Positions 1 through 64,000 of a stretch of DNA of 64,000 nt are shown one piece after another. Numbering within the stretch: position 1 is the first letter of the stretch; every line of letters begins with the position of its first letter. The notes under the pieces were generated by a model, which did no database searches, was not told the origin of the DNA, and was given only the letters and a program-made list of their open reading frames with translations. This DNA comes from Escherichia phage dhabil, in the sequence record MN850621.1. One strand, given 5' to 3'. The translations under genes were made by a program, and so were the position numbers.

Positions 1-709
1 TAGATTGAATTTCTTTACCTAATTCGTTAGTTGGTACTTTAATGGCCAGATTCTCAGTGAATTCTAATTTATTAAATTCACGATTGATTTCAGATTCTTC
101 ATGGGCCTTAGCCAGTTTCAATTTGTCACCGACATCAACTACAAAGTCTAGTTTACGTTCGGTCAAATAGACCATTGAATCCAGGTTATCAGCAAGGTCT
201 TCACCATAATTAGAACGGTCGAAACCTGTCCAGTTAGCCACCTGATACAAACCAACTACGCCACCACCAGTACCAATTTCACGTAAATATGGTTCTTCGA
301 ATGTAAAACGACAGTCGGTTCCATAGGTATAACAGTAGTCGTTACCCCATTCAACTTTATGACCGATAGGAATGATGTCACACCAGTTAAACAAGACATT
401 ATGGCCAATGATATCTTCGGCAATGCAATCGATAGCATGGGCCGAACCATTAGCAACATCAACGTTACGAATAGTGAATTTAGGCTTATCGCCAGTAATC
501 ATGTTAATGGATTTAATATAGCCTTTAACGAGGTCGTTAAATTTGCTGTGGATAACCAGAATAATTTCATCTGATTGGTTACTATACAAATCATACAAAT
601 GTTTTAATACAGTATGTTGTTTGTAGTTAACCAATACCTTCGGGATTTCGTTAGTAATTGGATACAACCGTGAGCCAAGACCTGCGCCTAAAATAACAAC
701 CTTTTTCAT
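1..709 (-). CDS. sugar-1-phosphate nucleotidyltransferase-like protein (3' end beyond window)
   Basis: ATG at 709-707 preceded by GAGGAA; N-terminus MKKVVILGAGLGSRLYPIT matches the G-x-G-x-R-L-x-P-x-T signature of RmlA/GlmU-type NTP transferases; later GSAHAID resembles the GTAHAV motif; no stop before window start. Confidence 0.5.
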   Translation of the reverse strand, partial: MKKVVILGAGLGSRLYPITNEIPKVLVNYKQHTVLKHLYDLYSNQSDEIILVIHSKFNDLVKGYIKSINMITGDKPKFTIRNVDVANGSAHAIDCIAEDIIGHNVLFNWCDIIPIGHKVEWGNDYCYTYGTDCRFTFEEPYLREIGTGGGVVGLYQVANWTGFDRSNYGEDLADNLDSMVYLTERKLDFVVDVGDKLKLAKAHEESEINREFNKLEFTENLAIKVPTNELGKEIQS

Positions 710-769
710 TATCTGTTCCTCAAGTGAATGTAGATACATTATACACTATTTTTAATAAATTTCTATTGC

Positions 770-1270
770 TTAAATCTTATCTTTACCGTATTCCATGCAC
801 TGTTCTACTGCAGCAGGCACTTTGGTCTTAAGCTTGTTGATTTGTTTCTTATAATCGCGCGCCTTATCGAAGCTCTCGGTTTCGAGCATTTCGTAATAAC
901 GGGCCTCGTGGACGGAAATCTGTAGATTGATATGGTTTACACACATCGCGTACAGTTTCTGCTTTTTGTACAAATCATCTTGGCGCTTCATTTCTGCCTG
1001 GTGTTTGGCTAGTACCGCTTCACGCTTAGACTCTTGTTCACGTTGGAATTCGATTTCCCTTTGAGCATATTTTGCACAGTTATTACCACATTGATTATTA
1101 GCTCGGGTATACACAAGTCCAGAACCAGCACGGAATTTCATTTCGCCGTCGAATTGTTTCTGTTCAGCTGCAATACGAGCTTTACCAACTTCATCAGCCG
1201 AAACTGCATCGCCGTATTGGACCGCGCAACCTGATAGGAGCATACTCATTGCGATAATTAACTTTTTCAT
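770..1270 (-). CDS. putative lipoprotein
   Basis: N-terminal signal peptide with lipobox LLSGC; SD GAGGA before ATG; position downstream of imm-like gene. Confidence 0.5.
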   Translation of the reverse strand: MKKLIIAMSMLLSGCAVQYGDAVSADEVGKARIAAEQKQFDGEMKFRAGSGLVYTRANNQCGNNCAKYAQREIEFQREQESKREAVLAKHQAEMKRQDDLYKKQKLYAMCVNHINLQISVHEARYYEMLETESFDKARDYKKQINKLKTKVPAAVEQCMEYGKDKI

Positions 1271-1411
1271 AATATCCTCAATTAAAACAGTTATACTTAA
1301 TTTGTGCTATAAGAATAATCCATCCCATGATTAATGTTGGAATCATTGGAGGAATTGCCACTGCCCAATAAATGGTAAAGGCAACCATTATAAGAAATAA
1401 AATAATTATCT

Positions 1412-1648
1412 TCATTGTTTAACGATAATGATTTGTGCGTTTGATTTACGTTCAGCGACGATAGCCCAGATTAAAGCCACTACCCAACCAATCATCGTCC
1501 ATCCTAACAGGAGATTAAGGAAGAAGATTCCGACATTGCTACGAGTGCCTCGCAGAAGAGCCAGAATCCATGGTAAAAAGTAACCAATGAACATAATAAC
1601 CAGAGAACCGAATCCTAAAACACCAGCACTAACGATTAAAGCTTCCAT
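1412..1648 (-). CDS. small two-helix membrane protein, positional equivalent of T4 imm
   Basis: 78 aa, two hydrophobic segments; immediately downstream of gene 43 as imm is in T4; early promoter cassette upstream. Confidence 0.45.
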   Translation of the reverse strand: MEALIVSAGVLGFGSLVIMFIGYFLPWILALLRGTRSNVGIFFLNLLLGWTMIGWVVALIWAIVAERKSNAQIIIVKQ

Positions 1649-1649
1649 T

Positions 1650-1708
1650 ATAATTTCCTCATGTAGTTGATAGGAAGGATACTACCACGTTCCATGTGGT
1701 ATGTAAAC
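1650..1708 (-). promoter_or_regulatory. early sigma70-type promoter (degenerate cassette copy)
   Basis: Minus strand GTTTAC, 18 nt, TAGTAT, then SD and ATG of imm-like gene. Confidence 0.5.
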
Positions 1709-1710
1709 AC

Positions 1711-4422
1711 TTAAAAGTCAAACATGTCAAATAATGTTGCTTTTTTCTCGTAGTCGATTTTAGCAGACTCAGTAAAACCGGTCAGAGGTTTGATAAAGGT
1801 CTTTTGGAACAGTACATTGTAGTCCATCCAACGGAGGACTTGGTCACGAATCTGAATCGGAAGTTCAATACCTGACGGCCATGCCATACAAGCTTCACCG
1901 AACGGGTTGCCTTCTTTAAGTGGCAGTACATATACCTTTTCACCATCAACGATACGAGGCATAGTCAAATCACCGGCAGAAGCACGCATGTAAGCTAAGC
2001 AACCTTTGATGTGGTACGGACATTTAGAACCAGGGAAACCGCCTTCATTATATTTCTCGATGTTGTTAGCACTGGATACTGCAGCAATGCTTACATAGTC
2101 TAGTTCGTTAAATTCCTTATTAAACTGTTTGAAATATTCTTGCAAAGAGGCCTCGCCTTCTTGAAGCATACGTCGGATACATTCTTTCAGAGCTTTCTGA
2201 ACCGCTTTAGGTGTACTTGATTTCTGGGTTTCGAGACCCATGATTTTCAAGTGTGGTTCGGCATAGCGAGTACCTTCCATGTCCCAAACGTTCAGTGCAT
2301 AACGTTTCTTGCCTGTCCAGAATCCACCAAGACCTTTAGAACCAAGTGGAGGACCAGCGATAGCTTCTCGGTCCATGAACATCAAGTGCTGTTTATTGTT
2401 CATGTATTCACACATCTCACGGAAGCCTGCATCAATAGCTGGTTCCATACGTTCACGTGCAAATTTATCTAAGAAGTCGACCCAGTGGTTGGTATCACGG
2501 AATTTGTCTTCGCCTACTTTATTGATGATTGCATCGGCCTTAACATAAATGGAGTCGGTATCACCATAGAGCACGAACTTCTGGTTTTCAGTCTTGCACA
2601 CACCATTCAGATATTCGTTAACCTTACGTTCAATCCATTGGAGGGCCATTTGACCAAACAATGTTATTGCAGTTGCGTTCCTGAGGTCATAGTAACGGAA
2701 CCATACGTTACCAAGTGCACCATAAAGGGAGTTGATAAGCAATTTACGGTTAATCTGAGCAGTCATACCTGCGACTTCAGTACGTTCGGCTTTGAACAAC
2801 ATTTCTTTTAAAGAAGAGGCTGACAATTTTTTAATCTGGGCTTTGACTTCGTCAGAGAAGTCGAAACGATAATCAACATCCAATGGACTATCAACAGACA
2901 GATTAGGATTTTCTAATGCTTCTTTAATTAACTCACCATTACGTTGAGCTGCAAGCATATAACCTTTATGTTCTTTACGTTGTAAGAACACCTTCGTGAT
3001 TTCTGTAGGAATCACACCATCACGGTCTTTATAGTACATCATGCCGTTAGGAGAGCAACTGTAGGTGTCGCTAGGACGCGGAGCAGTTCCGGCAATATAT
3101 TCATGTATCGGCGCGTTTGCGAATGTCCCTGCGATGGTCTCTGGGCTTATATTCACTTGTCGAATGATACTCGGGTACAGAGATGTAAGGTCGAAACTCA
3201 TTACATATTTGTACGCGTTAGGAATAGGTTCCTTAACGAAAGCGCCTGGATAAGGTTGAACCGCATGCGATTTGGCCTGAGGAATAACTTTACCCTGTTC
3301 TTTAAGGCTATTAAAGATAATAGCGTCCCAAGTCTTAATTGGACTGAACACCGACTGAATCTGCATCTTGGCATAGTAACCCATGTCCAGACTAAGAAGA
3401 ATGAACTGGCGTTTCATATCAATCTGCACAACACGATATACGTCGATAATGTTATAGGAAATATATCGTTGGTGGTTCGTCTCACGTAACTTGGAGATAG
3501 GACCATCATATTTCAACTTACCTACTTTCAATTCATATTCAGAAACGTAATCCAGAGAATAAGAAGGCTGGTTAGTAAAGCTGAATTTTTTATAAAGGTC
3601 GATATAATCCAGAACAGAGATACCGAACAGTGTAATAATTTCGCGAGCGCCGTACATGTTCTCGATAACTTTAACACGAGTCTTACGATGCGGGCTTAAT
3701 CGCTTAGCAGTGTTCTCACCAAACAGATTTTTCAGACGGTTATAAACGTATGGCACGTCAAATGATTCAACGTTCCATCCAGTCAAAATCACAGGAGTTT
3801 TCTGTTGCCAGAAATTAAGATACTCAAGCATCATTTCTTCTTCAGAATTAAACGGAAGATAAACGATTTTGTCAATGATTTCCTGTGGAACTTCGTCACC
3901 ACCTTCGTCTTGGAGTTTCTCAGCGATTTTAATCGACCACTCTTCGACCGTACCATAAGGTGAAACTAAAAGGTCGAATACATAGAATTTATCATCAATC
4001 GAGTCGTAGTGAGTAATGGCATCGATAGGATGTTTAGCCTGGGCAGGTTCAGGGAATCCATCAGGAGATGTTACCTCGATGTCGAAGTTAGCAATACGAA
4101 TCTTAGAAGAATCATACTTGATTTCTTTACGATAGGTATCAGACAAATAGGCTAATTTATAGTCATCCATACCAAGGGCTTCGAGACCCATATCGTCCAT
4201 GCGCTTCATCCACTGAGAAGCATCGCGCATTGAATCGAATTCTTTCTTAACACAGCCCTTACCGTAGATGTCAATATATTTTACGGCTTGCTCTGGGTTA
4301 GCATGCATAAACATTGTAGGCTTGTAAGGAACTTCACGACTACGTTCGTTACCATTTTTATCGATGTAACGTTCGAGAATATTATCACCGATTTGTTCGA
4401 CTGTCAAATAGAATTCTTGCAT
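1711..4422 (-). CDS. 43: DNA polymerase (family B), gp43
   Basis: Motifs FDIEV (exo I), DLTSLYPSII (pol A), KLLINSLYGALG (pol B), YGDTDS (pol C); about 903 aa from ATG at 4422 (track ORF starts 20 codons upstream at a non-ATG codon); SD AAGGAAA. Confidence 0.97.
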   Translation of the reverse strand: MQEFYLTVEQIGDNILERYIDKNGNERSREVPYKPTMFMHANPEQAVKYIDIYGKGCVKKEFDSMRDASQWMKRMDDMGLEALGMDDYKLAYLSDTYRKEIKYDSSKIRIANFDIEVTSPDGFPEPAQAKHPIDAITHYDSIDDKFYVFDLLVSPYGTVEEWSIKIAEKLQDEGGDEVPQEIIDKIVYLPFNSEEEMMLEYLNFWQQKTPVILTGWNVESFDVPYVYNRLKNLFGENTAKRLSPHRKTRVKVIENMYGAREIITLFGISVLDYIDLYKKFSFTNQPSYSLDYVSEYELKVGKLKYDGPISKLRETNHQRYISYNIIDVYRVVQIDMKRQFILLSLDMGYYAKMQIQSVFSPIKTWDAIIFNSLKEQGKVIPQAKSHAVQPYPGAFVKEPIPNAYKYVMSFDLTSLYPSIIRQVNISPETIAGTFANAPIHEYIAGTAPRPSDTYSCSPNGMMYYKDRDGVIPTEITKVFLQRKEHKGYMLAAQRNGELIKEALENPNLSVDSPLDVDYRFDFSDEVKAQIKKLSASSLKEMLFKAERTEVAGMTAQINRKLLINSLYGALGNVWFRYYDLRNATAITLFGQMALQWIERKVNEYLNGVCKTENQKFVLYGDTDSIYVKADAIINKVGEDKFRDTNHWVDFLDKFARERMEPAIDAGFREMCEYMNNKQHLMFMDREAIAGPPLGSKGLGGFWTGKKRYALNVWDMEGTRYAEPHLKIMGLETQKSSTPKAVQKALKECIRRMLQEGEASLQEYFKQFNKEFNELDYVSIAAVSSANNIEKYNEGGFPGSKCPYHIKGCLAYMRASAGDLTMPRIVDGEKVYVLPLKEGNPFGEACMAWPSGIELPIQIRDQVLRWMDYNVLFQKTFIKPLTGFTESAKIDYEKKATLFDMFDF

Positions 4423-4480
4423 TTCATTTCCTTTATAGACGAGTGATTGTCTTTTGTTTGTTGATGAATCATTATACTCC

Positions 4481-4503
4481 AAAAAAGGGACCGAAGTCCC
4501 TTT
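4481..4503 (-). terminator. intrinsic terminator (TTCG loop) upstream of gene 43 leader
   Basis: Minus GGGAC-TTCG-GTCCC followed by TTTTTT; then GGAGTATAAT and gene 43 SD. Confidence 0.6.
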
Positions 4504-4505
4504 GC

Positions 4506-4721
4506 TTAAATTTCTATTGTCAAACGTTTAATAGTCGGATTGCCATCTTCGCCTTTAGTTCTAATCATAGCCTGGAAGACTTGCTGACCTGGATGTAGTA
4601 ACTTATGGAGGTCCTTTTGAAATTCTATTTGGAGCTCTTCGGAAAGGTCAAAAACAGTTTGAGTTGGTGAAAGCCCGTACACCTCTTTAAGACGTTCACA
4701 CATTTCAATTTCAAGAATCAT
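4506..4721 (-). CDS. hypothetical small protein between regA and gene 43
   Basis: In-frame ATG (MILEIEM...) just after regA stop; 71 aa; start uncertain. Confidence 0.3.
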   Translation of the reverse strand: MILEIEMCERLKEVYGLSPTQTVFDLSEELQIEFQKDLHKLLHPGQQVFQAMIRTKGEDGNPTIKRLTIEI

Positions 4722-4722
4722 A

Positions 4723-5085
4723 TTAATTACCAATGGTATACTTAGACAATAGTTCCCAGTCATTTTTCTGTTTAAAGGAAATGACACGGAAATTATTAGT
4801 AATTTCGAACAATTCAGAATCGTCTACAATATCAATAAGTCCCCAATCCTTAAGAAGCTGGGCGATAGAATCGCGGCGTTGGTAGTCTTCACCATCGATA
4901 TCTACCTGGCGACCGTCCATACGCAACATCTCTTTAAAGTGGACAATATAATACCGTCCTTGCTTTTGCAAAATGTGGCAGGATTGATATAGTTTCTTTT
5001 CTTTATTATTAGCGATACCCATACGAGTCAGGGTCTCTTTCACTTTTAGGAAGTCTTCAGGTTGCTTCAGAGTAATTTCAATCAT
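4723..5085 (-). CDS. regA: translational repressor RegA
   Basis: 120 aa, MIEITLKQPEDFLKVKETLTRMGIANN... closely resembles T4 RegA; sits between gene 62 and gene 43 as in T4. Confidence 0.93.
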   Translation of the reverse strand: MIEITLKQPEDFLKVKETLTRMGIANNKEKKLYQSCHILQKQGRYYIVHFKEMLRMDGRQVDIDGEDYQRRDSIAQLLKDWGLIDIVDDSELFEITNNFRVISFKQKNDWELLSKYTIGN

Positions 5086-5091
5086 TTTAAT

Positions 5092-5664
5092 TTACCATTC
5101 CAATGCTTTCTTTTTCAAGTCTTTTTGTTCTTTCACATTTTTAGTTACGGATTTCAGGAACTCGTCCGTAACCAACCCTTTCATCTTCTTAAGCATCGCC
5201 GGAAGATGGCCTTTAATTTTATAAGTCTCGAGATAACGATAAGCGTCATCATTATTAATTGAATGGTATTTCATTAATAAACGAGTAATAAAAACTACAC
5301 TAACTTCATCATCATGGGCCTTAGCCCATTTACCAAATCTCTTACCCTTAGGAACAGCATGTAAAAGATAGTTGAAGTGGCTTTGGTCGTCAAGTTTAAG
5401 ACAGTTAACCATCGCGGCTTGCATAATGCAATCTACGTGTTGGCTCAAACTATTATCTAGCCAAAATTGATTATAGTTTTCTGATTGAGCCAGGTTACGT
5501 TGTTTTTTACCGTATGTGATATCGTTCATAATGGCAAACAATTCGTTTTCAGCCTTTTCTTTAAATGAATCGGCTAAGGCTTGAATAGCAGCGTCGTTAC
5601 GTTGTTTCCAAGCAACTTCATGTTCATTCAGTTCAACGTCATCATCAAAAAGACTTATAGCCAT
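5092..5664 (-). CDS. 62: clamp loader small subunit gp62
   Basis: 190 aa; T4 gp62-like sequence and position between gene 44 and regA; start overlaps gene 44 stop. Confidence 0.85.
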   Translation of the reverse strand: MAISLFDDDVELNEHEVAWKQRNDAAIQALADSFKEKAENELFAIMNDITYGKKQRNLAQSENYNQFWLDNSLSQHVDCIMQAAMVNCLKLDDQSHFNYLLHAVPKGKRFGKWAKAHDDEVSVVFITRLLMKYHSINNDDAYRYLETYKIKGHLPAMLKKMKGLVTDEFLKSVTKNVKEQKDLKKKALEW

Positions 5665-6614
5665 TGGAGCTCCAGAGCAAGTTGGATAAAAAGATAAGTC
5701 AGGTGAATTTCTGGGTTAGCAGCAATACCATGGTATTGGTTATTTTCACCGACGATTTCATACATTCTAACAATGCTTGGCCCAGGCAATTTACCATAGA
5801 GTTCGTTAGCCAATGTCATAATAAAGTTGGTATAATCATTGACATGACGTGGAGCTAATGCACGGAGTTCTTTAAAGTTTTTATCTTTCAGTGCAGCCAC
5901 TACTTCATCAATAGGCGAATTGGTATTCATTACAATACTCAAAATGCCTGTATCGATTTTACCACTTGAGGAATAACGGTCTAGTTGGTTAACTGTTTTA
6001 CGGAAGTCAGGGAAGTTTTGTTTAACTAAAGCAGCAATAACTTTAAGGTCTTCGACTTCGATATTTTCGTTTTTACAAATTGCTACTGCACGATGAATCA
6101 TTTCTTTCATCATGGTTGTTTGGTCAGCTGGAGTGGCTTCACCAAATTTAATTACGCGACAACGAGATTGAAGTGGACCGATAATACCGTCAATATTGTT
6201 TGCTGTAATAATTACAGAACAGTTTGAGGAATAGGCCTCTAAGAATGAACGAAGGTGGCGTTGAGCTTCAGCAACACCAGCACGGTCGAATTCGTCAATA
6301 ACAATTACCTTACGTTTACCTTCGATAGATTTAGAAGATGCAAAACGAGTAAGTTCGTTACGAACGAAATCAATACGACAGTCGGAACCGTTAACAAACA
6401 ACATGTCTGAATTTGTATCAGCACACAATGCTTTAGCCACGGTAGTTTTACCTGTGCCTGGTGAAGCAGAGACTAGGATAATGTTAGGGATTAGGCCCTT
6501 ATTAACAATGGCTTGGAGAGTTTCTTTATCATGAGCAGGCAGAATACATTCAGATAAAGTACCTGGACGATATTTCTGTTCCCACATGAATTCATTATTA
6601 TTTACTGTAAGCAT
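5655..6614 (-). CDS. 44: clamp loader ATPase gp44
   Basis: 319 aa; Walker A SPGTGKTT, Walker B VIVIDEFD, SRC motif (QSRCRV); T4 gp44-like. Confidence 0.95.
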   Translation of the reverse strand: MLTVNNNEFMWEQKYRPGTLSECILPAHDKETLQAIVNKGLIPNIILVSASPGTGKTTVAKALCADTNSDMLFVNGSDCRIDFVRNELTRFASSKSIEGKRKVIVIDEFDRAGVAEAQRHLRSFLEAYSSNCSVIITANNIDGIIGPLQSRCRVIKFGEATPADQTTMMKEMIHRAVAICKNENIEVEDLKVIAALVKQNFPDFRKTVNQLDRYSSSGKIDTGILSIVMNTNSPIDEVVAALKDKNFKELRALAPRHVNDYTNFIMTLANELYGKLPGPSIVRMYEIVGENNQYHGIAANPEIHLTYLFIQLALELQWL

Positions 6615-6651
6615 ATTAATTTCCTCAGGTTTGTTTTTACATTATACTCCA

Positions 6652-6670
6652 AGGGAGGAATTTCCTCCCT
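6652..6670 (-). other. perfect 20-bp palindrome between gene 45 and gene 44
   Basis: AGGGAGGAAATTTCCTCCCT, followed on minus strand by GGAGTATAAT. Confidence 0.45.
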
Positions 6671-6675
6671 ATGCT

Positions 6676-7374
6676 TTAGAACGAGTGGCTTGAGCCTGCT
6701 TCCATAGCTAATACATAAGAAGCTTGTGTACCTTCAAACTTAGCTGCAAATCGAGCATCCTGACCTTCACCACGAGCCCATAGCAATACATGATAATCGG
6801 CTGGCATCATTTTCATATTGGTTTTGTTAATGATGAACTTAAAGTCAGGACCGTCATGATCGGCTACTACCAAAGAATACAGTGGACGAGTTAATTCTTT
6901 ATCGTCGACTTGTTTATAACCGTTGATAACAATTTTACCATCGTCTACAGTGATTGCAAATGTATCAATACTCAGACCAGAGGACACACGCATCAACTGT
7001 TGATAATCTTCGGCTTTCAGGTCGAAAATAACTTCAGCCACAGGGAACGGGATAGCTTTACTTGGGAATGCGATTGTGCTTGGGTCAGCAATAGGCCACT
7101 TAATTGTTGAACGTTGGTCTTTAATAATTAATGTGGTTTGGTCTTCACTTACCGAAACTTCAGCACTTTCTGATACCAAAGACAGAATACTTAAGAAGCC
7201 ATTCAAATCATAGATTGCTGCTTCGATATCGAAGGTATCACTTACAGTAGCTTCACCATAACTTGCACCGGTAACAGATCGGGTCAGAATGGTGTTACCT
7301 GGTTTAAGCATAATGCCCGGGTTAATACCAGAGAAGTTTTTAAGAATGTTCAGGGTTTCTTTAGAGAATTTCAT
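6676..7374 (-). CDS. 45: sliding clamp gp45
   Basis: 232 aa; T4 gp45-like sequence and size; upstream of 44/62. Confidence 0.93.
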   Translation of the reverse strand: MKFSKETLNILKNFSGINPGIMLKPGNTILTRSVTGASYGEATVSDTFDIEAAIYDLNGFLSILSLVSESAEVSVSEDQTTLIIKDQRSTIKWPIADPSTIAFPSKAIPFPVAEVIFDLKAEDYQQLMRVSSGLSIDTFAITVDDGKIVINGYKQVDDKELTRPLYSLVVADHDGPDFKFIINKTNMKMMPADYHVLLWARGEGQDARFAAKFEGTQASYVLAMEAGSSHSF

Positions 7375-7396
7375 AATGTTTCCTTATCAAGTCAAA

Positions 7397-7816
7397 TTAA
7401 GCAATTACGATCATTTGTTTACGGATTGATTCAGGCAGAGATTCAATATACTCTGGAATCTGGGAAGCAACCATAGCACCGGCTTCAAGCAACTGCTCAT
7501 CAGGGTCGACGCAATAATCATCTTCTAAACGTTCAGAACCGTCGCGGTCGATAACAAGTTTAGCACCTGCGGCCAGTGAATCATTATAATGGCGACGCAT
7601 GATTTCTACCCACTTATCAGATACGTCGTTATCAATAATACCGTAGAGCATGAACTTAGTTTCTTGTGGAAGAGACTGCAGTCGACGGGCAGAGTTGGTA
7701 TCAATATTCAGCACCCATGATTTACGGATACGGTTCTGATTATGCGGGTTGGAATCAGTACGGATGGTTTTAACTTGGATATCTTTAACTGTAACGCCAT
7801 TAGAAGTAGCAAACAT
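7397..7816 (-). CDS. hypothetical protein at T4 rpbA position
   Basis: ORF between gene 45 and gene 46; start set to internal ATG (MFATSNG...); track ORF begins at an upstream TTG. Confidence 0.45.
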   Translation of the reverse strand: MFATSNGVTVKDIQVKTIRTDSNPHNQNRIRKSWVLNIDTNSARRLQSLPQETKFMLYGIIDNDVSDKWVEIMRRHYNDSLAAGAKLVIDRDGSERLEDDYCVDPDEQLLEAGAMVASQIPEYIESLPESIRKQMIVIA

Positions 7817-7872
7817 AATATTTTCTCTCATTTGGTTGGTAAATGTATTATAAATCAATATTTTAAAGCAAT

Positions 7873-8064
7873 TTAATCAAAGTACTCGTAGACAAACCAT
7901 GCTGGATTTCTATTTGACATGATTTTATCATATTCTGACTTAAAAGCATTTTGGAGATAATCTTCAGTAACAAGATGTTCGTCTCCAGAGAAGTTGTTAA
8001 CTAAAACATATCTCTTTATTTCCGGAACGGCCAACAAATGCTGGCCTGTTATAAAATCACTCAT
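7873..8064 (-). CDS. hypothetical small protein (45.2 position)
   Basis: 63 aa ORF, start overlaps gene 46 stop. Confidence 0.45.
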   Translation of the reverse strand: MSDFITGQHLLAVPEIKRYVLVNNFSGDEHLVTEDYLQNAFKSEYDKIMSNRNPAWFVYEYFD

Positions 8065-9743
8065 TCCATCACCGTGAATCGTCCAACTTTCTTCATTTGG
8101 AGATGTTGGCCATAAGCTTGTGGGTCATGGTCTCGGTGAGAGATAATGAACACGTTCGTATCCTCAAGGCTATTCAAGATGGTTGCAATGCTCTTAACGC
8201 CTTCAGCGTCAGTTGCACTGTCAAATACCTCATCAAGAATCAGTGTGGATATATTAACACCTGATACCCTAGAAGCAATATCACGCCATGTAAAAAGAAG
8301 TGCGATATCAATACGTGCTTTCTCACCCTGTGAAAATGAAGCATAACTAAAGTCTTCACGTCCACGTGATTTAATCGTCTCATTGAATTCTTCGTCTAGA
8401 GTAAAGACGTAGTCCGCTTCCATAATCTTCAAATAAGAATTAATCTGCTTATTAAAGATAGGAATGTATTTCTTAATAATGGAACCTTTAATACCGGTAT
8501 CCTTCAACATTTCTGTCAGAATTCCACGATGATATTTTTCCATTACCAAGGACGATTTGGTAGAGACGATTTTATCAAGCTCCGCTTGAAGCGTAGCAAT
8601 CTCTTCAGCATTACTTACGAACTCAGCTGCTGCCTGGTCAATTAATACCTTAACCTTTTTAGCTTTCTCTACAGCAGTAATGGCTTGCTGCTTATGAGTA
8701 GCTATCTGAGATTTAATAGCCAAAGCTTTATTGCGTTGTTCGGTTACTTGGTCTTTAATGAGCTTGAGTTCTTGGTATTGCTCATTAATCTTATCCAAAG
8801 ATTTTTGAAGCTCAAAGTTTTTATCCTTAATTTTAGTAAGGATATTACCATGCTCTTCTAACCCTTGCATACACGTAGGACAATGGCCACCGGTTTCGTA
8901 TAACTTAATTACCTTTGTAAAGGTTGCCATATCATTTTTGATTGCAAATCCTTTATTACTCAGGTCACTCATGGAGTTGCTAGGGTCATCATCTACGATA
9001 ACATTGAGTAATTCATCAGTCAGGGATTCTATGCTCGCCTTCGCAGTCCTGGCTTCTTTAACGAGCTCATCATACATTAATTGTAGACGGGCAGCGTTCT
9101 CGCCGGATAATTTACGTTGACGTTCTTCGTTGTCGTTATAAATTTTAATTTGTTGGGTAATAGAATCTTGCTTAACGTCTATTACTTGGATTTGGCTATT
9201 AGTCTCACGAATCAAAGATTTGTTCAACTTATCCATATCCGCTAATACAGAAACCTCTAAGAGGTCTTCGACGAGTTTTCTTCTTGCAGGAGTGGATAGG
9301 CCCATAAAAGGGGTATATCCAGCTGTGCCGAGTACGACAATTTGTTTAAAGCTTGCGTAGGACATTCCGATAAGCTGTTCAAATTCCGCTTGGAAGTCTT
9401 TACTGCTGGCAGATTCATCAAGACGTTCACCGTCACAAGAGATTTCAAAAACGTTGGGTTTTTGCCCGCGTTTGATATAGTATTCTTTGCCATCATATTC
9501 CATCCACAGTTCGACCAAAAGGTCTTTCTTGTTACTTGAGTTAATCAACTGCCCTTTCTTAACATCACGAAAAGGCTTACCAAACAGAGCAAATGTTACA
9601 GCTTCAAGGAATGTTGATTTCCCTGCACCATTTTTACCTGTGACTAAGGTCTTTTGGACCTTATCAAGTTGGATTGTAATAGGCTGCTGCCCTACCGACA
9701 TAATATTTTTATACGTTACTTTATTTAACTTAAACGTTTTCAT
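8061..9743 (-). CDS. 46: recombination endonuclease ATPase subunit gp46 (Rad50/SbcC-like)
   Basis: 560 aa; Walker A GKNGAGKST, central coiled coil with CPTC zinc hook, C-terminal LILDEVFD (Walker B); T4 gp46-like. Confidence 0.93.
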   Translation of the reverse strand: MKTFKLNKVTYKNIMSVGQQPITIQLDKVQKTLVTGKNGAGKSTFLEAVTFALFGKPFRDVKKGQLINSSNKKDLLVELWMEYDGKEYYIKRGQKPNVFEISCDGERLDESASSKDFQAEFEQLIGMSYASFKQIVVLGTAGYTPFMGLSTPARRKLVEDLLEVSVLADMDKLNKSLIRETNSQIQVIDVKQDSITQQIKIYNDNEERQRKLSGENAARLQLMYDELVKEARTAKASIESLTDELLNVIVDDDPSNSMSDLSNKGFAIKNDMATFTKVIKLYETGGHCPTCMQGLEEHGNILTKIKDKNFELQKSLDKINEQYQELKLIKDQVTEQRNKALAIKSQIATHKQQAITAVEKAKKVKVLIDQAAAEFVSNAEEIATLQAELDKIVSTKSSLVMEKYHRGILTEMLKDTGIKGSIIKKYIPIFNKQINSYLKIMEADYVFTLDEEFNETIKSRGREDFSYASFSQGEKARIDIALLFTWRDIASRVSGVNISTLILDEVFDSATDAEGVKSIATILNSLEDTNVFIISHRDHDPQAYGQHLQMKKVGRFTVME

Positions 9744-9955
9744 GTATTGTTCTCACGAATTGTTTGTTCAGCATATTCTAGCATTTCTTCGGAAGAAGCA
9801 AACACGTCGTCAAGTTCCATGGCCCATGAAACACCTTCAGAATATTCAGAAGTGACATACATAGTTCCGGTATACCAAGAACCATCCACGTCCCATTCTA
9901 CATTACCGAACCAGCCATCGCCAATATGAAAATCATGTTTATACATTTTCATCAT
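9740..9955 (-). CDS. hypothetical acidic protein
   Basis: ORF with SD AGGATG before internal ATG; start uncertain. Confidence 0.4.
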   Translation of the reverse strand: MMKMYKHDFHIGDGWFGNVEWDVDGSWYTGTMYVTSEYSEGVSWAMELDDVFASSEEMLEYAEQTIRENNT

Positions 9956-10202
9956 TATAAGCATCCTTGATGCATGATTCAGCCATATGAATTAATGCCT
10001 CTGGAGTATCATCTTCCATTACATTAAAACTAAATTCTACAGCCCAATCGGTAGCAACATAAACTTTAATAAGCTCGCCGGTATCACGAGTGCTCACGGC
10101 TTCAAACCAGAACTTAATTGTACTAGGTTGACCATCATCATCAATAACTATACAGTCGTGTTCCAGTTCAAGTCCCGATTTTTTGAATTCATCTAAAGTC
10201 AT
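9939..10202 (-). CDS. hypothetical protein
   Basis: 87 aa ORF, ATG overlaps gene 47 stop. Confidence 0.45.
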   Translation of the reverse strand: MTLDEFKKSGLELEHDCIVIDDDGQPSTIKFWFEAVSTRDTGELIKVYVATDWAVEFSFNVMEDDTPEALIHMAESCIKDAYNDENV

Positions 10203-11221
10203 CGTGTAACCTCATTATAAAGTTGTGCAGCCATAGTCTTAAGGGCTTTAACATCGGCTTCAGTGTGGCCATCAGGAAGGGCGTCGATATAATCATACAT
10301 CATATCCAAGAGAGATTTAACTTCATCTTCCTCTTCAGAATCATCGATATAAACACTATTATCTACCTTAGACACAATACGTAAAGAGTGAACAACCTTT
10401 TCAAGCTCTGATTCGAACTTAGTAAGGCCATCATCAATTTTATCGACTATAACACGAACTGCGATATTTGTAAAATCTTTGTAATCGATAGTCGCGTTAG
10501 GGTAATGAATCTTACGATGCCAACAGGTTTCATTAATGATGAAATCCATTTTATGAGTTTCGGTATCAAAAATCCAGAAACCACGGGGGTCGTTCTCATC
10601 ACCTGCAGTCAGGGTCCATGGAGTACCAATGTACTTAACGTTTGCTGCATCAGAAATAGTGTGGAAGTGACCAGACCAAACTTGCTTATACTTTTTAAGG
10701 AAATCAGGTTCTAAACCATGGGATTTCATTCCTTTATAGAAATAGAAACCATTTAATTCCCAATGACCAATACAGAAATCTGCTGTGGTATTTTTGATAT
10801 GGTCCATGATATCGGTCGTGTTTTCTTCACACATCCATGGAATCAAATCAATTTCGGTGCCATCAAAGTTAACCGTAGTAGGTTTTTCAATAACCTTGAT
10901 ATGGTCATATTTACCCAGAACTTCAGAAGCAGCATTAGGAGTTAAGGTATTTTTGTAGTGCATATCATGATTACCAACAACAGTATACATGGTAATGCCA
11001 TTAGCTTTAAGCAAATCAGAGATTTCGCGAGCGAATTCCATACACTTATGGGTAATTGCTTTACGAACGTCAAAGATATCACCATACTGAATCCATACAG
11101 TAATACCATTTGCTTTAGAATAATTGATGGCGTCTTTAATGCCCGACAATTGAATGTTTTGCACCCAAGGGTCGTCGTTCTTAACTCCAAGGTGCCAGTC
11201 ACCTGTGTTTAATATTTTCAT
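10199..11221 (-). CDS. 47: recombination nuclease subunit gp47 (Mre11/SbcD-like)
   Basis: 340 aa; phosphoesterase motifs GDWHLG, GDIFD, GNHD, GHWE; T4 gp47-like. Confidence 0.93.
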   Translation of the reverse strand: MKILNTGDWHLGVKNDDPWVQNIQLSGIKDAINYSKANGITVWIQYGDIFDVRKAITHKCMEFAREISDLLKANGITMYTVVGNHDMHYKNTLTPNAASEVLGKYDHIKVIEKPTTVNFDGTEIDLIPWMCEENTTDIMDHIKNTTADFCIGHWELNGFYFYKGMKSHGLEPDFLKKYKQVWSGHFHTISDAANVKYIGTPWTLTAGDENDPRGFWIFDTETHKMDFIINETCWHRKIHYPNATIDYKDFTNIAVRVIVDKIDDGLTKFESELEKVVHSLRIVSKVDNSVYIDDSEEEDEVKSLLDMMYDYIDALPDGHTEADVKALKTMAAQLYNEVTR

Positions 11222-11267
11222 AATATCCTCGCTTAATTAAACCTATTTTATCATCCATTCAGAAAGC

Positions 11268-11290
11268 AAAAAAGGAGCCTAAGCTCCTTT
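11268..11290 (-). terminator. intrinsic terminator upstream of gene 47
   Basis: Minus GGAGC-TTAG-GCTCC followed by TTTTTT. Confidence 0.55.
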
Positions 11291-11694
11291 ACCAATTAAT
11301 ACGCCATACAGAGGTTCATGAGAAGACCTGAACTTGATTTTCTTATAAGTAATAGTACCTTCATTTTCCGCTTTAATACGAGCAGCTTCAAATTTAAGTA
11401 TCATCTCATTTTTGTCAGATTTAATCTTATCAAAATCCATCGAATTCGTCATTCATAAAACCTCTTAAAAATCAGGATGTTCGTCTTTCATTAGCCACCT
11501 GTCCATGTTATCATCGTTGCCACCATTTCTTAAGTTGGTGCGAATCCACCCAAACCTTGGCTACAGGCTCAATCCGAAAAATTTCATCGGAATATTGCCC
11601 AACCATTTTATATTCGGTTTCAGTCTGCTTAATACAAATATTACCGTATGAGCGAAGTCTGAAGGCGGCTCCAATAAGAAGCCGTTTAAAGGGT

Positions 11695-12006
11695 TTATTT
11701 ACTAGCGCCATTGATAATTTCCCAAATCTGTTTACGCGTAGTTTCCCACATAACTCTAACGATTTCGTCAGTAGTTGGTTGACGGTAAATACCACGTAAT
11801 TTAATTATAGCATATTTGTAAGCTTCGAAATTGTTTTCGAGAACAGCGCCCTGAGCATGTGTATTAAGACGCTTAATTTCACGGGCATTCTTTTTAAGAA
11901 TTTTGGCAGCTTGAGAAGCGGCTTCTTTAGCATTATTCTCTTCTAAACGCTTCTGGGCTTCTTCAATTTGCTCTTCGGTCAATTGAGAAATGTCGGTGCT
12001 TTGCAT
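11695..12006 (-). CDS. hypothetical protein
   Basis: 103 aa ORF, charged/helical. Confidence 0.45.
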   Translation of the reverse strand: MQSTDISQLTEEQIEEAQKRLEENNAKEAASQAAKILKKNAREIKRLNTHAQGAVLENNFEAYKYAIIKLRGIYRQPTTDEIVRVMWETTRKQIWEIINGASK

Positions 12007-12007
12007 A

Positions 12008-12235
12008 TTAATCCTTGTAATTCAGTTTTATATAAAAATCTTCGTCGGTAACGTGATAGTTATAAGTTAATGTTCCTTTTTCAGCTTTAATTTCTACCGA
12101 ATCAGGGTGTTTTGGGTCTATTACAATAGGAAGCTTGGCAATATCCTTAAGATACATTTTAAGAACATAAGGAATTGCCGAATACTCTCCATCTACTTCT
12201 TCTAAAAGGCCTACCAGGTTAATCTTGAGTTCCAT
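12008..12235 (-). CDS. hypothetical protein
   Basis: ORF downstream of gene 55; start set to internal ATG (MELKIN...); track start is TTG. Confidence 0.4.
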
Positions 12236-12776
12236 ATAAAAAATCCAGCTCACCAACTTTAGATTCGGCGCTCTTATCAGACCCTGGCGCTTTAACTAAA
12301 GAGGTTTCATACTGAGTCATTTTGTCGTAAATATCCTGGATAAAAGTTTCATCTGCGATACCTACCATGTCGTCGTCATTAGCGTCATAAACGTTATGGA
12401 CGAAGTAGCTGTATTTCTTTGCCATTTCTTTGCGTTCTTTCTTGATACGCTGAACAAAGGCATTAAAACAAGCCATAGTGATATATGCATGTGGGTTGTC
12501 GTATTTTGTTTCGTCGAAGTTGTGAAGACCTTTAATAGAAGCTTCGATTCCATCAGCAATCATTTCTTGCTTCCAAGATTGGGTATACCCGGAGAAGTTG
12601 AAACGCTTAGAAAGGCCTTCAGCAATGAGCATAATAGCCAAGCCGATAACATCGTTCTGACGAACTATTTTATTAGGATCGGTATTTTCTCGGAGCTCTG
12701 TTTTCCACTGGGTAATGGCTTTCAGAAGCTCCTTATTATTTACATAGTTATTTTTAGTCAGTTTAATTTCGGTCAT
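12219..12776 (-). CDS. 55: late-transcription sigma factor gp55
   Basis: 185 aa; sequence (…[52 protein letters not shown]…) closely resembles T4 gp55. Confidence 0.95.
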
Positions 12777-12799
12777 TGTTACCTCAGATAACTCAAATC

Positions 12800-12840
12800 A
12801 TAGGTCTATTATATCATAGTATTTGAAGACCCGTTTAAAG
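12800..12840 (-). promoter_or_regulatory. promoter-like element upstream of gene 55
   Basis: Minus strand TATAAT followed by cassette core AGACCTAT; -35 unclear. Confidence 0.4.
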
Positions 12841-12842
12841 CA

Positions 12843-13106
12843 TCAACGGAGTAAGCAATAAGCCTGAAATACTGTTTCAAGAATTTTTTTGAACTCTTCG
12901 AAGGAAGGGGCTCCTTCAAATCCTTGGCTTTGAATATAAAGGCAGAATTGTTGGTAAAGGACTAAATATTCGGATTGGTTGTATTTGGAAATATGAGACT
13001 TCCACACTTCAGAAGTCTCTCCGCAAATAAACTCAACATTCATATAGTTATCTATTAAGAAAAATCCTAAGCCTTCATAAGCCAATGTTATGGATACAGG
13101 CGTCAT
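12843..13106 (-). CDS. hypothetical protein
   Basis: 87 aa ORF with ATG start. Confidence 0.45.
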   Translation of the reverse strand: MTPVSITLAYEGLGFFLIDNYMNVEFICGETSEVWKSHISKYNQSEYLVLYQQFCLYIQSQGFEGAPSFEEFKKILETVFQAYCLLR

Positions 13107-13369
13107 TGTAGGAATCGGGCTCCTTCTAGTGCATCATCAAGATTATCAAACTCGTCAACGTAATCAATACCGCCGACCTCATCTTTAGCGTATAGCCAGT
13201 ACCGTTTAAATTCATATTCGATAATAAAGTGGTCACCCTCAATCTGGAGAACCCCATCACTATTAAATTGAACTGCATAACCTGTAAAGCGGACATCATT
13301 CAAGAGTTCTTCTTTCATAGCAATCATTTCCAAGTTTTTATCGTAATTAGAGAGTTTTATTTTAATCAT
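13103..13369 (-). CDS. hypothetical protein
   Basis: 88 aa ORF, ATG overlaps downstream neighbour. Confidence 0.45.
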   Translation of the reverse strand: MIKIKLSNYDKNLEMIAMKEELLNDVRFTGYAVQFNSDGVLQIEGDHFIIEYEFKRYWLYAKDEVGGIDYVDEFDNLDDALEGARFLQ

Positions 13370-13610
13370 TTAAATAATCCTCAAATTCATTTAATGTCAT
13401 GCCTTCGTCCCAAGCTATTTTAGGATCGGGCATTTTCATATAAGTGGTCTTAGAGCTTATAGGAAATATCCTGAAATCGCGATGACTTCCACTTAACATA
13501 TTAGCCGCTTTTATAATAGTTTCACTATTATTCATCATAGGGGTACGTTGGAAACCGGCTAAAGATTTAAGGACTATTATAACCGATACATCTTCAGGCA
13601 AATTACTCAT
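13362..13610 (-). CDS. hypothetical protein
   Basis: 82 aa ORF, ATGA-type overlap with neighbours. Confidence 0.45.
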   Translation of the reverse strand: MSNLPEDVSVIIVLKSLAGFQRTPMMNNSETIIKAANMLSGSHRDFRIFPISSKTTYMKMPDPKIAWDEGMTLNEFEDYLND

Positions 13611-13936
13611 TTAGCAGCCTTAACAATTTTCAGGTCAACGAATTTTTTCTTACGTTGATTCTTCATACGACGGATGGTTTTGTCCGTGATTTCACCCGGG
13701 CACCAAGCTTTAGATTCGACACCAAAGGCGGCCACATCAAACTCGTCGAGAATATATTGAACCAGGATTTCACGAATACCGTTCTTACCAATTTTTTGGT
13801 CTTTAGAGTGCATGATTGGTAACAGTTCAGCAACCCATTGGTCAAGAACCTGAGGAGTTACAAAGCCGGTTTTCATCAGTTCGTTAACTTTATCGAAAGC
13901 GAAAGAGTTCAGTACGTTTTTAATAGCTTGTGACAT
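13607..13936 (-). CDS. hypothetical basic protein
   Basis: 109 aa; N-terminus MSQAI and 5' leader identical to gene at 20456-21301; promoter cassette upstream. Confidence 0.5.
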   Translation of the reverse strand: MSQAIKNVLNSFAFDKVNELMKTGFVTPQVLDQWVAELLPIMHSKDQKIGKNGIREILVQYILDEFDVAAFGVESKAWCPGEITDKTIRRMKNQRKKKFVDLKIVKAAK

Positions 13937-13967
13937 AATAATTTCCTCAGTTTAAAATTTATAATCC

Positions 13968-14005
13968 GTGGGACCATTATACTCTGGTCCCAAGAGTTTG
14001 TAAAC
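13968..14005 (-). promoter_or_regulatory. early promoter within inverted repeat
   Basis: Minus GTTTAC, 18 nt, TATAAT; -10 sits inside palindrome GGGACCA…TGGTCCC. Confidence 0.6.
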
Positions 14006-14205
14006 TATTTTTGTGCTAATGCACCTTTCCAACCTTCATACATCATCGCGGCCGATATTAATATTGCTCCTGAGCATTTTGAATATTTGTTATTCCAAAA
14101 CCAGTTTAGAAAAACTTCGTCATCAATACCTTGAGCTATCATATTTTCAAAGAACTGACGACGAGCTTCAGCAATTCGTTGTGATAATTTAGATTCAGGA
14201 TTCAT
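14005..14205 (-). CDS. hypothetical protein
   Basis: 66 aa ORF with ATG. Confidence 0.4.
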   Translation of the reverse strand: MNPESKLSQRIAEARRQFFENMIAQGIDDEVFLNWFWNNKYSKCSGAILISAAMMYEGWKGALAQK

Positions 14206-14344
14206 TTAAATTTTCCAGTTACCGTTTTCATCAATAAATTCAATCCAGTCATTTACTGACCACTTAGTCGTATCGCCTTTTGGAGCAACATTTAAAGTGT
14301 ATAATCCTTGTTTAAAAAGCATACGTTTGATATTCATACTTTCC

Positions 14345-14638
14345 TCAGCTGTAACGATAGCATTCGTTTGATTTACGTTTTGCAACTCGATGAGAAGTAT
14401 TGTAATCAGGTTCATCGTAGTTGTAAACATCTTTTTTCAGTTTTCTTACTTCTTTACGAAGTTGGCGGTTCATTTCATTCTTAACTTCAGAATCAACGCC
14501 ACGCATACGTTTCCACTTGTCAGATCGGAAGATATTTTCTTCAACTCGTTCCTGACTTACGCCATCTGGTGCTTTACGGCGTCCGGAATAATAAAAATCT
14601 TTTACAGACAATTCTTTACGACGGATAGTTTTACCCAT
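14345..14638 (-). CDS. hypothetical basic protein
   Basis: 97 aa, Lys/Arg-rich. Confidence 0.45.
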   Translation of the reverse strand: MGKTIRRKELSVKDFYYSGRRKAPDGVSQERVEENIFRSDKWKRMRGVDSEVKNEMNRQLRKEVRKLKKDVYNYDEPDYNTSHRVAKRKSNECYRYS

Positions 14639-14640
14639 AG

Positions 14641-14895
14641 TTACCTCAACAGTTTGTATCCAATAAGATTTTTAATATACTGGATATCTTTGATATCCAA
14701 ATCCAACTTAAGGTCTTTCAGACGGTCGGCCAGGGTCAAAAAGGTTACATGCTTCCAATTCTTCACTGGGCAGCAATAAGTCTTAGGACCATTTGCAATT
14801 TCAATATTCTTATCAGTGATGGTGAGAAAAATCAAACGTTCATCATCAAGATTAAGGGTGATGACATTTTTCATTGAATGCAATTTCAGGCTCAT
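14641..14895 (-). CDS. hypothetical protein
   Basis: 84 aa ORF with ATG. Confidence 0.45.
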   Translation of the reverse strand: MSLKLHSMKNVITLNLDDERLIFLTITDKNIEIANGPKTYCCPVKNWKHVTFLTLADRLKDLKLDLDIKDIQYIKNLIGYKLLR

Positions 14896-15074
14896 AATTT
14901 AATTTCCTTAGCTATCGAACAAAATACACCACGGTCACAAATCATTTTAATATTAAGGTCAATTATGGTATACCACACGTCCAGGCTAGATATTTCAGTT
15001 ACTAGAACAGCTTTGCCGTTGATTGAATAATACTGGTTGACTTTAATTTCTTTATCTTGGATAGTCATAATGTT

Positions 15075-15126
15075 CTCCTCATGTGTTGATAGGATAGACT
15101 ATAACACGTGAGGAGAGGAAGTAAAC
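15075..15126 (-). promoter_or_regulatory. early promoter cassette
   Basis: GTTTAC -35; cassette core flanked by 11-bp inverted repeat CTCCTCATGTG/CACGTGAGGAG. Confidence 0.55.
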
Positions 15127-15127
15127 A

Positions 15128-15445
15128 CTAATCTTCAATTAAATCTCGGTCATAGCCAAGCTCAATCAAAAGGGATTTGAAGGCAGGAATATTTTCTATT
15201 TTCTTATTATCAACAAAGATTACAGGATAGCGTATAGCTAAGCTCTTGAAGCCTGCACGTTTGGCCAATGATACTATAAGAGGCTTGTCATATACTGCGC
15301 CTGACGGCGTCTGATTAATCACAGGATAGAAAGTATGTGGGATAGAAAGGGAATTTAGGAGCGATAGAACTGCAATGCACCCTGGACAGCGCATGACTGT
15401 CTCAGGTATACCGTAAATCTCAATTTTAGTTAACTTTTGGTCCAC
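15128..15445 (-). CDS. glutaredoxin/NrdH-like redoxin
   Basis: CPGC active-site motif about 17 residues after a GTG start with AAGGAG upstream; thioredoxin-fold pattern; at T4 nrdH position. Confidence 0.45.
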   Translation of the reverse strand: MDQKLTKIEIYGIPETVMRCPGCIAVLSLLNSLSIPHTFYPVINQTPSGAVYDKPLIVSLAKRAGFKSLAIRYPVIFVDNKKIENIPAFKSLLIELGYDRDLIED

Positions 15446-15722
15446 AGGAAATAACTCCTTGGTAGTCCCAAGTTTTGATAACTTCGTCTTCATTAGTTCC
15501 ATATGGGATGTAAATCTGGATAAGGAACCCGGTATCATCAAAAGAGAAGTAGACCGTAGGTTTAATACCGTGAATCTCTGACAGAGCATAGATGTCCTTG
15601 AGGTCATCTTCCTTATCTTTAAAGAATTCTGGGTTCAGGTCACAGTCATGGAAGTACCATTCTTGGCCAAACTTGTCCCAAGCACCCCAATCAGTAGCTA
15701 CATATTCTTCAAAACGTTTCAT
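15426..15722 (-). CDS. hypothetical acidic protein
   Basis: 98 aa ORF with ATG. Confidence 0.45.
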   Translation of the reverse strand: MKRFEEYVATDWGAWDKFGQEWYFHDCDLNPEFFKDKEDDLKDIYALSEIHGIKPTVYFSFDDTGFLIQIYIPYGTNEDEVIKTWDYQGVISCGPKVN

Positions 15723-15934
15723 TCTTTAACCTTCATCATTTTAGAAATAACACTATGGACAGACTGGATTCGTTTTTCGAACTCAGACTCTTCAAGACCC
15801 TTTTCAGTACTCAGCGCACCAATCATCACAAACAGCAATCCGAATGGGATGACCAGGATTAAAAGACACACAATAAACAGGACAAATGTAATATTGGCCA
15901 GGATATCAGAAACAGCGTTACGAAATTTATTCAT
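15719..15934 (-). CDS. hypothetical membrane protein
   Basis: One long hydrophobic helix; start set to internal ATG (MNKFRN). Confidence 0.4.
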   Translation of the reverse strand: MNKFRNAVSDILANITFVLFIVCLLILVIPFGLLFVMIGALSTEKGLEESEFEKRIQSVHSVISKMMKVKE

Positions 15935-16055
15935 TAAAGAACCCACATATTAGTTACAACAAATAACCATTGAGCAGGATACTCAACACCCATAATACGC
16001 CCTGCATCGTTCAGAGATTCAACTAGAGCATAGAATGTGTAGCCATAAAAATTAA

Positions 16056-16529
16056 TCATTTAAGCGATTTCCTCAGTTGTTTTTTAAATGAATCAACCAT
16101 TTGTTTTTTGGTATCAGATTCATTATAAGTCATTCCGTGTGAAAGCATTTCAGCAATCATTTCTTCCTTACCTAATCTACTGAACTCTTTGGTTTTATCA
16201 GGAACGAAATTAGGATGGATATTGTTTTCGGTATAATCAGCTTTTAGATAGACCAGCAAATTCTCTAACCATTCGAGGTAGTCAACGTTTTGACCTTTAA
16301 GACCAGAACGGTTGAACTTATGCTTCATTTGTCCTTCTGCAGCATTGCACAGGTTACATAGTAAACCACGAACCTTACCGGCTTTTGGCCCGTTCAATTC
16401 ATGGTCGTGGTCAAGGTGGTTACTTTGAACATCAGGGTTTAATTCACGTTTACAAATCAAACACTTACCATGTTGTGCATCATAAAGTTTTTGTTTTTCT
16501 TCTTTGTATAGTTTGCCAGTCAACAACAT
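16056..16529 (-). CDS. 49: endonuclease VII (Holliday junction resolvase) gp49
   Basis: 157 aa; MLLTGKLYKEEKQKLYDAQHGKCLICKRELNPDVQSNHLDHDHELNGPKAGKVRGLLCNLCNAAEG is near-identical to T4 endo VII as I recall it. Confidence 0.96.
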   Translation of the reverse strand: MLLTGKLYKEEKQKLYDAQHGKCLICKRELNPDVQSNHLDHDHELNGPKAGKVRGLLCNLCNAAEGQMKHKFNRSGLKGQNVDYLEWLENLLVYLKADYTENNIHPNFVPDKTKEFSRLGKEEMIAEMLSHGMTYNESDTKKQMVDSFKKQLRKSLK

Positions 16530-17030
16530 AATAAACCCTTACCATTATTAGATAAGGGTATTTATTAAACGTTATAAAATGAGCGATGCAACCTTTTAAA
16601 TTGACGAATCATCTTTTTGGTAGGACGGGTATATAATCCTACACAAGTGGCCATAAACTGGTCAGTAGGACTTCCTTTGATAAGAAGTTTCCAGACCTTG
16701 TCACCATTTAACTTTTCGGTATAGACTAATTTAGTTTTCATCAGAAGACCTCGTCAGAAAAGCGGAGTTGCGCTTCAAGCCAATGGATATAATCGGCTGC
16801 AGCTTTAATCAAATCAGACTCTAGGTCAGGTAAAGAACCCGAATCCGATAACTCGTAAAGCGAATGTTCAATCAGACGGCCTTTATGACGGCCAATTTCA
16901 ATTTTGGTACTCATATCCAAACTCCATATCGATTAAATCATTGTTTGAAGGTTCATTATACTCTATTTCGGAATCGTTGTAAACCGGTTCCTCTGGCTCG
17001 GTAGTTTCCCACCGAGCGACATACCACGGC

Positions 17031-17339
17031 TTAACGGTCACACCACCAACTACTTACTTCAAAATCAGGCTCGCCGTTTTCCCAATACCAAGGGCCAACC
17101 GGATGCCAATCACCATGCTCATCTTCTTCAAATTCTTCGGATTCGAGCCCGACGTATTGCCATTGAACTTCATAAGCAGTGCCACCAATTACAACAGTAT
17201 TCTCACCATACGGATTAGCCACAGCAAAGTCAATACCTTCTGCTTTAGCCAACCAAACCATGTATTCATAGAGTTTATATTCTAGGTCGTCTTCGGTGCC
17301 ATCACCTAGAAAAATGGTTTGTTCGTTTAACCCAATCAT
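17031..17339 (-). CDS. hypothetical acidic protein
   Basis: 102 aa ORF. Confidence 0.45.
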   Translation of the reverse strand: MIGLNEQTIFLGDGTEDDLEYKLYEYMVWLAKAEGIDFAVANPYGENTVVIGGTAYEVQWQYVGLESEEFEEDEHGDWHPVGPWYWENGEPDFEVSSWWCDR

Positions 17340-17508
17340 AATTCCACCATAAATTCAAATAACTGGTCGCGTACACAAGTATCAGTCCAACCCCATTCGT
17401 TGGCTTCTTCTTTTAACCAATCCGGGAGATTTGCTAATACGGTTTCTTTACTAGGGGCAGGAGTATCAAACTCTCCTGCACAGGTTTTATAGGCCATATC
17501 AAATTTGG

Positions 17509-17772
17509 TCATTTGAAATACGCCCGCAGTTGGTCAAAGCCACCAATAGAAGTTCCATCAGGAGCAAATACCTGAGGCATAGTCAAACCTACTTGAGATT
17601 CACGACCAAGAGCAGTCAAGAGTTCAGCAATCTTCTCATCATCAAATACACCTTTTTCCGGCATCACGTTAATGAATTCGTAAGGTTGTTTCTTAACATC
17701 AAGTAGACGTTTGGCATTATCACAGAAAACACAACGGTGAATATTTGAATCGTAACCATAAACTTTAAACAT
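17509..17772 (-). CDS. nrdC: thioredoxin/glutaredoxin NrdC
   Basis: 87 aa; CVFC redox motif; sequence closely resembles T4 NrdC. Confidence 0.9.
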   Translation of the reverse strand: MFKVYGYDSNIHRCVFCDNAKRLLDVKKQPYEFINVMPEKGVFDDEKIAELLTALGRESQVGLTMPQVFAPDGTSIGGFDQLRAYFK

Positions 17773-17773
17773 T

Positions 17774-18010
17774 TTAAATTCCTAATACTTGTTTGAATGC
17801 TTCAGAACGGTCAAGTTCTGTTCCATATTTTTCGAGGTGTTCGTATTTTAAATCATAAACATCAGATAGTATATTATTATACGAACGAGTTAAAGCAGAT
17901 TTCAATACTGAATAACTGTCCGGGAATTTACCATGCTCTTTATAATAAGCCAAAGTAAGTTCGCGAACCGCCTTATCGGCGGCCTCTACATATTCTTTAC
18001 GCTTTGCCAT
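17774..18010 (-). CDS. hypothetical protein
   Basis: ORF downstream of nrdC; start set to ATG (MAKRKEY); track start is TTG. Confidence 0.45.
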
Positions 18011-18218
18011 TTTCGTCTCGCTCAAATTTGTGCTTACAATGACGGCATTTATACTGAAGCGGATTATGACGCCATTGAATCAACTGGACCTGTTCAGTTC
18101 CACATTCAGGACAATTTGGAACATTCTTAGAAGCTCGTTCGCGACGTTCGACAATTTTAATAATTTGATTCCAATCAGGAATAGTTTGGTCGATATCATC
18201 GGCTAATTGATATTTCAT
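17997..18218 (-). CDS. zinc-ribbon protein
   Basis: 73 aa; CPECG…CRHC four-cysteine pattern. Confidence 0.45.
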
Positions 18219-19225
18219 TTCAACAGCTCCAGAGCTTGTTCAAGACGGTCTAAACGATTGGTAGACTCTTCCCAAAGTTTCTTGGCAGCGGTATATTGGC
18301 CAGTCAGTTTTTTGTTAATAGCAAGGGCATCTTTATACGCTTTTTCTAAGGCAACGATTTCCGGTAACTTGGATTTAGTAATTGGTGTAGGAGCCATGAT
18401 AGGGCTATTCAAGTCATTAATCAAGTCTTCTAATGTAGCAGGCTCTTTATCGGTGTTCACAATTTCCTCACATTTTTCTTGGTAAATTTCAGCATCGGTT
18501 TTTGGAACAGGACATTTGATTTCGCGGACTTTTACTAAGACCTCGTATCCTTTCCAGCCATAGAAATGTTTTACTTCTTGAGTCTCATATTTCTCTACTG
18601 TATCCATAAAAGCTAAGGCTTGTTCGATAATATTCAAGGTGTCGTAAGCAATATCTTGATACTTTACAACTTCCGCGTCATCTTTAGGTTTCCTATTAGG
18701 TGACCAAATAACAGAAATAATAGCTTTTCCTTTATAACTATTTGTTTTAATCATGCAATTAGCCATAGGGTGAATAGTACGGGAATCACCAGAAACTATG
18801 GTTTTAGAGGCCGCTTTGAGAATTAATGCAGAGTTAGCCTTAAATTCGCTAGTCCAACGCTGTGGAAATAGACCACTAGGATCCATACCTTTCATTTTGA
18901 TATAGCTTTTTAAAACATCACCAAACCATTGGTAGCTAACAACGTGGCTGGAACCTGGGTGTTTCTCTTTGCCAAACTCTGAAAGGATATCCTTATTAAC
19001 CAGCCGCGAAAGCAGTCGAGAACCTTTAAATGTATCTATGATATCAGGGATAAACAAACGCCCTGCAATCTTTTCTATTTCAGATTTAAAATACAGCGAC
19101 AAATCTTCGTCAATTTGGTCTACCCATTTATTGATATTAGAAACTATCACCTCATATGGGGTTAATGGAGGGGTATTGTCAGTGATATACGTAGTAAAGG
19201 CATTGATGTATTCAGTACGGGTCAT
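18215..19225 (-). CDS. hypothetical protein (C-terminal coiled coil)
   Basis: 337 aa from ATG at 19225 (MTRTEY); SD GAGGAG; promoter cassette upstream. Confidence 0.55.
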   Translation of the reverse strand: MTRTEYINAFTTYITDNTPPLTPYEVIVSNINKWVDQIDEDLSLYFKSEIEKIAGRLFIPDIIDTFKGSRLLSRLVNKDILSEFGKEKHPGSSHVVSYQWFGDVLKSYIKMKGMDPSGLFPQRWTSEFKANSALILKAASKTIVSGDSRTIHPMANCMIKTNSYKGKAIISVIWSPNRKPKDDAEVVKYQDIAYDTLNIIEQALAFMDTVEKYETQEVKHFYGWKGYEVLVKVREIKCPVPKTDAEIYQEKCEEIVNTDKEPATLEDLINDLNSPIMAPTPITKSKLPEIVALEKAYKDALAINKKLTGQYTAAKKLWEESTNRLDRLEQALELLK

Positions 19226-19231
19226 GATATT

Positions 19232-19283
19232 CTCCTCAGTAGTTGATAAAAGGATTATACTCCATCCGTCCTTGGATGTAAAC
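19232..19283 (-). promoter_or_regulatory. early promoter cassette (degenerate)
   Basis: GTTTAC -35 directly after upstream stop; TTGATA core; SD GAGGAG and ATG at 19225. Confidence 0.5.
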
Positions 19284-19284
19284 A

Positions 19285-20178
19285 TTATTTTAGAGCTAAT
19301 AGTGCCGCGCGAAGCTTGTCACGCTGGTTTTCCATATTCTTGATGCGATTAAGAACGTCTTGAATACTCTTTTTCTCATCTTCAATCTGGCCATTTAAAC
19401 GATGGATTGATTCCTGGATGCTATCTGCATAATAGGTCTCAATAGGTTTCATCGTAGGGTTAGTAACAACCAAAGAATTATCGGGTTTAATTTTCCAATG
19501 ATACGGTTCGGAATTGAATGGACTGGGCACCGCGGTGGTTTTGAATTTGTCATAGGCTGCATACTGGCCTACGCTGTCACATGATACTGCAGAGATACGA
19601 CGTTCCATTTGTGGGTCCTTTTGTTGGGATTGATAAGGGGCATAAGATAAAAGATATTCGCGAGTTAGTTTAACTCTTATATACACTGCATCGGCTTGCC
19701 CTGAACAATCGGCATATTCATCGGTTGTAACTTTATACGATTCTACTGCCTTAATACGGGTCATTGCTTCCCTAAATAAGGTTTCGAATGCTTCACGAAG
19801 GGCCTTATTACCTTTTGAGGTAGGACGGAAACGAACTTGGATACCGTCAGCCAGAATATTAATGACCAGGTTACGAGCCGTAAAATTAATATTCTTGATA
19901 TTAACAGGAACCGTAGAAATACGTCCTGCGGTAGCCAAGAGGTCTTTGATATTAGCTCGTAATGTTGCACCAAACAGGTGGGCTGGGCGACGGCAATAAT
20001 CGTTCAAAGAAGAAATATAAGTTCCTTTACGACCTACGCCATAAGTATAATTACCATTACAAATATGACCAAAGTCAGCTAGCCGATCGATAGCGATACG
20101 ACGAGTCGTGTCATGGTCGTATATAGAGTATTCTTTACGTGTTTTAATATTCATATTAAAGTCCAAATAATTTTTCAT
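19285..20178 (-). CDS. hypothetical protein (C-terminal coiled coil)
   Basis: 297 aa ORF. Confidence 0.55.
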   Translation of the reverse strand: MKNYLDFNMNIKTRKEYSIYDHDTTRRIAIDRLADFGHICNGNYTYGVGRKGTYISSLNDYCRRPAHLFGATLRANIKDLLATAGRISTVPVNIKNINFTARNLVINILADGIQVRFRPTSKGNKALREAFETLFREAMTRIKAVESYKVTTDEYADCSGQADAVYIRVKLTREYLLSYAPYQSQQKDPQMERRISAVSCDSVGQYAAYDKFKTTAVPSPFNSEPYHWKIKPDNSLVVTNPTMKPIETYYADSIQESIHRLNGQIEDEKKSIQDVLNRIKNMENQRDKLRAALLALK

Positions 20179-20371
20179 AGAATTTAGCGATAGGCCAAAA
20201 CACCATCATAATGACCAAAACAACCCAAAGTAGGGGCCATACTAGTGTAATGAATACTGCATCATAGCTTGATTCAATTTCGATTGGATTCCAATCACCT
20301 GATTTATGAATGATAAAGGTCGTCATAAATCCTAGCACAAAGTAAAGGAGAATAAAACCTAAGATTTCCAT
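20156..20371 (-). CDS. hypothetical membrane protein
   Basis: 71 aa, two hydrophobic helices. Confidence 0.45.
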   Translation of the reverse strand: MEILGFILLYFVLGFMTTFIIHKSGDWNPIEIESSYDAVFITLVWPLLWVVLVIMMVFWPIAKFYEKLFGL

Positions 20372-20455
20372 ATTAACCTATAATGTTTGAGAAAATTAGC
20401 CACAGAACACCCGTGGCTACGATTACATATCCAAGAACAGCGAGCCATTCCATAA

Positions 20456-21301
20456 TTAATCCTTAAGAAGATTTAGGATATCGATATATTTCCGGCGTTC
20501 AGCCTTAGCTTTGGCATTCAGACCAGAGAGTCGGAAAATCTCATCATCTTGTTGTTGGATTGTAACATTCAAGCAAGTAAGCAAATTGCTAAAATACTCA
20601 ATCTGGGCTTGATGTTTCTCATTGCTGCGCACTGGTACAGGTTCCATTTTAGGAGCTTGTTCTGAATGCTCTTCAGCCAGGTCTTTAATTTTATAAAGTT
20701 TAATACGTTGGCCTACTCCAGTTTCAGCATCACCAAAACTAAGAACACCGTGTTGTTCTAATTCAGACAGGGCCAAGCGCAGATGGAACTTCCAGTTGTC
20801 ATATTGACAACCACTAAAAGTTGAAATGGTATACTCATTTTCATTTCCAGGGTGGTTAACAATATTAAAGATAATCCAATCACCTGAACCGTTAGTCTTA
20901 AATGTCATTTGTTTATCAAGACCTTTTGCAAGTCGAGCGCCAAGAGCCAGTAGACGTCGTTGGTTGGCATGAAGGTCTTGAACAACTTCACCAAATGACA
21001 TCGCCGGGATTAAACGACCATAAAGGTCGTAGCCTTTGTTATAATTTTTAAGAATAATTTTGGCATTAGCACGAGACAACATACCTGTTTTACGAAGAGT
21101 TTTCATGACCCGGTCTTCTAACGTAAACGAACCTTTAGTCTTGTCAAAGATTTTAATAAAGTCATCTTTAACAGTACAAACATTGAACTTGTCCCACATC
21201 ATATATAGGACCTTTTCAACCACTTCTTTAGAACTAGGAATACGACCAAATTTAACAACTTTTTTAACTTCAGAACGAATTTGATTAATTGCTTGTGACA
21301 T
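20456..21301 (-). CDS. hypothetical protein
   Basis: 281 aa; shares MSQAI N-terminus and leader with gene at 13607-13936. Confidence 0.55.
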   Translation of the reverse strand: MSQAINQIRSEVKKVVKFGRIPSSKEVVEKVLYMMWDKFNVCTVKDDFIKIFDKTKGSFTLEDRVMKTLRKTGMLSRANAKIILKNYNKGYDLYGRLIPAMSFGEVVQDLHANQRRLLALGARLAKGLDKQMTFKTNGSGDWIIFNIVNHPGNENEYTISTFSGCQYDNWKFHLRLALSELEQHGVLSFGDAETGVGQRIKLYKIKDLAEEHSEQAPKMEPVPVRSNEKHQAQIEYFSNLLTCLNVTIQQQDDEIFRLSGLNAKAKAERRKYIDILNLLKD

Positions 21302-21364
21302 AATAATTTCCTCAGTAAGTAATTAAGAACCTAGAACCATTATACCATCCTTGGTATAAAGCGT

Positions 21365-21889
21365 TTATGCGAGAACCGTCTTTAAACGCTCTTCAAATTT
21401 CTGAAGCAGAGCTTGGCGTTCAGCTCGTTGTGATTTGTACTGCTCGATACGACCTGAAGTGAGGGCGTACTGTTCGTTTACTGATTCCCGCATAAATTCA
21501 GGAATCTCTTTACAAGCTTTGATTTCGTCAAACTTATCAATAACCGCTTGTTGTTCGGCAATTAAGTTATCAAAATAAGCGATATCTGATTTAACGTTTG
21601 CCAGGTCAGATTCAGTAGGCATTAAACGTTTATTACGCTCAGCTTGATAAGCTTGGTTGGTTTCACGACTCCAGTGAAGAGTACGTTTTTTGTTGGTGTT
21701 TTTGTAGAGCTCTACAATACCAACTGAATCGATGACAGCAATCCAGTTCCAACGGCTTTTGTAAATCTCTCCTCCAGATACGGTAATCTCATTACCACAA
21801 GCAACGTCATTAAAGAACTTGCTTTGTTTTTCGGATTTGAAATTACCATTGTTAAAATTAATCAGTGAAAAAATATCTTTAGCGTTCAT
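21365..21889 (-). CDS. hypothetical protein
   Basis: 174 aa ORF; promoter cassette upstream. Confidence 0.5.
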   Translation of the reverse strand: MNAKDIFSLINFNNGNFKSEKQSKFFNDVACGNEITVSGGEIYKSRWNWIAVIDSVGIVELYKNTNKKRTLHWSRETNQAYQAERNKRLMPTESDLANVKSDIAYFDNLIAEQQAVIDKFDEIKACKEIPEFMRESVNEQYALTSGRIEQYKSQRAERQALLQKFEERLKTVLA

Positions 21890-21895
21890 GATAAC

Positions 21896-21944
21896 CTCCA
21901 GTAGTTGATAGGTCTATAGTATCATTTCTACTGGAGATGTAAAC
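21896..21944 (-). promoter_or_regulatory. early promoter cassette (canonical copy)
   Basis: Minus GTTTAC, 17 nt, TGATACTAT, AGACCTATCAA; flanked by 9-bp inverted repeat CTCCAGTAG/CTACTGGAG. Confidence 0.65.
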
Positions 21945-21946
21945 AA

Positions 21947-22288
21947 CTAATAAAAACTTTTTTCACCGGCTTGTCCACTAAACCATGCGGATTGGGTGTT
22001 CTCTTTCCGTTGATGTTTAATACGAATAAGGTATTCATTCCTGATGGCACAGAGTTCATCTCTGAAGTCGCCTGCCAACTTAACCTGCTTACGGTCTAGA
22101 TTTATTAAGGCTTGGGTCTTCGCTGCCAAGAGCAGTCTCTTGTAGTCTCCTTCTTCACAATCGGTTTTGTAAACCTTCTCAGCGAATTGGTGTTTAAATT
22201 CATTATCATAGTCTTCAATAGACTGTTTCATGGCATTAGAGTATTTCAACTCTGCTTTTATAAGGTCATAACTAAATTGTTCGAACAT
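21947..22288 (-). CDS. hypothetical protein
   Basis: 113 aa ORF. Confidence 0.45.
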   Translation of the reverse strand: MFEQFSYDLIKAELKYSNAMKQSIEDYDNEFKHQFAEKVYKTDCEEGDYKRLLLAAKTQALINLDRKQVKLAGDFRDELCAIRNEYLIRIKHQRKENTQSAWFSGQAGEKSFY

Positions 22289-22298
22289 AATTTCACCT

Positions 22299-23279
22299 TT
22301 ATTTCAGAAGTGTAACTTCAGCGATTTCGCTCCAGTCATTTTTATCGGTGGCAATGAAGTCCGCCAGGTAAAGAGCCGTGCGTAATGATACGTTACGAAG
22401 ACGAGATACATTGGCCTTCATCCATGCTAGAGCTTGATAAGTCTCAGCATCAGTCAGACCTCGGTTTTGCATCATATCAGTGGACAGGATAACGTCTTCA
22501 ACACGAACCATAATCTCTTCATTCGAGTGAACTCCGAGGTCTAAGTAAACCGAACGAGATACTAAAGCCTGGAGGTGTGGAGCAAGTTTAGTTCCACGCT
22601 CTAATTCACGGTCAATGTCAACGTTGGTGATGAACACGATGGTGCCTTCGTATTCGAATTCTTTATCGATATTTTTATCATCGAGATAAGAACTTGAAGT
22701 GCTCCAGCACACCTTACGTTTCTCACCGGTATCCAATGCGGCTTTAAGAAGGTTCAGGATATCCATGTCAGAGAATACATCAACATCATCAATAAGAAGA
22801 ACACTATTAGGGCCGCGGTTATTCCAAAGCTGCTCGTAAAGACCGATTCCACTAATCTTTCCGTTGATTGATTTATATTCGATAGTTTCATTTTCGTGGG
22901 CATTTTGTAATGCTTTATCTAAAGAGTAGGTTTTACCAATACCTGCGGCACCAGAGATGATAAGGGAACGAATTTTACCATCGATGATTCCGTTAGTCAT
23001 CATGTTCATTACTTTAAAACGTTTGTTGATGCGATGTTTCATTTCTTCAGAGGATTCGGTAACCATTACAGGAGCTTCAGCACCTTCCATTTCAACGTCA
23101 CATTTGAACACCCACACACCACGTTCAACACCATCAATCTGTACGAATACCTTGCCATCACCGAGGTGAGCTTCAGATTCATGAATTTTATTAGGGAACC
23201 AGGTTTTACCTGAACTCATGAACGTACCAGAGATTTCATTACCGCGATAGATACCTTTGTTGATTTTGATAGTTAACAT
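22299..23279 (-). CDS. P-loop NTPase (AAA-like)
   Basis: Walker A SGAAGIGKT and Walker B VLLIDDVD; start set to ATG (MLTIKINKG) after promoter cassette. Confidence 0.55.
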   Translation of the reverse strand: MLTIKINKGIYRGNEISGTFMSSGKTWFPNKIHESEAHLGDGKVFVQIDGVERGVWVFKCDVEMEGAEAPVMVTESSEEMKHRINKRFKVMNMMTNGIIDGKIRSLIISGAAGIGKTYSLDKALQNAHENETIEYKSINGKISGIGLYEQLWNNRGPNSVLLIDDVDVFSDMDILNLLKAALDTGEKRKVCWSTSSSYLDDKNIDKEFEYEGTIVFITNVDIDRELERGTKLAPHLQALVSRSVYLDLGVHSNEEIMVRVEDVILSTDMMQNRGLTDAETYQALAWMKANVSRLRNVSLRTALYLADFIATDKNDWSEIAEVTLLK

Positions 23280-23289
23280 TATATTCTCC

Positions 23290-23345
23290 GTTTCACTCAG
23301 TAGATTTGATAGGTCCATAATAACATGCTCTACGAGAGGGTAAAC
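23290..23345 (-). promoter_or_regulatory. early promoter cassette (variant)
   Basis: TTTACC -35, TTATTAT -10 region, core GGACCTATCAA; precedes ATPase gene. Confidence 0.5.
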
Positions 23346-23364
23346 TCTTTTTTGCACTAAACCC

Positions 23365-23386
23365 AAAAAAGGACCCCGAAGGGTCC
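23365..23386 (-). terminator. intrinsic terminator (TTCG loop)
   Basis: Minus GGACCC-TTCG-GGGTCC followed by TTTTTT, then promoter cassette. Confidence 0.6.
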
Positions 23387-23581
23387 TAAATTGCGCTCCA
23401 ATAATTATGGAAGCGGATATTATTGATAGCCCAGTTAATACACCGTCTTATCTGCTTAGACGTAGGCTTGCATACGTACTTGAAATTGATTCGTCTACCG
23501 GTTTCTCTACAAACTACTTCAAGATACCAACGACAGGTTTTATGAGGTCTTCCATATGACAGGAAAACCTTGATTTCTTCT

Positions 23582-24592
23582 TTAGCGGTAATAAGAGTTG
23601 TGGTTGTCAAGATACACCTCTTCGACGAACTTGTCCCAGAACTTCATGTCCACCTTCTCAGGTATACCGTTCTTATGAGCTTGTACAGCCAGGACTTCAA
23701 CTTCATCAACAATGTTTTCTAGCAGCCCTTGGACCACTTTAAAAGGCATATCACCTGCTTTTATTGCTTTAATAATAGAAGCATTTTTAAGTGGATAAAC
23801 CAAATCGCCTGTTTGATAGATTTCCTTCAACTGATATCCAGCACGATAAGCGTGGCTCAGAGCTTTCCAGTCAATACCTTCATTGGCTTCGGCCTTACGA
23901 GCACGTTCACCATATTCGGCATCAAGTTTATTCAGAGATTGCTTGAGCTCGATTAATGACAAAGTAGTTTGGTATTTACGACCGAGGACGGTATAGAACG
24001 TTTGAGGACCTGTTTTCTCGTGGTTATGAAATACCCATTCACAGAACTCATTTTCAGGGAGCCGGTGCTTAATATCTTCTACCTTAGTACGTCGTTGCTT
24101 AGTAGAACCATCTTCTTGATAATCAACCCACTGTTCAGGAATCTGGTTAACAATTGCCAGTACACCACGTAAAGCAGCCAGTCGAGAACCCTTAACACCA
24201 TATTTAGAAGCTTGCTTACGGACGTACCCTAAATAGGCTTTCATGTTGGTTGTATAGAAACGCGAACGGTTATCTTGGATAAATTTCCATACATCAGGTA
24301 AATCAGATTTAACCACCATTTCAGGCGGAGTGTGGAGCATATCCAGAGCAACGGTTTCGCCTTCAGCAGCCAGTTTAAAGAAATATTTCAGACTGTAAAG
24401 CTCATGGTCAACATCATCTTTAGTGTTTTTGGAAGCAGTGTTATTCGTGTTCAGGTTGGTATGGTTCATTGCCGTACCTAACAGAATATCACGCGGATGT
24501 GGAACAAAGATTTCTTTAAAATCGACATCAGATTCCGGAGTACTTGTTCCATAAAGGTGGCTACCGAAGTAGCCTTTCATAACTGTTCTCAT
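23582..24592 (-). CDS. nucleotidyltransferase-fold protein (Pol-beta superfamily)
   Basis: N-terminal GSHLYGTSTPESDVD fits the G[SG]-x(9-13)-D-x-[DE] motif; 336 aa. Confidence 0.5.
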   Translation of the reverse strand: MRTVMKGYFGSHLYGTSTPESDVDFKEIFVPHPRDILLGTAMNHTNLNTNNTASKNTKDDVDHELYSLKYFFKLAAEGETVALDMLHTPPEMVVKSDLPDVWKFIQDNRSRFYTTNMKAYLGYVRKQASKYGVKGSRLAALRGVLAIVNQIPEQWVDYQEDGSTKQRRTKVEDIKHRLPENEFCEWVFHNHEKTGPQTFYTVLGRKYQTTLSLIELKQSLNKLDAEYGERARKAEANEGIDWKALSHAYRAGYQLKEIYQTGDLVYPLKNASIIKAIKAGDMPFKVVQGLLENIVDEVEVLAVQAHKNGIPEKVDMKFWDKFVEEVYLDNHNSYYR

Positions 24593-25041
24593 TTCTTAGC
24601 CTCAAAATGGATTACCGGACACATCTTAGATTTACGAGCTTTAATATATTGAATGAAAACATTTTCTTTAATTTCCTTTCCTTCACGTTTAGCTTTAATG
24701 CGTTCCCATTCTTTTTCTTCTTTACGTAAATCGTACCGGGCCCATAAATTCATTAGACCATACACCAAACCAAAAGCTACCGCTAGAATAAGGGCTATTA
24801 TAATCAGTCCTAAAATAAAACCTAAACTTAAACCAACAGGAGTACTCAATACAAAGAACTGCTCCAATATACCGGCACCTGCAACAGTTAAGCCGAAAAT
24901 AGTACTACCTGCAAGCACAGAACACATAAAGCACACCCAAACCATTTTCCAGAAGTATGCGCATAATGATCGCGGACGCGAATAACTGGCATAAAAGCGG
25001 TCATGTAATTTAACATGCCAAGAGTTTTCATTGATAATCAT
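24589..25041 (-). CDS. hypothetical membrane protein
   Basis: 150 aa; two to three hydrophobic helices, Gly-rich. Confidence 0.45.
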   Translation of the reverse strand: MIINENSWHVKLHDRFYASYSRPRSLCAYFWKMVWVCFMCSVLAGSTIFGLTVAGAGILEQFFVLSTPVGLSLGFILGLIIIALILAVAFGLVYGLMNLWARYDLRKEEKEWERIKAKREGKEIKENVFIQYIKARKSKMCPVIHFEAKK

Positions 25042-25050
25042 AATATTTCC

Positions 25051-25611
25051 TTAAGAGTTCATAGTTGGGATAACAGAGTTCAGATAAGATACTAAAACTT
25101 TTAGCTCGTCCTTCGTAAATACAACTTCATTTTCACCGTCGTGTCTTTGGACCAAGGATAGCAAATCACGGCCCTGGTGTTGATACACGGTTAGTTCGGT
25201 ATCATAATCCATTTCTTCTTCATCACCTTCAAATGTTTCACTAGAACGAATTACGGCATCTTGACCAGGGACTTTCCATTCAACTTCCGGCTTGCATTCT
25301 TCCTGGAACAGTTTAAAAATACATTTAAAGAAATTACTAGAATCGCTAATGCTCAGACATTCTCCGTCTGTTTCCAAATTAAACCCTTTGTCATGGTTAT
25401 AAATCTGGGCCCATAAACCATCATTAATATCAAATACACCTCTAAATCTGCCATTAAGATATTCGTGTTTGTCCAAAACCTTTAAATCATAAAGCGGCTT
25501 GATATCTTGGATAGTCAGTACGATTTTATCGTCTTCTTGTGAAAGCACAATTGCATTATCAACTACTTCAGCAGTCAGGTCACCAAACAGCCCAGATGTT
25601 TCAATAATCAT
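25051..25611 (-). CDS. hypothetical acidic protein
   Basis: 186 aa ORF. Confidence 0.45.
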   Translation of the reverse strand: MIIETSGLFGDLTAEVVDNAIVLSQEDDKIVLTIQDIKPLYDLKVLDKHEYLNGRFRGVFDINDGLWAQIYNHDKGFNLETDGECLSISDSSNFFKCIFKLFQEECKPEVEWKVPGQDAVIRSSETFEGDEEEMDYDTELTVYQHQGRDLLSLVQRHDGENEVVFTKDELKVLVSYLNSVIPTMNS

Positions 25612-25621
25612 TTTCCGTTCC

Positions 25622-25804
25622 TCATTTCACATTTTGTTTAATAAAATTTAGCAATTCTTTAAGGGCTTTATCTTCTTCTTTAGAAAGCCTAGTACAATCA
25701 TCAACCGAGTAATGGTGACAAAATGCTGTTTCGAATCTGGCAACTGTACCAGCATAGGCCTCGATAAGCTCTTCAAGCTTTAAGTGCTTTTCTTTGGTTT
25801 TCAT
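25622..25804 (-). CDS. hypothetical protein
   Basis: 60 aa ORF. Confidence 0.35.
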   Translation of the reverse strand: MKTKEKHLKLEELIEAYAGTVARFETAFCHHYSVDDCTRLSKEEDKALKELLNFIKQNVK

Positions 25805-25807
25805 AAA

Positions 25808-26092
25808 TCACCGGTTATGTTTTAAAATACTATAAAGCTCTTCGACTTGGCTTGCATCCAGATAAATGACCTCGTCATCTTGTTCCAGGACAATTCCGCC
25901 TTTAATAAGATTCCACTCTACCACTTCAACAGTCATATCATCACCTGAACCTGCTAATGTTTCAGGTTTCAAAACAATAACACCATCTTCAGAATTACCA
26001 CTCGGGTCGTATAACATTACAGTTTCCTCGCTAACCGTGAAAAGAATAAACCTATTAAAACTGGACCAATAAGCATTGTAAGCCAAGCCCAA
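25808..26092 (-). CDS. hypothetical protein
   Basis: 94 aa ORF; start uncertain. Confidence 0.4.
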   Translation of the reverse strand: MGLAYNAYWSSFNRFILFTVSEETVMLYDPSGNSEDGVIVLKPETLAGSGDDMTVEVVEWNLIKGGIVLEQDDEVIYLDASQVEELYSILKHNR

Positions 26093-26108
26093 GGTTCAAG
26101 ATAGTAAA

Positions 26109-26366
26109 TCATCTCATGCTCCTATGCCAACAGTTACGTGGCTCACGTTTAAAAATTTCATCATGCATTGACTGACAACCTACACAGTATATCACACCCT
26201 TAATAGCTTGACGTCGTGCTTCAGGAATCTCTTCATCACAATCAAAACAATATTTAGCCGATTCACGTTCAACTGCTACTTGCTTACGGGCGTGTACTAT
26301 AGCGGCCTGTACGACCGCTTCCATTTCGAGCTGTTCGGCCCCGTCCTTAGCAAATCCAACGGCCAC
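26109..26366 (-). CDS. DksA/TraR-type C4 zinc-finger protein
   Basis: CFDCDEEIP…CVGCQ pattern typical of TraR/DksA C4 fingers; GTG start in track. Confidence 0.5.
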   Translation of the reverse strand: MAVGFAKDGAEQLEMEAVVQAAIVHARKQVAVERESAKYCFDCDEEIPEARRQAIKGVIYCVGCQSMHDEIFKREPRNCWHRSMR

Positions 26367-26548
26367 TATGCTTTCAACCCATTAAGATACTCAACCAAGG
26401 CTGCTTTAGAGTTAGCCAAATCTCGTTTACACTGCTCTATTCCGGAATACGAATAACCTTCACAATATTCAACAGCCAGGTCATTGGATGCGTTTTCAAT
26501 GTGCTGGGCGAGTTTGATAATTTTCTCAATCTGTTCGGTAGTTAACAT
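26366..26548 (-). CDS. hypothetical protein
   Basis: 60 aa ORF. Confidence 0.35.
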   Translation of the reverse strand: MLTTEQIEKIIKLAQHIENASNDLAVEYCEGYSYSGIEQCKRDLANSKAALVEYLNGLKA

Positions 26549-26561
26549 AATATTTTCCTCA

Positions 26562-26792
26562 TTAAATTTTTTCGAATAATGCCAAAGCTTTTTCGATAGC
26601 TACAGATTTAGTACCAATAACCATTTTAGGCTGTGATTGGAACTTAGTAGCTTCATAAACTTCTAAACCAGTTACTTTACCGTTTTGTTCGATAATAGCA
26701 AAGGTAGCGTTTTCAAAATCTTCAGCTTTAACTTTAAGTGCTTTAGAAGCTTTAGCGATATCGATAACTTTCAGGTTGGTGATGGTTTTCAT
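26562..26792 (-). CDS. hypothetical protein
   Basis: 76 aa; cassette-type leader (GGAGAATAAAATG) and promoter upstream. Confidence 0.5.
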   Translation of the reverse strand: MKTITNLKVIDIAKASKALKVKAEDFENATFAIIEQNGKVTGLEVYEATKFQSQPKMVIGTKSVAIEKALALFEKI

Positions 26793-26800
26793 TTTATTCT

Positions 26801-26849
26801 CCTCATTAGTTGATAGGTCTATAGTATCACGTTCCTAGAGGATGTAAAC
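26801..26849 (-). promoter_or_regulatory. early promoter cassette
   Basis: GTTTAC, 17 nt, TGATACTAT, AGACCTATCAA, then GGAGAATAAAATG. Confidence 0.65.
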
Positions 26850-26857
26850 ACTAAAAC

Positions 26858-26887
26858 GAAAAAAGGTCCCACCGAAGTGAGACCTTT
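26858..26887 (-). terminator. intrinsic terminator (TTCG loop)
   Basis: Minus GGTCTCAC-TTCG-GTGGGACC followed by TTTTT, then promoter cassette. Confidence 0.6.
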
Positions 26888-26889
26888 GA

Positions 26890-27276
26890 TTATTCTAACG
26901 TTAACAAATACTTAGTCTGGTAAAAGACACCAGTGATGTCGTCCAAAGTCGATTGGATGGCCTTAGGAAGATTTTTGTAGATTTTATCAGACGCTTTAAT
27001 AAGTTCATCAAGAAAATCTATGGGGTCTTTAGGCAGTTCTGAAGCAGACGGTAGTGATGCTTTATATTCTTTGCCACTAAATCCTAAATACTGTTCACTG
27101 AACTGGTCTAGTGGTCCTTGAACTTCTGTATAATAGAAGTCATATGCTTTGTGTCTTGCATAGCTTTTGGTTTCCAAATGGGCTGACTTAAAATAGGCTA
27201 AAGAAACCAACAGCCAGCCAATATAAGAATCTACTTCAGTCCCTCGACTAAGTACGAAATCATTGAATTTCATCAT
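26890..27276 (-). CDS. hypothetical protein
   Basis: 128 aa ORF. Confidence 0.45.
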   Translation of the reverse strand: MMKFNDFVLSRGTEVDSYIGWLLVSLAYFKSAHLETKSYARHKAYDFYYTEVQGPLDQFSEQYLGFSGKEYKASLPSASELPKDPIDFLDELIKASDKIYKNLPKAIQSTLDDITGVFYQTKYLLTLE

Positions 27277-27553
27277 CTACCTTCATTAGTTTAGCGTATC
27301 GTTCTCCGATAGCCCGACCTTCAATCGAGCAAGACTCTATTGTATTGCAATTTGAAATTTTCCAAGAAGCAGTTACATAAGCCCAGTAGTCTTCGGAAGC
27401 CTTTACACTAGGTTTACTCATTTGCGCATAAACTGGCATCGCACTACTAGCAAAGGCATCCATCAATTTAGGGTCGGATTTGTTTGCTAGTGAAGATGTC
27501 GGGCTTAAACATCCAATCATAAGGATACAAGCCACTGTACGGAAAATACCCAT
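27260..27553 (-). CDS. putative lipoprotein
   Basis: Signal peptide with lipobox MIGC. Confidence 0.45.
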   Translation of the reverse strand: MGIFRTVACILMIGCLSPTSSLANKSDPKLMDAFASSAMPVYAQMSKPSVKASEDYWAYVTASWKISNCNTIESCSIEGRAIGERYAKLMKVDDEIQ

Positions 27554-27646
27554 ACAAAAGTCCTTTGTTATTTTATACGAATTTGCCTTTCGGCCTTAAC
27601 CGATAGCGATTACCAAAAGCTAAAGCTCTACGGTTAGTATTACTAT

Positions 27647-27925
27647 TTATAGCTTTTTAAGCTTACGACAATAAGAATAGAACACGTCGTTAAAATTATA
27701 TTCAACCCAATTCCTCTGTATAGGCGAGGTAATGGAAAGCATATAATGCGCTTTAATTAAATCCATTCCATTTTTATTAGGACATTCTTTATTATTAGCA
27801 TTATACGTCGCTGCTACAACTTCTATCTCTCTTTTGTAAGCCACATCATCCATGATGGGCGAAAGAACAATATAAGAGATGGCCACAGCGAACGCTAGAA
27901 TTAAAATCTTTGAATTTAGGTCCAT
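27647..27925 (-). CDS. signal-anchored periplasmic protein, rI-like by position
   Basis: N-terminal hydrophobic anchor, Cys-containing; adjacent to tk as rI is in T4. Confidence 0.35.
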   Translation of the reverse strand: MDLNSKILILAFAVAISYIVLSPIMDDVAYKREIEVVAATYNANNKECPNKNGMDLIKAHYMLSITSPIQRNWVEYNFNDVFYSYCRKLKKL

Positions 27926-27932
27926 AGTACCC

Positions 27933-28505
27933 TCAACTCGTTATTTCTATCCAGTGCTTCCTGCACAATGACACGTAAGAATCGTTGCCACCTATAGAAA
28001 CTTGGGCTCCGTCCTTAATTGCGATACCATCTTGGACCCTAGCAGTCATAGTAGCTTTACGGCCGCAATGGCACACACCTTTGTACTCAACGAGTTTATC
28101 TGCTGTAGCGAGTAATTCAGCAGAACCAGGAAACAGTTTACCCTGAAAATCAGTTCTTAGCCCATAGCACATAACTGGAACATTATAATTGTCTACTATC
28201 TTTGCCAGTTGTTTTATCTGTGCAGGTTCTAAGAACTGTGCTTCATCCACAAACACACAGTGGATATCTTTTTGAGATTCAGCCCAACGATAGAACTCGT
28301 ATAGGTCCATATCCGGAGTCACTGCATTAGCCTCTTGACTAATCCCTATACGAGACGAAATGGTATGGCTTGATTCTCTATTGTCTATCGCAGGCTTTAA
28401 AAGGAGCACGCCCATACCACGTTCTTTGTAGTTATGAGCCGCTGTTAGCAATGAAGCGGTCTTACCTGAGTTCATTGCCGCATAGTGAAAATAAAGTTGA
28501 GCCAT
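27933..28505 (-). CDS. tk: thymidine kinase
   Basis: 190 aa; P-loop AAMNSGKT, CHCG zinc motif; closely resembles T4 Tk. Confidence 0.95.
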   Translation of the reverse strand: MAQLYFHYAAMNSGKTASLLTAAHNYKERGMGVLLLKPAIDNRESSHTISSRIGISQEANAVTPDMDLYEFYRWAESQKDIHCVFVDEAQFLEPAQIKQLAKIVDNYNVPVMCYGLRTDFQGKLFPGSAELLATADKLVEYKGVCHCGRKATMTARVQDGIAIKDGAQVSIGGNDSYVSLCRKHWIEITS

Positions 28506-28514
28506 ATTACCTTC

Positions 28515-28700
28515 TTAAAGACTATTCACATAAGCAATTAATTCGTTTTCTTTCGCATCAAATCTATTAGCAAATTCTTCCTGATGTTCGGCATCTATTG
28601 GGCCGTATTCATCGTAAAAAGCGTTTGCTTCTGTATGCTCATCCAAAAGCTCATGGATAAGCTCAAACAATCTACTTTTCTGACTAATACTTAAACTCAT
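28515..28700 (-). CDS. hypothetical protein
   Basis: 61 aa ORF. Confidence 0.35.
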   Translation of the reverse strand: MSLSISQKSRLFELIHELLDEHTEANAFYDEYGPIDAEHQEEFANRFDAKENELIAYVNSL

Positions 28701-28903
28701 TTAGGTTCACCATATCGCACAAATTTAGGATGTTCGCAATAACCAGAATGAAAACCTTCACCCTTATGATTAGAGCAGCCTTTATTAGAGCAATACCACC
28801 AGTAATCATATTCGCAATTCATTTCATCGTTGCATAAAGCTGCGATTACAGGCCATTCACATTTTTCACATTTGGCCGTTTTAAGAATTCGCACTTGACT
28901 CAT
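28697..28903 (-). CDS. Cys-rich small protein
   Basis: 68 aa with CEKCEW…CSNKGC…C pattern. Confidence 0.4.
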   Translation of the reverse strand: MSQVRILKTAKCEKCEWPVIAALCNDEMNCEYDYWWYCSNKGCSNHKGEGFHSGYCEHPKFVRYGEPK

Positions 28904-29354
28904 AATCCACCACTATTAAATCAATATCAGGAGTAAACATGTCGATTAATTTAGAAACCTTGTCCCAATCACCACCAGCAATACCACAACCTATGCGCGG
29001 AATATAAATTCTTGGTTTAAACAAAAGGTCATTTGCTTGTAGATTTAATTCTATCATACAGTTTACTAAAGCACCGTAATCAAGATTAGGGCCTGGTTCG
29101 TATTGGGTGTACAAATTATAACACATACCAAACCCAGTAGGCTTATGTTTAAAAACAATAGACATGTCACCTAATTTATCACGAGAACCATATTCAGTAG
29201 TGGTCTTATCAATTTCTAATATTTTAGGATAGGCCCTTGCTAATTGACCAGCCACCCCTGAACCCATAGTATGAAAACAGTTGCACCCGTGTGCAATAAT
29301 ATTACCTTGAAGAAACAGGGCGACGATATCGCCCTTAATATAATCAATAATCAT
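28881..29354 (-). CDS. macrodomain protein (ADP-ribose binding/processing)
   Basis: GDIV…HGCNC…GSGVAGQ…IGCGIAGGDW matches macrodomain signature blocks. Confidence 0.6.
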   Translation of the reverse strand: MIIDYIKGDIVALFLQGNIIAHGCNCFHTMGSGVAGQLARAYPKILEIDKTTTEYGSRDKLGDMSIVFKHKPTGFGMCYNLYTQYEPGPNLDYGALVNCMIELNLQANDLLFKPRIYIPRIGCGIAGGDWDKVSKLIDMFTPDIDLIVVDYESSANS

Positions 29355-29707
29355 TTAGAGTTTAGCCCTCGGTTGTAAGAGTCAACGAGTCTGTCTACCA
29401 TAGACGCGCACATTTCTTTGTACTTTTTATCAGACGGAACACATTCAGTAACGTTTAGACGTTGCTCGTATCTTTTAGAAAGAGTTTTCTCTTTCATTCG
29501 GCGATGCTCGACGTCGTTCTGTCCATCTTTAAAAGCAGCTGTTATTTTTGAACTGAATTCAATAACGCATTCAGTATTACTCGGATGACAATAATCTTTT
29601 GCTGTACGGGTGGCATACTCGACAATTGAATTATTTGTATCATCAACCTGTGATGCTAATACTCCCGGAGCAATCAACATAAGCGCTATAGTCATCTGTT
29701 TAATCAT
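29351..29707 (-). CDS. secreted protein
   Basis: 118 aa with N-terminal signal peptide (ALMLIAPGVLAS). Confidence 0.45.
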   Translation of the reverse strand: MIKQMTIALMLIAPGVLASQVDDTNNSIVEYATRTAKDYCHPSNTECVIEFSSKITAAFKDGQNDVEHRRMKEKTLSKRYEQRLNVTECVPSDKKYKEMCASMVDRLVDSYNRGLNSK

Positions 29708-30247
29708 TTAATATACCGCCTCAAACATCTTTTTAGATTTTAGGTAATTGGCCTTTTCTAGAACTTCGGAAGCATATTTACTGCCTGCTTTGACATTCCA
29801 GCCCGCATTATAAGAAGCAATCGCTTTTCTCAGGTCACCTTTGTGAACATCAATCCAATAAGACAGCTCAATGTAGGCCCAAGAGGCACTGTTCTGTCGT
29901 TTTTGGACCATGCGAATTATTTCTTTGTCTGACATCTTCCAACCTACCTGTTGAACACGACTTCTTAACGTAGGCAAGTAATTTTGGAACATGCCATAAG
30001 CATGGTGCTTATCTTTATTTAAACCTTGATTAATTCCAGCAGATGATTCCTGCCATAATAATCCGGCCATTATATATCCTAATCCTTTTTGATTAGGGTT
30101 TTCTTTGAACTTTCCCGACTTTTGGTATTGTTCACCGAAAGCATACGCATAATGTAAATTATCGAGTTGTTCATTACTGAAAGTAGGCTCTACGCTATAG
30201 GCAGACATACTAACTGTCAATAGTAAAGTGGCTAATACTTTTTTCAT
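29708..30247 (-). CDS. secreted lytic transglycosylase-like protein (SLT domain)
   Basis: Signal peptide; WQESS…AYGMFQ…SYNAG fits the SLT catalytic E-S…G-L-M-Q…A-Y-N-A-G pattern. Confidence 0.5.
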   Translation of the reverse strand: MKKVLATLLLTVSMSAYSVEPTFSNEQLDNLHYAYAFGEQYQKSGKFKENPNQKGLGYIMAGLLWQESSAGINQGLNKDKHHAYGMFQNYLPTLRSRVQQVGWKMSDKEIIRMVQKRQNSASWAYIELSYWIDVHKGDLRKAIASYNAGWNVKAGSKYASEVLEKANYLKSKKMFEAVY

Positions 30248-30259
30248 GAGACCTCATTA

Positions 30260-30718
30260 TTAAAGATAGATTACTTTCGTGCTGGTTTTACCTTCTAAAC
30301 GTTTAGAATTAACAAATGCCATACGACATTTTAATGAATATCCTTTATCAGGATGTTTACGATCTACGGTCATACCCAACCATAAGGTTTTATCGGTAAT
30401 CTCGAGACGCAGTGGACGATACACTTTACCTGGGACAATTTCAGATTCTATGTCAGGAAGAGGCTCCTGGATTAAAAATTCATGGATTTCTTTAACATGA
30501 TTGTGGAGCTTCTTGAACAAAGAGAAAACATATTTTTCGTCAATTTCACGTTGGATAGCACGGTCCAACAAGTGATTAGAGTACTTAATAAAGAAAGCTG
30601 GGACACCGCTCTTAATGGCGGCTTTTTTGATGGACGCGTTAAGTTCACGAAATTCGGTTTCGAACTGACGACGTAATTTGTTGCGGCGGATGAATACTTC
30701 TGAATTAATTTCTGACAT
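30260..30718 (-). CDS. regB: endoribonuclease RegB
   Basis: 152 aa; EVFIRRNKLRRQFETEFR…HLLDRAIQREIDE closely resembles T4 RegB. Confidence 0.92.
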   Translation of the reverse strand: MSEINSEVFIRRNKLRRQFETEFRELNASIKKAAIKSGVPAFFIKYSNHLLDRAIQREIDEKYVFSLFKKLHNHVKEIHEFLIQEPLPDIESEIVPGKVYRPLRLEITDKTLWLGMTVDRKHPDKGYSLKCRMAFVNSKRLEGKTSTKVIYL

Positions 30719-30726
30719 TTTGTAAT

Positions 30727-30775
30727 CTCCTGTAGTTGATAGGTCTATAGTACCACGTCTACAGGAGATGTAAAC
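30727..30775 (-). promoter_or_regulatory. early promoter cassette upstream of regB
   Basis: GTTTAC -35; core flanked by perfect inverted repeat CTCCTGTAG/CTACAGGAG. Confidence 0.65.
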
Positions 30776-30780
30776 TGCTT

Positions 30781-31059
30781 TTAGTATTTTTCCTCAGGTT
30801 GGAAAACGGAACGACAGGCCCACATGGATGCTTCTTTCAAGCGTTCGATTGCCGTACGAATCTGGGCGAGGCGTTCATGAGTAAGGTCGAATTCTTCATC
30901 ACTCATTTTATCAACACCGGAGCATGTAAAGGCTTCAACATATTCTTCTTCTAATGCTTTAAAGATTAAGCCCAATCGAACTTCAGCATCTTTAATGGCA
31001 TTCACTTTACCGATTTTATCGTCGGTATGTGGCTTGTAACCTTTGATGTCTTCAATCAT
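30781..31059 (-). CDS. hypothetical protein
   Basis: 92 aa ORF. Confidence 0.45.
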   Translation of the reverse strand: MIEDIKGYKPHTDDKIGKVNAIKDAEVRLGLIFKALEEEYVEAFTCSGVDKMSDEEFDLTHERLAQIRTAIERLKEASMWACRSVFQPEEKY

Positions 31060-31274
31060 TTCACTTCCTCGCCAGTTGCGATATCATATTCCACCAAACG
31101 AAGGCCTTCAGTCCAACCTTGCACGGAGATATAAGTAGTTGGGTAAACCACTTCTTTACCATTCCACTGACCACCGTCCCAGACTTCCAGAAAGTCTTGT
31201 TCACCCGGCCCATTAAACCATTCAACAAATCTCTTCAGAGCTTCATCAGAGCCTTCAATTGTCAATTTAGACAT
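31056..31274 (-). CDS. hypothetical protein
   Basis: 72 aa ORF. Confidence 0.4.
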   Translation of the reverse strand: MSKLTIEGSDEALKRFVEWFNGPGEQDFLEVWDGGQWNGKEVVYPTTYISVQGWTEGLRLVEYDIATGEEVK

Positions 31275-31563
31275 ATTTTTTCCAGTCAGAAATCATATGA
31301 ATCTCTTGGTCATACGTCAAGAGACTGCGAGTAATAATACCCTTACACGGCCCAGAGATGAACTCGAGAGTGAAGTAAGGAACCTGTTTCATTAATCGGA
31401 TGCTTGGGGCGTGGCATCTAAAACGAGAGCCCTTAAAGGGCCCTGACATGAATACATATTCTAATGGATAGAAATAAGCATATTCGAAATTTGTAGTAAG
31501 GTCCTCTCTTCGAACCTTACGTGAGAAATAACAGAACTCAAAAAGCTCTTCATCAGTCATCAT
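31267..31563 (-). CDS. hypothetical protein
   Basis: 98 aa ORF. Confidence 0.45.
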   Translation of the reverse strand: MMTDEELFEFCYFSRKVRREDLTTNFEYAYFYPLEYVFMSGPFKGSRFRCHAPSIRLMKQVPYFTLEFISGPCKGIITRSLLTYDQEIHMISDWKKYV

Positions 31564-32087
31564 TGCATTCCTATCACAAAGAACAGTGGCAGAGGTTTAG
31601 AACCCTGGCACATAAATTTATTCATCATTACCTGGTAAGCTTCATAGAACTTATCCATCGCTGGTAGGCGAATAGGCTCTTCAATAATAATCAATAATCG
31701 GGTAACAGACAGTCCACGATACTTATGGAAGTTATCTTCGTCTAAAAATGAACGCACGGTATCATACACAACAAACCCAGGACCTTCTACTTGAAGGTGT
31801 GGTTGGGCCTTAGAAACCCTTTTTATTATATTACAGATTTCTCGTGAGCGATGCGAAGAACTTGACATAACAATCACATCATTACCCTTGGAAACCCAAT
31901 CCGCCGCGAACTGGGCGATGGCACTTGTTTTACCTGTTTGACGCCCGCCGTCAAGTCGAAGAGTACCAAACTCTTGCATTCTTGAAGTAGGTTCATACCA
32001 GGTATATTGGTCTGAGTCTAAACGTTCAATGGCGCGTTCAGCGAAGGCGTGCATTAAGGTTAGATAAATGGGGGTTAAAAATTTCAT
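31560..32087 (-). CDS. hypothetical P-loop protein
   Basis: GGRQTGKTS Walker-A-like motif; 175 aa. Confidence 0.45.
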   Translation of the reverse strand: MKFLTPIYLTLMHAFAERAIERLDSDQYTWYEPTSRMQEFGTLRLDGGRQTGKTSAIAQFAADWVSKGNDVIVMSSSSHRSREICNIIKRVSKAQPHLQVEGPGFVVYDTVRSFLDEDNFHKYRGLSVTRLLIIIEEPIRLPAMDKFYEAYQVMMNKFMCQGSKPLPLFFVIGMQ

Positions 32088-32225
32088 AGTTGTCTCTTAG
32101 TTGTGGGCCGTTCCTTGGCACATTAATTCGTCCCTTTCTGCATTTACCCATTACCGCACTTGGGCTCGACCTTATTACAGGTTGGCGGGAGTCCCTCACA
32201 GAATTGTGAGGTCCAGGTTGCTCCC

Positions 32226-32642
32226 TTATGCGTAAATCGCCTTACCATAATGTTTGTACCAGGTAGGACGTTGTGCAATTTTTTCATCCAAACGGGCTTG
32301 TGAAATAGCGATAGAAGCTTCGTGAGGAACATAATCACCACGGAATTCCTGAGGAATATCACTAATGTCCTGGACTGTAGTATCCTTGATATTAAAGCCA
32401 CGTTTTAAACATTCAGCTATAAGCTCAATTTGACGCTTACGTAAAAATTCAAGCTTATCATAAAAGAATGTAACATGGCCTGTACCAAGGATAAAAGTAG
32501 GGCTGATTTTAAAATCACGAACACGTTTACCGTTAGCAACATGCTTACGAACTGCACCGAAAACACGTGGTAATTCACGGTATTCAGCCATAAGGTGTTG
32601 GTCGGCCAATTCAGATACTAAGGTAAGGTTGATACGAGTCAT
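32226..32642 (-). CDS. denV: endonuclease V (pyrimidine-dimer DNA glycosylase) DenV
   Basis: 138 aa; [34 protein letters not shown]… is near-identical to T4 DenV as I recall it. Confidence 0.96.
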
Positions 32643-32648
32643 TTTAAT

Positions 32649-32697
32649 CTCCTGTAGTTGATAGGTCTATAGTATCATGCCTACCGGAGATGTAAAC
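32649..32697 (-). promoter_or_regulatory. early promoter cassette upstream of denV
   Basis: GTTTAC -35; TGATACTATAGACCTATCAA core; imperfect inverted repeat. Confidence 0.6.
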
Positions 32698-32702
32698 TGC
32701 TT

Positions 32703-33191
32703 TTATCTATAAGCGGCCCAAGTACCTGTTTTAAAGGTGGCGATAACACGCTTGGCACGATTCGGGGTTTGCTTGTACCAACGAGACTGCGCCAGGTTAA
32801 CTGCGGCGTCATCCCAACGTTTTTGTTGGAGCATACGCAGAGAGTTGGTAAATCCCGCTACACCAGCTTCACCCATTTGGAAGACCATATTAATCAATGC
32901 ACAACGACGAACTTCGTCCAGCACATCATAAACCGGTTTCAATTTAGGATTGCGCATTATAGCTCTACGAGCATTTTCCACTGAACGATTAAAGAGTTGT
33001 TCAGCTTCAGCCATAGTAATACGACCATTACAAACTCGACCCATAAGCTTATCAAGTTCAGCGCGAGCAACATCTTTAGATGGGTTCTTGGTAACTAACT
33101 GGCCTATACCAATAGTCCAATAACCTTCGGTGTCTTTATAAAGATTTAAATCAAGACCTTCGTCTTGACGTAACATATCAAAAATATCCAT
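32703..33191 (-). CDS. e: endolysin (T4 lysozyme)
   Basis: 162 aa; [23 protein letters not shown] and [31 protein letters not shown] match T4 lysozyme. Confidence 0.96.
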
Positions 33192-33194
33192 AAT

Positions 33195-33214
33195 ACCTCC
33201 TGAGTATAGGAGGT
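33195..33214 (-). promoter_or_regulatory. RBS-sequestering hairpin in gene e leader
   Basis: Minus strand ACCTCCT-loop-AGGAGGT pairs the SD of e with an upstream complement; same arrangement as described for T4 gene e. Confidence 0.55.
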
Positions 33215-33221
33215 ATTTATA
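33214..33221 (-). promoter_or_regulatory. late promoter (TATAAATA) for gene e
   Basis: Minus-strand TATAAATA immediately 5' of the RBS hairpin of e. Confidence 0.6.
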
Positions 33222-33671
33222 TCAAAAGAGCGAATCTAAAACCTTAAACATCGACGGGCCCATGACATATTCCCATTGCGGACGTTTAATCAAGGCGAAG
33301 GCATCAAATTCAGGAATCGTACGACCATCAGGGAACGTGTGGTAAGCTGTACATTTGCAATTCTTGAACTGCTCGTGTTCGACAGGCACAGTATATAAGA
33401 ACAGGTGTAGATTCTTATTGCTAGAATATTTGAACTCACCTAGGTCTTTCAGGAACGCAGGATCGTATGCAGTGAATCCAATCTCTTCTTCAGTTTCACG
33501 CATTGCTGCTTGAATAGGCTCTTCACCCGGTTCGACATGACCTTTAGGGATGTCCCATTTATGACGCATATTCTCTGGATTACGAGAACCTGTTACACGA
33601 CCCATAACCAATTCTTTATCGGCGGTCATAAACAAAATACCGGCGGATAGTTCTTTAACTTTTTTACTCAT
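33222..33671 (-). CDS. nudE: Nudix hydrolase
   Basis: Nudix box GHVEPGEEPIQAAMRETEEEIG; directly next to e as in T4. Confidence 0.85.
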   Translation of the reverse strand: MSKKVKELSAGILFMTADKELVMGRVTGSRNPENMRHKWDIPKGHVEPGEEPIQAAMRETEEEIGFTAYDPAFLKDLGEFKYSSNKNLHLFLYTVPVEHEQFKNCKCTAYHTFPDGRTIPEFDAFALIKRPQWEYVMGPSMFKVLDSLF

Positions 33672-33900
33672 CGTCTCGTTTCCATGATTGGTTAAAAATG
33701 TCGCTCATTAAAATTTCAAGTCTATTTTCTAATGACGGACTTTCACTATCAGATATTTGGACCATATAATCAGAAATAGGTCGGAACATATCCAAGTCGC
33801 TTTCTAAATCTTCTTTGATTTTCTCTTCTGATGTTCCAGTGTCATAGGAATACAGATAAGAATCGCATGACTCAGATTTAATATAAATCGCAATACTCAT
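33664..33900 (-). CDS. hypothetical acidic protein
   Basis: 78 aa ORF. Confidence 0.4.
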   Translation of the reverse strand: MSIAIYIKSESCDSYLYSYDTGTSEEKIKEDLESDLDMFRPISDYMVQISDSESPSLENRLEILMSDIFNQSWKRDDE

Positions 33901-34484
33901 TTACGGCATTCCTCAATAAAAGAGTTTAATGTATTTTTCTTAGTGATATCGTCATATACCTTTTTAACTTTAGAAATACGAAAAGGTACTTCAATAACTG
34001 CAGTCCATAAAAATGATGCGATAAGTCCTAAGATAGCCGCAGACATCGCTGAAGCAAATAGCGTAATAGGCAGGTCATTATCCGTTGTCAGGAAAAACCC
34101 TAGGAGTGGGAAAAATAATATCCCCATCCAAACATAGAACCTAGAACTCACCAATTTGTCGTATTCATCACTCCATGTACGGAAGCCGTATTTTTTGCTA
34201 TAACAAATCAATGGGTCCGGCGTCTGTTCTTTATGGGGTTCCGGTTGCCAACCATTTACGATATAGCCCATTTTATATTCCTCAATTAAAAGTTGTTTCA
34301 TTTCAGCAGTACATCCTGACCAATCTACTGTACTGGCTGAAATTCCTTCATCAGCATCATCAATATTTCGCCAGGACTTTTTAATAATCATATTCTCACC
34401 ATTTGGGATAATGATTCCGGCATTTTCAGACCGACGGATGAAGTTTACATCAACACCCATGCAACCAGGTTCATAAAGGGCCAT
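33897..34484 (-). CDS. hypothetical membrane-anchored protein
   Basis: 195 aa; C-terminal hydrophobic segments. Confidence 0.45.
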   Translation of the reverse strand: MALYEPGCMGVDVNFIRRSENAGIIIPNGENMIIKKSWRNIDDADEGISASTVDWSGCTAEMKQLLIEEYKMGYIVNGWQPEPHKEQTPDPLICYSKKYGFRTWSDEYDKLVSSRFYVWMGILFFPLLGFFLTTDNDLPITLFASAMSAAILGLIASFLWTAVIEVPFRISKVKKVYDDITKKNTLNSFIEECRK

Positions 34485-35170
34485 TACCAGCCCTCCATAG
34501 GGAATTCCAGATATACTTGAGCATTAACGCGGATTTCATTTGTAATCTTTTTAACACGGTCGGTATTACGAGACACACGACCAAACCAGCGCCATCCGTT
34601 ACTTACTGCACGGGAACCTGTATGCCATGTCTGCCAATCAAACTGGAGCAATGTACGGTCAGGAGCATCCCACTTGGTTAATTCATTAGACTCAATTTTT
34701 TCCAGAACTTCTTTATGCCACTGGCGATAGATAAGTTCGCCATCAGGAATCTGGCTAAATTGTGCAGTTCCGGTTGCAAAATAAGTAGGACACACATCAG
34801 CGTTAACAAGACCAAGAATATGTTCAGAATGGTATCGAGGGTTATCATAATCAGGTTGCCCTGCAGTAATAAAGTGTTGACCAACCGGAATATCCGGGCG
34901 TGGTACATCATCATGGTGATAACCTGGGATAGCAGGATACCAACCAGGCATCAGCATATGAACCCGAGAATCAAATACAACCTGGTCGGTGTTCCAATCA
35001 TCCGGCAGACTCATTATAAAGCTACGAGTAATAGGGCCACCATTATCAAAAGCGAAAGCCAATGAGCTGTTGAAGAACATAGTTTCGTTTTTGATTTTAT
35101 CGTTAGAAATTTTACCAGCGAAACCGCCTACTGCACGAGCTTGAGAATTAAAAGTTTTTGGGCTGTTCAT
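34484..35170 (-). CDS. hypothetical protein, possible 2OG-Fe(II) oxygenase fold
   Basis: H85-x-D87, H183 and R198-x-S200 spaced as in 2OG-Fe(II) oxygenases; weak, motif-spacing only. Confidence 0.35.
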   Translation of the reverse strand: MNSPKTFNSQARAVGGFAGKISNDKIKNETMFFNSSLAFAFDNGGPITRSFIMSLPDDWNTDQVVFDSRVHMLMPGWYPAIPGYHHDDVPRPDIPVGQHFITAGQPDYDNPRYHSEHILGLVNADVCPTYFATGTAQFSQIPDGELIYRQWHKEVLEKIESNELTKWDAPDRTLLQFDWQTWHTGSRAVSNGWRWFGRVSRNTDRVKKITNEIRVNAQVYLEFPMEGW

Positions 35171-35180
35171 AATATTTTCC

Positions 35181-35411
35181 TCAGAAGCAAGTATTAACTT
35201 TACCAGTTGTGCTTACACATGTGTTACCGAGCTGAACACCTAAAGTACCATTAGGATTCATATGGAGATTATTACCGATCTTAACCGATGTACCATCTTT
35301 ACTGACAACGATTGAGGATTCAACTTGTGTTTCGTCTCCAACATCAACAATAAAAGGAACTGCAGCTAAAGCAACCAAGCTCAGGGCTAAAACACTCATG
35401 ATGGCTTTCAT
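35181..35411 (-). CDS. small secreted protein
   Basis: ATG (MKAIMS…) with signal peptide; GGAGAATAAA SD; promoter cassette upstream. Confidence 0.5.
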   Translation of the reverse strand: MKAIMSVLALSLVALAAVPFIVDVGDETQVESSIVVSKDGTSVKIGNNLHMNPNGTLGVQLGNTCVSTTGKVNTCF

Positions 35412-35417
35412 TTTATT

Positions 35418-35480
35418 CTCCAATTCACTCATTTGTTTTGATAGGTCTATAATAACATATCTTACGAGAATGTATATTAC
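35418..35480 (-). promoter_or_regulatory. early promoter cassette (variant)
   Basis: Core TTGATAGGTCTATAATAACAT with leader GGAGAATAAAATG; -35 degenerate. Confidence 0.45.
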
Positions 35481-35689
35481 TTTTTGTTGAAAAAGTACAT
35501 TTTACCTTTAGGGGATAAGGATACACGAAGTGCATTACCGATACCAACCGAACATTTAACCAGGTCAGCAGATTTCAATTCACCAAATGCTTGACGAAGG
35601 TCACCGTCACGAGTGTTAACCATCAGACATTTAGCACCAGCTGCACGAACTTCGTTTAACATGTTGATTGCTTGGTTAGAAAGTTTCAT
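35477..35689 (-). CDS. hypothetical protein
   Basis: ATG (MKLSNQ…) with cassette leader; 70 aa. Confidence 0.5.
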   Translation of the reverse strand: MKLSNQAINMLNEVRAAGAKCLMVNTRDGDLRQAFGELKSADLVKCSVGIGNALRVSLSPKGKMYFFNKK

Positions 35690-35696
35690 TTTATTC

Positions 35697-35757
35697 TCCA
35701 TTTCACTCTGTTGTTTTGATAGGTCTATAGTATCACACCTATAGACCTTGTACACTG
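35697..35757 (-). promoter_or_regulatory. early promoter cassette (variant)
   Basis: Core with internal inverted repeat GGTCTATAG…CTATAGACC; -35 region GTGTAC. Confidence 0.5.
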
Positions 35758-35767
35758 TTTTATGCAA

Positions 35768-36727
35768 TTATTTTTCGAAAGGACGAATTAAATGTTGATT
35801 ACGCTTAAACCGGTTGATGTAGTCACTTTCACCTAGGGTCCTATACATATTCACTACAGCTTGGTAGTTTTCCCAGGCATACTCACGGAACCAACCTGAA
35901 GTGATTGAGGTGCACACTTTCTCAAGAGCCATATAGAAACTTGTGGCCGCTGGGATATTAAAGTCATTAGGAACCTGCGAACGCTCTAGAGCAAGTACAC
36001 ATGCTTCTTCATAAACCCCTGCCAGTTTAATAGCTTCAGGCAAAGCTTCAAACTTCTCACGAGAGGTCATGACTTCAGAACCATCTTTCATATAAAAGGT
36101 ATACGCTGGGCGTCCGGCTAATGCCACAGCTTCATGAATAGAGTCGTGGTCTAATGTATAGATGGTATCATTAAAGAACGATGATTTGTTTACATCTAAT
36201 TTAGGATGAGAATAGCTCAACGTTTCTTTCTGACGTTGCAGCATGATTTCTTGGAGCTCTTCATTCAAGGTTACACCTTTATTACGAAGGTATTTGATGT
36301 GGGACATCGTCTTCAAAAAGAAAGGGTTGTTCTTCAAATAACGATGGCTCATTTTGATGGCCAGACAGATATCAGGCGTGGCCCAATAGAAACCCGTCAT
36401 CCGATCTTTCTTAATATGTGTTTTAGCATAATTCAGAAGGCGGTAGCTTGAGGTGAAATCCTCATCTTGGAGTTCGCCGGTAATTTCACGTACGTTAGTC
36501 AAGGCGCGGACGATATAAGCTTCAAAATAGGTTTCTTTACCGTTGTGCATGCATTTAAAAGCCTGGACGTCAGGGTTGTCTACGTGTACATGGGCGCCAA
36601 ACATCTGTGCTTTAAAATTATTCCATGACCCCTGGTCGGCAATAAAATCCCAATCAGAATTTTCGATATACTTACTTTCAATCAGACCAGCGTGGTGCAG
36701 TGCACGAGAACCAATAACTAGCATCAT
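35768..36727 (-). CDS. hypothetical protein
   Basis: 319 aa ORF, no motif recognised. Confidence 0.55.
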   Translation of the reverse strand: MMLVIGSRALHHAGLIESKYIENSDWDFIADQGSWNNFKAQMFGAHVHVDNPDVQAFKCMHNGKETYFEAYIVRALTNVREITGELQDEDFTSSYRLLNYAKTHIKKDRMTGFYWATPDICLAIKMSHRYLKNNPFFLKTMSHIKYLRNKGVTLNEELQEIMLQRQKETLSYSHPKLDVNKSSFFNDTIYTLDHDSIHEAVALAGRPAYTFYMKDGSEVMTSREKFEALPEAIKLAGVYEEACVLALERSQVPNDFNIPAATSFYMALEKVCTSITSGWFREYAWENYQAVVNMYRTLGESDYINRFKRNQHLIRPFEK

Positions 36728-36929
36728 AATATTTTCCTCATTAATAAAGACGAGTTACTTCATATTTACCCAGTTCAGATTTTTTTGCTTCAATACGCGT
36801 TGCGGCTAGATTAGCAGCCTCTAGTGAAGAAAATTGGACCACTTGGGAAGTATTCTGCCTTACGCCACCTTGTGGGTGAGTAACAAAAACAATAAGAACA
36901 TTATACATAATATTTTCCTCAGAGTAAAC

Positions 36930-37169
36930 TTAAATTTCAGCAACGTAATCGTTATGCAATTCCCACATATCATCAGAATTATTCTTAATGATAGGAATTA
37001 TCTCATTAGAGATTTCTTCGGCATAAGGGTCGTTGATACAGTGAGCGTCTTCAAAACGAACACCATAATCAGACTTCTTATAGGCAAAGCCATAAATCTT
37101 TTTAAACTTGGCACGACTAATGCGTACCGGCTCATCAGACTTATCAGACAGTGGAGAGTAATACCACAT
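36930..37169 (-). CDS. hypothetical protein
   Basis: 79 aa ORF. Confidence 0.4.
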   Translation of the reverse strand: MWYYSPLSDKSDEPVRISRAKFKKIYGFAYKKSDYGVRFEDAHCINDPYAEEISNEIIPIIKNNSDDMWELHNDYVAEI

Positions 37170-37213
37170 AATGTTCTCCTCATGTTTGTGTAAGGTAATA
37201 GTAACACAAGTTT

Positions 37214-37564
37214 TTAGAGTTGTACATCACTTCTGCAATATTCTAAAAATAATTTATCGCTGTCTACTGTATCCCAACGCCGCCAAGATGGATTCCAGAC
37301 CAGAGCGTTGTCACCACAATCATTGAGCTTAAAATGGTCGTAGTACATGGCTATGTGTCTAGTCTCGTCACCGGAGAACCCTAGTATAGGCTCGCCGTGG
37401 GTATGATACATATGATGGTGCATTGAGAGGTCGCACTTATAAAACATCTCACGTTTACCACGAACGAACAAGAAAGCTTGCCCATTCATATAGAATTCTT
37501 TATCTGTTTTCAAAAGATATTTGAATACTGAATCTTTGTGCATAAGTCCTCCTACCACATCCAT
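37214..37564 (-). CDS. hypothetical His-rich protein
   Basis: 116 aa; HHHMYHTH stretch. Confidence 0.45.
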   Translation of the reverse strand: MDVVGGLMHKDSVFKYLLKTDKEFYMNGQAFLFVRGKREMFYKCDLSMHHHMYHTHGEPILGFSGDETRHIAMYYDHFKLNDCGDNALVWNPSWRRWDTVDSDKLFLEYCRSDVQL

Positions 37565-37573
37565 GTGGCTAAA

Positions 37574-37801
37574 TTATTTTCCTAACGAAATACGAGTAGG
37601 TTTTTTACCAAAGTATTCTTCATAAGAACCATCTAAACGACCTGCTTTAGACCGGCAATATGAATCATACTTTTTATAATAGGCCATCTCAGTATTATAA
37701 CGTGGGTGTCTATCAGCCATAATAATACTTAACGGCCAACCTTTGGCATAATCGCGAAGACCGTTTATTTTATGAATGTATCTTTTCTTTAATTTTAGCA
37801 T
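37574..37801 (-). CDS. hypothetical basic protein
   Basis: 75 aa ORF. Confidence 0.4.
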   Translation of the reverse strand: MLKLKKRYIHKINGLRDYAKGWPLSIIMADRHPRYNTEMAYYKKYDSYCRSKAGRLDGSYEEYFGKKPTRISLGK

Positions 37802-38019
37802 GAGCTTGGGTACCAGATTTTACCATCGGAGCGAGCAACGAAGGTACGACCAGCTTCTTCACCATAACAAGAGCTATTCAGCCAATCTTCAAGACGAACT
37901 TCACCATCATAATCATCAAGCTCAACACCAAAATCCTGAGCAGAAGCCATATCTTTTACTTTCTTATACAGCGCAGCCAGTTCAAGAGCTGCTTTTTCTA
38001 ATTCATTAATATTAGACAT
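37795..38019 (-). CDS. small paralog family member 5 (C-terminal WYPSSC)
   Basis: 74 aa; ends in W-x-x-SS-C then TAA; member of five-gene tandem array. Confidence 0.55.
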   Translation of the reverse strand: MSNINELEKAALELAALYKKVKDMASAQDFGVELDDYDGEVRLEDWLNSSCYGEEAGRTFVARSDGKIWYPSSC

Positions 38020-38028
38020 TTTATCACC

Positions 38029-38241
38029 TTAGCAAGACATAGAGGATGTAAACCAGAAACCTTCACCATCTGGGATACCGTAATCATCACGGACCCATTC
38101 GTAATCATCATATTCCGGATTCTTTGGGGAAATGTATTGTCCACGGCCGGAAACATGGAACTCTTCACCTGTTTCGTCAGCCACGGACTGACCTTTACGT
38201 ACTAATTCACGGATTTGTTTTTCAATTTCATCAATAGTCAT
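38029..38241 (-). CDS. small paralog family member 4 (C-terminal WFTSSMSC)
   Basis: 70 aa; GRGQYISP loop and C-terminal W-x-x-SS-x-x-C. Confidence 0.55.
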   Translation of the reverse strand: MTIDEIEKQIRELVRKGQSVADETGEEFHVSGRGQYISPKNPEYDDYEWVRDDYGIPDGEGFWFTSSMSC

Positions 38242-38250
38242 TTTATTACC

Positions 38251-38448
38251 TTAGCATTCGTAAGAGGAGGACACCCAAGAGGTACCACTAATAGTAATAC
38301 AACCGTTATAAAGCGTTATATGTCGTTCTAAGTCACGAGCACCATCAATATAGATATCAGCTTCTTCGCGTTCTTCTTTACAAATTTGAATAACGTTTTC
38401 AATTGCCGCAGCGGCAGTTCGGATTGCACAATCTAATTCACGAGACAT
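38251..38448 (-). CDS. small paralog family member 3 (C-terminal WVSSSYEC)
   Basis: 65 aa; C-terminal WVSSSYEC then TAAGG. Confidence 0.55.
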   Translation of the reverse strand: MSRELDCAIRTAAAAIENVIQICKEEREEADIYIDGARDLERHITLYNGCITISGTSWVSSSYEC

Positions 38449-38457
38449 AATATTTCC

Positions 38458-38739
38458 TTAACATTCAGAAGAAGAGGACACCCAACCGCCAGTTGCGAGG
38501 TCAGTTGTATAGTCATGAGTATTAACAATAGCCCATTCAGGATGACCATCTTCTTCCCAATGGGCAAGGTCAGCTTTCAAGGCGCCAGGAGAATAATAGT
38601 CACCGCCCATACCGCGAGCAGGGTATATATTAAAATGAGTCTCATATTTGTCTGCAATTTCCTCGGCACGACGAATAGCTTCATGAATTTCTTTTACTGC
38701 GGCCAGAAGCTCTGGATGGTTATGATTATCATTCATCAT
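38458..38739 (-). CDS. small paralog family member 2 (C-terminal WVSSSSEC)
   Basis: 93 aa; EEIADKY…GGDYYSPG…WVSSSSEC. Confidence 0.6.
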   Translation of the reverse strand: MMNDNHNHPELLAAVKEIHEAIRRAEEIADKYETHFNIYPARGMGGDYYSPGALKADLAHWEEDGHPEWAIVNTHDYTTDLATGGWVSSSSEC

Positions 38740-38748
38740 AGCTTTTCC

Positions 38749-39039
38749 TTAGCACATTGCCGAAGAGGAGACCCAGGCACCAACTGTAACGACGCCATTT
38801 TCAACTTCACCGCCATTGTTTTCAATTTCATCTTTAAACCACTGGGAGCATTCATAACCAACAGGGTAGTAGGTACGTCCTGAGCCATAATCACCTGTTC
38901 CGAATTGAATACCGTACTTATCGGCAATAGCTTCACATTTGGATTCGATGATATCTACTTTACCGAGCAGGGCATAGATAGCTTTTTCTGCAGATTTCTC
39001 GTCGTTGTATTCAGGGATTTCAATTTCAATTTTATTCAT
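38749..39039 (-). CDS. small paralog family member 1 (C-terminal WVSSSAMC)
   Basis: 96 aa; EAIADKY…GSGRTYYPVG…WVSSSAMC. Confidence 0.6.
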   Translation of the reverse strand: MNKIEIEIPEYNDEKSAEKAIYALLGKVDIIESKCEAIADKYGIQFGTGDYGSGRTYYPVGYECSQWFKDEIENNGGEVENGVVTVGAWVSSSAMC

Positions 39040-39389
39040 GATTTACATTCCTTAATAAAGGTTTCAAGGTCATTACGTTTGGTTTGTTTTACATACTCAT
39101 TATAATTAGCCATCTCTAAAGCATATCTCTTACGGATGGGAGCATTCAAAGCATTTGTATGGCAAATATCATACACGAGAGGGATAAAATAAGCCACGAC
39201 AGCCGGAGCAATTATCATATAGAAACCCATCTCAATAGGCATGACTCCTTCGATTGCAGCCATAACTGTGGTCATTACCAGACCAACCAGACCGCCGAGC
39301 ATACCTGTGACAATTCCCGTGAATAAGGAAATAGCAATATCATATTCAGCCAATTGATAAACATGCGATGAAAGACTAGGCCGTTCCAT
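39036..39389 (-). CDS. hypothetical membrane protein
   Basis: Several hydrophobic helices; start set to internal ATG (MERPSL); uncertain. Confidence 0.4.
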   Translation of the reverse strand: MERPSLSSHVYQLAEYDIAISLFTGIVTGMLGGLVGLVMTTVMAAIEGVMPIEMGFYMIIAPAVVAYFIPLVYDICHTNALNAPIRKRYALEMANYNEYVKQTKRNDLETFIKECKS

Positions 39390-39918
39390 TTTGGACCTCT
39401 TTAGCGTATTCACGGCATTCAGCAATAAAGCGATTAAGCTTCCGTTGTTGTTTACGACTTTCTAATGTGTACTCAGCAGTTAAGATACCAAGCTCGGCTT
39501 TATCATAATTTTTAATATCAGTGTAAGATGGTCGACGGTCGACCATTCCAAATACATCACCATTTTCTAAAGCCACATAGCATACTAAATGGTAATCATC
39601 GTCTGCCATATTAAGAAGCACGCAATCATTGCTCTCATTTAAAGAATATACTGAATAACGTAGTCCAGCGAATTCCACTCGTTGAATAGCCAGATTTACG
39701 TCAATAATTTCCAAAGCATCTTCAAAAGAAAGGTCTTCAGCTAAAGCAAAAATAAAAGGTAATTTGGTAGTATCGCCACGGCTAGATGTTCTGCTTAAGA
39801 AATCGTTTGAATAGCCTAGGTCTTGGCGAATTCTATAAAGAACTGAATTGGTTTCATGGGAAAGACCACTATTTTTAAACCAATCAATATTTGATATAAG
39901 GTTATCATATAAACTCAT
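39376..39918 (-). CDS. hypothetical protein
   Basis: 180 aa ORF with strong SD GGAGGAGAGGAG. Confidence 0.5.
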   Translation of the reverse strand: MSLYDNLISNIDWFKNSGLSHETNSVLYRIRQDLGYSNDFLSRTSSRGDTTKLPFIFALAEDLSFEDALEIIDVNLAIQRVEFAGLRYSVYSLNESNDCVLLNMADDDYHLVCYVALENGDVFGMVDRRPSYTDIKNYDKAELGILTAEYTLESRKQQRKLNRFIAECREYAKEVQNGTA

Positions 39919-39941
39919 AATATTCTCCTCTCCTCCAAATA

Positions 39942-39959
39942 GGGAGACCGAAGTCTCCC
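39942..39959 (-). terminator. hairpin (TTCG loop), terminator-like
   Basis: Minus GGGAGAC-TTCG-GTCTCCC, weak T tract, then strong SD. Confidence 0.45.
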
Positions 39960-39966
39960 GGTAATA

Positions 39967-40560
39967 TTACTTAAGTGAATTAATGTAGTCTTCGATATCG
40001 GCTGAAGTCGTATCCATTCCAACTTGTGGGCCTTTAAACGTTTCTACACGCAGCAGGGTATCTTCAATATCAATCTTAGTCAATGCAGCGATTTCAACCA
40101 CATCATCGGCAGTAGCAATACCAAGGGCAGCCATATTACGAGTTTCACGAATGTACTCAAGCTTAACCGCTAGTTCCTGGCGAGAGTCATCAAGTTCCTT
40201 GACCTTCAGTTTAATTTCATTACGCATTTCGATATAATCGTCTGCTTTCTTACGAAGTTGATTAGCTGTACGACGATAAAGGAGGCCAAGTTTAGCATGC
40301 ACCTGGACATCGGCGCCTTCTTTAATCAGTTTACGAATTTCACGCTCTTTTGAAGCGGCGAGTTGGTCTTTTTCATTCGCTAACTCGCGAATACGTTTTT
40401 CTTCATTCACAGACTTAACATGAGCAGTCTGGAGTTCAGTAATTTTATCAATCAGGGTAGAAGCAGCTTTAGTATACTGGTCTTCGATTGACAGGTTCTG
40501 AGTCATTGCGGTACCCAGTTTAGAACGGATGAATTCAACGATTTTCTTTAAAGTGTTCAT
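39967..40560 (-). CDS. coiled-coil protein, possibly PspA/IM30-like
   Basis: ATG (MNTLKKIV…) with SD GAAGGAAA; long amphipathic helices; weak resemblance to PspA N-terminus. Confidence 0.4.
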
Positions 40561-40589
40561 AGTATTTCCTTCAGTCGGTTGATATTTTG

Positions 40590-40633
40590 TAATCCATGAG
40601 GACATTATACCCTGTCCTCTGAGGGTTGTAAAC
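40590..40633 (-). promoter_or_regulatory. early sigma70-type promoter
   Basis: Minus GTTTAC, 18 nt, TATAAT; -10 inside palindrome GGACA…TGTCC. Confidence 0.6.
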
Positions 40634-40636
40634 ATT

Positions 40637-41035
40637 TTATTTCATTTTTGCTAGGCAAATTTCATTGGCTTCCCATTGAGCTTGCTTAATAATAGCTTTG
40701 GATACAGGAACCCTTTGACCATAAGTTTTTGACGTTGAGAGAACAATATATTTGTTTGCCTCATTATGCCAACCTAGTGATTTTTCACCATGAGTACCTT
40801 TAACCACAGCTGACACCTCAACAGAGCAACCACCATCAGAAATCTTGGTTTCTACAATCCATTCATTTCTCTCGACAGCTTCAATTTCCGATCTCCTTTT
40901 TTCTTCATACATGGCGGCCCAATCAGTTTTTGCCAAGCTGAAAGTAAGAGCTTTCTCTAATTCTTTGGCAGCTTTTTGTTGTTCAGGCGTTAATGAATTA
41001 TACAACTCTTGCATTTCTTTATCTTCGATATTCAT
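40637..41035 (-). CDS. hypothetical protein
   Basis: 132 aa ORF. Confidence 0.45.
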
Positions 41036-41092
41036 TATGCTCTCCTCAAATTACGGGCTCATAATATCTCAATCATGAGCCCGTGTAAACAA

Positions 41093-41356
41093 TTATTTCA
41101 TATTATTGAAATAATCTTCCGCATCAAAATCGTTATCGTGATAAACTTTGGTAGACAATTTGACGTACCCTTCGGCAGCAAACATATTAACCACAACCTT
41201 TACGGTATACCACTGTCCATCGTCATTACCCATTACTGCGTAGGTTTCAAATATGGGATGGTCATCACCTATAACCTTAATATCGTTAACAGTAGCACCA
41301 AATTCTTCAGGAACGCATTTCATAAAGAAATTAAACAATTCACCATAATTATCCAT
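41093..41356 (-). CDS. hypothetical acidic protein
   Basis: ATG (MDNYGELF) after AAGGAGAGTAAA; promoter cassette upstream. Confidence 0.5.
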   Translation of the reverse strand: MDNYGELFNFFMKCVPEEFGATVNDIKVIGDDHPIFETYAVMGNDDGQWYTVKVVVNMFAAEGYVKLSTKVYHDNDFDAEDYFNNMK

Positions 41357-41370
41357 TTTACTCTCCTTCA

Positions 41371-41420
41371 CTCTGTTGTTTTGATAGGTCTATAGTATCA
41401 CGTTTAAAGGAGGTGTAAAC
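41371..41420 (-). promoter_or_regulatory. early promoter cassette
   Basis: GTTTAC -35; TGATACTATAGACCTATCAA core; follows a TTCG terminator. Confidence 0.6.
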
Positions 41421-41454
41421 AACTTTGTGAAATTATTTTTAGTTTAAACCCCCT

Positions 41455-41477
41455 AAAAGGAGACCGAAGTCTCCTTT
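41455..41477 (-). terminator. intrinsic terminator (TTCG loop) after IPIII-like gene
   Basis: Minus GGAGAC-TTCG-GTCTCC followed by TTTT. Confidence 0.6.
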
Positions 41478-41479
41478 CA

Positions 41480-42103
41480 TTATTTACGAGTCTTTTCGAA
41501 CTGAGCTGCGTCACCGGCCAGTCGGCGTGCTTGACGAAGTTTGTTGTCAATTTCTTCGCGCATAGGCTGGGTGTACTTAAGGCCTTCAACCGTCAGATAG
41601 AGACGATAAAGGTCTGGTGTGTCCAGGTTGTTAATGTGTTGACCGTTACGAAGAACATTGAATTCACGAACAAGGTGTTTAGTTTCGGATTCTATTTCAG
41701 AAACCAAAGAAGCCAGTTGGTTATATTTTTTAACAATAGTGCTGGTGTCGAACTTGATTTTAGGTTTAGGAGCTTCTTTTACAGGCTCTGCTTTAGGTGC
41801 TGCCGCAGGTTTAGGTGGTGCAACTTTGGTTGGGGCTGCAGGTTTAGCAACAGGAGCTTTAGCTGGTTTAGCAGGTTTAGTAGCGCCACCGGCTACGATA
41901 TCTTTAAAAGCTTTGGAAGCTTTGTAATATTCTTTCTGGTTACTAGTATCAAAACCATACATATCATAAACGTTTTTAAAGAACTCGGTAGTGGTTTTAG
42001 TCCCGGAAATTTTATCATAAGCAGCTTGCCACATATCTTTAGTCATGCGCACGCTGGCTTCAGTCAGAACGCTTTCGTTCAAAAATTCATTGTAAGTTTT
42101 CAT
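41480..42103 (-). CDS. capsid internal protein (IPIII-like)
   Basis: N-terminus MKTYNEFLNESVLTEA matches the T4 internal-protein capsid targeting sequence; Pro/Ala/Lys-rich linker; late promoter upstream. Confidence 0.6.
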   Translation of the reverse strand: MKTYNEFLNESVLTEASVRMTKDMWQAAYDKISGTKTTTEFFKNVYDMYGFDTSNQKEYYKASKAFKDIVAGGATKPAKPAKAPVAKPAAPTKVAPPKPAAAPKAEPVKEAPKPKIKFDTSTIVKKYNQLASLVSEIESETKHLVREFNVLRNGQHINNLDTPDLYRLYLTVEGLKYTQPMREEIDNKLRQARRLAGDAAQFEKTRK

Positions 42104-42132
42104 TATTGTTTCCTGTGTTAATTAACTTATCT

Positions 42133-42140
42133 ATTTATAC
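42133..42140 (-). promoter_or_regulatory. late promoter (TATAAATA)
   Basis: Minus-strand TATAAATA about 30 nt upstream of IPIII-like gene. Confidence 0.55.
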
Positions 42141-42170
42141 AAAAAAGGCCCAACCTTTCGGAAGGGCCTT
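42141..42170 (-). terminator. intrinsic terminator ending the tRNA transcription unit
   Basis: Minus GGCCC-loop-GGGCC hairpin followed by TTTTTT. Confidence 0.55.
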
Positions 42171-42171
42171 T

Positions 42172-42338
42172 AACCTAGGGTAACCTTGTCGGGGTTCCAC
42201 CTGCTAGGCAAGTGTTCGGTGCGCCGTTTCAGCTGTGAGATAAGGGACTTTAAGAGGAACTCATGTACGCCTTAAAGTCGGGTCTTATTCAGGGAACTTC
42301 AGTCCGACGACTTACCGGTAGCGACCCGGTTTCTTGTT
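42172..42338 (-). ncRNA. structured small RNA downstream of tRNA-Arg (possible T4 species 1/2-like stable RNA)
   Basis: About 165 nt non-coding segment between tRNA-Arg and the terminator with long hairpins (CGGGTC…GACCCG; GACTTTAAG…CTTAAAGTC); no tRNA T-loop. Confidence 0.3.
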
Positions 42339-42414
42339 TGGTCGAGACAGTAGGGATCGAACCTACGACCCAGGACTTAGAAGGTCCTTGCTCTTCCTTC
42401 TGAGCTATGCCTCG
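42339..42414 (-). tRNA. tRNA-Arg (anticodon TCT)
   Basis: Hand-folded cloverleaf: acceptor CGAGGCA/TGTCTCG, D-arm GCTC/GAGC, anticodon stem AGGAC/GTCCT with loop CTTCTAA, T-arm GTAGG-TTCGATC-CCTAC, CCA encoded. Confidence 0.8.
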
Positions 42415-42418
42415 TATT

Positions 42419-42493
42419 TGGCGGACATGCATGGATTCGAACCATGGACCAATTGATTAACAGTCAACTGCTCTACCACTGAGCTACACATCC
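42419..42493 (-). tRNA. tRNA-Asn (anticodon GTT)
   Basis: Hand-folded: D-arm GCTC-AGTGGTA-GAGC, anticodon loop CTGTTAA, T-arm CATGG-TTCGAAT-CCATG, CCA encoded; acceptor stem has two G-T pairs. Confidence 0.7.
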
Positions 42494-42497
42494 AAAT

Positions 42498-42571
42498 TGG
42501 TGGCCCTGGGTGGAATCGAACCACCATCCAGCGATTATGAGTCGCTCGCTTGACCGTCCAGCTACAGGGCC
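42498..42571 (-). tRNA. tRNA with CAT anticodon (Met, or Ile if lysidine-modified)
   Basis: Hand-folded: acceptor GGCCCTG/CAGGGCC, anticodon stem AGCGA/TCGCT with loop CTCATAA, T-arm GGTGG-TTCGATT-CCACC, CCA encoded. Confidence 0.75.
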
Positions 42572-42656
42572 TTAATTCTATTATGAAAGGCTCTTTGAGG
42601 GAAGAACCTTTGGTAATAGAGGGTATTAATGATAGAGTAATAATATCACATAATTC

Positions 42657-42941
42657 TTAAAGCATATTAATATAGTCAAGTTTAATAGAAGCAATCTTCA
42701 AAGGGTTTTTAAAGATGTCGTATTCGACCAATCCATTTTCAGTTGCGGTATAAAAAGTAAAGTTAACAGAATTATAGCGATGGCTGTTAACTTTGAGTTT
42801 AACATCGCTTGAACTACGGCCAATATTAACCTGTTGAACATCAAGCACGGCATCTTTGCCGTAATTTCGAATCAACAACTCGGCTGCAACCTGATCGGAT
42901 TTATAGCCATTCTCTGGATTAGTAACCTTAACGTATAACAT
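42657..42941 (-). CDS. hypothetical protein
   Basis: 94 aa ORF. Confidence 0.45.
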   Translation of the reverse strand: MLYVKVTNPENGYKSDQVAAELLIRNYGKDAVLDVQQVNIGRSSSDVKLKVNSHRYNSVNFTFYTATENGLVEYDIFKNPLKIASIKLDYINML

Positions 42942-43322
42942 TTAACCCTCGTCTACAATAGTGTGGGTATTGGCATTGACAATCTGCCACCAGTCAAAAC
43001 GATTGGAACCGTAACAAGGCTTATTCTCGTTTTCTTTAATGATATCGCGCAGTTCATCTTCAGTCGCGGCCTTTGCGATTAAGTCAGCATAACCGCCACG
43101 AGGATAATAGTTATCACCGGCAAAGAGCAAAAAGTTTGTTTTGATATTCTTGAATTCTTCAAGAGTAATAACTGTTCCACCCGGTTGAACAATATCTACA
43201 TAACTATATCCTAATTTCTGTGCTTCATTTACCGCTTCAAGCAGGGTGTCATGCGCCCACCCAATTTGGCAATCTGGTTTTTCAGATGGATTTGCTTGAT
43301 AATCCGCATACACTTTATACAT
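42942..43322 (-). CDS. hypothetical protein
   Basis: Start set to ATG (MYKVYADY) after AAAGGTGAGTAAA. Confidence 0.5.
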   Translation of the reverse strand: MYKVYADYQANPSEKPDCQIGWAHDTLLEAVNEAQKLGYSYVDIVQPGGTVITLEEFKNIKTNFLLFAGDNYYPRGGYADLIAKAATEDELRDIIKENENKPCYGSNRFDWWQIVNANTHTIVDEG

Positions 43323-43323
43323 T

Positions 43324-43509
43324 TTACTCACCTTTAGAGATTTTATCCATAACGAAAGAGATTGAACCAATTAAGAATGCCACTACTAAAGAGATTATAT
43401 TCTCGGAAGTTGTAAGCAAATCCAACATGAATCCTGCAAACATACTAAAGCCAAAAGCAGTAACGGCGGCCAGTGCAGTAACATTTCTAATTAATTCACA
43501 ACGTTTCAT
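43324..43509 (-). CDS. small membrane protein
   Basis: ATG (MKRCEL…) with cassette leader; one or two hydrophobic helices. Confidence 0.45.
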   Translation of the reverse strand: MKRCELIRNVTALAAVTAFGFSMFAGFMLDLLTTSENIISLVVAFLIGSISFVMDKISKGE

Positions 43510-43519
43510 TTTATTCTCC

Positions 43520-43575
43520 AATCACTCATTTGTTTTGATAGGGCTATAGTATCATCACTAGAGCCCGTTGTAAAT
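43520..43575 (-). promoter_or_regulatory. early promoter cassette (variant)
   Basis: ATTTAC -35; core TTGATAGGGCTATAGTATCA with inverted repeat GGGCTATAG…CTAGAGCCC. Confidence 0.5.
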
Positions 43576-43579
43576 AACT

Positions 43580-43858
43580 TTAAAGTGCTTTTTTCAAAAT
43601 ATCAAAGTGCTTGGTGGCGATGTAAACGGTTTTCATTACAGAAGATTCTTGAGCCGGGGAAATAACAATGCTCCCACCGTCTTTTTTAGCATGGTAACCG
43701 TCGCCCAGATAAACAGTACCTTTAAGTTCATCACCATTAAGACCGATAACCGGTTTACCTTCACGGCCTTTGTTTAGGGCTATAACTTCACTCATAACAC
43801 TGGCTTCAGTGATAGGAGCCACTTTTTGAGATTTACTAAATTCTTGATAAGTTTTCAT
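43580..43858 (-). CDS. capsid internal protein (IPI/IPII-like)
   Basis: N-terminus MKTYQEFSKS… is the T4 internal-protein targeting sequence; 92 aa. Confidence 0.55.
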   Translation of the reverse strand: MKTYQEFSKSQKVAPITEASVMSEVIALNKGREGKPVIGLNGDELKGTVYLGDGYHAKKDGGSIVISPAQESSVMKTVYIATKHFDILKKAL

Positions 43859-43880
43859 TTTGATTTCCATTTGGTTAGTT

Positions 43881-43926
43881 TGTTTTTGATAGGCCTATAG
43901 TATCATCACTAAAGCCCTTTGTAAAA
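43881..43926 (-). promoter_or_regulatory. early promoter cassette (variant) upstream of internal-protein gene
   Basis: TTTTAC -35; core TTGATAGGCCTATAGTATCA. Confidence 0.5.
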
Positions 43927-43936
43927 CATTTTTAAA

Positions 43937-44820
<884 letters not shown>

Positions 44821-44828
<8 letters not shown>

Positions 44829-45582
44829 TTTTATTTCCTAATAATTTATCAATAGTAGTGTATAGTTCAGAAAGAGTGCCGTTATTTTCAATAACAACGT
44901 CACCAGGTAAAATTGGTAGACCCGCTTCAGTGATGTGCGAGTCTTGTACTTGACCGGTTTCAGCGCGAACTACATGAATAATCGTAGCACCCATCGCTCT
45001 GAGCGAATCAATTTCGTGTGTTTGACGAACATCAGGTACGACATAGTATTTCGCATCAGAGTATATTTTATCAAAATAGTCTAAAGCGAACAACTTAACC
45101 CAATACATCTTATCAAATTGGTTAACAATAATATCAGTCCCAAGGGTCTGCATGAGACGACGTACTGACCAATTGTTATTTTTATTTATTACTTCAAATA
45201 GCTGGTCTTTTGTTTCTTCAGACAGATACTGGGCCGGGGTAAGACCATAATGATATGCGATACGAACATCAATTCCTGGAATAGGAAGGATATTATTCAG
45301 CTTAACAATAGCATGTTCAAAAATATCAACCACATCATACGGTTTTAAAGGAATTATTTCTTCACGGTCATAACCGATACCTTCAAAACAATTAAAATCT
45401 AATTTAGGCATATAGCTACGGTCGAATACAGGGTCATCAGATATGTATTCATAAGCTTCAGCCAGATACTTTTTAATAGGACCAGCGAGTTGGAATTTTA
45501 CGGAATCCATATTCTCAATTACATAGTTAGCAACGGTATCCTTACCGCTACGTTTGATTCCTACAATTGATATTAGTTTCAT
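44821..45582 (-). CDS. 1: deoxynucleoside monophosphate kinase gp1
   Basis: P-loop GIKRSGKDT; WSVRRLMQTLGTD and MYWVKLFALDY blocks as in T4 gp1. Confidence 0.9.
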
Positions 45583-46172
45583 TATTTTCTCATAGATGGA
45601 TGCATAGACATACGAGCCACACGTTGTTCGGCATACGAATCAATTTGTGGACGACCTGTAACTATTGTACCATCTATTTCTACAGCAAACGACTTGAAGT
45701 TGAATGTTGCCGTAGCGATTATAGCAGGGTCAGAATCTTCTTTATACGAGTATTGGATTTCCGATAAGTCGGATGGCCAACCGCCGTAGTAATGAATGCT
45801 CATTACGATTTTCTGTTTGTTGTTATCAAGGATATGGAGGGTAATCGCTTCAGGCAAGCCTTTAGGATGCCAGGCTTCGGATTCATGTGTTACATAGTTG
45901 TTTAATGATAGCATCCATTTATAAACGTCCATCCATGATTTCAGCTCACGGTCTACAAGAAAGTTTACAATCAAGGGGTCGAATTCTACTGTAGAACCTG
46001 GCAGCTTAGCACGATGTATGCCCTGGGTCGATCCGGGGACGTCTGAGATAGGAATATGGATACCCGGTAGTGTTACATCTTGTACGTTCAATTTGAATGA
46101 CTGCGTCATTCCTGAGTCACTAACCTCTAAGATAAAGTTGGTAGTGTTAGTTTGGTTAAATAAACCGTTCAT
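45582..46172 (-). CDS. 3: tail completion/sheath stabiliser gp3
   Basis: 196 aa; position between gene 1 and gene 2 as in T4. Confidence 0.75.
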   Translation of the reverse strand: MNGLFNQTNTTNFILEVSDSGMTQSFKLNVQDVTLPGIHIPISDVPGSTQGIHRAKLPGSTVEFDPLIVNFLVDRELKSWMDVYKWMLSLNNYVTHESEAWHPKGLPEAITLHILDNNKQKIVMSIHYYGGWPSDLSEIQYSYKEDSDPAIIATATFNFKSFAVEIDGTIVTGRPQIDSYAEQRVARMSMHPSMRK

Positions 46173-46254
46173 AGGATTCCTATATTGCTTAAGTCCCAGA
46201 CAGTGTATAATGGTCCTAGGTCTATTCCATTCAATAACTGGCTGGGATAATAGA

Positions 46255-46905
46255 TTATTTTATAAATTCACGTAATCTTACAGGTGTCATAAAAGGCCAT
46301 TTGGCTATAGTTGGTTTTATCCAGTATCTTTCATGACATGTAGCTTTAAACGCCCGAACCATATCCTTGGCCTCTTCTATAGTATCCACACCAAATTGTT
46401 CACAAGTTTTCTTTCTGGCTTTATCCCATCTCCGTTTAGCAAGCTCTGCTTGGAGGTCTTTATTGGCAAAATGGCCATTATTCCTGTTATGTGTGGTTCC
46501 TTTAGTAGGGCTCCATCCTCGTCCCTTTACAAATCCTTTAGGGACAGGTTCGTCTGGGAATAATTTAATACACTTATCACCGTTATTATAATAAACCTTT
46601 CCGGTTTGGGTAGCTGTAATATTCTCAGAATGTTTACGTTTAAGCCACCCATAAAGCTTATTAGAACGACGAGGACCTTGAGTCATTGTCATAGCTGCAA
46701 AAGTTAGTCCAGGATGGCCCGGATGTATTTTAACTAATAGTTGATGTGCCAAATAATGTTCTTCAGGGGTTAAATCAACTAGGTTTGTAGATTCATCACC
46801 TCCACCCATACATCTAGGTAAGATATGATGAGACTCTGTATAGCAGGATAGTGCTCGTCCTTGAGCACGTTTAATTAATGAAGAATATATTTTCTGGTAA
46901 TCCAT
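46255..46905 (-). CDS. HNH homing endonuclease (free-standing)
   Basis: ESHHILPRCMGGGDESTNLVDLTPEEHYLAH is a canonical HNH block; inserted between gene 2 and gene 3; ATG overlaps gene 2 stop. Confidence 0.75.
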   Translation of the reverse strand: MDYQKIYSSLIKRAQGRALSCYTESHHILPRCMGGGDESTNLVDLTPEEHYLAHQLLVKIHPGHPGLTFAAMTMTQGPRRSNKLYGWLKRKHSENITATQTGKVYYNNGDKCIKLFPDEPVPKGFVKGRGWSPTKGTTHNRNNGHFANKDLQAELAKRRWDKARKKTCEQFGVDTIEEAKDMVRAFKATCHERYWIKPTIAKWPFMTPVRLREFIK

Positions 46906-47741
46906 TATGCGTTCTTCCAAACTTTCTGAGCACTGTAACGCTTACCTTTAGACATAAACTGCTGAAGAGGAAGTAGGGTTACGTTAGCCCAATCAGAAGG
47001 TTTTATCTCTACTAAAGGTCCCTTGATATTTCCAGGGATATAAGCCTTAATCATCGCGTCAGCACCAGCAAATCCTTTTACCTTACTCCAATCAATTTTT
47101 AATTTGGTCGAGTTCGTAATGGTAGGCGTACTCGCGTATTGCTTCAGCAATTCTTCTAGAAATTGTTGGCGTGCTTTAGGCGGAATATAGTGTAAGTTCA
47201 ACCCATACATCAGATTATGCTTACCGAGCCCAAGATAAATGATTAAAGGATATTTGTCCCAGTAGGGTAATGTGTCCTTGTGTTTAGCATCATAGATATA
47301 AGCATAAAGCTTACCAGGAGATGGTTTAGATACCTGGTGTCCACGAATTCCTTTCTTTAATGTTTCTGTAAACCATTTAGCTGATTTATTGTTTACAGCA
47401 GCGCCTTCGTTAGCAATCTTATCACGAATACTCTTTCTAAAACTATTCACCAAAATTAATTGACGTTCGGCTTTGGTCAATTTATTGCCAGGTTTCTTCT
47501 GAAGTTTTTCGACCTGTACGGCAGTTTTAATTCGACTCGAGTATCGAGACATCGCAGATGTAAAGCTAGAATACTTAATGCCTTTATCTTCAGCGAATTT
47601 CTTAGACGAGACACCTTTGGCCTTAGCTTTGGCATATTCAACACCTAAAGCTATCCATTGTTGCTCTGAACGAGTAGGCTTAGAACCTTTTGTGGTTTCA
47701 GTGGCCTCATTGATGTAGGAAAATATACTCATCCTTTCCAT
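46905..47741 (-). CDS. 2: DNA end-protector gp2
   Basis: 278 aa; position between gene 4 and gene 3 as in T4. Confidence 0.8.
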
Positions 47742-48178
47742 CCTAATTTTTTCAGTGAATGTTCGGTAATCAATCTAAAGTTGATACCCATTTTATCTGC
47801 GGTAGCTTTAGCGGCTTTCCACTTGTCACTATTCACAGACCAAGTATAATGTTCGTTAATATATCTCTTTTTAGCGGCAGTGGTCATTTTTACCGGAATC
47901 GCTGGAGGGTGGGTCTCTTTAAAAGGTTTGACTTCAAAAAAGAATTGTTGACCATTATCAAACTTAACCCAGAAGTCCATATAATATCGACGTTTCTTTC
48001 CTTCAGCATTACAAAAATATGGAATCACAACCTCTTCTGAATTCCATTGGACTACATTAGGATGATTATCAAGCCATCTCATTAGCCATGCTTCCCAAGA
48101 GGAACGATATTGGATTTTCTTCCAGTCACCTTTATATTTTTGTAAGTTTGTAGGTTTAAATTTCCCTGAGTAAGCCAT
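47729..48178 (-). CDS. 4: head completion protein gp4
   Basis: 149 aa; divergent from gene 53 with late promoter upstream. Confidence 0.8.
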
Positions 48179-48189
48179 AGTTGCCTCCT

Positions 48190-48197
48190 TATAAATA
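48190..48197 (+). promoter_or_regulatory. late promoter (TATAAATA) for gene 53
   Basis: Plus-strand TATAAATA about 28 nt upstream of gene 53 ATG. Confidence 0.6.
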
Positions 48198-48204
48198 TTA
48201 ATAT

Positions 48205-48212
48205 TATTTATA
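48205..48212 (-). promoter_or_regulatory. late promoter (TATAAATA) for gene 4 operon
   Basis: Minus-strand TATAAATA in the 46-bp divergent region between gene 4 and gene 53. Confidence 0.6.
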
Positions 48213-48224
48213 CTCGGAGGCCCT

Positions 48225-48827
48225 ATGCTCTTCTCATTTTTCGATCCTATCGATTACGAATCAAAAACAGTCAAGCCGGATTCGGGCTCATTAACAAATG
48301 CCGATGTATTGAGCGTGCCGATGACTGATATATTTAGAAATTATAAAGAATATTTTGATAAAGTGGCTAAAAATTATACACTAAAGACTTATTATATCAA
48401 TGGGGCCCCTCGTCCAGAAGAATTGGCCCATCTTCTTTATGGCAATGTCCAATTATATTGGGTTCTACTTATGTGCAACAATATATATGACCCTTATTAT
48501 GGATGGATTACCGGGCAAGAAGCAGCATATCAAGCGGCAATCCAAAGATATTCTACCGACGGCGGAAACCAGGTCCTTTACCATGTAAACGAAAAAGGTG
48601 AGAAATTCTGGAATCTTGTCAACACACCGGAAAATCCGTATACTTGGTATGATAAAGGCGATACAGAAAAACGTTATCCTCAATACGAAGGTCCATTAGC
48701 CGCAGTAGATATTTACGAGGATGCCATTCGTAAAAATGAATATAAGCGCGAAATAAAGATTATTGACCCTAATGATATTGAGTCTTTTATTTCTGCCCTT
48801 ATTCGTGAAATGGAGAAAGCCCTCTAA
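48225..48827 (+). CDS. 53: baseplate wedge protein gp53
   Basis: 200 aa; MLFSFFDPIDYESKTV…YYGWITGQEAAYQA resembles T4 gp53; late promoter upstream. Confidence 0.88.
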   Translation: MLFSFFDPIDYESKTVKPDSGSLTNADVLSVPMTDIFRNYKEYFDKVAKNYTLKTYYINGAPRPEELAHLLYGNVQLYWVLLMCNNIYDPYYGWITGQEAAYQAAIQRYSTDGGNQVLYHVNEKGEKFWNLVNTPENPYTWYDKGDTEKRYPQYEGPLAAVDIYEDAIRKNEYKREIKIIDPNDIESFISALIREMEKAL

Positions 48828-50569
48828 TGATTAACATGTCTGATAACGTAAGTTGGTTCGTCGGTGTAGTTGAAGACCGAATGGACCCACTCCAACAAGG
48901 TCGTGTACGCGTACGCGTATGGGGTATGCACCCGTATGAAAAAGTACAGGGCCCTGTAAAAGGCCTTCGTACGGAAGATTTACCATGGATGTCGGTATTA
49001 ATGCCTACATCTTCTGCCTCTGTTTCCGGTATCCAAACCGCTATGACTGGTATGGTCCCTGGTACACAAGTTTATGGCCATTTTCTTGATAAGTGGAAAT
49101 TAAACGGGCTTGTCCTTGGTACGTACGGTTCAGCATCAAAACAAAAGGCAAATCCAAACGAAGGTTTTAGTGACCCTACAGGGCAGTATCCGCTTTATTT
49201 AGGTAATGATGCCGCTGCACTAAACCGAGGTGGTGAAGTTGGATATGATGCCACTTCTAACGTAATACAAGATGCAAACACTGATGTAGGTATTAATCCT
49301 GACGGTTTGGATTTAAGCCAAGTTAAGCCTGATGATAATCCTAATTTCACAATAGAAAACATGCTTCATCGTGATGAAGGGCTTAGACTGAAGGTATATT
49401 GGGACACCGAAGGATACCCTACTATTGGTATAGGCCACCTTATTACTCCACAACCTATTAGAGATATGACCCAGATAAACAAAATATTATCTAATCAAAT
49501 AGGTCGAGAAGTTAAAGGTAATCCAGGTGCAATATCAATGGACGAGGCTTCTAAGTTATTCCAGGAAGACCTTAAAAAAGTTCAAAACGATATAGGTAGG
49601 CATAGTGTTGTAGGTCCGGTTTACAATAAAGAAAACCGTTCAAGACAAATGGCTCTTGAAAACATGGCTTTCCAAATGGGTTTAGGTGGACTTGCTAAAT
49701 TCCGTGGTATGCTCAGTGCTATGTTAATAGGCGATTATAAAAAGGCATTTGAGGAAGCTCGTAATTCAGTATGGTTTAACCAAACTAAGGGACGTGCCTC
49801 AAGGGTATCAATGATTATCCTTACCGGTAATATGGAATCATACGGTATTATGGCCCCTAAAGAAAGAGAATTTAATGGCCGTTCTTATAGGATGATTCAA
49901 ACCTTTGCAGCCCCTACAAATTCAGACCCAGCCGACCCATGGACTCCAGAAGATACAAGGATTCTTTTTAAAGAGCCGGATTCCAGTTATAAAGGCGAAT
50001 ATCCATATGTCCAAACCATGCAAACTGAAGGTGGGCATATCCAAGAATTCGATAACACACCAGGGCAAGAACGTTACCGATTAATTCACCCTACAGGTAG
50101 TTATGAAGAAGTTGCTCCTGATGGACGTAAAACTTCTAAGACCGTAGCCGACGGATATTATATGACCCAAGGCGATTCTAATACTTATGTTGGCGGTAAT
50201 AATAAAGTCAATATAGGTGGTGATGAAACCTATTATAATATGGCAAACGTTCGACGTCAAACTGACGGTTCTGAAAGCATCCATATTCGTGGTAACGAAA
50301 CCAAAACGGTAGAAGGCGACGGAACCCTTATTGTTAAAGGAAATGTTACGGTTATTGTTGAAGGCAATGCTGATATAACTGTTAAAGGTGATGCAAAAAC
50401 ATTAGTTGAAGGCAACCATGATTATACAGTAAATGGAAACGTTAAATGGTCGGTAAACGGAAACGTTGATATGACCGTTGCTGGTAATTGGTCTGAAACT
50501 ATGTCGACTATGAGTTCTATTGCATCCGGTCAATATACTATTGATGGTTCGAGGATTGACATTGGCTAA
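48827..50569 (+). CDS. 5: baseplate hub / cell-puncturing lysozyme gp5
   Basis: 580 aa; N-terminal OB domain, lysozyme block DEGLRLKVYWDTEGYPTIGIGHLI, C-terminal VEGN/VKGN beta-helix repeats; T4 gp5-like. Confidence 0.95.
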   Translation: MINMSDNVSWFVGVVEDRMDPLQQGRVRVRVWGMHPYEKVQGPVKGLRTEDLPWMSVLMPTSSASVSGIQTAMTGMVPGTQVYGHFLDKWKLNGLVLGTYGSASKQKANPNEGFSDPTGQYPLYLGNDAAALNRGGEVGYDATSNVIQDANTDVGINPDGLDLSQVKPDDNPNFTIENMLHRDEGLRLKVYWDTEGYPTIGIGHLITPQPIRDMTQINKILSNQIGREVKGNPGAISMDEASKLFQEDLKKVQNDIGRHSVVGPVYNKENRSRQMALENMAFQMGLGGLAKFRGMLSAMLIGDYKKAFEEARNSVWFNQTKGRASRVSMIILTGNMESYGIMAPKEREFNGRSYRMIQTFAAPTNSDPADPWTPEDTRILFKEPDSSYKGEYPYVQTMQTEGGHIQEFDNTPGQERYRLIHPTGSYEEVAPDGRKTSKTVADGYYMTQGDSNTYVGGNNKVNIGGDETYYNMANVRRQTDGSESIHIRGNETKTVEGDGTLIVKGNVTVIVEGNADITVKGDAKTLVEGNHDYTVNGNVKWSVNGNVDMTVAGNWSETMSTMSSIASGQYTIDGSRIDIG

Positions 50570-50579
50570 TATTTTACCT

Positions 50580-51101
50580 ATGAGCACTGATTTAGGAGAC
50601 TCCATGGAAGGAGCCTCAATCGATGTTACGTTTACCGCTCAATTAGAAACAAACGAAACATTAGTTGAAATAAATATAACAGAATATGAGCCAACAGAAG
50701 GCATTATTGTCGATGGGGCTCGTTTATACGGAACCTATGAATCGGTATTTGGATTCTCTGAAGATGCGTTAAAATATCGATTAGGTGATGAATTTAAAAC
50801 AGCAGGTTCATGGAAAGATTTACCAGAGGACAAGAGCACTCAATTATACCTCTGGAAAGCCCCTGGTAATCTTCAGAAGACTTTTTCCTATACTGTCACA
50901 TTAATCTATGACTTTCAGGAAGAGTCATCAGGAGGTGATACAGGGAGCTCAGGAGGAAGTAATTCTAGAGCCGGTAGCGAAACCGACCCTCCTCCAGCAC
51001 CAGTAAGAAAAACCCTTACTAAGGTTTATACCAAGGTTATAGTGGGTAATTGGAGCAAATGGGCTAATCAACTCAGAGAATATGTATATGCGAGGCCATA
51101 A
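50580..51101 (+). CDS. 5.1: gp5.1-like protein
   Basis: ORF after gene 5; start set to first ATG downstream of gene 5 stop (MSTDLGD…). Confidence 0.55.
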
Positions 51102-51394
51102 TGTCGGGCTTAAGTTATAACCAATGCGTAACCGCAGGTCATGAAGCATGGCCTCCTACAGTAATAAATGCCACCCAGGGTAAAGTATTTACAGGCGGCA
51201 TTCCTGTATTAGTCGATGGGGACCCAATAACTCCTCATACAGAAATTAAAAAACCATATGAAACCCACGGTGGGGTAACCCAACCTAGAACATCAAAGGT
51301 ATATGTTACAGGCAAAAAGGCTGTCCAGATGGCAGACCCTATTTCGTGCGGTGATACAGTCGCACAAGCCTCATCTAAAGTATTCATAAAATAG
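51101..51394 (+). CDS. 5.4: PAAR-repeat spike tip protein gp5.4
   Basis: 97 aa, Gly/Pro-rich with His and Cys, same size and position as T4 gp5.4. Confidence 0.8.
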
Positions 51395-51402
51395 GAATTA
51401 AA

Positions 51403-53361
51403 ATGGCTACTCCTACGAATTACCAATTAACAAGAACCGTTAACGCTATCCCAAAAGTATTTGTGGGAGCTACGTTTGAAGAAATTAAAAAGAATATTAT
51501 AGACTGGCTTTCCAGCCAGGACGAATTTAAGGATTATGATTTCGTTGGTTCTCGAATGAATATCCTTATTGATATGCTTGCTTATAATACCCTTTATATG
51601 CAGCAATTTGCTAACACAGCTTTATACGAATCTTTTATAGGAACAGCAAACCTTCGTTCTTCTGTTGTCCAAGCTGCACAAGACAATGGATATCTCCCTA
51701 GTTCTAAGTCTGCAGCTAAAACTACGGTAATGCTCACATGCACGCAAGCCCTTAATGAAAAGAATATTCGTATCCCTAGAGGTACCAAATTCTTGGCTTA
51801 TGCACGTGATACATCAGCAGACCCATATTCTTTTGTGACAACTGATAACGTTATCGCAGTGCGAGACGTTAATAATCAGTATTGGCCTATTGTTTCTTTG
51901 GCCCAGGGACGTATTATTCGTACTGAACTTAAATATGACCCTAAAACTCCTATTCTTATTCGTGACCCTGATATTGATAGACAAGAAGTTAGACTTTACG
52001 TTGATGGCGCAGAATGGATTAACTGGACCAATAAATCAATGGTCCACGCTGGCAGTACTTCAACAATTTATTATATGCGTGAAACCGTAGATGGTAATAC
52101 AGAATTCTTCTTTGGTGAGGGTGAAGCCGAGAAATCTGTTGCGGGTGGAGTATTGGAAGCTAATTATATCGGCGGCCTAAAACCTGTTAAAGATTCTACT
52201 ATCGTCATCGAATATCTTCGTACAGATGGTGAAGTTGCTAACGGTGCGGTGGACTTCAGTTATGCTGACTCCTTGGCTTATATTACTGTAGAAAAAATTA
52301 CTGAAAACTATAACGACGACCCTGATTATGTGGGTGCTGATGGTGGTGGCGACCCTGAAGATATTGAACGAATCCGTGAATTGGCTGTAGTTAAGCGTGA
52401 AGCCCAGATGCGTGCTGTAACAGGAACCGACTACGATACATTCGTATCCGAACGTTTTGGTTCTATCGTGCAAGCAGTACAAACCTTTACAGACCCAAAT
52501 AAACCCGGTTATGCTTTTGTCACCATTAAACCTAAATCAGGGCTATATTTGACCGCGGTCCAACGTGAAGATATCCAAGACTATCTAAAAGAATTTAACT
52601 TAGCCCCTATTACCGCTTCTGTTATTTCTCCCGATTATTTGTTCTTAAAGCATAAAATTAAGGTATCGTATGCCTTGAATAAATTACAGGAATCTGAACA
52701 GTGGTTATCGGCCCAAATTCTTTCTCAGATAGACCGTTATTATATTAACGAAGTAGAAATTTTTAACCACGGATTCGCTAAGTCAAAAATGCTGACTTAT
52801 ATTGATAATGCTGACCATAGTATTTTAGGCTCCTCTGCTACCATAACAATGGTTCGTGAGGTATTGAACTTTTTCAAAACTCCTGAGTCAGGTATTAAAT
52901 ACTATAATCAATACACTAACCGTTCTGTGGTTTCTAGTGAATTTGAGTTTGTCCCTACTAACGTTTCTGAAGACCACCCGGCATATAATGTACGAATTGC
53001 CGCTACAGATAAAGACGAACGTGGTGATGGTAAAATGGTTATTGGGCCTTTCCGTCCAGGAGATGTAATTGAAAACCAATATATTAAACCATATACAGGA
53101 AATGACTTTGATAAAATGCCTGCTCCTGCAGACCAATCCGTTTATTACGTTATAGGTGAAATCGATTATTATTCAGATTTCATTTTCTGGGACATCGCGG
53201 CTATTGGTTTAACGTCCGACCGTTTTGAAGTTCAATCTATAGAACTTTATGCGGGACCTGACCAAGATAACATCTTTACAAAAGATGGTTCATTAATCGT
53301 ATTTGAAGATGACCTCCGCCCTCAATACACGACCATTGAATTAGAACCTATTACAATATAA
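51403..53361 (+). CDS. 6: baseplate wedge protein gp6
   Basis: 652 aa; NYQLTRTVNAIPKVFVG… and HAGSTSTIYYMRETVDGNTEF blocks as T4 gp6. Confidence 0.92.
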   Translation: MATPTNYQLTRTVNAIPKVFVGATFEEIKKNIIDWLSSQDEFKDYDFVGSRMNILIDMLAYNTLYMQQFANTALYESFIGTANLRSSVVQAAQDNGYLPSSKSAAKTTVMLTCTQALNEKNIRIPRGTKFLAYARDTSADPYSFVTTDNVIAVRDVNNQYWPIVSLAQGRIIRTELKYDPKTPILIRDPDIDRQEVRLYVDGAEWINWTNKSMVHAGSTSTIYYMRETVDGNTEFFFGEGEAEKSVAGGVLEANYIGGLKPVKDSTIVIEYLRTDGEVANGAVDFSYADSLAYITVEKITENYNDDPDYVGADGGGDPEDIERIRELAVVKREAQMRAVTGTDYDTFVSERFGSIVQAVQTFTDPNKPGYAFVTIKPKSGLYLTAVQREDIQDYLKEFNLAPITASVISPDYLFLKHKIKVSYALNKLQESEQWLSAQILSQIDRYYINEVEIFNHGFAKSKMLTYIDNADHSILGSSATITMVREVLNFFKTPESGIKYYNQYTNRSVVSSEFEFVPTNVSEDHPAYNVRIAATDKDERGDGKMVIGPFRPGDVIENQYIKPYTGNDFDKMPAPADQSVYYVIGEIDYYSDFIFWDIAAIGLTSDRFEVQSIELYAGPDQDNIFTKDGSLIVFEDDLRPQYTTIELEPITI

Positions 53362-53376
53362 GCCTCTTAGGAGGCT
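53361..53376 (+). other. hairpin between gene 6 and gene 7
   Basis: AGCCTC-TTAG-GAGGCT immediately before the SD of gene 7. Confidence 0.4.
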
Positions 53377-53389
53377 TTGAGGAGATTTA

Positions 53390-56300
53390 ATGTCTGTGCA
53401 AGCGCCTTCCGTTACTAGTTTGAGAATTGATAAACTCTCGGCTAACCATGTAAGTATTCTTTGGGATGACGTAGGCGCCAATTTCTATTATTTCGTAGAA
53501 CTGGCCCAAACCAAGGATGCGGGTGAATCTATACCCGATGATAAGTTATTTTGGAGAAATTTAGGTTACACCCCGAACAATAACTGGTTCGAAGAAAGAT
53601 TTATTTCTCCTAATTCGTTTTATAAAATGCGTGTCGCTGTAGCTGCTCAAGGATTTGAACAATCTGAATGGGTTTATACAGAAGAATTCGAGACATTTTC
53701 TACCAACGCATATACCTTCGAGCATATGCGAGAATTCACTTTATCCAATAAATTCATTGAAGAAAAATTTACCAAAAATAACCAGAATTACGTGGATTTT
53801 AATAGTGATGCCATTATGGCTTCTATGATGACAGAGGATTTTACTTGGACTCCATCGTATTCTCACCTTTCTTCAATTTCTAATTATGTATTAAAGGCTG
53901 ACCGCTTTCATGAGATTCAAGGAAGTATTCAAGCCGTATGTAAGGACCCTAATCGTTCCATTTTAATGGAGCTTGGTGGTGTACTTTATCTTTTAGAAAG
54001 ATTTCAGAACACTGCTAAGGTATCTAATGACAAAGCTCAAAACTGGCACTATATTCGTTTGTTTAATGACCGAGTAGGTAACCCGGTTTCACGTACGGCC
54101 CATTACCAAACGGACACCACAACTTATGTTTTAGGTTATGACCGTATATTTTACGGACGTAAATCGAGCGATATCAGATGGTCTGCTGACGATGTACGTT
54201 TTAGCTCACAAGACGTGACATTTGCTAAAATTGGTAGTGATATCGACCTTGATTTTGAAATTGAAATTTTTGGTTCTTATGCCCGTTTACCATTAGCTAT
54301 TTCTACTATAGCAGAGGCAATGTGTGCTTCGGATGATTTTATTTACGTGGCTGCTAGAGACAGAGTTTATAAAGCAAAAACCACCGATGCGCCTATTGAT
54401 ACCGACCCAGGTTCTCCTACTTATGGTGAAAAAATATTTGAAAGTGGATATTCGACCATAACCGGCAACCCTAAAGCAGTTTGTTATAAATTGGACTCTA
54501 TTCAAGGAAATACTTTTGCCTTAATTACGGGTGAAGTTAAAGAAGAAAGAATGGACCCTACTAAAGAAGAAAACGTGGTTGATTCTGAATCTAAAGGCGT
54601 TTATTGGTTGGATGCTGAAACTGATACATGGACCAGAGTATTTGGTAATACTGAAGAAGAGAGACGTCGTATTGAGCATGGTTATACCAGCATGTCTACA
54701 GACGGTGAAGAAATATTCTTTAGCTCAAGTAACTTCAAATACGAGGTGGAAGTTGACAACGAATTGCCTTTAGAATACCCTATCGTGGCTTCTGCCGTAA
54801 AATACGTTAAGGATGAGCAGTGGATTCATGATAAACATTATCTGATGATGAGCTTTAGAGCCAACAGTAAATCAGATTTTAAAGAATTCAAACCTGGCCG
54901 AATGGCTTATTACGCCGAACCATTCTTTAGTTGGTCTAGACGCGATGGAACCCGCTCTTGGATTACCACAAGTAATCATGCGATGGTAGTTTATAACGAT
55001 GCATTATATCAGAAAATTATTGATTTAAACAGTGGTTCTTCTCCAGAGCGTATTATCCGTGAAATTTGGGATAAAGGCTTTTGTACCGTAACATGCCCTA
55101 ACATTGAATTCAGCGGATTTAAAAAATATTCTTCAGGTATTATGATTCACAAATCATCAGGTGAATTGGTAGGATATTTCGAGTTCGATTATCGAGTTCG
55201 AGATGAAGTTAGAATAATTTGGAAGCCTAAAGAAATAATGTTTACCGCAGAGCTCCAAAACCAAGAGCATGAAATCCCATGGACCCCTAAAGAAGAAACA
55301 GGTGAACAAGACCCTGATTTGCGTCCTTTATTGGTTAAAATGGTCCCTGATAGTTATTTGCTTCAAGATTCTAACTTTGAAAAATTCTGCGAATATTATC
55401 TTCAGTTTATTAGTGATGGCTCTGGCACTCATTATAATAACCTATTAAATCTTATTCGTAACCAATATCCTCGTGAAGAAGACTCGTGGGAATATTTGTG
55501 GTCCGAAATCTATAAACGTAATATCTACCTGTCTAAAGAAAAGCGCGACGAAGTGGTTCGTTTCTTCCAGGCTCGTCAATCGGATTTCTGGTCTACAAAA
55601 GGTACCGAGGCTTCTTATAAGTTCCTGTTTAAATTGCTTTATAACGAAGATGTCGAAATTGATATAGAGTCTAAGAACTCTATTGAATATGATATCATTG
55701 TAGAATCCGATAACATCAGTGAAGATATTGTCGGCCAAACAATTTATACCCCTACAGGAAGAAGTAATGTTACTTATATAGAACGAAATTATAAAGATGG
55801 TAAATTGCAATGGCGTTTAACCATTCATAATCTTTTAGGTCGTTTTATAGTGGGTCAAGAGATTAAATCTGAACGCACATCATTTAAAGGTATGATAGTG
55901 CAGGGTGTACGCGGTAAAGAATTGTTAAGTAACAATATCGATTATATTAACCGCAACCGTTCTTATTATGTTATGACTATTAAATCCAACCTCCCTACTT
56001 CTCGATATCGTAATGATGTATTGAGATTTGTCCACCCTGTAGGATTTGGTTTTATAGGGATTACGTTGCTTTCTATGTTTGTTAACGTCGGTTTGACATT
56101 AAAGCACACGGAAACCATTATTAATATACTTAAGAACTATAAGTGGGACTCAGGTCTTCCATCTGAATGGTATGATAGAGTTGCTGTAATCGGATTTGAT
56201 GGTAATATAGAACGAGACCCTAGAACAGGGCTCCCGGTTTATAACGTTGGACCTAAAGCAGGTGAACCGTTTGATATTCCTGCTGATTATGACGCAGAAA

Positions 56301-56482
56301 ATGATTTCTCTGTATTCCAAGGCCAATTACCTCATGAACGTATTAAAAAGCATAGTCCTTTATTTGACCAAAGTGCAGTAACATTTTCAAAATGGCGTGC
56401 TTTAGTTGATGACAGACTTAAAGCTGATATAGGAAACCCTAGAGACCCGCAAGACCCAACTCAGGTAAAAATTGATGATTAA
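53390..56482 (+). CDS. 7: baseplate wedge protein gp7
   Basis: 1030 aa, size and position of T4 gp7. Confidence 0.88.
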   Translation: MSVQAPSVTSLRIDKLSANHVSILWDDVGANFYYFVELAQTKDAGESIPDDKLFWRNLGYTPNNNWFEERFISPNSFYKMRVAVAAQGFEQSEWVYTEEFETFSTNAYTFEHMREFTLSNKFIEEKFTKNNQNYVDFNSDAIMASMMTEDFTWTPSYSHLSSISNYVLKADRFHEIQGSIQAVCKDPNRSILMELGGVLYLLERFQNTAKVSNDKAQNWHYIRLFNDRVGNPVSRTAHYQTDTTTYVLGYDRIFYGRKSSDIRWSADDVRFSSQDVTFAKIGSDIDLDFEIEIFGSYARLPLAISTIAEAMCASDDFIYVAARDRVYKAKTTDAPIDTDPGSPTYGEKIFESGYSTITGNPKAVCYKLDSIQGNTFALITGEVKEERMDPTKEENVVDSESKGVYWLDAETDTWTRVFGNTEEERRRIEHGYTSMSTDGEEIFFSSSNFKYEVEVDNELPLEYPIVASAVKYVKDEQWIHDKHYLMMSFRANSKSDFKEFKPGRMAYYAEPFFSWSRRDGTRSWITTSNHAMVVYNDALYQKIIDLNSGSSPERIIREIWDKGFCTVTCPNIEFSGFKKYSSGIMIHKSSGELVGYFEFDYRVRDEVRIIWKPKEIMFTAELQNQEHEIPWTPKEETGEQDPDLRPLLVKMVPDSYLLQDSNFEKFCEYYLQFISDGSGTHYNNLLNLIRNQYPREEDSWEYLWSEIYKRNIYLSKEKRDEVVRFFQARQSDFWSTKGTEASYKFLFKLLYNEDVEIDIESKNSIEYDIIVESDNISEDIVGQTIYTPTGRSNVTYIERNYKDGKLQWRLTIHNLLGRFIVGQEIKSERTSFKGMIVQGVRGKELLSNNIDYINRNRSYYVMTIKSNLPTSRYRNDVLRFVHPVGFGFIGITLLSMFVNVGLTLKHTETIINILKNYKWDSGLPSEWYDRVAVIGFDGNIERDPRTGLPVYNVGPKAGEPFDIPADYDAENDFSVFQGQLPHERIKKHSPLFDQSAVTFSKWRALVDDRLKADIGNPRDPQDPTQVKIDD

Positions 56483-57479
56483 TTCAACAGTAATATATCG
56501 TTCTATTGTTACTTCTAAATTTAGAACGGAAAAGATGTACAACTTTTACAGAACAATCGGTGATGGTGAAGACCAGAACACGATGTATGTATCTTTCGGG
56601 AGAGCCCAACCATGGGCTCCTAACGAAAACGACCCAGGCTTTGCTCCACCGTATCCTGTAGATGATTCTGAGGGCGTAGAGGACGTCTGGACAAACATGA
56701 TGGGTTGTGTTAAGGTTTATAAGAGTATGTTGGATTGTGTTGTTCCTCGCAAAGACTGGGGCGATACCTCTTATCCTAATCCTTTCACATTCCAGATTGG
56801 TGAAATTGTAGTGGCGAATAGCCAGCCGCAAAACCGTACTGATGTTGGTGCAGGTTGGATGGTTTATCGTTGTGTGGATGTTCCTGAATCCGGAGCATGC
56901 TCTATTTTATCTCTTGATAATAAAACCGAGTGTATTAAACTTGGCGGTAAATGGACCGCAAACGTCCCTTCAGTTAAAGCTCCAGCAGGACAAGGCGATA
57001 CCGAAGGTATGGTTGATACCGGCGATGGGTATCTTTGGGAATATCTTTATGAGATTCCACCTGATGTAAGTATCAACCGTTGTACCAATGAATATATTGT
57101 AGTTCCATGGCCGGAAGAAATTGCTGAAGACCCTGAACGTTGGGGATACGAGAATAACCTCACTTGGCAACAAGACGATTACGGATTGATTTATCGTATT
57201 AAAGGCAATACTATTCGTTTTAAAGCATTCTTAGATTCAGTTTATTTCCCTGAATTTAGTTTGCCAGGGAATAAAGGATTTAGACAACTTTCAATAATTT
57301 CCAACCCATTGGAAGCTAAAGCCCACCCATCAGACCCGATCATTAAAGCCGAAAAAGAGTACTATGACGTTATAGACCTCTCCCGCCACTCCGGTGAAAT
57401 GATTTATATGGAAAACCGTCCTCCGGTTATTCGTTCCATGGACCAAACCGAAGAAATTAACATTATCTTCGAATTCTAA
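56472..57479 (+). CDS. 8: baseplate wedge protein gp8
   Basis: 335 aa, size and position of T4 gp8. Confidence 0.88.
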   Translation: MMINSTVIYRSIVTSKFRTEKMYNFYRTIGDGEDQNTMYVSFGRAQPWAPNENDPGFAPPYPVDDSEGVEDVWTNMMGCVKVYKSMLDCVVPRKDWGDTSYPNPFTFQIGEIVVANSQPQNRTDVGAGWMVYRCVDVPESGACSILSLDNKTECIKLGGKWTANVPSVKAPAGQGDTEGMVDTGDGYLWEYLYEIPPDVSINRCTNEYIVVPWPEEIAEDPERWGYENNLTWQQDDYGLIYRIKGNTIRFKAFLDSVYFPEFSLPGNKGFRQLSIISNPLEAKAHPSDPIIKAEKEYYDVIDLSRHSGEMIYMENRPPVIRSMDQTEEINIIFEF

Positions 57480-57480
57480 T

Positions 57481-57500
57481 AAAGGGCCGCAAGGCCCTTT
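57481..57500 (+). terminator. hairpin (GCAA loop) after gene 8
   Basis: GGGCC-GCAA-GGCCC followed by TTT; late promoter of gene 9 follows. Confidence 0.5.
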
Positions 57501-57506
57501 CGGGGG

Positions 57507-57514
57507 TATAAATA
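57507..57514 (+). promoter_or_regulatory. late promoter (TATAAATA) for gene 9
   Basis: Plus-strand TATAAATA about 27 nt upstream of gene 9 ATG, after a hairpin. Confidence 0.6.
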
Positions 57515-57540
57515 CATTATATCAATAATGAGGCATACCT

Positions 57541-58401
57541 ATGATTAAGCAAACTGGTAAATTACTAATTGACGTTGGTGAAATTGGTAATGCTAGCACC
57601 GGCGACATTCTTTATGACGGTGGTGTTAAACTAAACACCGACTTAAACAACATCTATAATACCTTTGGTGACCAACGTAAAACCGCTCTTACAGGCGAAA
57701 CTACCGGTCAGAAATTACATGCCACTGGATACTATCAAAAATTTGGCGATACCGACCAAGCAAGTTCTGTTGACCTTGGTTCTTTGGTTGATATTGATGC
57801 TTCTACAGGTTCTATAGTGTTAACCACGGTAAAAGGAGCCGTAGGTGAAGGTATTGAAATAATTAACTCTAATGGAAGTATTTCAGCTACCAACTATCTT
57901 GAAATCCGTATATTGGATTCGTTTTTAAACCATCCTACATCAACCCTAAGAATAGTAACTCCTTATACTAGAGTTCTATTATGGTGTGTAAGTGACATCA
58001 ACGGTATAGCTGTATGGGATTATTCTATTGAGAGCATGTTTGGTGATAAACGAGTGCCGTTAAATAGAACATATAACATTTCTAACGTACCTAGAGATAT
58101 ACCGGTGGTTTTTTCAGGTCAATATTCTTTGGTCAAGCTTTTAGTTACCGCAGTAAATGCTAATGAAACCATTTATAAAGCTTCTGAATATCTTTTGTTT
58201 ATGGATAACCAAGCTAAAAAAATATATTCCACCGAATATGCTGTTATCCGTCGTGGACAGACCACTGATGAAGACGAAATTTACAAACTCGATTTTAAAT
58301 TTGATACCTCTAACTATATAGTGGCTACGGCATCATCTGAAACCCCTATGAGATTAGCAATTAAAGTCGTAGATACCCAAACTATTGGAGTTCCATTATA
58401 A
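57541..58401 (+). CDS. 9: baseplate wedge / long tail fibre socket gp9
   Basis: 286 aa; late promoter TATAAATA upstream; size and position of T4 gp9. Confidence 0.88.
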   Translation: MIKQTGKLLIDVGEIGNASTGDILYDGGVKLNTDLNNIYNTFGDQRKTALTGETTGQKLHATGYYQKFGDTDQASSVDLGSLVDIDASTGSIVLTTVKGAVGEGIEIINSNGSISATNYLEIRILDSFLNHPTSTLRIVTPYTRVLLWCVSDINGIAVWDYSIESMFGDKRVPLNRTYNISNVPRDIPVVFSGQYSLVKLLVTAVNANETIYKASEYLLFMDNQAKKIYSTEYAVIRRGQTTDEDEIYKLDFKFDTSNYIVATASSETPMRLAIKVVDTQTIGVPL

Positions 58402-60212
58402 TGAAACAAGAATTAAAAATAGGCCAGGCCGTTGATGATGGCTCCGGAGATTACCTGCGCGCAGGTGGTCTAAAAATCAATAATAACTTTAACGAGTTAT
58501 ACTATCAATTAGGTGATGGAGATAATCCTCACGCTGCTGGTGCCTGGAAACAATATTCTACTGCAGATGGTCCTTTACTTAATGCTGTTATGGGTCATAG
58601 CTATACGTTGAATACCCAGGGTGGAAGGATTAACGTTCAACTTCCTAAAGGTACCCCTTCAGAATATAACTTTGTAATTCGTTTGCGTGACGTTTATTCT
58701 TCTTGGCAAGCTAACCCTGTAACAATTATACCTGCTCCAGGTGATACGATTAAAGGCTCTGCTGTACAGGTTGAAATAGCCCGTAACTTTGCTGACCTTG
58801 AACTTGTCTATTGTGCTCCGGGTCGCTGGGAATATGTTGAGAACAAGCAAGTTAACCGTATTCCAAATAACGACCTCGCTACTGTAGCAACCAAACAGTT
58901 TATTGCTACTGAAGGCCAAACCGATTTCTTGGATATTTTCCCAGGATTAACCTATAATATTTCTAGTCTTAGCGTAATTCAACGTGGTAACACCTTGTTT
59001 TATGGTGTAGATGATATATTTGATGAAGCCACTTCAGAGTTCGGTAGCCCAGGCGCTAACCCAGGCGAATTGGTTGAATTGAACGGTAAAGATATCCGTT
59101 TGAAATATCCATGTGAAGCCGGTGATACAGTAATCATTAAATCCTATAACGATGGATTGGCCCAATGGCGTAGTTCTTATAATCGTCGTGATATTACTAT
59201 TTTAGATAAAACCCTTACCCATGAAACCACAGTTAACGGTTCTAAAGTAGTATTAGACCTTTCTACCATACAGACTATTACCGCGGTGGAATTAAATGTT
59301 TCTCCTACAAGCCCTATTAACCCTAATGCTTGCCAGGTAATGCTTAACAGTACTTTATTGCACCAAGCTGGTACTGCAGGGTTCCCTGCTTTCTATTGTG
59401 AAGGTGTTGATACTGATGATGCAGCTCTTTGTGCTGATTCGGGTGGTGTATGGACACAATCTAAATCTGATTATATTTTGAATATTGCAGATGACGATAA
59501 AATCGAATCATTCGAATTTGGACGTAAATTAGAACATGGTGATATCCTTACCGTAATTTGGTATAATAATGATATTGGTACTACCATGACTATTGATGAG
59601 ATTTTGGATACTACAAATGATATCTACATTTCTCAAGGTCCTTCGGTGTCTTTAACCGGCCAGGTTCGTATTACTGATGTGGATAATCCATTTTCTCCTA
59701 ACTTTGAACCTGTTGCAGAATCCGAAGTTTCTATTAATACGGCTGCAGTGATGTTCGATTTGTTCCATCCAATAGGGACAATTTACGAGAACACGGTGAA
59801 CCCTAATAACCCTGCAACTTATATGGGTATGGGTAGTTGGAAACGTTTATCTGATAGTTTCCTTGTAGGTTGGTCGCCGGATGCAGATTCATTGTTCAAT
59901 GCGAACAATAACGATTTGGATTCTTCTGGTATTCCTAAATCTACCGCAGGTGGAACAGGTGGTTCTCATAATATTTCGATTAAATATGAAAATGTTCCTG
60001 AACTTAATACAGATGACAAGGTATTAGTTGCTGATGATAATGGCCCTATTGTTATCGGTGGATGTTTGGTAGACCCGGATGCACAAGGTCCTGCTTATAC
60101 CAAATATCGTGAAGATAAAGCTACAATAAACAAGCAGCAATCTACAACGCCTATTCCAATTAATACATTGCCTCCATATACAACCGTTTATCGCTGGGTG
60201 AGGATTGCGTAA
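58401..60212 (+). CDS. 10: baseplate wedge protein gp10
   Basis: 603 aa, size and position of T4 gp10. Confidence 0.88.
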   Translation: MKQELKIGQAVDDGSGDYLRAGGLKINNNFNELYYQLGDGDNPHAAGAWKQYSTADGPLLNAVMGHSYTLNTQGGRINVQLPKGTPSEYNFVIRLRDVYSSWQANPVTIIPAPGDTIKGSAVQVEIARNFADLELVYCAPGRWEYVENKQVNRIPNNDLATVATKQFIATEGQTDFLDIFPGLTYNISSLSVIQRGNTLFYGVDDIFDEATSEFGSPGANPGELVELNGKDIRLKYPCEAGDTVIIKSYNDGLAQWRSSYNRRDITILDKTLTHETTVNGSKVVLDLSTIQTITAVELNVSPTSPINPNACQVMLNSTLLHQAGTAGFPAFYCEGVDTDDAALCADSGGVWTQSKSDYILNIADDDKIESFEFGRKLEHGDILTVIWYNNDIGTTMTIDEILDTTNDIYISQGPSVSLTGQVRITDVDNPFSPNFEPVAESEVSINTAAVMFDLFHPIGTIYENTVNPNNPATYMGMGSWKRLSDSFLVGWSPDADSLFNANNNDLDSSGIPKSTAGGTGGSHNISIKYENVPELNTDDKVLVADDNGPIVIGGCLVDPDAQGPAYTKYREDKATINKQQSTTPIPINTLPPYTTVYRWVRIA

Positions 60213-60877
60213 TGACTTTAACAGAAATGAAAAGCGGGTTAAAATCCCGCCTTGCCGACTTTTTAGAATTTTCTTTTACAACTAATCAACCTGCCGCAGT
60301 GGCAGGTCAACGCCCTATTGGTGGTCCATCGGCAAACCAAACCCGAAAAGGCGTTTATTACCCTACAGTCCAAAGTGCTATTGATGATATTGCTTTCCGC
60401 GCAGAACTTCCTGTTAATGCGGTGGTAACTACTACCGAAAACAGAGCGCCTGGCTTTATCCAACAATCTGATAAATTAACTTTCTCTGGCTCCATTTCTT
60501 CTGGTGGCGAATTAGGCGATACGGTTATAATTAAGGTATTTGGTTTGCCTGTTGAAGTTATTGTGGGTGATTCTTCGGTTCTGGTTGCTTCTAAAGTTAA
60601 CGATGTTTTTATAAGCGCTATTGCTAATAGTTATATTTTAGCAGAAACCTCTATCGACCCTCTGGACCAATCTACTTTAAACATTAAATATAACGACTAC
60701 CAAAACCATATTTTTGAGCCATTTAAACAGGCTGGATGTACCATTTCCCAAACTATAGTCCAAGAGCCTCGTGCAGGTTATGGATACTGGGAATATTTAG
60801 GTTCTACTACAGAATCTATGACCGGTGGAACTATAAATGGAACTACAACTTTATATCACTATAAGCGAGTAAGTTAA
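60212..60877 (+). CDS. 11: baseplate wedge protein gp11
   Basis: 221 aa, size and position of T4 gp11. Confidence 0.88.
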   Translation: MTLTEMKSGLKSRLADFLEFSFTTNQPAAVAGQRPIGGPSANQTRKGVYYPTVQSAIDDIAFRAELPVNAVVTTTENRAPGFIQQSDKLTFSGSISSGGELGDTVIIKVFGLPVEVIVGDSSVLVASKVNDVFISAIANSYILAETSIDPLDQSTLNIKYNDYQNHIFEPFKQAGCTISQTIVQEPRAGYGYWEYLGSTTESMTGGTINGTTTLYHYKRVS

Positions 60878-62409
60878 TGTCTACAAATACACTAAAACAT
60901 ATAAGTGATAAATCGGAATTTAAAACATTCGACCCTACCGGGTCGAATTTTGACCCTAGTATTACCAACGTCCAAGACGCCTTATCATCCATTTCTGCTA
61001 TAGGTGTTACAGGTAATATTCCGGCCGCATCCGAAACAGAACAGGGTATTATTAGATTAGCCACCCAACAAGAAGTTATTGATGGCACTGATACTTTCTC
61101 TGCTGTGACCCCGGCTACTTTAAAAGGCCGCTTGGACATTCCTACTCAAGCAACTGAAACCTATGTAGGTATCACACGTTATGCTACTAATGATGAGGCC
61201 ATCGCTGGGACAGAGACCCAGGCTGCAATCGTAGCATCATCTTTGAAGGCTACTATAGATTATACATTCACCAATCGTTTAGCCACAGAGAACACTACAG
61301 GTGTACTCAAGATTTCAACCTTGCCAGCGGCTTTAGCGGGTACAGATGATACTACGGCTATGACGCCTCTTAAAACCGCACAGGCAATTGGAGCCGCTAC
61401 ATCGGCCTTACCAACTTATGCAAGTGCAACACAAACTACTGAAGGTATTGTTAGAATCGCGACAAATGCCGAAGTGGCAAATGGCACATTGACTAATGGC
61501 GTCGCAATTTCTCCATCAGGGCTTATTTCTTTAACTTCTAATACTTCTCGACGTGGACTGGTTCAATTAGCCACTGGAGCTGAAGTTTCGGCCGGAATTG
61601 ATGCAAATAAAGCTATTACGCCTCAAACCCTTTTGTCAAGAACGGGTAATACCGGTAGAATAGGCCTTCTTAAAACCACAACTACCGTGGGTTCTGGCGA
61701 TGGAAGTACAGCATTGGCATATAATGCTAACGTTATTTCTACCACCGGTGGTACTATTAATGGTACTTTAAACGTTAATGGTACTTTACGTCGTAATGGG
61801 CGTGATGTTGTTACTGTCGACCAATTAAAAGATTCTGTTCCTATTGGTACTATCGTTATGTGGGGAGGCCAAATTAACAATATCCCTGCAGGTTGGGCCG
61901 TTTGTGATGGTGGTAACTCTGGTGAGCAAGGATTCCGAAACGTAGTTGGTAGTAAATGGGGCTCAACTGGTGCTCGTCCTGACTTCCGTGGATTATATCC
62001 TAGAGGTGCAAACCAAACTAATGACGGTGGATTAAAAGAATGGGACGCCAACGTTAGAATTAGAGACGCCAAAGGTAACGACGCCAAAGGCAAACCAAAA
62101 TTAGGTGTAGGTTGTGGTTCATATGGACACGGTACAGTACAAGCTCAACAACTTCGGTTCCATAAACATGCAGGTGGTTTTGGTGAACATGATAACGCAG
62201 GTGCTTTTGGTAACACTGTTCGTTCCAACTTTGCCGGTACTCGTAAAGGATTAGACTGGGATAACCGTTCTTACTTTACAAACGAAGGATACGAAATTGA
62301 CGGTTCCGGTTCACGAGATTCAAGAACTACCCTAAACAGTGAAGGGTTAATTGGTAACGAAAACCGTCCTTGGACTATGTCCATCCTATTCATTATTAAA
62401 GTTGCTTAA
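60877..62409 (+). CDS. 12: short tail fibre gp12
   Basis: 510 aa; Thr/Ala/Gly-rich fibrous repeats; size and position of T4 gp12. Confidence 0.88.
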   Translation: MSTNTLKHISDKSEFKTFDPTGSNFDPSITNVQDALSSISAIGVTGNIPAASETEQGIIRLATQQEVIDGTDTFSAVTPATLKGRLDIPTQATETYVGITRYATNDEAIAGTETQAAIVASSLKATIDYTFTNRLATENTTGVLKISTLPAALAGTDDTTAMTPLKTAQAIGAATSALPTYASATQTTEGIVRIATNAEVANGTLTNGVAISPSGLISLTSNTSRRGLVQLATGAEVSAGIDANKAITPQTLLSRTGNTGRIGLLKTTTTVGSGDGSTALAYNANVISTTGGTINGTLNVNGTLRRNGRDVVTVDQLKDSVPIGTIVMWGGQINNIPAGWAVCDGGNSGEQGFRNVVGSKWGSTGARPDFRGLYPRGANQTNDGGLKEWDANVRIRDAKGNDAKGKPKLGVGCGSYGHGTVQAQQLRFHKHAGGFGEHDNAGAFGNTVRSNFAGTRKGLDWDNRSYFTNEGYEIDGSGSRDSRTTLNSEGLIGNENRPWTMSILFIIKVA

Positions 62410-62418
62410 GGAAATAAA

Positions 62419-64000
62419 ATGATTGACAAACTGAGTATTAAAGAACTTCCGTTTGTCGATGGTGTACCTGATGCATCCCAAGAGCGTATCCGTTGGATAC
62501 GCAATGGCGAATGTATTGAAGGAGCCACGACTAAATACGGTCACGACGGTAATTTGAATGCCCCTGCTTTAGGAGTACAAACTAACGTAGTTAGATTAGA
62601 AGAAAACAGCATAGCTTCTAAAGACAAAATTAACGAGCTTGTGGATAACGTTAATTTGATTAATGAAGCCCTTGATATTTCTACTGATACGGCTGTTATT
62701 CAGCAAATTGAAAAGAACCGTGTCGATATATTGGCTGTAGATGAAAAGGCTTCCGAGACTAAAAAGGACTTAGGCGACTTAACAGTTAATTTTAATTTTT
62801 TAGAAGAAGATGTCGGTTATTATGACCCGTCTTTAGATGGCCCGTATCTCACTGTTAGAGAAAATATAAATCTTCTTAAATCAGAAATTGGCCATTATGC
62901 AAACCAAGATATAAACAGCCAGCCGCTTCCTCCCGGTGAAACTTCTGAAGCCACCGGTATGAAACGTCGTATTATGGATAATACCAGTGCTATTGTCGAC
63001 CATTCGCAACGTATAGATACCCTTGAAAAGAATTATGAAGATTCTGATGTAGGTCAACTTGGGCTTAAACTTAACGAAATTCGTGAAGAACTTGGTCCAC
63101 ATATTGATACGGTAGGTAAACAACCTGCTTATACTAGAATTTCAGCTCTCGAAACGGCAGCCGTAAACTTTAATGAATCGATAGATTCTATCAAAACCAG
63201 TATAGGCTTTAATAAGGGCTCTATTGATACCAGAGTAACTACATTAGAAACTAAAACGTCTACTTTAGAAAACACTGTTAATAATGGATTGGTCCCTAGG
63301 GTTACTGCAGTAGAAACTGCCATCGGTACTGCCGATACCCCTACGTCTATTAACGGCAGATTGGGCGGCTTGCGTACTGATGTTAATGAGTTAAAAACCA
63401 TAGTTGGTGCTAGTTCATCTGAAGGGCTTCGTTTCCAGGTTTCTGATATAGACCGTAAAATCGGTGCGGATGTGAGTCCGGCAGCAGGAACAATCAATAA
63501 ACGTTTGAACGACCTTACAACTCAAGGCAATACTTCAGCCTCTACTATTCAGGATTTGCAGGCCGAAATTGGTAATAACCAAACAGGCATCAAAGGTTCT
63601 ATTCTTAAAATCACCAACCAAATTGAAGGAACCAACCCTAACGGTAGTACCGTAGAAGAACGAGGATTAATAAACTCGGTTAAAGGCCTTGAAGCTCAGA
63701 TGCCTACTAAATTGGGTGAAGCACCTACTGATGGTAAATTGTATGGACGTAAGGATTCGGCATGGACGGAAATCCTTGATGGTACTACAGAAATCGATGC
63801 AGTAAAAGCTTCTTTATTGGTTACTGATGGTAAGGTATCAGCCTTAACGGCTAGAGTCGATACTAATGACGCCTCCATTTCTTCTCTTGATACCAGAACT
63901 GGTGCTTTAAACACTTCAGTAGGAGAAATTAAAGCCGATGTTGTTTTGTTAAAATCCAAAGACACTGAGCAAGATAATCGTATTACTGCTTTGGAAGAAA
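62419..64000 (+). CDS. wac: fibritin (whisker) wac, 3' end beyond window
   Basis: ATG at 62419 after AAGGAAATAAA; MIDKLSIKELPFVDGVPDASQERIRWIRNGE… resembles T4 fibritin N-terminus; heptad-rich; open to window end. Confidence 0.85.
   Translation, partial: MIDKLSIKELPFVDGVPDASQERIRWIRNGECIEGATTKYGHDGNLNAPALGVQTNVVRLEENSIASKDKINELVDNVNLINEALDISTDTAVIQQIEKNRVDILAVDEKASETKKDLGDLTVNFNFLEEDVGYYDPSLDGPYLTVRENINLLKSEIGHYANQDINSQPLPPGETSEATGMKRRIMDNTSAIVDHSQRIDTLEKNYEDSDVGQLGLKLNEIREELGPHIDTVGKQPAYTRISALETAAVNFNESIDSIKTSIGFNKGSIDTRVTTLETKTSTLENTVNNGLVPRVTAVETAIGTADTPTSINGRLGGLRTDVNELKTIVGASSSEGLRFQVSDIDRKIGADVSPAAGTINKRLNDLTTQGNTSASTIQDLQAEIGNNQTGIKGSILKITNQIEGTNPNGSTVEERGLINSVKGLEAQMPTKLGEAPTDGKLYGRKDSAWTEILDGTTEIDAVKASLLVTDGKVSALTARVDTNDASISSLDTRTGALNTSVGEIKADVVLLKSKDTEQDNRITALEE

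What the first reader, a model, noticed from the sequence alone, without database searches (positions are those of the whole stretch)
28881..29354. Macrodomain protein next to thymidine kinase
The 157-aa protein has the macrodomain blocks (GDIV…HGCNC…GSGVAGQ … IGCGIAGGDW), which bind or hydrolyse ADP-ribose derivatives. I do not recall a macrodomain at this position in T4. A phage macrodomain could reverse host ADP-ribosylation of DNA or proteins, or degrade ADP-ribose-derived signals.
Basis: partly seen in the sequence, partly recalled or inferred. Interest (0 to 1): 0.5.

Follow-up and report, generated by a model that had tools for sequence, protein, structure and literature searches.

The report
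T4 tk.4/adfM macrodomain ortholog
This is the Dhakavirus copy of the well-known T-even phage gene tk.4 (recently renamed adfM), a small macrodomain enzyme that in T4 protects the phage from the bacterial DarTG2 defence, so the gene is real but ordinary and already described.

Summary
The ORF is real: 28881-29354, minus strand, 157 aa. It is a confident macrodomain (Pfam Macro above threshold; AlphaFold pLDDT 94.7; best folds TARG1, Poa1p, DarG, BT1257, SCO6735). The window is 99.7% identical to Escherichia phage CLB_P2 (Dhakavirus), whose GenBank record already calls this gene "macro domain protein".

T4 tk.4 sits at the same position (tk-tk.1/2/3-tk.4-vs-regB) and is 57% identical over the full length. 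A 2025 preprint showed that T4 tk.4 is needed to resist DarTG2 and renamed it adfM.

What I add:
- The family is not a captured DarG. It scores 28 bits on DarG models against 133-138 for PhiKZ "AdfM", and has no C-terminal DarT-binding domain.
- It has an invariant Gln (Q84) where DarG and TARG1 have the catalytic Lys, as in SCO6735, a proven thymidine-ADPr DNA hydrolase. It lacks SCO6735's long lysine loop.
- tk.4 alleles have been swapped between T-even genera: RB6 is 98-100% T4-like in flanking proteins but 92-94% window-like in tk.4.

Verdict: already known, low interest.

The parts
28881..29354 (-). tk.4 / adfM ortholog: 157-aa single-domain ALC1-like (TARG1/DarG/SCO6735 class) macrodomain protein
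   Evidence: ORF; Pfam Macro 32.1 bits, above GA 22; 57% identical to T4 Tk.4 and 94% to RB6 Tk.4; AF2 pLDDT 94.7; Foldseek hits TARG1, Poa1p, DarG, BT1257, SCO6735; annotated 'macro domain protein' in CLB_P2.
29250..29291 (-). Catalytic/substrate loop HGCNCFHTMGSGVA (res 22-35). H22, G23, N25, C26, G33 and A35 are invariant in the family. H22 = SCO6735 His24; N25 = SCO6735 Asn27 (stated in the paper to be conserved in DarG homologues).
   Evidence: Translation; conservation 79/79; residue mapping to SCO6735; roles of those residues.
29103..29117 (-). NLYTQ strand end (res 80-84). Invariant Q84 occupies the position of the catalytic Lys of TARG1 (K84) and DarG (K80) and of the essential Gln85 of SCO6735.
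   Evidence: Profile alignment to TARG1; alignment to SCO6735; Q 79/79; SCO6735 Q85A is inactive.
28965..29000 (-). Diphosphate-binding loop PRIGCGIAGGDW (res 119-130). G124 = SCO6735 Gly128. A126 sits where TARG1 has the catalytic Asp125.
29351..29354 (-). ATGA overlap: the vs stop codon (TGA) overlaps the tk.4 start codon (ATG), which suggests translational coupling. T4 has the same 4-nt overlap.
   Evidence: Sequence; T4 coordinates vs 61386-61733 and tk.4 60922-61389.
29351..29707 (-). Context: vs (valyl-tRNA synthetase modifier) ortholog, immediately upstream in the same transcription direction
   Evidence: 46% identical to T4 Vs; annotation in related phages.
28697..28903 (-). Context: downstream 68-aa phage zinc-binding protein in the tk.3 slot. 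Its start overlaps the tk.4 3' end by 23 nt.
   Evidence: Pfam PF23895, E=5e-29; coordinates.
27933..28505 (-). Context: thymidine kinase (tk)
   Evidence: Pfam TK, E=5.5e-57; 70% identical to T4 Tk.

Best explanation
The gene is the Dhakavirus ortholog of T4 tk.4, now called adfM (anti-DarT factor, macrodomain). It encodes a free-standing, single-domain macrodomain of the ALC1-like class. The gene order suggests it is co-transcribed with regB-vs.1-vs. Its most likely job is to counter the host toxin-antitoxin defence DarTG2. The DarT2 toxin ADP-ribosylates thymidines in single-stranded DNA and so blocks replication. The phage macrodomain binds the ADP-ribose moiety and hydrolyses the thymidine-ribose bond, restoring a replicable template. 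The chemistry is probably of the SCO6735 type and Lys-independent: invariant Gln84, locked by Asn25, positions the distal ribose and a water network. It is probably not the DarG/TARG1 lysine mechanism. Shown here: identity, fold, orthology, synteny and active-site residues. Shown by others, for the T4 ortholog only: the anti-DarTG2 phenotype. Inferred: that this 57%-identical allele does the same, and that it acts by hydrolysis.
For: Orthology: same slot as T4 tk.4 (rI-tk-...-tk.4-vs-vs.1-regB); 57% identity over 152 aa, E=1e-68; same ATGA junction with vs. Function of the ortholog: T4 tk.4 was the single significant hit on a DarTG2 host, and a clean knockout is DarTG2-sensitive. This is consistent with an earlier report that T4 lacking adfA and adfN remains DarTG2-resistant. 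Fold and class: pLDDT 94.7; top PDB folds TARG1, Poa1p, DarG, BT1257, SCO6735; the family profile hits BT1257 at 5e-19, TARG1 at 4e-17, SCO6735 at 1.4e-15 and DarG at 3e-12. Active site: H22, G23, N25, Q84 and G124 are invariant in 79/79 homologs. They map to SCO6735 His24, Asn27, Gln85 and Gly128. SCO6735 has been shown biochemically to cleave thymidine-linked ADP-ribose from DNA and to rescue cells from DarT, and its Q85A mutant is inactive. A separate phage macrodomain, PhiKZ gp104, removes DarT2-installed ADP-ribose from DNA in vitro and is needed against DarTG2. This shows the strategy works for phages.
Against: There is no experiment on this allele or on any Dhakavirus. For T4 the evidence is genetic only and comes from a preprint, with no catalytic mutant or in vitro assay. 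The protein is only a distant relative of DarG: 28 bits on the PADLOC DarG model and 27.6 bits on NCBIfam NF048014, whose cutoff is 250. It lacks features the SCO6735 paper ties to DNA activity: the 5-residue-longer mobile loop with Lys89/Lys93, Lys34 (S32 here; Ala in most of the family) and Val25 (invariant Gly here). The window-type and T4-type alleles differ at 43% of positions and have been exchanged between genera. They may therefore differ in specificity.
Confidence: 0.7

Rival explanations
1. It counters DarT2 mainly by binding and blocking the toxin (a stoichiometric antitoxin mimic), not by hydrolysing ADP-ribosylated DNA.
For: Catalytically dead SCO6735 (Q85A), DarG (K80A) and TARG1 (K84A) all inhibit DarT activity in vitro, with SCO6735 the strongest. 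The ICP1 factor AdfB counters DarT by direct binding. The T4 data do not separate the two modes.
Against: The protein has no counterpart of the DarG C-terminal DarT-binding domain; it matches only positions 1-147 of the 338-position DarG model. The strict invariance of active-site residues H22, N25, Q84 and G124 across homologs down to about 39% identity is what is expected for an enzyme. PhiKZ AdfM N23A loses activity.
Confidence: 0.1
2. Its main substrate is not DarT2-modified DNA. It could be ADP-ribosylated protein or RNA, either from other host ART toxins or defences or as a way to tune the phage's own Alt/ModA/ModB modifications. The window-type allele could also be specialised for a different transferase than the E. 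coli DarT2 tested with T4.
For: SCO6735 and TARG1 also de-modify Glu/Asp-linked proteins. The family lacks the lysine-rich DNA-clamping loop of SCO6735, and the SCO6735 K89 mutant was better on protein. There are two or more allele classes at 55-58% identity, swapped between genera, which is typical of arms-race genes whose targets vary.
Against: In T4, tk.4 was a specific hit for DarTG2. T4 Alt, ModA and ModB modify arginine, a linkage for which no hydrolysis is described for the ALC1-like macrodomains in the papers read here. Active-site residues are identical between the two alleles.
Confidence: 0.12
3. It is a housekeeping small-molecule enzyme, as the historical annotation 'A1pp phosphatase' implies: a Poa1p-like ADP-ribose-1''-phosphate phosphatase or an O-acetyl-ADP-ribose deacetylase.
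For: T4 RefSeq note 'contains A1pp phosphatase motif'. PHROG 335 is labelled 'phosphatase'. Yeast Poa1p is among the best PDB matches (phmmer 1e-9; Foldseek 5e-9) and shares the H-x-C-N-C motif (HSCNC versus HGCNC). TARG1 cleaves O-acetyl-ADP-ribose.
Against: The position equivalent to Poa1p Ser30, which was probed by mutation in PDB 6LFT, is Thr in only 46 of 79 family members and is otherwise V/L/M/Q. The Poa1p alignment breaks down after residue ~80-96. In the papers read, ADP-ribose-1''-phosphate comes from Tpt1-type tRNA splicing, and nothing found here links T-even infection to that pathway. The 'phosphatase' label is a domain-name transfer, not an assay. The knockout phenotype in T4 is defence-specific.
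Confidence: 0.06

Closest known systems
Phage T4 Tk.4 = AdfM (NP_049723; HIDEN-SEQ preprint, bioRxiv 10.1101/2025.11.20.689424)
   Same: Ortholog. Same genomic slot between tk.3 and vs, with the same ATGA overlap with vs. 57% identity over the full length. Identical catalytic-loop and NLYTQ motifs.
   Different: 43% of residues differ. The diphosphate loop is PRIGCGIAGGDW here (the family consensus) versus PRIGAGIGKGNW in T4. The window allele belongs to a second allele class, shared with about 250 Tequatroviruses such as RB6. That class has not been tested against DarTG2.
Streptomyces coelicolor SCO6735 (PDB 5E3B), a thymidine-ADPr DNA hydrolase
   Same: ALC1-like macrodomain and free-standing single-domain protein. 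Has Gln in place of the catalytic Lys (Q85 = Q84), with conserved His24 = H22, Asn27 = N25 and Gly128 = G124.
   Different: The window protein lacks the 5-residue-longer 'mobile loop' with Lys89/Lys93. It has Gly instead of Val25 and Ser (Ala in most of the family) instead of Lys34. Identity is only about 26%. SCO6735 is a cellular DNA-damage-induced gene; this is a phage early-region gene.
DarG antitoxin macrodomain (T. aquaticus 5M31/5M3E, M. tuberculosis 5M3I; NCBIfam NF048014)
   Same: Same fold class (Foldseek E about 1e-8, TM about 0.73). Same expected substrate, thymidine-ADPr on ssDNA. It is the natural antagonist of the same toxin.
   Different: Gln84 instead of catalytic Lys80. No C-terminal DarT-binding domain. 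No adjacent darT gene. Scores 27.6 bits against a 250-bit cutoff. It is therefore not a recently captured DarG.
PhiKZ gp104 'AdfM' (Morgan et al., Cell Rep 2026, PMC13309987)
   Same: Phage-encoded orphan macrodomain that defeats DarTG2. Its hydrolysis of thymidine-ADPr DNA has been shown in vitro.
   Different: Not orthologous: BLASTP E=8e-4 over 33 aa, hhalign probability 96%. PhiKZ gp104 is genuinely DarG-like (133-138 bits on DarG models, N23/K78 active site). The shared name AdfM covers two different macrodomain subfamilies.
Human TARG1/OARD1 (PDB 4J5R), yeast Poa1p (6LFQ) and Bacteroides BT1257 (2FG1)
   Same: Best structural and sequence matches in the PDB. BT1257 also has Gln at the catalytic position. 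Poa1p shares the HxCNC motif.
   Different: The TARG1 Lys84/Asp125 dyad is replaced by Q84/A126. BT1257 has the long loop. The Poa1p Ser30 position is not conserved in the phage family.

Membership tests
Macro domain superfamily (Pfam PF01661) | Score above the Pfam gathering threshold over the whole domain | tested here: met
   32.1 bits against GA 22, model positions 2-117 of 118.
Macro domain superfamily (Pfam PF01661) | Macrodomain alpha/beta/alpha fold | tested here: met
   AF2 pLDDT 94.7. All top Foldseek PDB hits are macrodomains, with 162 hits at E<=1e-3.
ALC1-like (TARG1/DarG/SCO6735/Poa1p) macrodomain class | Closest solved relatives, by sequence and by fold, belong to this class rather than to the MacroD, PARG or viral nsP3 classes | tested here: met
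   phmmer and profile: BT1257, TARG1, SCO6735, Poa1p and DarG at 1e-10 to 5e-19, against coronavirus and alphavirus macrodomains at 2e-3 or weaker. Foldseek ranks 1-25 are this class.
T4 Tk.4 / AdfM orthologous group | Full-length sequence similarity to T4 Tk.4 | tested here: met
   57% identity over 152/157 aa, no gaps, E=1e-68.
T4 Tk.4 / AdfM orthologous group | Conserved position between tk.3 and vs in the rI-tk-vs-regB early cluster | tested here: met
   Window gene order against T4 NC_000866. JS98, JS10 and IME08 annotate the gene as tk.4.
T4 Tk.4 / AdfM orthologous group | Required for phage growth on a DarTG2-expressing host | not testable with these tools
   Shown for T4 only. Needs a knockout in this phage.
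DarG antitoxin (NCBIfam NF048014 / PADLOC DarG) | HMM score at equivalog level | tested here: not met
   27.6 bits against a cutoff of 250. 28.1 bits on PADLOC DarG, where PhiKZ gp104 scores 132.9.
DarG antitoxin (NCBIfam NF048014 / PADLOC DarG) | Catalytic lysine (T. aquaticus Lys80) | tested here: not met
   Gln84 occupies the equivalent position and is Gln in 79/79 family members.
DarG antitoxin (NCBIfam NF048014 / PADLOC DarG) | C-terminal DarT-binding domain and an adjacent darT toxin gene | tested here: not met
   The 157-aa protein matches only model positions 1-147 of 338. Its neighbours are vs and a zinc-binding protein.
SCO6735 subclass of ALC1-like macrodomains | Gln at the catalytic-Lys position, with conserved Asn27 and Gly128 | tested here: met
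   Q84, N25 and G124 align to Gln85, Asn27 and Gly128 and are invariant in the family.
SCO6735 subclass of ALC1-like macrodomains | Mobile loop five residues longer than in DarG/TARG1, carrying Lys89/Lys93 (stated to be characteristic of the subclass) | tested here: not met
   A 5-residue gap in the window protein opposite SCO6735 HGMKTGSKG. The loop is 8 residues in 56/79 family members and has no Lys in the window protein. Paper statement.
SCO6735 subclass of ALC1-like macrodomains | Val25 (or Ile), described as SCO6735-specific, and Lys34, needed for DNA activity | tested here: not met
   G23 in 79/79; S32 in the window, with A/S/G across the family. The proposed role of Val25 is through its backbone oxygen, so Gly may still serve.
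TARG1/OARD1 | Lys84/Asp125 catalytic dyad | tested here: not met
   The profile alignment puts Q84 opposite K84 and A126 opposite D125.
Poa1p-like ADP-ribose-1''-phosphate phosphatase | Conservation of the residues probed in Poa1p structures (His23, Ser30) | tested here: inconclusive
   H22 aligns to His23 and is invariant. T29 aligns to Ser30 but is Thr in only 46/79 members. The alignment to Poa1p is poor beyond about residue 96. Enzyme activity was not testable.

The most novel reading that the evidence does not exclude
The T-even Tk.4 family may be a third mechanistic subclass of DNA-de-ADP-ribosylating macrodomains. It combines the SCO6735-type Gln/Asn active site with a short DarG/TARG1-type loop, an invariant Gly at the SCO6735 Val25 position and no active-site lysine. 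Its divergent allele classes (T4-type, window/RB6-type and a class near 81% nucleotide identity), which have been shuffled between genera, may have different specificities. They could match different DarT2 variants or other ADP-ribosylating defences acting on DNA, RNA or protein. If so, the window allele would not be functionally interchangeable with T4 AdfM.
Probability: 0.2. Interest if true: 0.45.

Novelty: already known. Interest (0 to 1): 0.18.

Why it matters
As a discovery it matters little. The gene has been in the T4 annotation since the genome was curated. It is already labelled a macro domain protein in this very phage's GenBank record. Its biological role in T4 (anti-DarTG2, adfM) was reported in 2025.

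Three points have some value for follow-up:
- The name AdfM now covers two non-orthologous proteins with different active sites: Gln-type Tk.4 and Lys-type PhiKZ gp104.
- tk.4 alleles are exchanged among T-even genera. This marks the locus as an arms-race hotspot and suggests simple allele-swap experiments to map DarT2 specificity.

Tried and rejected
- Novelty relative to T4: rejected. T4 has tk.4 in the same slot.
- 'Captured DarG antitoxin': rejected. DarG HMM scores are 28-36 bits for Tk.4 proteins against 133-138 for PhiKZ gp104. The Lys80 equivalent, the C-terminal domain and an adjacent darT gene are all missing.
- TARG1-type Lys/Asp chemistry: rejected.
- Full membership of the SCO6735 subclass: rejected because the long loop, Val25 and Lys34 are missing.
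- Promoter and terminator scan of 27800-31300: 10 promoter-like sites against 10.9 expected from shuffles, so uninformative. The only plausible site, a TTTACA-16-TACTAT match upstream of regB at 30774-30747, was not pursued.
- PDB search with the middle fragment alone (res 61-119): no hits.
- To see the SCO6735 alignment I used a chimeric query, window residues 1-112 plus SCO6735's own C-terminal segment. Only the non-chimeric part was interpreted, and the E-value of that call (49) is meaningless.
- Literature search for 'AdfM' alone was swamped by unrelated strings (88,411 papers).
- Three paper calls failed on term syntax.
- I did not run the large representative-protein search, a second homolog search or the metagenome scans. 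The answer did not depend on them.

Full report
**1.
An ATG-initiated ORF occupies exactly 28881..29354 on the minus strand and encodes 157 aa.
- Pfam Macro (PF01661) matches at 32.1 bits against a gathering score of 22, across essentially the whole model.
- PHROG 335 ('phosphatase') matches at E=1.2e-70.
- An AlphaFold2 model built on a 79-sequence alignment is confident: mean pLDDT 94.7, pTM 0.89.
- Its best PDB matches by Foldseek are TARG1, Poa1p, DarG, BT1257 and SCO6735, at E=4e-10 to 4e-7 and TM about 0.7-0.8.

Thymidine kinase (27933..28505, minus strand) is two small genes away.

**2. Where the window comes from, and the T4 question.**
The surrounding 3 kb is 99.7% identical to Escherichia phage CLB_P2 (Straboviridae, Tevenvirinae, Dhakavirus) and 97% identical to JS98 and JS10. 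In CLB_P2 the gene is already annotated 'macro domain protein'. In JS98, JS10, IME08 and Bp7 it is named tk.4.

That is incorrect.
- T4 RefSeq has tk.4 (NP_049723, 'phosphatase; Tk.4; contains A1pp phosphatase motif') in the same slot: rI, rI.1, tk, tk.1, tk.2, tk.3, tk.4, vs, vs.1, regB.
- The window's order is rI antiholin, a 92-aa ORF, tk, DUF7438, a zinc-binding protein, the macrodomain gene, vs, vs.1, regB.
- The two proteins align end to end without gaps at 57% identity, E=1e-68.
- Both genes share a 4-nt ATGA overlap with the stop codon of vs.

The family is very widespread: tblastn finds it in 2,754 of 50,697 phage records.

**3. What is already known about function.**
- The HIDEN-SEQ preprint (bioRxiv 10.1101/2025.11.20.689424) infected a DarTG2-expressing host with a T4 transposon library. 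It found tk.4 as the single significant hit, showed that a clean knockout makes T4 DarTG2-sensitive, and renamed the gene adfM. That evidence is genetic only. Enzymatic removal of ADP-ribose from DNA is described as 'likely'.
- Independently, Morgan et al. (PMC13309987) named PhiKZ gp104 'AdfM'. They showed in vitro that it removes DarT2-installed ADP-ribose from a thymidine-modified oligonucleotide, and that deletion mutants become DarTG2-sensitive.

**4. How it most likely works, and what I can add.**

The Tk.4 family is not a recently captured DarG.
- On the PADLOC DarG model and NCBIfam NF048014, the window protein scores 28.1 and 27.6 bits and T4 Tk.4 scores 36 and 30.3 bits.
- PhiKZ gp104 scores 132.9 and 137.8 bits. 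The NCBIfam cutoff is 250.
- All three match only the macrodomain part of the model (the first ~145-148 of 329/338 positions).
- The window protein and PhiKZ gp104 are barely alignable: BLASTP E=8e-4 over 33 residues, hhalign probability 96%.

The active site differs from DarG and TARG1.
- In a family-profile alignment, the invariant Gln (window Q84, in NLYTQ) lies opposite TARG1 Lys84, and A126 lies opposite TARG1 Asp125.
- The SCO6735 paper (PMC9411070) states that SCO6735 Gln85 is the structural equivalent of TARG1 Lys84 and DarG Lys80, and that Q85A is inactive. It also reports that Asn27 locks Gln85 and that G128E impairs activity. The enzyme cleaves thymidine-linked ADP-ribose from DNA and protects cells from DarT.
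- A direct alignment gives H22 = His24, G23 = Val25, N25 = Asn27, S32 = Lys34, Q84 = Gln85 and G124 = Gly128.
- Across 79 homologs down to about 39% identity, H22, G23, N25, C26, Q84, G122, G124 and W130 are conserved in 79/79.

I therefore infer a Lys-independent, SCO6735-like hydrolysis of dT-ADPr.

The match to SCO6735 is incomplete.
- The phage family has a short loop after the Gln: 8 residues in 56/79 members, against a loop 5 residues longer in SCO6735 and BT1257.
- It has no Lys89/Lys93, and it has Gly for Val25 and Ala or Ser for Lys34.
- The paper links all of these features to DNA activity or treats them as subclass-specific.

How single-stranded DNA is gripped is therefore open.

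**5. Rivals.**
- Toxin binding rather than hydrolysis. Dead SCO6735, DarG and TARG1 mutants inhibit DarT in vitro, and ICP1 AdfB acts by binding. Against this, there is no DarT-binding domain, and the strict conservation of the active site points to an enzyme.
- Other substrates, such as ADP-ribosylated protein or RNA, or other transferases. Class members are promiscuous and the alleles are diverse. Against this, the T4 phenotype is DarTG2-specific.
- The historical 'A1pp phosphatase' (Poa1p-like) reading. Poa1p is a good PDB match and shares HxCNC. However, the Ser30-equivalent position is not conserved, being Thr in 46/79 members. The label is a domain-name transfer rather than an assay.

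**6. Allele exchange.**
- RB6 (Tequatrovirus) is 98-100% identical to T4 in the rI, tk, vs, vs.1 and regB proteins. Its Tk.4 is only 58% identical to T4's, but 92% (global alignment) to 94% (BLASTP) identical to the window's.
- The window's own flanking proteins are only 24-71% identical to either phage.
- At the nucleotide level, RB6 matches the window at 87.5% over 514 nt centred on tk.4, against about 69-71% in the flanks.
- Megablast finds the window-type allele in 305 phage genomes at 80% coverage or more. Only about 50 genomes share the 3-kb Dhakavirus context, so most carriers are Tequatroviruses such as RB6, ime09, phiD1, Sf22 and Kha5h.
- The T4-type allele is found at 95% identity or more in about 217 genomes, and a further class sits near 81%.

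Such cassette-like replacement is typical of counter-defence loci, but its functional meaning is untested.

**7. Verdict.**
The functional interpretation is essentially right. The novelty premise is wrong. This is the known T-even gene tk.4/adfM. I rate it 'already known', with low interest (0.18). The residual open points are the enzymology of the Gln-type phage macrodomain, the specificity of the allele classes, and the double use of the name AdfM.

Noticed in passing
L003 (RB6 KM606996) 2501-2980, compared with window 28881-29354 and L002 (T4) 4423-4890: tk.4 has been replaced allele-for-allele between T-even genera. RB6 is 98-100% T4-like in flanking proteins, but its Tk.4 is 58% identical to T4's and 92-94% identical to the Dhakavirus window's. 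About 305 genomes carry the window-type allele and about 217 the T4-type, with a third class near 81% nucleotide identity.
   Followed up: yes
window 28697-28903 (-): The tk.3 slot holds a 68-aa Cys-rich 'Phage zinc binding domain' protein (PF23895, E=5e-29). It is unrelated to T4 Tk.3 (only 9 residues alignable). Its start overlaps the tk.4 3' end by 23 nt.
   Followed up: partly
window 27647-27925 (-) and 27260-27553 (-): The rI.1 slot holds a 92-aa ORF with a hydrophobic N-terminus, no Pfam match and no real similarity to T4 rI.1. The rI antiholin itself is only 26% identical to T4 rI, although it matches Pfam Antiholin. The lysis-inhibition module is much more diverged than tk (70%).
   Followed up: no
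window 29317-29335 (-), inside the 5' end of tk.4 (codons 7-13): An 8-bp stem (5 GC pairs), AGGGCGATATCGTCGCCCT, was flagged by the terminator scan about 20 nt after the start codon. It has no convincing T-tract. It may be chance or an mRNA structure near the coupled vs/tk.4 junction.
   Followed up: no
literature; L004 (PhiKZ) 12518-13006: Nomenclature collision. 'AdfM' is used for T4 Tk.4 (Gln-type, 28-36 bits on DarG models) and for PhiKZ gp104 (Lys-type, 133-138 bits). The two are not orthologs.
   Followed up: yes
window 29351-29707 (-), vs: The gene translationally coupled upstream of tk.4 (vs, valyl-tRNA synthetase modifier) was the most strongly depleted T4 gene in minimal medium in the HIDEN-SEQ screen. 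In the CLB_P2 record this 118-aa protein is mislabelled 'valyl-tRNA synthetase', and RegB is labelled only 'endonuclease'.
   Followed up: no
L002 (T4 NC_000866) 1853-2035 and 7058-7420: Two RefSeq product names look odd. The 60-aa mobD.4 is called 'molybdopterin-guanine dinucleotide biosynthesis protein MobD', which is probably a name transfer from the gene symbol. vs.6 is called 'autonomous glycyl radical cofactor GrcA'.
   Followed up: no
window 30747-30774 (-): A promoter-like site (TTTACA, 16-nt spacer, TG, TACTAT) lies just upstream of regB. It could drive a regB-vs.1-vs-tk.4 transcript. Overall, the scan was not above the shuffled expectation.
   Followed up: no

Follow-up and report, generated by a model that had tools for sequence, protein, structure and literature searches.

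The intergenic region between denV and vs.8

We analyzed a stretch of 64,000 nucleotides from Escherichia phage dhabil (sequence record MN850621.1), referred to as the window. On its minus strand denV and the next ORF, a homologue of vs.8, are separated by a gap of 138 nt (32088–32225). Vs.8 is a small P-loop protein with homologues in 1,007 records. The G+C content of the gap amounts to 0.514 in comparison to 0.392 for the 64-kb window and is reached by only 0.4% of 138-nt windows; coordinates, sequence and high G+C content are as an earlier note on this DNA had described them. One nucleotide past the denV stop codon begins a nested GC-rich hairpin, which reads GGGAG-CAACCUGGA-CCUCACA-AUUC-UGUGAGG-GA-CUCCC-GCCA on the minus strand, that is, a 5-bp outer stem encloses a 7-bp hairpin and GCCA follows, again as reported before. 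No T tract is present in the gap, and a scan of the same 138 nt called neither terminator-like nor promoter-like sites, in line with the previous statement that the structure is not a standard intrinsic terminator. Since the gap lacks a promoter and a terminator of its own, the element is expected to be transcribed within the denV-to-vs.8 message.

Read on the minus strand, the gap contains a single copy of an RNA domain of about 120 nt that is both structured and conserved (Table 1). This domain is composed of P1 with its nested hairpin, a core that is nearly invariant (consensus ACCUGUAAYAAGGUCGAGC-N6-GCGGUAA-N-G-NNN), and a 3' extension limited to T4-like phages, which stops about 15 nt upstream of the vs.8 start codon. 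The hairpin described in the earlier note covers only the 5' third of this larger and far more conserved element.

Table 1. Features of the denV–vs.8 region of the window. RNA letters are given 5' to 3' on the minus strand.
Feature	Position	Strand	Remarks
denV	32226-32642	-	ORF upstream of the gap
P1 5' strand, GGGAG	32221-32225	-	pairs with CUCCC at 32187-32191; directly after the denV stop
P1 5' internal loop, CAACCUGGA	32212-32220	-	conserved among type-A elements
Nested hairpin P1a, CCUCACA-AUUC-UGUGAGG	32194-32211	-	7 bp; covariation within type A
P1 3' strand, CUCCC	32187-32191	-	pairs with GGGAG at 32221-32225
Linker X, GCCA	32183-32186	-	5' strand of the helix closing the three-way junction; covariation
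P2 hairpin, ACCU-GUAAUA-AGGU	32169-32182	-	sequence nearly invariant
Junction and P3: CGA, GC-CCAAGU-GC, GGUAA	32151-32168	-	P3 is a tiny hairpin with variable loop
Y, UGGGU	32146-32150	-	3' strand of the junction-closing helix, G bulged; covariation with linker X
Universal core	32142-32188	-	match to covariance model R1, 70.2 bits, E = 2.8e-20
Variable region, AAAUGCAGAAAGGGACGAAUUAAU	32122-32145	-	holds a conserved (A/U/G)GGA(C/U) motif
Conserved 3' tail specific to T4-like phages, GUGCCAAGGAACGGCCC	32105-32121	-	possible hairpin GCC-AAGGAAC-GGC
vs.8 ribosome-binding region, ACAACUAAGAGACAACU	32088-32104	-	directly 5' of the ATG at 32085-32087
vs.8 homologue	31560-32087	-	next ORF; ATG at 32085-32087

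Folding and covariation of the RNA domain

Folding of the minus-strand transcript, which the earlier note had proposed as a check, gave a divided answer. The first 43 nt fold with -17.3 kcal/mol (z = -2.0) and are equalled in stability by 9 of 200 shuffles, whereas the fold of the whole 138 nt is no better than that of shuffled sequences (z = -0.23). The single-sequence optimum lies at -35.2 kcal/mol in comparison to -22.5 kcal/mol for the junction fold proposed here. Folding energy alone is weak evidence for structure. Because the complete fold does not differ from shuffles, we relied on comparative analysis instead.

The three-way junction is closed by a helix formed between GCCA and UGGGU located 33 nt downstream. 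Over 28 distinct cores, pair 6-39 of this helix is AU in 14, CG in five, UA in four, UG in two and GC in one; pair 5-41 is CG in 22, GC in three, AU in one and UA in one; pair 4-42 is CG in 21 and GC in six. These cores are 92.5% paired, compared to 25–43% when the 3' partners are shifted by 1–3 columns, and their covariation score (0.287 vs 0.088 in shuffles) was reached by none of 500 shuffles. Five compact forms from non-T4 phages are 100% paired with six pairs changed on both sides, a result also matched by 0 of 500 shuffles.

Changes on both sides were also seen in P1 and the nested hairpin. From this phage to T4 a G-C pair of the outer stem becomes A-U, giving GGGAA/UUCCC, and in the inner hairpin C-G becomes U-A and A-U becomes G-U. 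Among type-A elements P1 pair 5-35 is AU in nine and GC in two, while in the nested hairpin pair 18-29 is CG in ten and UA in one, pair 20-27 UA in eight, CG in one and UG in one, and pair 21-26 GU in nine and AU in one. In other lineages the P1 at this position has an unrelated sequence (GGGG/CCCC, GGAAC/GUUCC, UGAAUGU/ACAUUCA, UGAGUG/CACUCA, UGUGUAU/AUACACA and UGAGGG/CCCUCG). Covariation in these alignments supports the predicted P1, nested hairpin and junction-closing helix.

The letters of the linker vary by lineage (GCCA, ACCA, AGCCA, AGCA, CCCU, CCA, CUGGY, ACUA, GCGG and GCAA), and C21, C25 and G34-A38 are invariant in the 28 cores. Since P2 and P3 hardly vary, their support comes mainly from a single divergent copy: the only compensatory case in P2, GCCU/AGGC, is found in the second PEi20 copy, in which P3 reads GUC-CGC-GAC. 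The P2 loop follows the consensus GURRNA among relatives, and the P3 loop is variable in sequence and differs by 1–2 nt in length. G-U pairs occur within the helices (GU:7, UG:2, GU:2); on the opposite strand they would be C-A mismatches, which places the function on the gene-sense strand.

Outside the core the elements are more diverse. The variable region is of different length and sequence in type A, in type B and in the PKO111/LC53 forms, and a covarying stem (ACAUA/UAUGU, ACAUU/AAUGU or ACAU/AUGU) closes it in type B. RNA.alifold gave no structure for the 5' module of type B, for which candidate helices were seen by inspection only (AAAGG/CCUUU, AAAGC/GCUUU and AAAGA/UCUUU; CUCA/UGAG vs CUA/UAG).

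The element is 88.5% identical to the T4 copy, and the adjoining vs.8 shares 59% of nucleotides and 38.5% of amino acids with its T4 counterpart. Identity falls sharply at the 3' end of the element. For denV the nucleotide identity to T4 is 92.6%; denV and the element may be a block recently exchanged between Dhakavirus and T4, in which case the comparison with T4 overstates selection on the element.

Distribution among phages

A BLAST search with a 151-nt query gave matches in 1,067 of 50,697 phage records, with at least 80% of the query covered in 533. The element is common to at least five phage lineages including phage T4; inspected records include T4, rV5-like, phAPEC8-like and N4-like phages (Pylas) and a 45-kb coliphage. 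Both conservation in relatives and covariation, two of the points by which the earlier note wanted its proposal judged, were found. In several rV5-like records the core of 32–47 nt is 91–94% identical, with 85% in the weakest among the matches listed, whereas P1 and the flanks are unrelated to those of this phage; the core alone is kept. Covariance model R1 scores the phage elements with 45–73 bits and within the 64 kb of the window a single match stands out from noise, the second-best reaching 11 bits.

We also searched for known relatives. With the 4,227 covariance models of Rfam 15 at gathering thresholds the window yields only three tRNAs at 42.3–42.6 kb. At E <= 10 only a 13-bit chance match to mir-611 on the opposite strand appears within 31950–32350, and at E <= 1 six loci with non-T4 copies show no match over the element, so that the Rfam search suggested in the earlier note assigned it to no family. 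Neither ARAGORN nor the Rfam tRNA models match at the gap. Searches of the literature, those with sequence strings included, returned no published description of the element and no transcript-end data for the locus. The element most likely represents a new RNA family, for which R1 can serve as a seed. The non-coding RNAs of T4 (tRNAs, rnaC/rnaD, introns, translational operators) are generally thought to be catalogued, and one more is indicated here. The adjoining genes are less conserved than the domain, which is also shared with rV5-, phAPEC8- and N4-like phages, and the T4 copy of the domain offers a concrete and cheap experimental target.

A host origin was rejected since blastn found no match to the element in 5,426 E. 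coli genomes. Exact 18-mers at 18 loci in GTDB representative genomes are chance matches as judged by their R1 scores: ten score at most 26 bits, mostly as partial matches, and the others are undetected at E <= 0.1. Candidate resemblances of short stretches of the element to RNase P RNA, the 16S 530 loop, 5S rRNA, the SRP Alu UGUAAU motif, the THI-box and twister were considered. Mimicry of RNase P RNA (GUGCGGUAA, AAGGNACGGCCC) was rejected on the basis of an R1 score of at most 6 bits on E. coli rnpB and a best local alignment of 12 nt, which is equalled by 24% of shuffles; the remaining five were dropped because there is no Rfam match and the shared strings are short.

Genomic context of the copies

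Copies in rV5-like, phAPEC8-like and N4-like phages (Pylas) and in the 45-kb coliphage mostly lie in or near tRNA clusters. In L068 and DE16 the element is located between tRNA-Thr and tRNA-Gly, in L084 about 10–20 nt past a run of four tRNA or tRNA-like genes, and in Pylas about 700 nt past six tRNAs; in FV3-like and L034-like phages a tRNA-Arg follows 500–600 nt downstream. All of these copies share the strand of the tRNAs. A sigma-70 promoter, and not an ORF, comes next after the element in FV3, L034 and Ivi. The setting of the non-T4 copies speaks for independence from any downstream gene. T4-like phages differ in that the element is found about 10 kb from the tRNA cluster, inside an mRNA. 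In every T4-like phage examined it ends 10–30 nt upstream of a start codon, which belongs to vs.8 or, in Marfa, PKO111, L012 and L063, to an ip gene.

Proposed function

Unrelated virulent phages that infect the same hosts carry this RNA in nearly unchanged form, which points to a conserved partner with which it interacts. We give slightly less than an even chance to the reading that the element is an autonomous structured RNA which binds such a partner. The invariant junction nucleotides would provide the binding surface for a protein, a small molecule or another RNA, and this partner would be one shared by infections of Enterobacterales. Probably the RNA is set free along with the adjoining tRNAs as a small stable species in rV5-like, phAPEC8-like, N4-like and other phages. 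In T4-like phages, including the one studied here, it would form a module within a polycistronic mRNA upstream of vs.8 or an internal-protein gene, and might either be excised from the mRNA or act in place. From the earlier description the structured RNA on the minus strand stands and a small RNA is still a live option, while the CCA mini-helix does not hold, as detailed below.

A close comparison for such an RNA is found in T4 itself. According to older literature rnaC and rnaD (species 1 and 2 RNAs) are co-processed with tRNAs, and their setting in a tRNA cluster resembles that of the rV5-, phAPEC8- and N4-like homologues of our element. They are structured RNAs of about 120–140 nt whose function is not known (PMC9697503). 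There is, however, no similarity in sequence or structure: R1 has no match in the corresponding T4 locus (L085), and inspection found none. The T4-like element also differs by its distance from the tRNA cluster and its place within an mRNA, and its stable accumulation is putative.

Possible, yet rather unlikely, is a function as cis-acting leader, in which an aptamer- or operator-like sensor would control translation or stability of the next cistron. A switch could operate between a closed junction (GCCA/UGGGU together with the hairpin of the tail) and a state in which the core or UGGGU pairs with the tail GYGCCA..GGCCC. The constant position upstream of start codons fits this, as does the 17-nt tail G(Y)GCCA-N-GGAA-Y-GGCCC, which hardly varies among 32 distinct T4-like elements and adjoins the ribosome-binding site. 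RNAalifold and the single-sequence MFE fold pair the tail with the core or with Y and not as a hairpin of its own (GGUCG/YGGCC, GYGCG/UGYGC or UGGGU/GCCCA). However, the changes in these alternative pairings are one-sided and wobble-compatible only, with none compensatory, and the Shine-Dalgarno sequence of vs.8 lies outside every predicted pairing. The host range of vs.8 homologues is identical to that of the T4-like elements, but the downstream genes (P-loop protein, internal head proteins) share no common function, and non-T4 cores lack the tail and a downstream ORF, being situated among tRNA genes or before a promoter.

With its compact core, near-invariant unpaired junction strands and covarying closing helix the element has the look of the aptamer of a three-way-junction riboswitch. 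In T4-like copies the place just upstream of the ribosome-binding site and the possible alternative pairing add to this likeness. In contrast to riboswitches it has no match among the Rfam riboswitch models and no single class of downstream gene, and many copies are without downstream ORF. Start-codon proximity and the lineage-specific tail of T4-like copies fit a cis role at least as well as an autonomous RNA.

Improbable is a role as counter-defence RNA, a standalone aptamer or decoy that would neutralize a component of host immunity. Produced in quantity with phage tRNAs, or from an operon encoding an Acb2/Tad1 sponge protein, it might sequester a signaling nucleotide or occupy an RNA- or tRNA-targeting defence nuclease. 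The context that points in this direction is circumstantial: the element occurs only in virulent phages of Enterobacterales, in unrelated families with the core alone kept, and in the neighborhood of tRNA genes; in T4-like phages an Acb2/Tad1 homologue is encoded about 1 kb downstream, in a region with injected internal proteins.

Somewhat more doubtful still is an RNA processing element or self-cleaving ribozyme that would cut the polycistronic or tRNA-cluster transcript, although positions between cistrons and between tRNAs are where processing signals lie and several nucleotides are invariant. In compact non-T4 forms the P1 internal loop is complementary to sequence just past the junction, a candidate pseudoknot. 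The complementarity is best with the own partner in five non-T4 lineages, each case being weak (shuffle p = 0.01–0.5). HDV-like ribozymes form a nested double pseudoknot with a short P3 and L3, P1.1, a catalytic C in J4/2 and a dispensable P4, and some have been reported beside phage tRNA genes. The compact forms, whose strands follow the order P1, loop-to-tail, nested hairpin and junction, may be compared with this arrangement, and tRNA genes are close by. Yet no Rfam family, ribozymes included, matches even at E <= 10, and the nested hairpin (5–7 bp with a tetraloop) is unlike the short P3 and longer L3 of HDV. The most conserved part of our element is the counterpart of the dispensable P4, and a pseudoknot is not evident in T4-like copies; in this phage a pairing of the P1 loop was rejected, its best complementarity being 3 bp and no better than in shuffles. 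Conservation pattern and helix dimensions thus differ from HDV-like ribozymes, and catalysis is putative.

We regard as unlikely to a greater degree that the element acts as DNA, as a homology block which bounds swappable internal-protein cassettes and promotes modular shuffling. The location in the hyperplastic e-ip-denV-vs region speaks for this reading, as ip genes are gained or lost beside the element: between denV and the element JS10 carries one, WG01 two and this phage none. PKO111 has one ip gene with a copy of the element on each side and PEi20 two copies in tandem, elements combine, as mosaics, alternative modules at the 5' end (A or B) and at the 3' end (PKO111), and the drop in identity at the 3' end is sharp. 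Homology leaves unexplained, however, the compensatory changes, the G-U pairs on one strand, the invariant unpaired junction nucleotides, and the conservation of the core alone in unrelated phage families.

Modular shuffling has been proposed for PeSL (promoter-early stem-loop) motifs, and PeSL cassettes of T4-type phages are reportedly also dealt with in work by Arbiol from 2010. A PeSL is defined as a simple stem-loop with a sigma-70-like early promoter, TTTACW-N17-TAYWAT for T4/PST (Comeau 2014, PMC4122927). Like a PeSL, the element is an intergenic block in a hyperplastic region, is flanked by variable ORFs with a Shine-Dalgarno sequence and ATG just downstream, and is tied to insertion, deletion and replacement of neighboring genes. 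It differs in lacking the promoter that defines PeSLs, in its several covarying helices with an invariant junction, and in its presence in unrelated phage families. Shuffling is better viewed as a by-product of conservation.

Highly improbable is that the hairpin stabilizes or terminates the 3' end of denV, or that it forms a CCA-ended tRNA-like mini-helix as the earlier note had it. A stable GC-rich nested hairpin directly past a stop codon does resemble an intrinsic terminator, but it is followed by CUCCCGCCAACCUG and not by a U tract, and ip genes, not denV, precede this hairpin in WG01, T6-like and Klebsiella phages. GCCA follows the stem here and in T4; it is, however, an internal linker paired within the larger element, conservation runs about 80 nt further, and the CCA is neither conserved nor terminal. 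A tRNA-like signal was not found.

Least probable of all is that the element is coding, as an N-terminal extension of Vs.8 or a small ORF (peptide frame MRDSRQPVIRSS...): the annotation of a 219-aa vs.8 in T4 AF158101, whose start lies inside the nested hairpin and which thus covers the element, and a 53-aa GTG ORF (32038-32199) in the corresponding frame of this phage are outweighed by the different frame of that ORF and of vs.8, by 1- and 2-nt indels within the core (RB69, L032, L033, L076, PEi20), by element lengths of 116, 120, 121 and 130 nt, whose differences are not multiples of 3, by the Vs.8 PHROG profile of 177 positions, which matches the 175-aa ORF end to end, and by tblastn of T4 Vs.8, whose alignment begins only at residue 3 of the short form. 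In this phage a TAA in frame with vs.8 precedes its ATG by 12 nt and makes a vs.8 start inside the element impossible. The vs.8 start can accordingly be corrected in T4-family annotations; in other records the element is unannotated or covered by small hypothetical ORFs (a small ORF in CLB_P2).

Further observations on relatives

Three candidate features were discarded. A functional tie of the element to the Vs.8 protein was rejected as no vs.8 homologue is found near the non-T4 copies. A promoter in type-B elements (GTTTAC) was rejected by inspection since no acceptable -10 hexamer is located at 16–18 nt. The P2 loop was considered as a mimic of an anticodon loop (CUGUAAU vs tRNA-Tyr) and rejected because it comprises 6 nt and GUA is not conserved, loops in relatives reading GUGAAA, GUAGAA and GUAAAA. 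In L068, DE16 and Pylas the whole element is enclosed by a terminal stem, GUUGUG../..CACAAC.

A conserved structured element between denV and vs.8

The phage belongs to the genus Dhakavirus, a T4-like group of the family Straboviridae, and the region is 99.8% identical to that of Escherichia phage CLB_P2. The 175-aa ORF following the denV gap matches phrog_1488 over all 177 profile positions (E = 9e-69) and is Vs.8, a small P-loop protein of unknown function. The gap itself is GC-rich, as the earlier note had described (G+C 0.514 vs 0.392 for the window, a value reached by 0.4% of 138-nt windows), and its minus strand indeed opens with the nested hairpin GGGAG-CAACCUGGA-CCUCACA-AUUC-UGUGAGG-GA-CUCCC-GCCA. 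No T tract follows, and a consensus scan called neither a terminator nor a promoter in the gap. The observation is real, yet understated, as the hairpin is the 5' hairpin of a structured RNA of roughly 120 nt. A 43-nt piece folds at -17.3 kcal/mol (z = -2.0, 9 of 200 shuffles folding as well), and the fold of the whole gap does not surpass that of its shuffles (z = -0.23); thermodynamics by itself is unpersuasive here. The gap is conserved: of 50,697 phage records searched by blastn with 151 nt around the gap, 1,067 had a match, and in 533 a single match spanned at least 80% of the query.

Features of the denV–vs.8 region and of the structured element in the window
Feature	Position	Strand	Remarks
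nudE-like gene	33222-33671	-	
e (lysozyme)	32703-33191	-	
denV	32226-32642	-	
denV–vs.8 gap	32088-32225	-	138 nt
X, GCCA	32183-32186	-	pairs with Y
Y, U(G)GGU	32146-32150	-	pairs with X
vs.8, 175-aa ORF	31560-32087	-	phrog_1488 match
vs.7-like and further ORFs	downstream of vs.8	-	
Acb2/Tad1 homologue, 92-aa ORF	30781-31059	-	vs.4 homologue; PF24729, 59.6 bits
regB	30260-30718	-	
tRNA cluster	42339-42571	-	Met-CAT, Asn-GTT, Arg-TCT

Modular architecture and covariation

Comparison of copies gathered from GenBank phages, IMG/VR and metagenomes showed that the element is modular, with three modules in T4-like phages. The first is hairpin P1, whose sequence depends on the lineage and whose 3' end always lies 3–5 nt ahead of the core. 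Type A (GGGAG/CUCCC with a nested 7-bp hairpin) occurs in the window, T4, T6-like phages and one PKO111 copy, type B (AAAGG/CCUUU around CUCA-UGAAC..-UGAG) in JS10, RB69 and phages of Klebsiella, Yersinia, Serratia and Edwardsiella. The second module is a universal core consisting of X, hairpin P2 (ACCU-GUAAYA-AGGU), CGA, hairpin P3 (GC-N6-GC), GGUAA-N-G and Y, in which pairing of X with Y closes a three-way junction. X is the GCCA following the first hairpin. The third module, present in T4-like phages only, comprises a variable stretch with an (A/U/G)GGA(C/U) motif and a near-invariant tail, GYGCCA-N-GGAA-Y-GGCCC, ending 10–30 nt ahead of the next start codon.

Across 28 distinct cores 92.5% of the cells are paired, compared to 25–43% after shifting the 3' partners by 1–3 columns, and none of 500 shuffles reached the covariation score. 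The junction-closing helix shows compensatory changes of all kinds: pair 6-39 is AU in 14 cores, CG in 5, UA in 4, UG in 2 and GC in 1, pair 5-41 is CG in 22, GC in 3, AU in 1 and UA in 1, and pair 4-42 is CG in 21 and GC in 6. P2 and P3 are near-invariant; their support comes from the second copy of phage PEi20, which reads GCCU/AGGC and GUC-CGC-GAC. In type A, P1 and its nested hairpin show compensatory changes of G-C to A-U, C-G to U-A and A-U to G-U. Since G-U pairs occur in several helices, the folding strand is the gene-sense strand, here minus. The comparison shows that this strand encodes a conserved RNA domain of several helices with covariation.

Specificity and spread

R1, a covariance model built on the 47-nt core, detected one copy only in the window (32142-32188, minus strand, 70.2 bits, E = 3e-20), the next match scoring 11 bits; no second copy was found in the window's three-gene tRNA cluster about 10 kb away. 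All phage copies score 45–73 bits. An exact 18-mer scan of GTDB representative genomes (genome_contigs collection) returned 18 bacterial loci, 10 of which score at most 26 bits and are mostly partial matches; R1 did not detect the remaining loci at E <= 0.1. None of 5,426 complete E. coli genomes had a match. The range of the element seems limited to virulent Enterobacterales phages. Few non-coding sequences of T4-like phages are as well conserved, and at least four other lineages share it.

The T4 element is about 87–88.5% identical to that of the window. At its 3' end lies a sharp mosaic boundary (window 31560-32642 compared with the T4 locus, AF158101), beyond which vs.8 is about 59% identical (59.4% nucleotide, 38.5% amino acid) and vs.7 57.5%; this boundary suggests recombination at or near the 3' end of the element. 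Because denV is 92.6% identical between both phages (97.8% amino acid), denV and the element may form one recently exchanged block. The element is not linked to denV. Two genes similar to those of internal proteins (ip) separate them in WG01 and one does in JS10, the element still lying directly upstream of vs.8, and in Marfa, the loci L012 and L063 and one of the two PKO111 copies it precedes an ip gene instead of vs.8.

WG01 and JS10 carry two further ip genes between e and denV; all begin with MKTYQEF, a capsid-targeting-like N-terminus. The window has no ip gene between e and denV (32643-32702) or between denV and the element. Two genomes hold two copies: in PEi20 (L089 695-741 and 808-852) they are in tandem, the second being divergent with compensatory changes in P2 and P3, and in PKO111 (L022 1510-1556 and 2032-2078) the copy ahead of the ip gene is type B and that before vs.8 is a chimera of a type-A 5' module and a Serratia/Yersinia-like 3' module. 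EP32B (L095 586-679) has between denV and vs.8 a stripped-down copy lacking P1 and the variable region, with a P2 mismatch (AUGU for AGGU) and a score of still 56 bits.

The element in other phage lineages

Outside the T4-like phages the core occurs with unrelated P1 and flanks in Vequintavirinae (FV3 and two sublineages), Stephanstirmvirinae/Phapecoctavirus (DE16, phiWec188), Schitoviridae (the N4-like Klebsiella phage Pylas), the unclassified 45-kb coliphage Ivi and uncultured contigs of 75–97 kb (L039, L064). Five such compact forms aligned over P1, X-Y, P2 and P3 have 100% of cells paired and six pairs with both sides changed, which none of 500 shuffles reached. The P1 loop of the compact lineages has a complement directly after Y (CGGAA/UUCCG, CGGUU/AGCCG, CUCCGG/CCGGAG, GCCAG/CUGGU, GAGG/CCUC). 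Each lineage's own partner is its best match, single matches being weak (shuffle p = 0.01–0.5), so that a pseudoknot is proposed tentatively; no comparable complementarity was found in the window copy.

A vs.8 homologue was not found near any non-T4 copy. In L068 and DE16 the element is flanked by tRNA-Thr and tRNA-Gly, in L084 it follows four consecutive tRNA or tRNA-like genes by about 10–20 nt, in Pylas six tRNAs precede it at a distance of about 700 nt, and in FV3-like and L034-like phages a tRNA-Arg lies 500–600 nt downstream. In every tRNA-associated case it is on the tRNA strand. A terminal stem, GUUGUG../..CACAAC, encloses the element in L068, DE16 and Pylas, and what follows it in FV3, L034 and Ivi is a good sigma-70 promoter instead of an ORF.

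Possible functions

We tentatively regard an autonomous RNA module as the most likely reading, because the core is kept while P1, flanks, neighbors and phage family change and because copies outside T4-like phages accompany tRNA genes and lack a gene downstream. The invariant junction (CGA, GGUAA, bulged G) would be the contact site for a partner that these infections share; where the element lies among tRNAs, it would be freed as a small, stable RNA. In T4-like phages the module is embedded in mRNA beside the ribosome-binding site and has gained the conserved tail.

The same T4-like arrangement could point to a riboswitch-like cis-regulatory leader, which we consider distinctly less probable. 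RNAalifold and the single-sequence minimum free energy fold (-35.2 kcal/mol, compared to -22.5 for the comparative fold) pair the tail with the core or Y, but changes in these alternative pairings are one-sided and wobble-compatible only. A processing element or ribozyme is improbable, and DNA-level, terminator/CCA and coding explanations share the remaining probability. The element is not a terminator, since it has no U tract. The CCA mini-helix of the earlier note is refuted, as CCA is neither conserved nor terminal in the conserved element and tRNA models do not match; ARAGORN called no tRNA or tmRNA in the gap.

In T4 (AF158101 64253..64912) vs.8 is annotated with 219 aa from an ATG within the nested hairpin and runs over the element. 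The corresponding window frame (53-aa GTG ORF, 32038-32199) differs from that of vs.8, an in-frame TAA lies 12 nt upstream of the vs.8 ATG, relatives carry 1- and 2-nt indels within the most conserved part, length differences among elements are not multiples of three, the family profile covers the short form end to end, and in tblastn T4 Vs.8 aligns only from short-form residue 3 onwards. The vs.8 gene of the T4 record is therefore almost certainly annotated too long, the real start most likely being MRTFLTG (L004 2293), giving about 179 aa. A 34-aa hypothetical ORF that overlaps the denV 3' end and the element in the CLB_P2 record (L001 2703-2807) is probably spurious.

None of 4,227 Rfam families matches the element. 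PeSL cassettes share its genomic setting; they are defined by a promoter, however, which the element lacks, and it has features that such homology blocks need not have. The nearest analogues in kind are rnaC and rnaD of the T4 tRNA cluster, small structured RNAs of unknown function unrelated to it in sequence and structure. A suspected similarity to RNase P RNA did not hold up when tested. The full-text literature searched, sequence strings included, does not describe the element; subscription journals lay mostly outside it, so an earlier description is possible.

The ip genes of relatives, the Acb2/Tad1 homologue about 1 kb downstream on the same strand and the tRNA clusters elsewhere hint, by association only, at host takeover or counter-defence. 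The hairpin-domain family of that homologue is named for Acb2 (anti-CBASS) and Tad1 proteins.

Additional features near the element

In Ivi (L021 ~2060-2230) a sigma-70-like promoter, TTGACA-N17-GATACT, directly after the element precedes a pyrimidine-rich RNA (CACCUCCUGUUCCAUCCCUCUGCUCUCC, about 65 nt), behind which lies a strong intrinsic terminator; the region weakly matches the Rfam "toxic small RNA" family (24.5 bits, E = 0.48). Copies in rV5-like phages are directly preceded by the motif TAGAGGGCTTGA(T/A)AGTGC (L034 ~60-80; L020 ~1930-1960), which in the L034 sublineage occurs again shortly after the element (~190-215); it could be a phage promoter, processing signal or cassette repeat. 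Phapecoctavirus and Pylas have a second conserved module after the element (L092 470-560; L093 505-600; L094 1575-1680), a long hairpin AAGAGCACUGU...ACAGUGUUCUU with a tRNA-like T-arm inside in Pylas. phiWec179 keeps this module in its tRNA-Thr/tRNA-Gly spacer, where the element is absent. The rV5-like contig L034 also contains a group I intron (3115-3418, RF00028, 81.4 bits) about 3 kb from the element.

Follow-up and report, generated by a model that had tools for sequence, protein, structure and literature searches.

The protein dhaeg_140, encoded in the window (the whole stretch of 64,000 nucleotides that was analysed), is very probably an iron- and 2-oxoglutarate (2OG)-dependent oxygenase and a member of a large, mostly phage-borne family that is absent from curated databases; the family is new, and the kind of enzyme is already known. 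Its assignment to the Fe(II)/2OG oxygenase superfamily is well supported by residue conservation and structural modelling, and as a whole explanation we consider it fairly probable that dhaeg_140 is a soluble dioxygenase that acts alone and whose substrate is most likely a small metabolite.

The open reading frame, for which the first-pass annotation had given the extent and no strand, is real and lies on the minus strand (Table 1). It consists of 228 codons and runs from ATG to TAA, the TAA at 34484-34486 being included in its coordinates, and translation of the plus strand over the same interval is riddled with stops. The protein is 100% identical to the dhaeg_140 CDS of Escherichia phage dhaeg (MN850609.1), which is annotated as 'hypothetical protein' and carries VOG2420 in the record's note, and it matched phrog_1843 over its full length (E 1.4e-93, residues 1-228 against profile positions 1-222 of 222). 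The Shine-Dalgarno-like GAGGA is located 7 nt upstream of the ATG (35168-35170) and overlaps the stop codon of an upstream 83-aa ORF. At the other end, the overlap of stop and start suggests translational coupling in this phage with the downstream ORF, which codes for a 195-aa membrane protein (33897..34484, phrog_2203). The pairing with phrog_2203 was rejected as a general coupling, as it is not conserved in lineages outside this phage group. No promoters or terminators above shuffled expectation were found near dhaeg_140.

Table 1. Features of the dhaeg_140 gene and its predicted functional sites in the window.
Feature	Position	Strand	Basis
CDS of the 228-aa protein (dhaeg_140; phrog_1843; VOG2420)	34484..35170	-	ORF list and translation
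Shine-Dalgarno-like GAGGA	35178..35182	-	Direct sequence reading
TAATG overlap, dhaeg_140 stop and downstream ORF start	34482..34486	-	Sequence, ORF list
H85-H86-D87 codons, predicted proximal iron ligands H85/D87	34910..34918	-	Invariance, EctD alignment
H183 codon, predicted distal iron-binding His	34622..34624	-	Invariance, EctD H245 alignment, model DSSP
R194-W-F-G-R198-V-S200 codons, predicted 2OG C5 carboxylate site	34571..34591	-	Conservation, motif definitions (PMC2871039)
G227-W228 codons, chain end	34487..34492	-	Conserved Gly-Trp

The five residues on which the oxygenase reading was originally built, H85, D87, H183, R198 and S200, were all found at their positions both in the translation and by indexing of the DNA; counted by hand, the single codons are 34916-34918 for H85, 34910-34912 for D87, 34577-34579 for R198 and 34571-34573 for S200. 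Taken in a single sequence the motif is not convincingly above chance, because the pattern H-x-[DE]..(60-140)..H..(8-20)..R-x-[ST] occurred in 7.8% of 20,000 composition-preserving shuffles of dhaeg_140, but family-wide it is. Conservation was analysed in a set of 120 representatives (50% identity clustering; 23-54% identical to dhaeg_140), where the only invariant columns were L73, H85, D87, H183, R194 and R198. Four of the five named residues are thus among the six invariant columns of 228 (hypergeometric P ~7e-7), and at the fifth, position 200, 108 of the 120 have S or T. H85, D87 and H183 were also invariant in a set of 91 sequences, and H85-x-D87 sits within a family motif, P-x-I-P-G-W-H-x-D. 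Two further Arg are nearly invariant, R91 (118/120) and R214 (117/120), as are D67, P106, T129, Y148 and Y220. A Gly-Trp is conserved as well (G in 114 and W in 116 representatives), always as the last two residues of the chain. Additionally, four relatives are tandem fusions in which the N-terminal copy retains all five residues, whereas the C-terminal copy has lost the two His and one or more of the Arg but retains the fold markers; in these fusions the Gly-Trp is present only at the true C-terminus.

Structure prediction led to the same superfamily. The AF2 model of dhaeg_140 had a pLDDT of 90.9 and a pTM of 0.88, and that of a mycobacteriophage homolog of about 30% identity had a pLDDT of 93.9. 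All 21 PDB matches of the dhaeg_140 model at E<1e-3 in Foldseek were Fe(II)/2OG dioxygenases, including HygX, ColD, proline hydroxylase H11, EvdO2, SptF and GriE, and EctD, MysH, HalB and ThoJ were found further down among the 50 listed matches. The four PDB matches of the homolog model below this threshold were also all Fe/2OG oxygenases, and its matches comprised GriE, ColD, EvdO2/AviO1/HygX, H11, SadA, TauD/AtsK and KanJ. The matches of both models are distant (TM 0.3-0.45, Foldseek E ~1e-4, rmsd 6-9 Å or more), and since the TM-scores lie under the usual 0.5 rule of thumb for the same fold, the case for the fold is carried by the near-uniform list of matches and by the replicate model of the homolog. 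DSSP assigned eight strands to the dhaeg_140 model in order, with H-x-D at an irregular second strand, H183 on the seventh (182-185) and R194, R198 and S200 on the eighth (192-201). A helix (147-160) and loops lie between the strands 129-138 and 165-168, and when strands are numbered by order alone this would place the helix after the fourth strand and before the fifth, an arrangement typical of PhyH-like enzymes. The double-stranded beta-helix that the first-pass annotation had left to structure prediction was recovered, with Fe(II)/2OG dioxygenases making up nearly all matches of both models, and together with the family conservation the fold supports H85, D87 and H183 as the predicted iron ligands of such an enzyme.

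Searches at the sequence level gave little to compare with these matches. Neither Pfam nor NCBIfam matched dhaeg_140 or four distant homologs, and nothing in Pfam was significant for any of the 120 representatives, the best PhyH (PF05721) match being E 0.05 in one member; the AlkB (2OG-FeII_Oxy_2) and PF03171 models had no match in dhaeg_140 or these 120 members. PDB sequence searches, run with dhaeg_140 by itself and with two profiles of the family, returned either nothing or noise, namely isopentenyl-diphosphate isomerase (E 0.02) and designed pentapeptide-repeat proteins, and no PADLOC anti-phage defence model matched dhaeg_140 or two distant homologs at E<=1. In a profile-profile alignment, the other check proposed at first pass, hhalign placed W-H85-x-D87 of the family on W-H144-S-D146 of EctD and H183 on H245, in register with the published EctD iron ligands H144/D146/H245 (PMC5924519). 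This score is marginal (E 0.016, probability 2.9%, reached by 6 of 200 shuffles), and the EctD reference profile is narrow (76-93% identity), built from the best 120 matches, all of which carry PF05721.

The best structural matches of both models are PhyH-like enzymes acting on free small molecules (EctD 4Q5O/3EMR, GriE 5NCI, H11 7DT0, HygX/EvdO2/AviO1, ColD and SadA), which have in common with dhaeg_140 the order H-x-D...H, the irregular second strand bearing H-x-D, an N-terminal helical/strand extension and, if the strands are numbered correctly, an insertion that follows the fourth strand. They also share an Arg eleven residues after the distal His, R194 in dhaeg_140 and R259/R256 in EctD, where R259 is at H248+11 (PMC2871039). 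The PhyH type is described by a His-x-Ser at the distal iron His and by an extended connection from the fourth strand to the fifth (PMC2871039), whereas in the dhaeg_140 family the His-x-Ser becomes His-x-Gly/Ala, position 185 (H183+2) being G in 76, A in 36 and S in only 3 of the 120 representatives. Further differences are the extra invariant R198-x-S/T, the terminal Gly-Trp and a shorter chain, 228 aa as compared with ~245-306. In the IPNS/DAOCS type, an Arg-x-Ser on the last barrel strand binds the C5 carboxylate of 2OG and the loop between the fourth and fifth strands is short (PMC2871039). R198-x-S200 resembles this arrangement in being an R-x-S on the last strand, but dhaeg_140 would have a long insertion in place of the short loop, and no IPNS/DAOCS/ANS-type structures were found among the listed matches of either model. 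The spacing of H183, R198 and S200 (His+15/+17) is the same as in DAOCS, whose corresponding residues we take to be H243, R258 and S260.

The 2OG site of the family looks like a hybrid, with an Arg at His+11 plus R-x-S/T and without the PhyH-type His-x-Ser. The i, i+4, i+6 spacing on the strand suggests that R194, R198 and S200 would face the same side, and R194 is at least as good a candidate as R198 for the ligand of the C5 carboxylate. The original proposal of R198-x-S200 as the 2OG site holds as far as the conservation of these two positions goes, and it missed the equally invariant R194.

We infer from these features that dhaeg_140 binds a metal and 2OG and is catalytically active. It would be a non-haem enzyme in which a double-stranded beta-helix holds Fe(II) through H85, D87 and H183. 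The iron would be chelated by 2OG, with R194 and/or R198, together with S200, binding its C5 carboxylate on the last strand of the barrel. As 2OG is oxidatively decarboxylated, yielding succinate and CO2, an Fe(IV)-oxo species would form that would oxidise the substrate, most likely by hydroxylation, as the D87 of H-x-D points to a hydroxylase and not to a halogenase; the halogenase reading was rejected because this carboxylate ligand is invariant. The protein would be expressed from a leftward block of early/middle genes in a T4-like phage, with no dedicated partner, and would serve a dispensable host-takeover or auxiliary-metabolism function. Its substrate would most likely be a diffusible, anionic metabolite of the cell that is broadly conserved and belongs to the amino-acid or nucleotide type. 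We lean towards a small molecule by analogy with the nearest solved structures, those of enzymes whose substrates are free amino acids, ectoine or natural products, and because the members of the family are mildly acidic (median pI 6.1, only 14% above 7.5) and carry the extra Arg R91 and R214, which could be candidate contacts for an anionic substrate.

The gene is a single-gene mobile cassette, usually located in early nucleic-acid-metabolism regions. Close homologs were found in unrelated phages, each with different neighbours, split or truncated copies exist, and T4 has no homolog in its syntenic e-to-tRNA region; nudE, e and denV are found a short way downstream of dhaeg_140 in the window. 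We clustered ~1060 neighbour ORFs from 86 loci and scanned the four nearest ORFs in 32 lineages, among which no neighbour family occurred in more than 3 lineages, that is, there is no conserved partner in this set. Genes for T7-type DNA polymerase, primase-helicase and RNA polymerase were present within 4 kb in 4-7 of the 32 lineages (raw counts), an RNA ligase (PF09414) was nearby in three IMG/VR lineages and in L006, RtcB was nearby in two actinophages, and exoribonucleases and NUDIX proteins were among the nearest ORFs of homologs. A consistent association with RNA ligase, RtcB or NUDIX genes was considered and failed in the 32-lineage scan, also on raw counts. Frequent neighbours such as RNA ligases, RtcB, exoribonucleases, NUDIX and NAD-salvage genes fit accessory islands of the kind expected for the speculative counter-defence role taken up below, which they do not prove.

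With clustering at 50%, the family numbers 1034 representatives, and it is present in hundreds of sequenced phages, whose hosts belong to Proteobacteria, Actinobacteria and Firmicutes. Carriers include T4-like coliphages of the therapeutic type, Aeromonas and Klebsiella phages, T7-like phages, actinobacterial phages and mycobacterial prophages, and nearly all records are labelled 'hypothetical', with some misnamed.

The same chemistry could be directed at nucleic acids, either as an AlkB-like repair enzyme or as a hydroxylase of bases or ribose in RNA (e.g. tRNA) or DNA, and the location of the gene among replication genes, RNA ligases and exoribonucleases would suit such a substrate equally well. 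AlkB enzymes indeed belong to the same superfamily chemistry and follow the same H-x-D...H...R logic. Nevertheless we regard this reading as unlikely, since AlkB, TET/JBP and other nucleic-acid oxygenases were all missing among the 50 listed matches of either model, the AlkB Pfam model and related ones did not match, the family is acidic to neutral and not basic, and no single nucleic-acid enzyme accompanies the gene consistently (at most 3 of 32 lineages among the nearest ORFs). Repair of nucleic acids and hydroxylation of bases or proteins, the roles suggested in the first-pass annotation, found no specific support: the listed matches also contain no JmjC enzyme, and the nearest enzymes use free small molecules.

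A protein substrate, which could be a conserved host protein such as a translation factor or a ribosomal protein, or else a phage protein, seems to us slightly less probable again. Bacteria do have protein-modifying 2OG oxygenases, among them the EF-Tu prolyl hydroxylase and the ribosomal oxygenases. Moreover, ThoJ, which acts on a peptide, was among the structural matches, and a conserved target would explain the spread over phages of three bacterial phyla. On the other hand, protein hydroxylases of the P4H/PHD and JmjC types were not among the matches listed, free proline is the substrate of those proline hydroxylases that did match, and there is no conserved partner gene.

It is also quite improbable that dhaeg_140 has a cupin or jelly-roll fold with another metal chemistry, or is a non-catalytic binder. 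This would agree with the low TM-scores and with the lack of a significant match to 2OG-oxygenase sequence models, and YjgK (9jrr), a non-oxygenase cupin-like protein, was present in both fold searches at E ~1.7e-3, with picornavirus-like capsid jelly-rolls among the fold matches at low probability. However, every PDB match at E<1e-3 was an Fe/2OG oxygenase in both searches, the invariant H-x-D...H with two Arg on the last strand is the hallmark of 2OG binding, and the degenerate fusion copies have lost these residues jointly.

Another possibility, for which we see very little likelihood, is that the enzyme mainly consumes 2OG in an uncoupled or loosely coupled reaction, producing succinate and shifting the central metabolism of the host. 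Such a conversion has been proposed for the cyanophage PhyH-domain proteins by Sullivan et al. 2010 (PMC3037559), and neither a partner nor a context specifying a substrate was found here. Against it stand the many near-invariant residues besides the cofactor ligands: D67, R91, P106, T129, Y148, R214, Y220 and the Gly-Trp imply a defined substrate pocket. In addition, uncoupled turnover usually inactivates 2OG oxygenases. Lastly, the idea that the motif arose by chance in a protein unrelated to metal enzymes, to which only the frequency of the bare pattern in shuffles lends itself, is in practice refuted by the family-wide invariance of exactly these residues together with the fold evidence.

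Beyond the small-metabolite dioxygenase that we favour, one can speculate, with a low expectation of being right, that these proteins form a phage-specific 2OG-oxygenase lineage, marked by the hybrid cofactor site and an obligatory C-terminal Gly-Trp, that spread horizontally among unrelated phages because it inactivates or rewrites, by oxidation, a conserved host molecule limiting infection. Such a molecule could be an immune signal derived from nucleotides, a stress metabolite, or an RNA that is modified or has been damaged by a toxin. If true, the enzyme would be of a new type, serving oxidative counter-defence or host takeover. Our literature search found no paper tying a phage PhyH-type protein to anti-defence, and none of the papers that it turned up characterises the dhaeg_140 family. 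A parallel is given by the PhyH-domain/2OG-Fe(II) oxygenase genes of T4-like cyanophages, whose function has only been speculated on and which are likewise small (~180-240 aa), stand-alone and carried by T4-like phages (PMC3037559). The cyanophage proteins are a different family, matching the dhaeg_140 model weakly (Foldseek E 2e-3 to 1e-2, TM 0.27-0.37), and they are recognised by domain databases whereas the dhaeg_140 family is not. The latter can be seen as a non-marine counterpart to the still-unexplained cyanophage 2OG oxygenases. Enzymologists may see minor structural curiosities in the hybrid 2OG site and the terminal Gly-Trp, and the general picture would stay unaltered unless the substrate turns out to be unusual. 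For the phages themselves, the Fe(II)/2OG assignment gives a set of hypothetical genes a testable chemistry and defined residues for mutation, and with a curated model of the family, hundreds of phage records would be annotated correctly.

The open reading frame of dhaeg_140, the gene of the predicted oxygenase, was taken from the ORF listing and its translation (see table), and the plus-strand frame of the same interval contained many stops. The gene is annotated as 'hypothetical protein', VOG2420, in record MN850609.1 (Escherichia phage dhaeg, genus Dhakavirus, Tevenvirinae), of which the window reads as the reverse complement. Translation and indexing of the DNA confirmed H86 and placed H85, D87, H183, R198 and S200 exactly where the first-pass annotation had them when it proposed a 2-oxoglutarate (2OG)-Fe(II) oxygenase from motif spacing. 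When the spacing was kept generous, 7.8% of 20,000 shuffles of the protein contained H-x-[DE]...H...R-x-[ST]; in a single sequence the motif is not beyond chance, and it is family conservation that is decisive. The dhaeg_140 protein is a member of phrog_1843 (E 1.4e-93), whose annotation carries no function, and tblastn found homologs in 471 phage records, at 70-100% identity in T4-like phages of Escherichia, Aeromonas, Klebsiella and others, ~34% in Vequintavirinae and ~30% in Mycobacterium and Gordonia phages. An exhaustive profile search over 1.84 billion representatives gave 1034 clusters (50% level) at E<=1e-3 and 724 at E<=1e-10. H85, D87, H183, R194 and R198 are among the 19 invariant columns of a 91-sequence family alignment and, together with L73, are the sole invariant columns in 120 representatives clustered at 50% identity (23-54% identical to the query), where position 200 is S or T in 108. 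Only two of the eight His (H85, H183), one of the 17 Asp (D87) and two of the 13 Arg (R194, R198) of the protein are invariant.

Four relatives from outside the window (P0284, P0327, P0352 and P0377) are tandem fusions of 418-462 aa. Aligned to the family HMM, the N-terminal copy keeps H85, D87, H183, R194 and R198 in all four, while the C-terminal copy in every case lacks the two His and one or more of the Arg and retains fold markers such as G44-G45 and W193. Because these residues are lost while the fold markers stay, the five seem to form a single functional unit that can be separated from the fold, as would be expected of a catalytic and cofactor site, and the C-terminal copy looks like a pseudo-enzyme domain joined to a predicted active one. 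In addition, a conserved Gly-Trp forms the exact end of the polypeptide in ~116 of the 120 representatives and occurs solely at the true C-terminus of the tandem fusions; one possibility is that this free C-terminus tucks into the active site or contributes to an interface.

Pfam and NCBIfam gave no match for the dhaeg_140 protein or four distant homologs, Pfam found nothing significant in the 120 representatives (best PhyH match E 0.05, in one member), and neither the protein nor two family profiles found a match in sequence searches of the PDB. A structure model was built with the 91-sequence alignment (pLDDT 90.9, pTM 0.88; weaker loop at about residues 91-110), and all 21 of its Foldseek matches in the PDB with E<1e-3 were Fe(II)/2OG dioxygenases, including HygX, ColD, proline hydroxylase H11, EvdO2, SptF and GriE. 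The ectoine hydroxylase EctD, MysH, HalB and ThoJ lay further down among the 50 matches listed, the sole exception there being the cupin-like YjgK. Since these matches were distant (TM-scores 0.3-0.44, E ~1e-4), the result was replicated with an independent model of a second family member, the mycobacteriophage protein P0121 (~30% identical; pLDDT 93.9), which matched the same enzymes plus SadA, TauD/AtsK, KanJ and proline 3-hydroxylase. The double-stranded beta-helix, for which the first-pass annotation had suggested structure prediction as a check, is therefore backed by two models with near-uniform, if distant, matches to Fe(II)/2OG dioxygenases. YjgK, a small Salmonella protein (PDB 9jrr), recurs for both models at E ~1.7e-3 amid these uniform oxygenases. 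DSSP of the dhaeg_140 model gave eight strands in canonical order; numbered by that order, strand two, which is irregular, carries H-x-D, strand seven H183 and strand eight R194/R198/S200, and an inserted helix separates strands four and five. An irregular second strand and an extended fourth-to-fifth connection are PhyH-family traits according to the EctD structure paper (PMC2871039).

The iron ligands were also compared using a PhyH reference profile seeded with S. alaskensis EctD (verified as PDB 4MHR/4Q5O), to which 27 EctD homologs, all with PF05721, and V. salexigens EctD were added. A single hhalign alignment placed W-H85-x-D87 on W-H144-S-D146 and H183 on H245; H144, D146 and H245 have been published as the iron ligands (PMC5924519) and correspond to H146/D148/H248 of V. 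salexigens EctD (PMC2871039). Because the statistics are marginal (E 0.016, probability 2.9%, with 6 of 200 column-shuffled references reaching the observed score), the sequence link to EctD is only suggestive, yet its register agrees with the structural assignment.

With regard to the 2OG site, the distal His of PhyH-like enzymes forms part of a His-x-Ser and is followed by an Arg at His+11, and IPNS/DAOCS-type enzymes have an Arg-x-Ser on the last strand (PMC2871039). In our family, His+2 is Gly or Ala in 112 of 120 representatives and Ser in only three, the His+11 Arg (R194) is invariant and R198-x-S/T200 is conserved alongside it. The predicted 2OG site is therefore a hybrid of His+11 Arg and R-x-S/T that lacks His-x-Ser. 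The original assignment of this site to R198-x-S200 stays plausible, but it missed R194; residues 194, 196, 198 and 200 should share a strand face, and either R194 or R198 is a candidate holder of the 2OG C5 carboxylate. The protein is predicted to work like PhyH-type small-molecule hydroxylases, although the family differs from PF05721 on two counts, match to the model and His-x-Ser. Its R-x-S motif is also that of IPNS/DAOCS enzymes, which it does not resemble in structure.

The gene is part of a long run of minus-strand genes that includes homologs of nudE, e (lysozyme), denV, regB, vs and tk, a region that in T4 is prereplicative (early/middle); in T4, a search of the syntenic e-to-tRNA region found no homolog. 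This interval spans ~9 kb with many extra small ORFs in the window vs ~4 kb in T4, whose tRNA cluster holds eight tRNAs, segB and two small RNAs. Two long ORFs of the window (207 and 196 aa) overlap almost completely on opposite strands, and likely at most one is a real gene. The pairing of the oxygenase with the downstream phrog_2203 ORF was absent from the other lineages sampled, and the total of promoter-like sites in the region was not above shuffled expectation.

Features of the oxygenase gene and its surroundings in the window
Feature	Position	Strand	Remarks
dhaeg_140	34484..35170	-	228 codons, ATG to TAA
GAGGA	7 nt 5' of dhaeg_140 ATG	-	read from sequence
TAATG overlap		-	dhaeg_140 stop codon / start of next ORF; read from sequence
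Gly-Trp codons	34487-34492	-	C-terminal end
195-aa ORF	33897-34484	-	downstream, ATG in TAATG; phrog_2203, 'membrane protein', moron/host-takeover category; hydrophobic C-terminal region
319-aa ORF	35768-36727	-	two genes upstream; DUF7277 (E 1.5e-27) + DUF7275 (E 2.4e-78), phrog_2141; conserved phage protein without assigned function
TTTACT-17 nt-TATAAT	36900-36928	-	promoter-like, 10/12 matches; upstream of ORF block holding oxygenase
207-aa ORF	41480-42103	-	overlaps 196-aa ORF
196-aa ORF	41531-42121	+	overlaps 207-aa ORF
tRNA cluster	42339-42571	-	only Arg(TCT), Asn(GTT), Met(CAT)

Neighbourhoods were compared in 80 IMG/VR loci and other contigs (callable target ORF in 86 of 97; 32 lineages). 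Within 4 kb the commonest neighbours were T7-type DNA polymerase (7 lineages), primase-helicase (6) and RNA polymerase (4), followed by RNA ligase (3) and DNA ligase (2), and among the four nearest ORFs no Pfam family occurred in more than 3 of 32 lineages (among them DnaB_C 3, NAPRTase, NUDIX and exoribonuclease 2 each, RtcB and NADAR 1 each). Contigs of unrelated phages, among them one with an SPP1-type portal, carry homologs 60-73% identical to dhaeg_140 and have none of dhaeg's neighbours. Furthermore, the gene appears dispensable and often decays, with split or truncated copies in several otherwise close phages: it is split in Aeromonas phage 65 (143 + 86 aa), truncated to 73 aa in Aeromonas phages 44RR2.8t.2 and L9-6 and reduced to residues 165-228 in Escherichia phage a20, and a separate PHROG, phrog_23363, holds the 73-aa C-terminal fragment. 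Only 26 loci in ~185,000 species genomes fit the family motif pattern, scattered over many phyla. The lack of a recurrent partner, the unrelated phage contigs, the decayed copies and the scattered loci together indicate that the gene is a dispensable, horizontally mobile single-gene cassette, tending to land in early nucleic-acid-metabolism regions.

By raw count, four or five lineages have an RNA ligase (RtcB or PF09414 Rnl-type) no more than a few kb from the homolog (contigs L002, Mycobacterium phage Bongo; L004, Gordonia phage WilliamBoone; L006/L007; L032/L034/L035/L037/L052), with an exoribonuclease, a NUDIX protein or MazG sometimes close by as well; such arrangements hint at islands for RNA repair or counter-defence, though not consistently from lineage to lineage. 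In two lineages, L005 (Pseudoalteromonas phage H101) and L060, the homolog adjoins a nicotinamide/nicotinate phosphoribosyltransferase and a 286-aa ORF family annotated as ribose-phosphate pyrophosphokinase in L005 (both NAD salvage). Two probably cellular contigs carry homologs beside a TerD/TerC cluster (L013, 696 kb) and type II secretion/pilus genes (L012, 828 kb), so the family is not confined to recognisable phage contexts.

From superfamily knowledge, the H85/D87/H183 triad would bind Fe(II), 2OG would be decarboxylated to succinate and CO2, and the resulting Fe(IV)-oxo species would oxidise the substrate. A diffusible anionic small molecule is the favoured substrate on three grounds: the substrates of the closest enzymes of solved structure are free amino acids, ectoine or natural products; the proteins of the family tend to be slightly acidic (median pI 6.1); and R91 and R214, two more Arg that are nearly invariant, are candidates for binding an anionic group. 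Alternatively, the enzyme may act on nucleic acid, which the genomic context favours, or it may act on protein; the invariant D87 speaks against a halogenase. PADLOC gave no link of the protein to defence systems, our literature search found no paper tying a phage PhyH-type protein to anti-defence, and the functions proposed for comparable 2OG oxygenases of cyanophages are still speculative (PMC3037559).

Lastly, public records name family members 'hypothetical protein', UniProt automatic naming already calls some Aeromonas-phage orthologs 'Phytanoyl-CoA dioxygenase family protein' and one mycobacterial prophage record reads 'oxidoreductase', so assigning the protein to this superfamily is not without precedent. 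The names 'baseplate hub subunit' and 'tail sheath monomer' on the close homologs XAO54413.1 (Yersinia phage vB_YenM_P8) and P0113 (Escherichia phage vB_EcoM_005) are evidently annotation errors. That dhaeg_140 encodes a 2OG-oxygenase-superfamily protein we consider very probable, and the full statement, small-molecule substrate included, somewhat likelier to be right than wrong. The proteins are best seen as a family of their own among the Fe(II)/2OG oxygenases, uncurated and carried mainly by phages; our analysis adds family-wide conservation, a replicated fold result, a predicted hybrid cofactor site, the absence of a partner and a picture of mobility.
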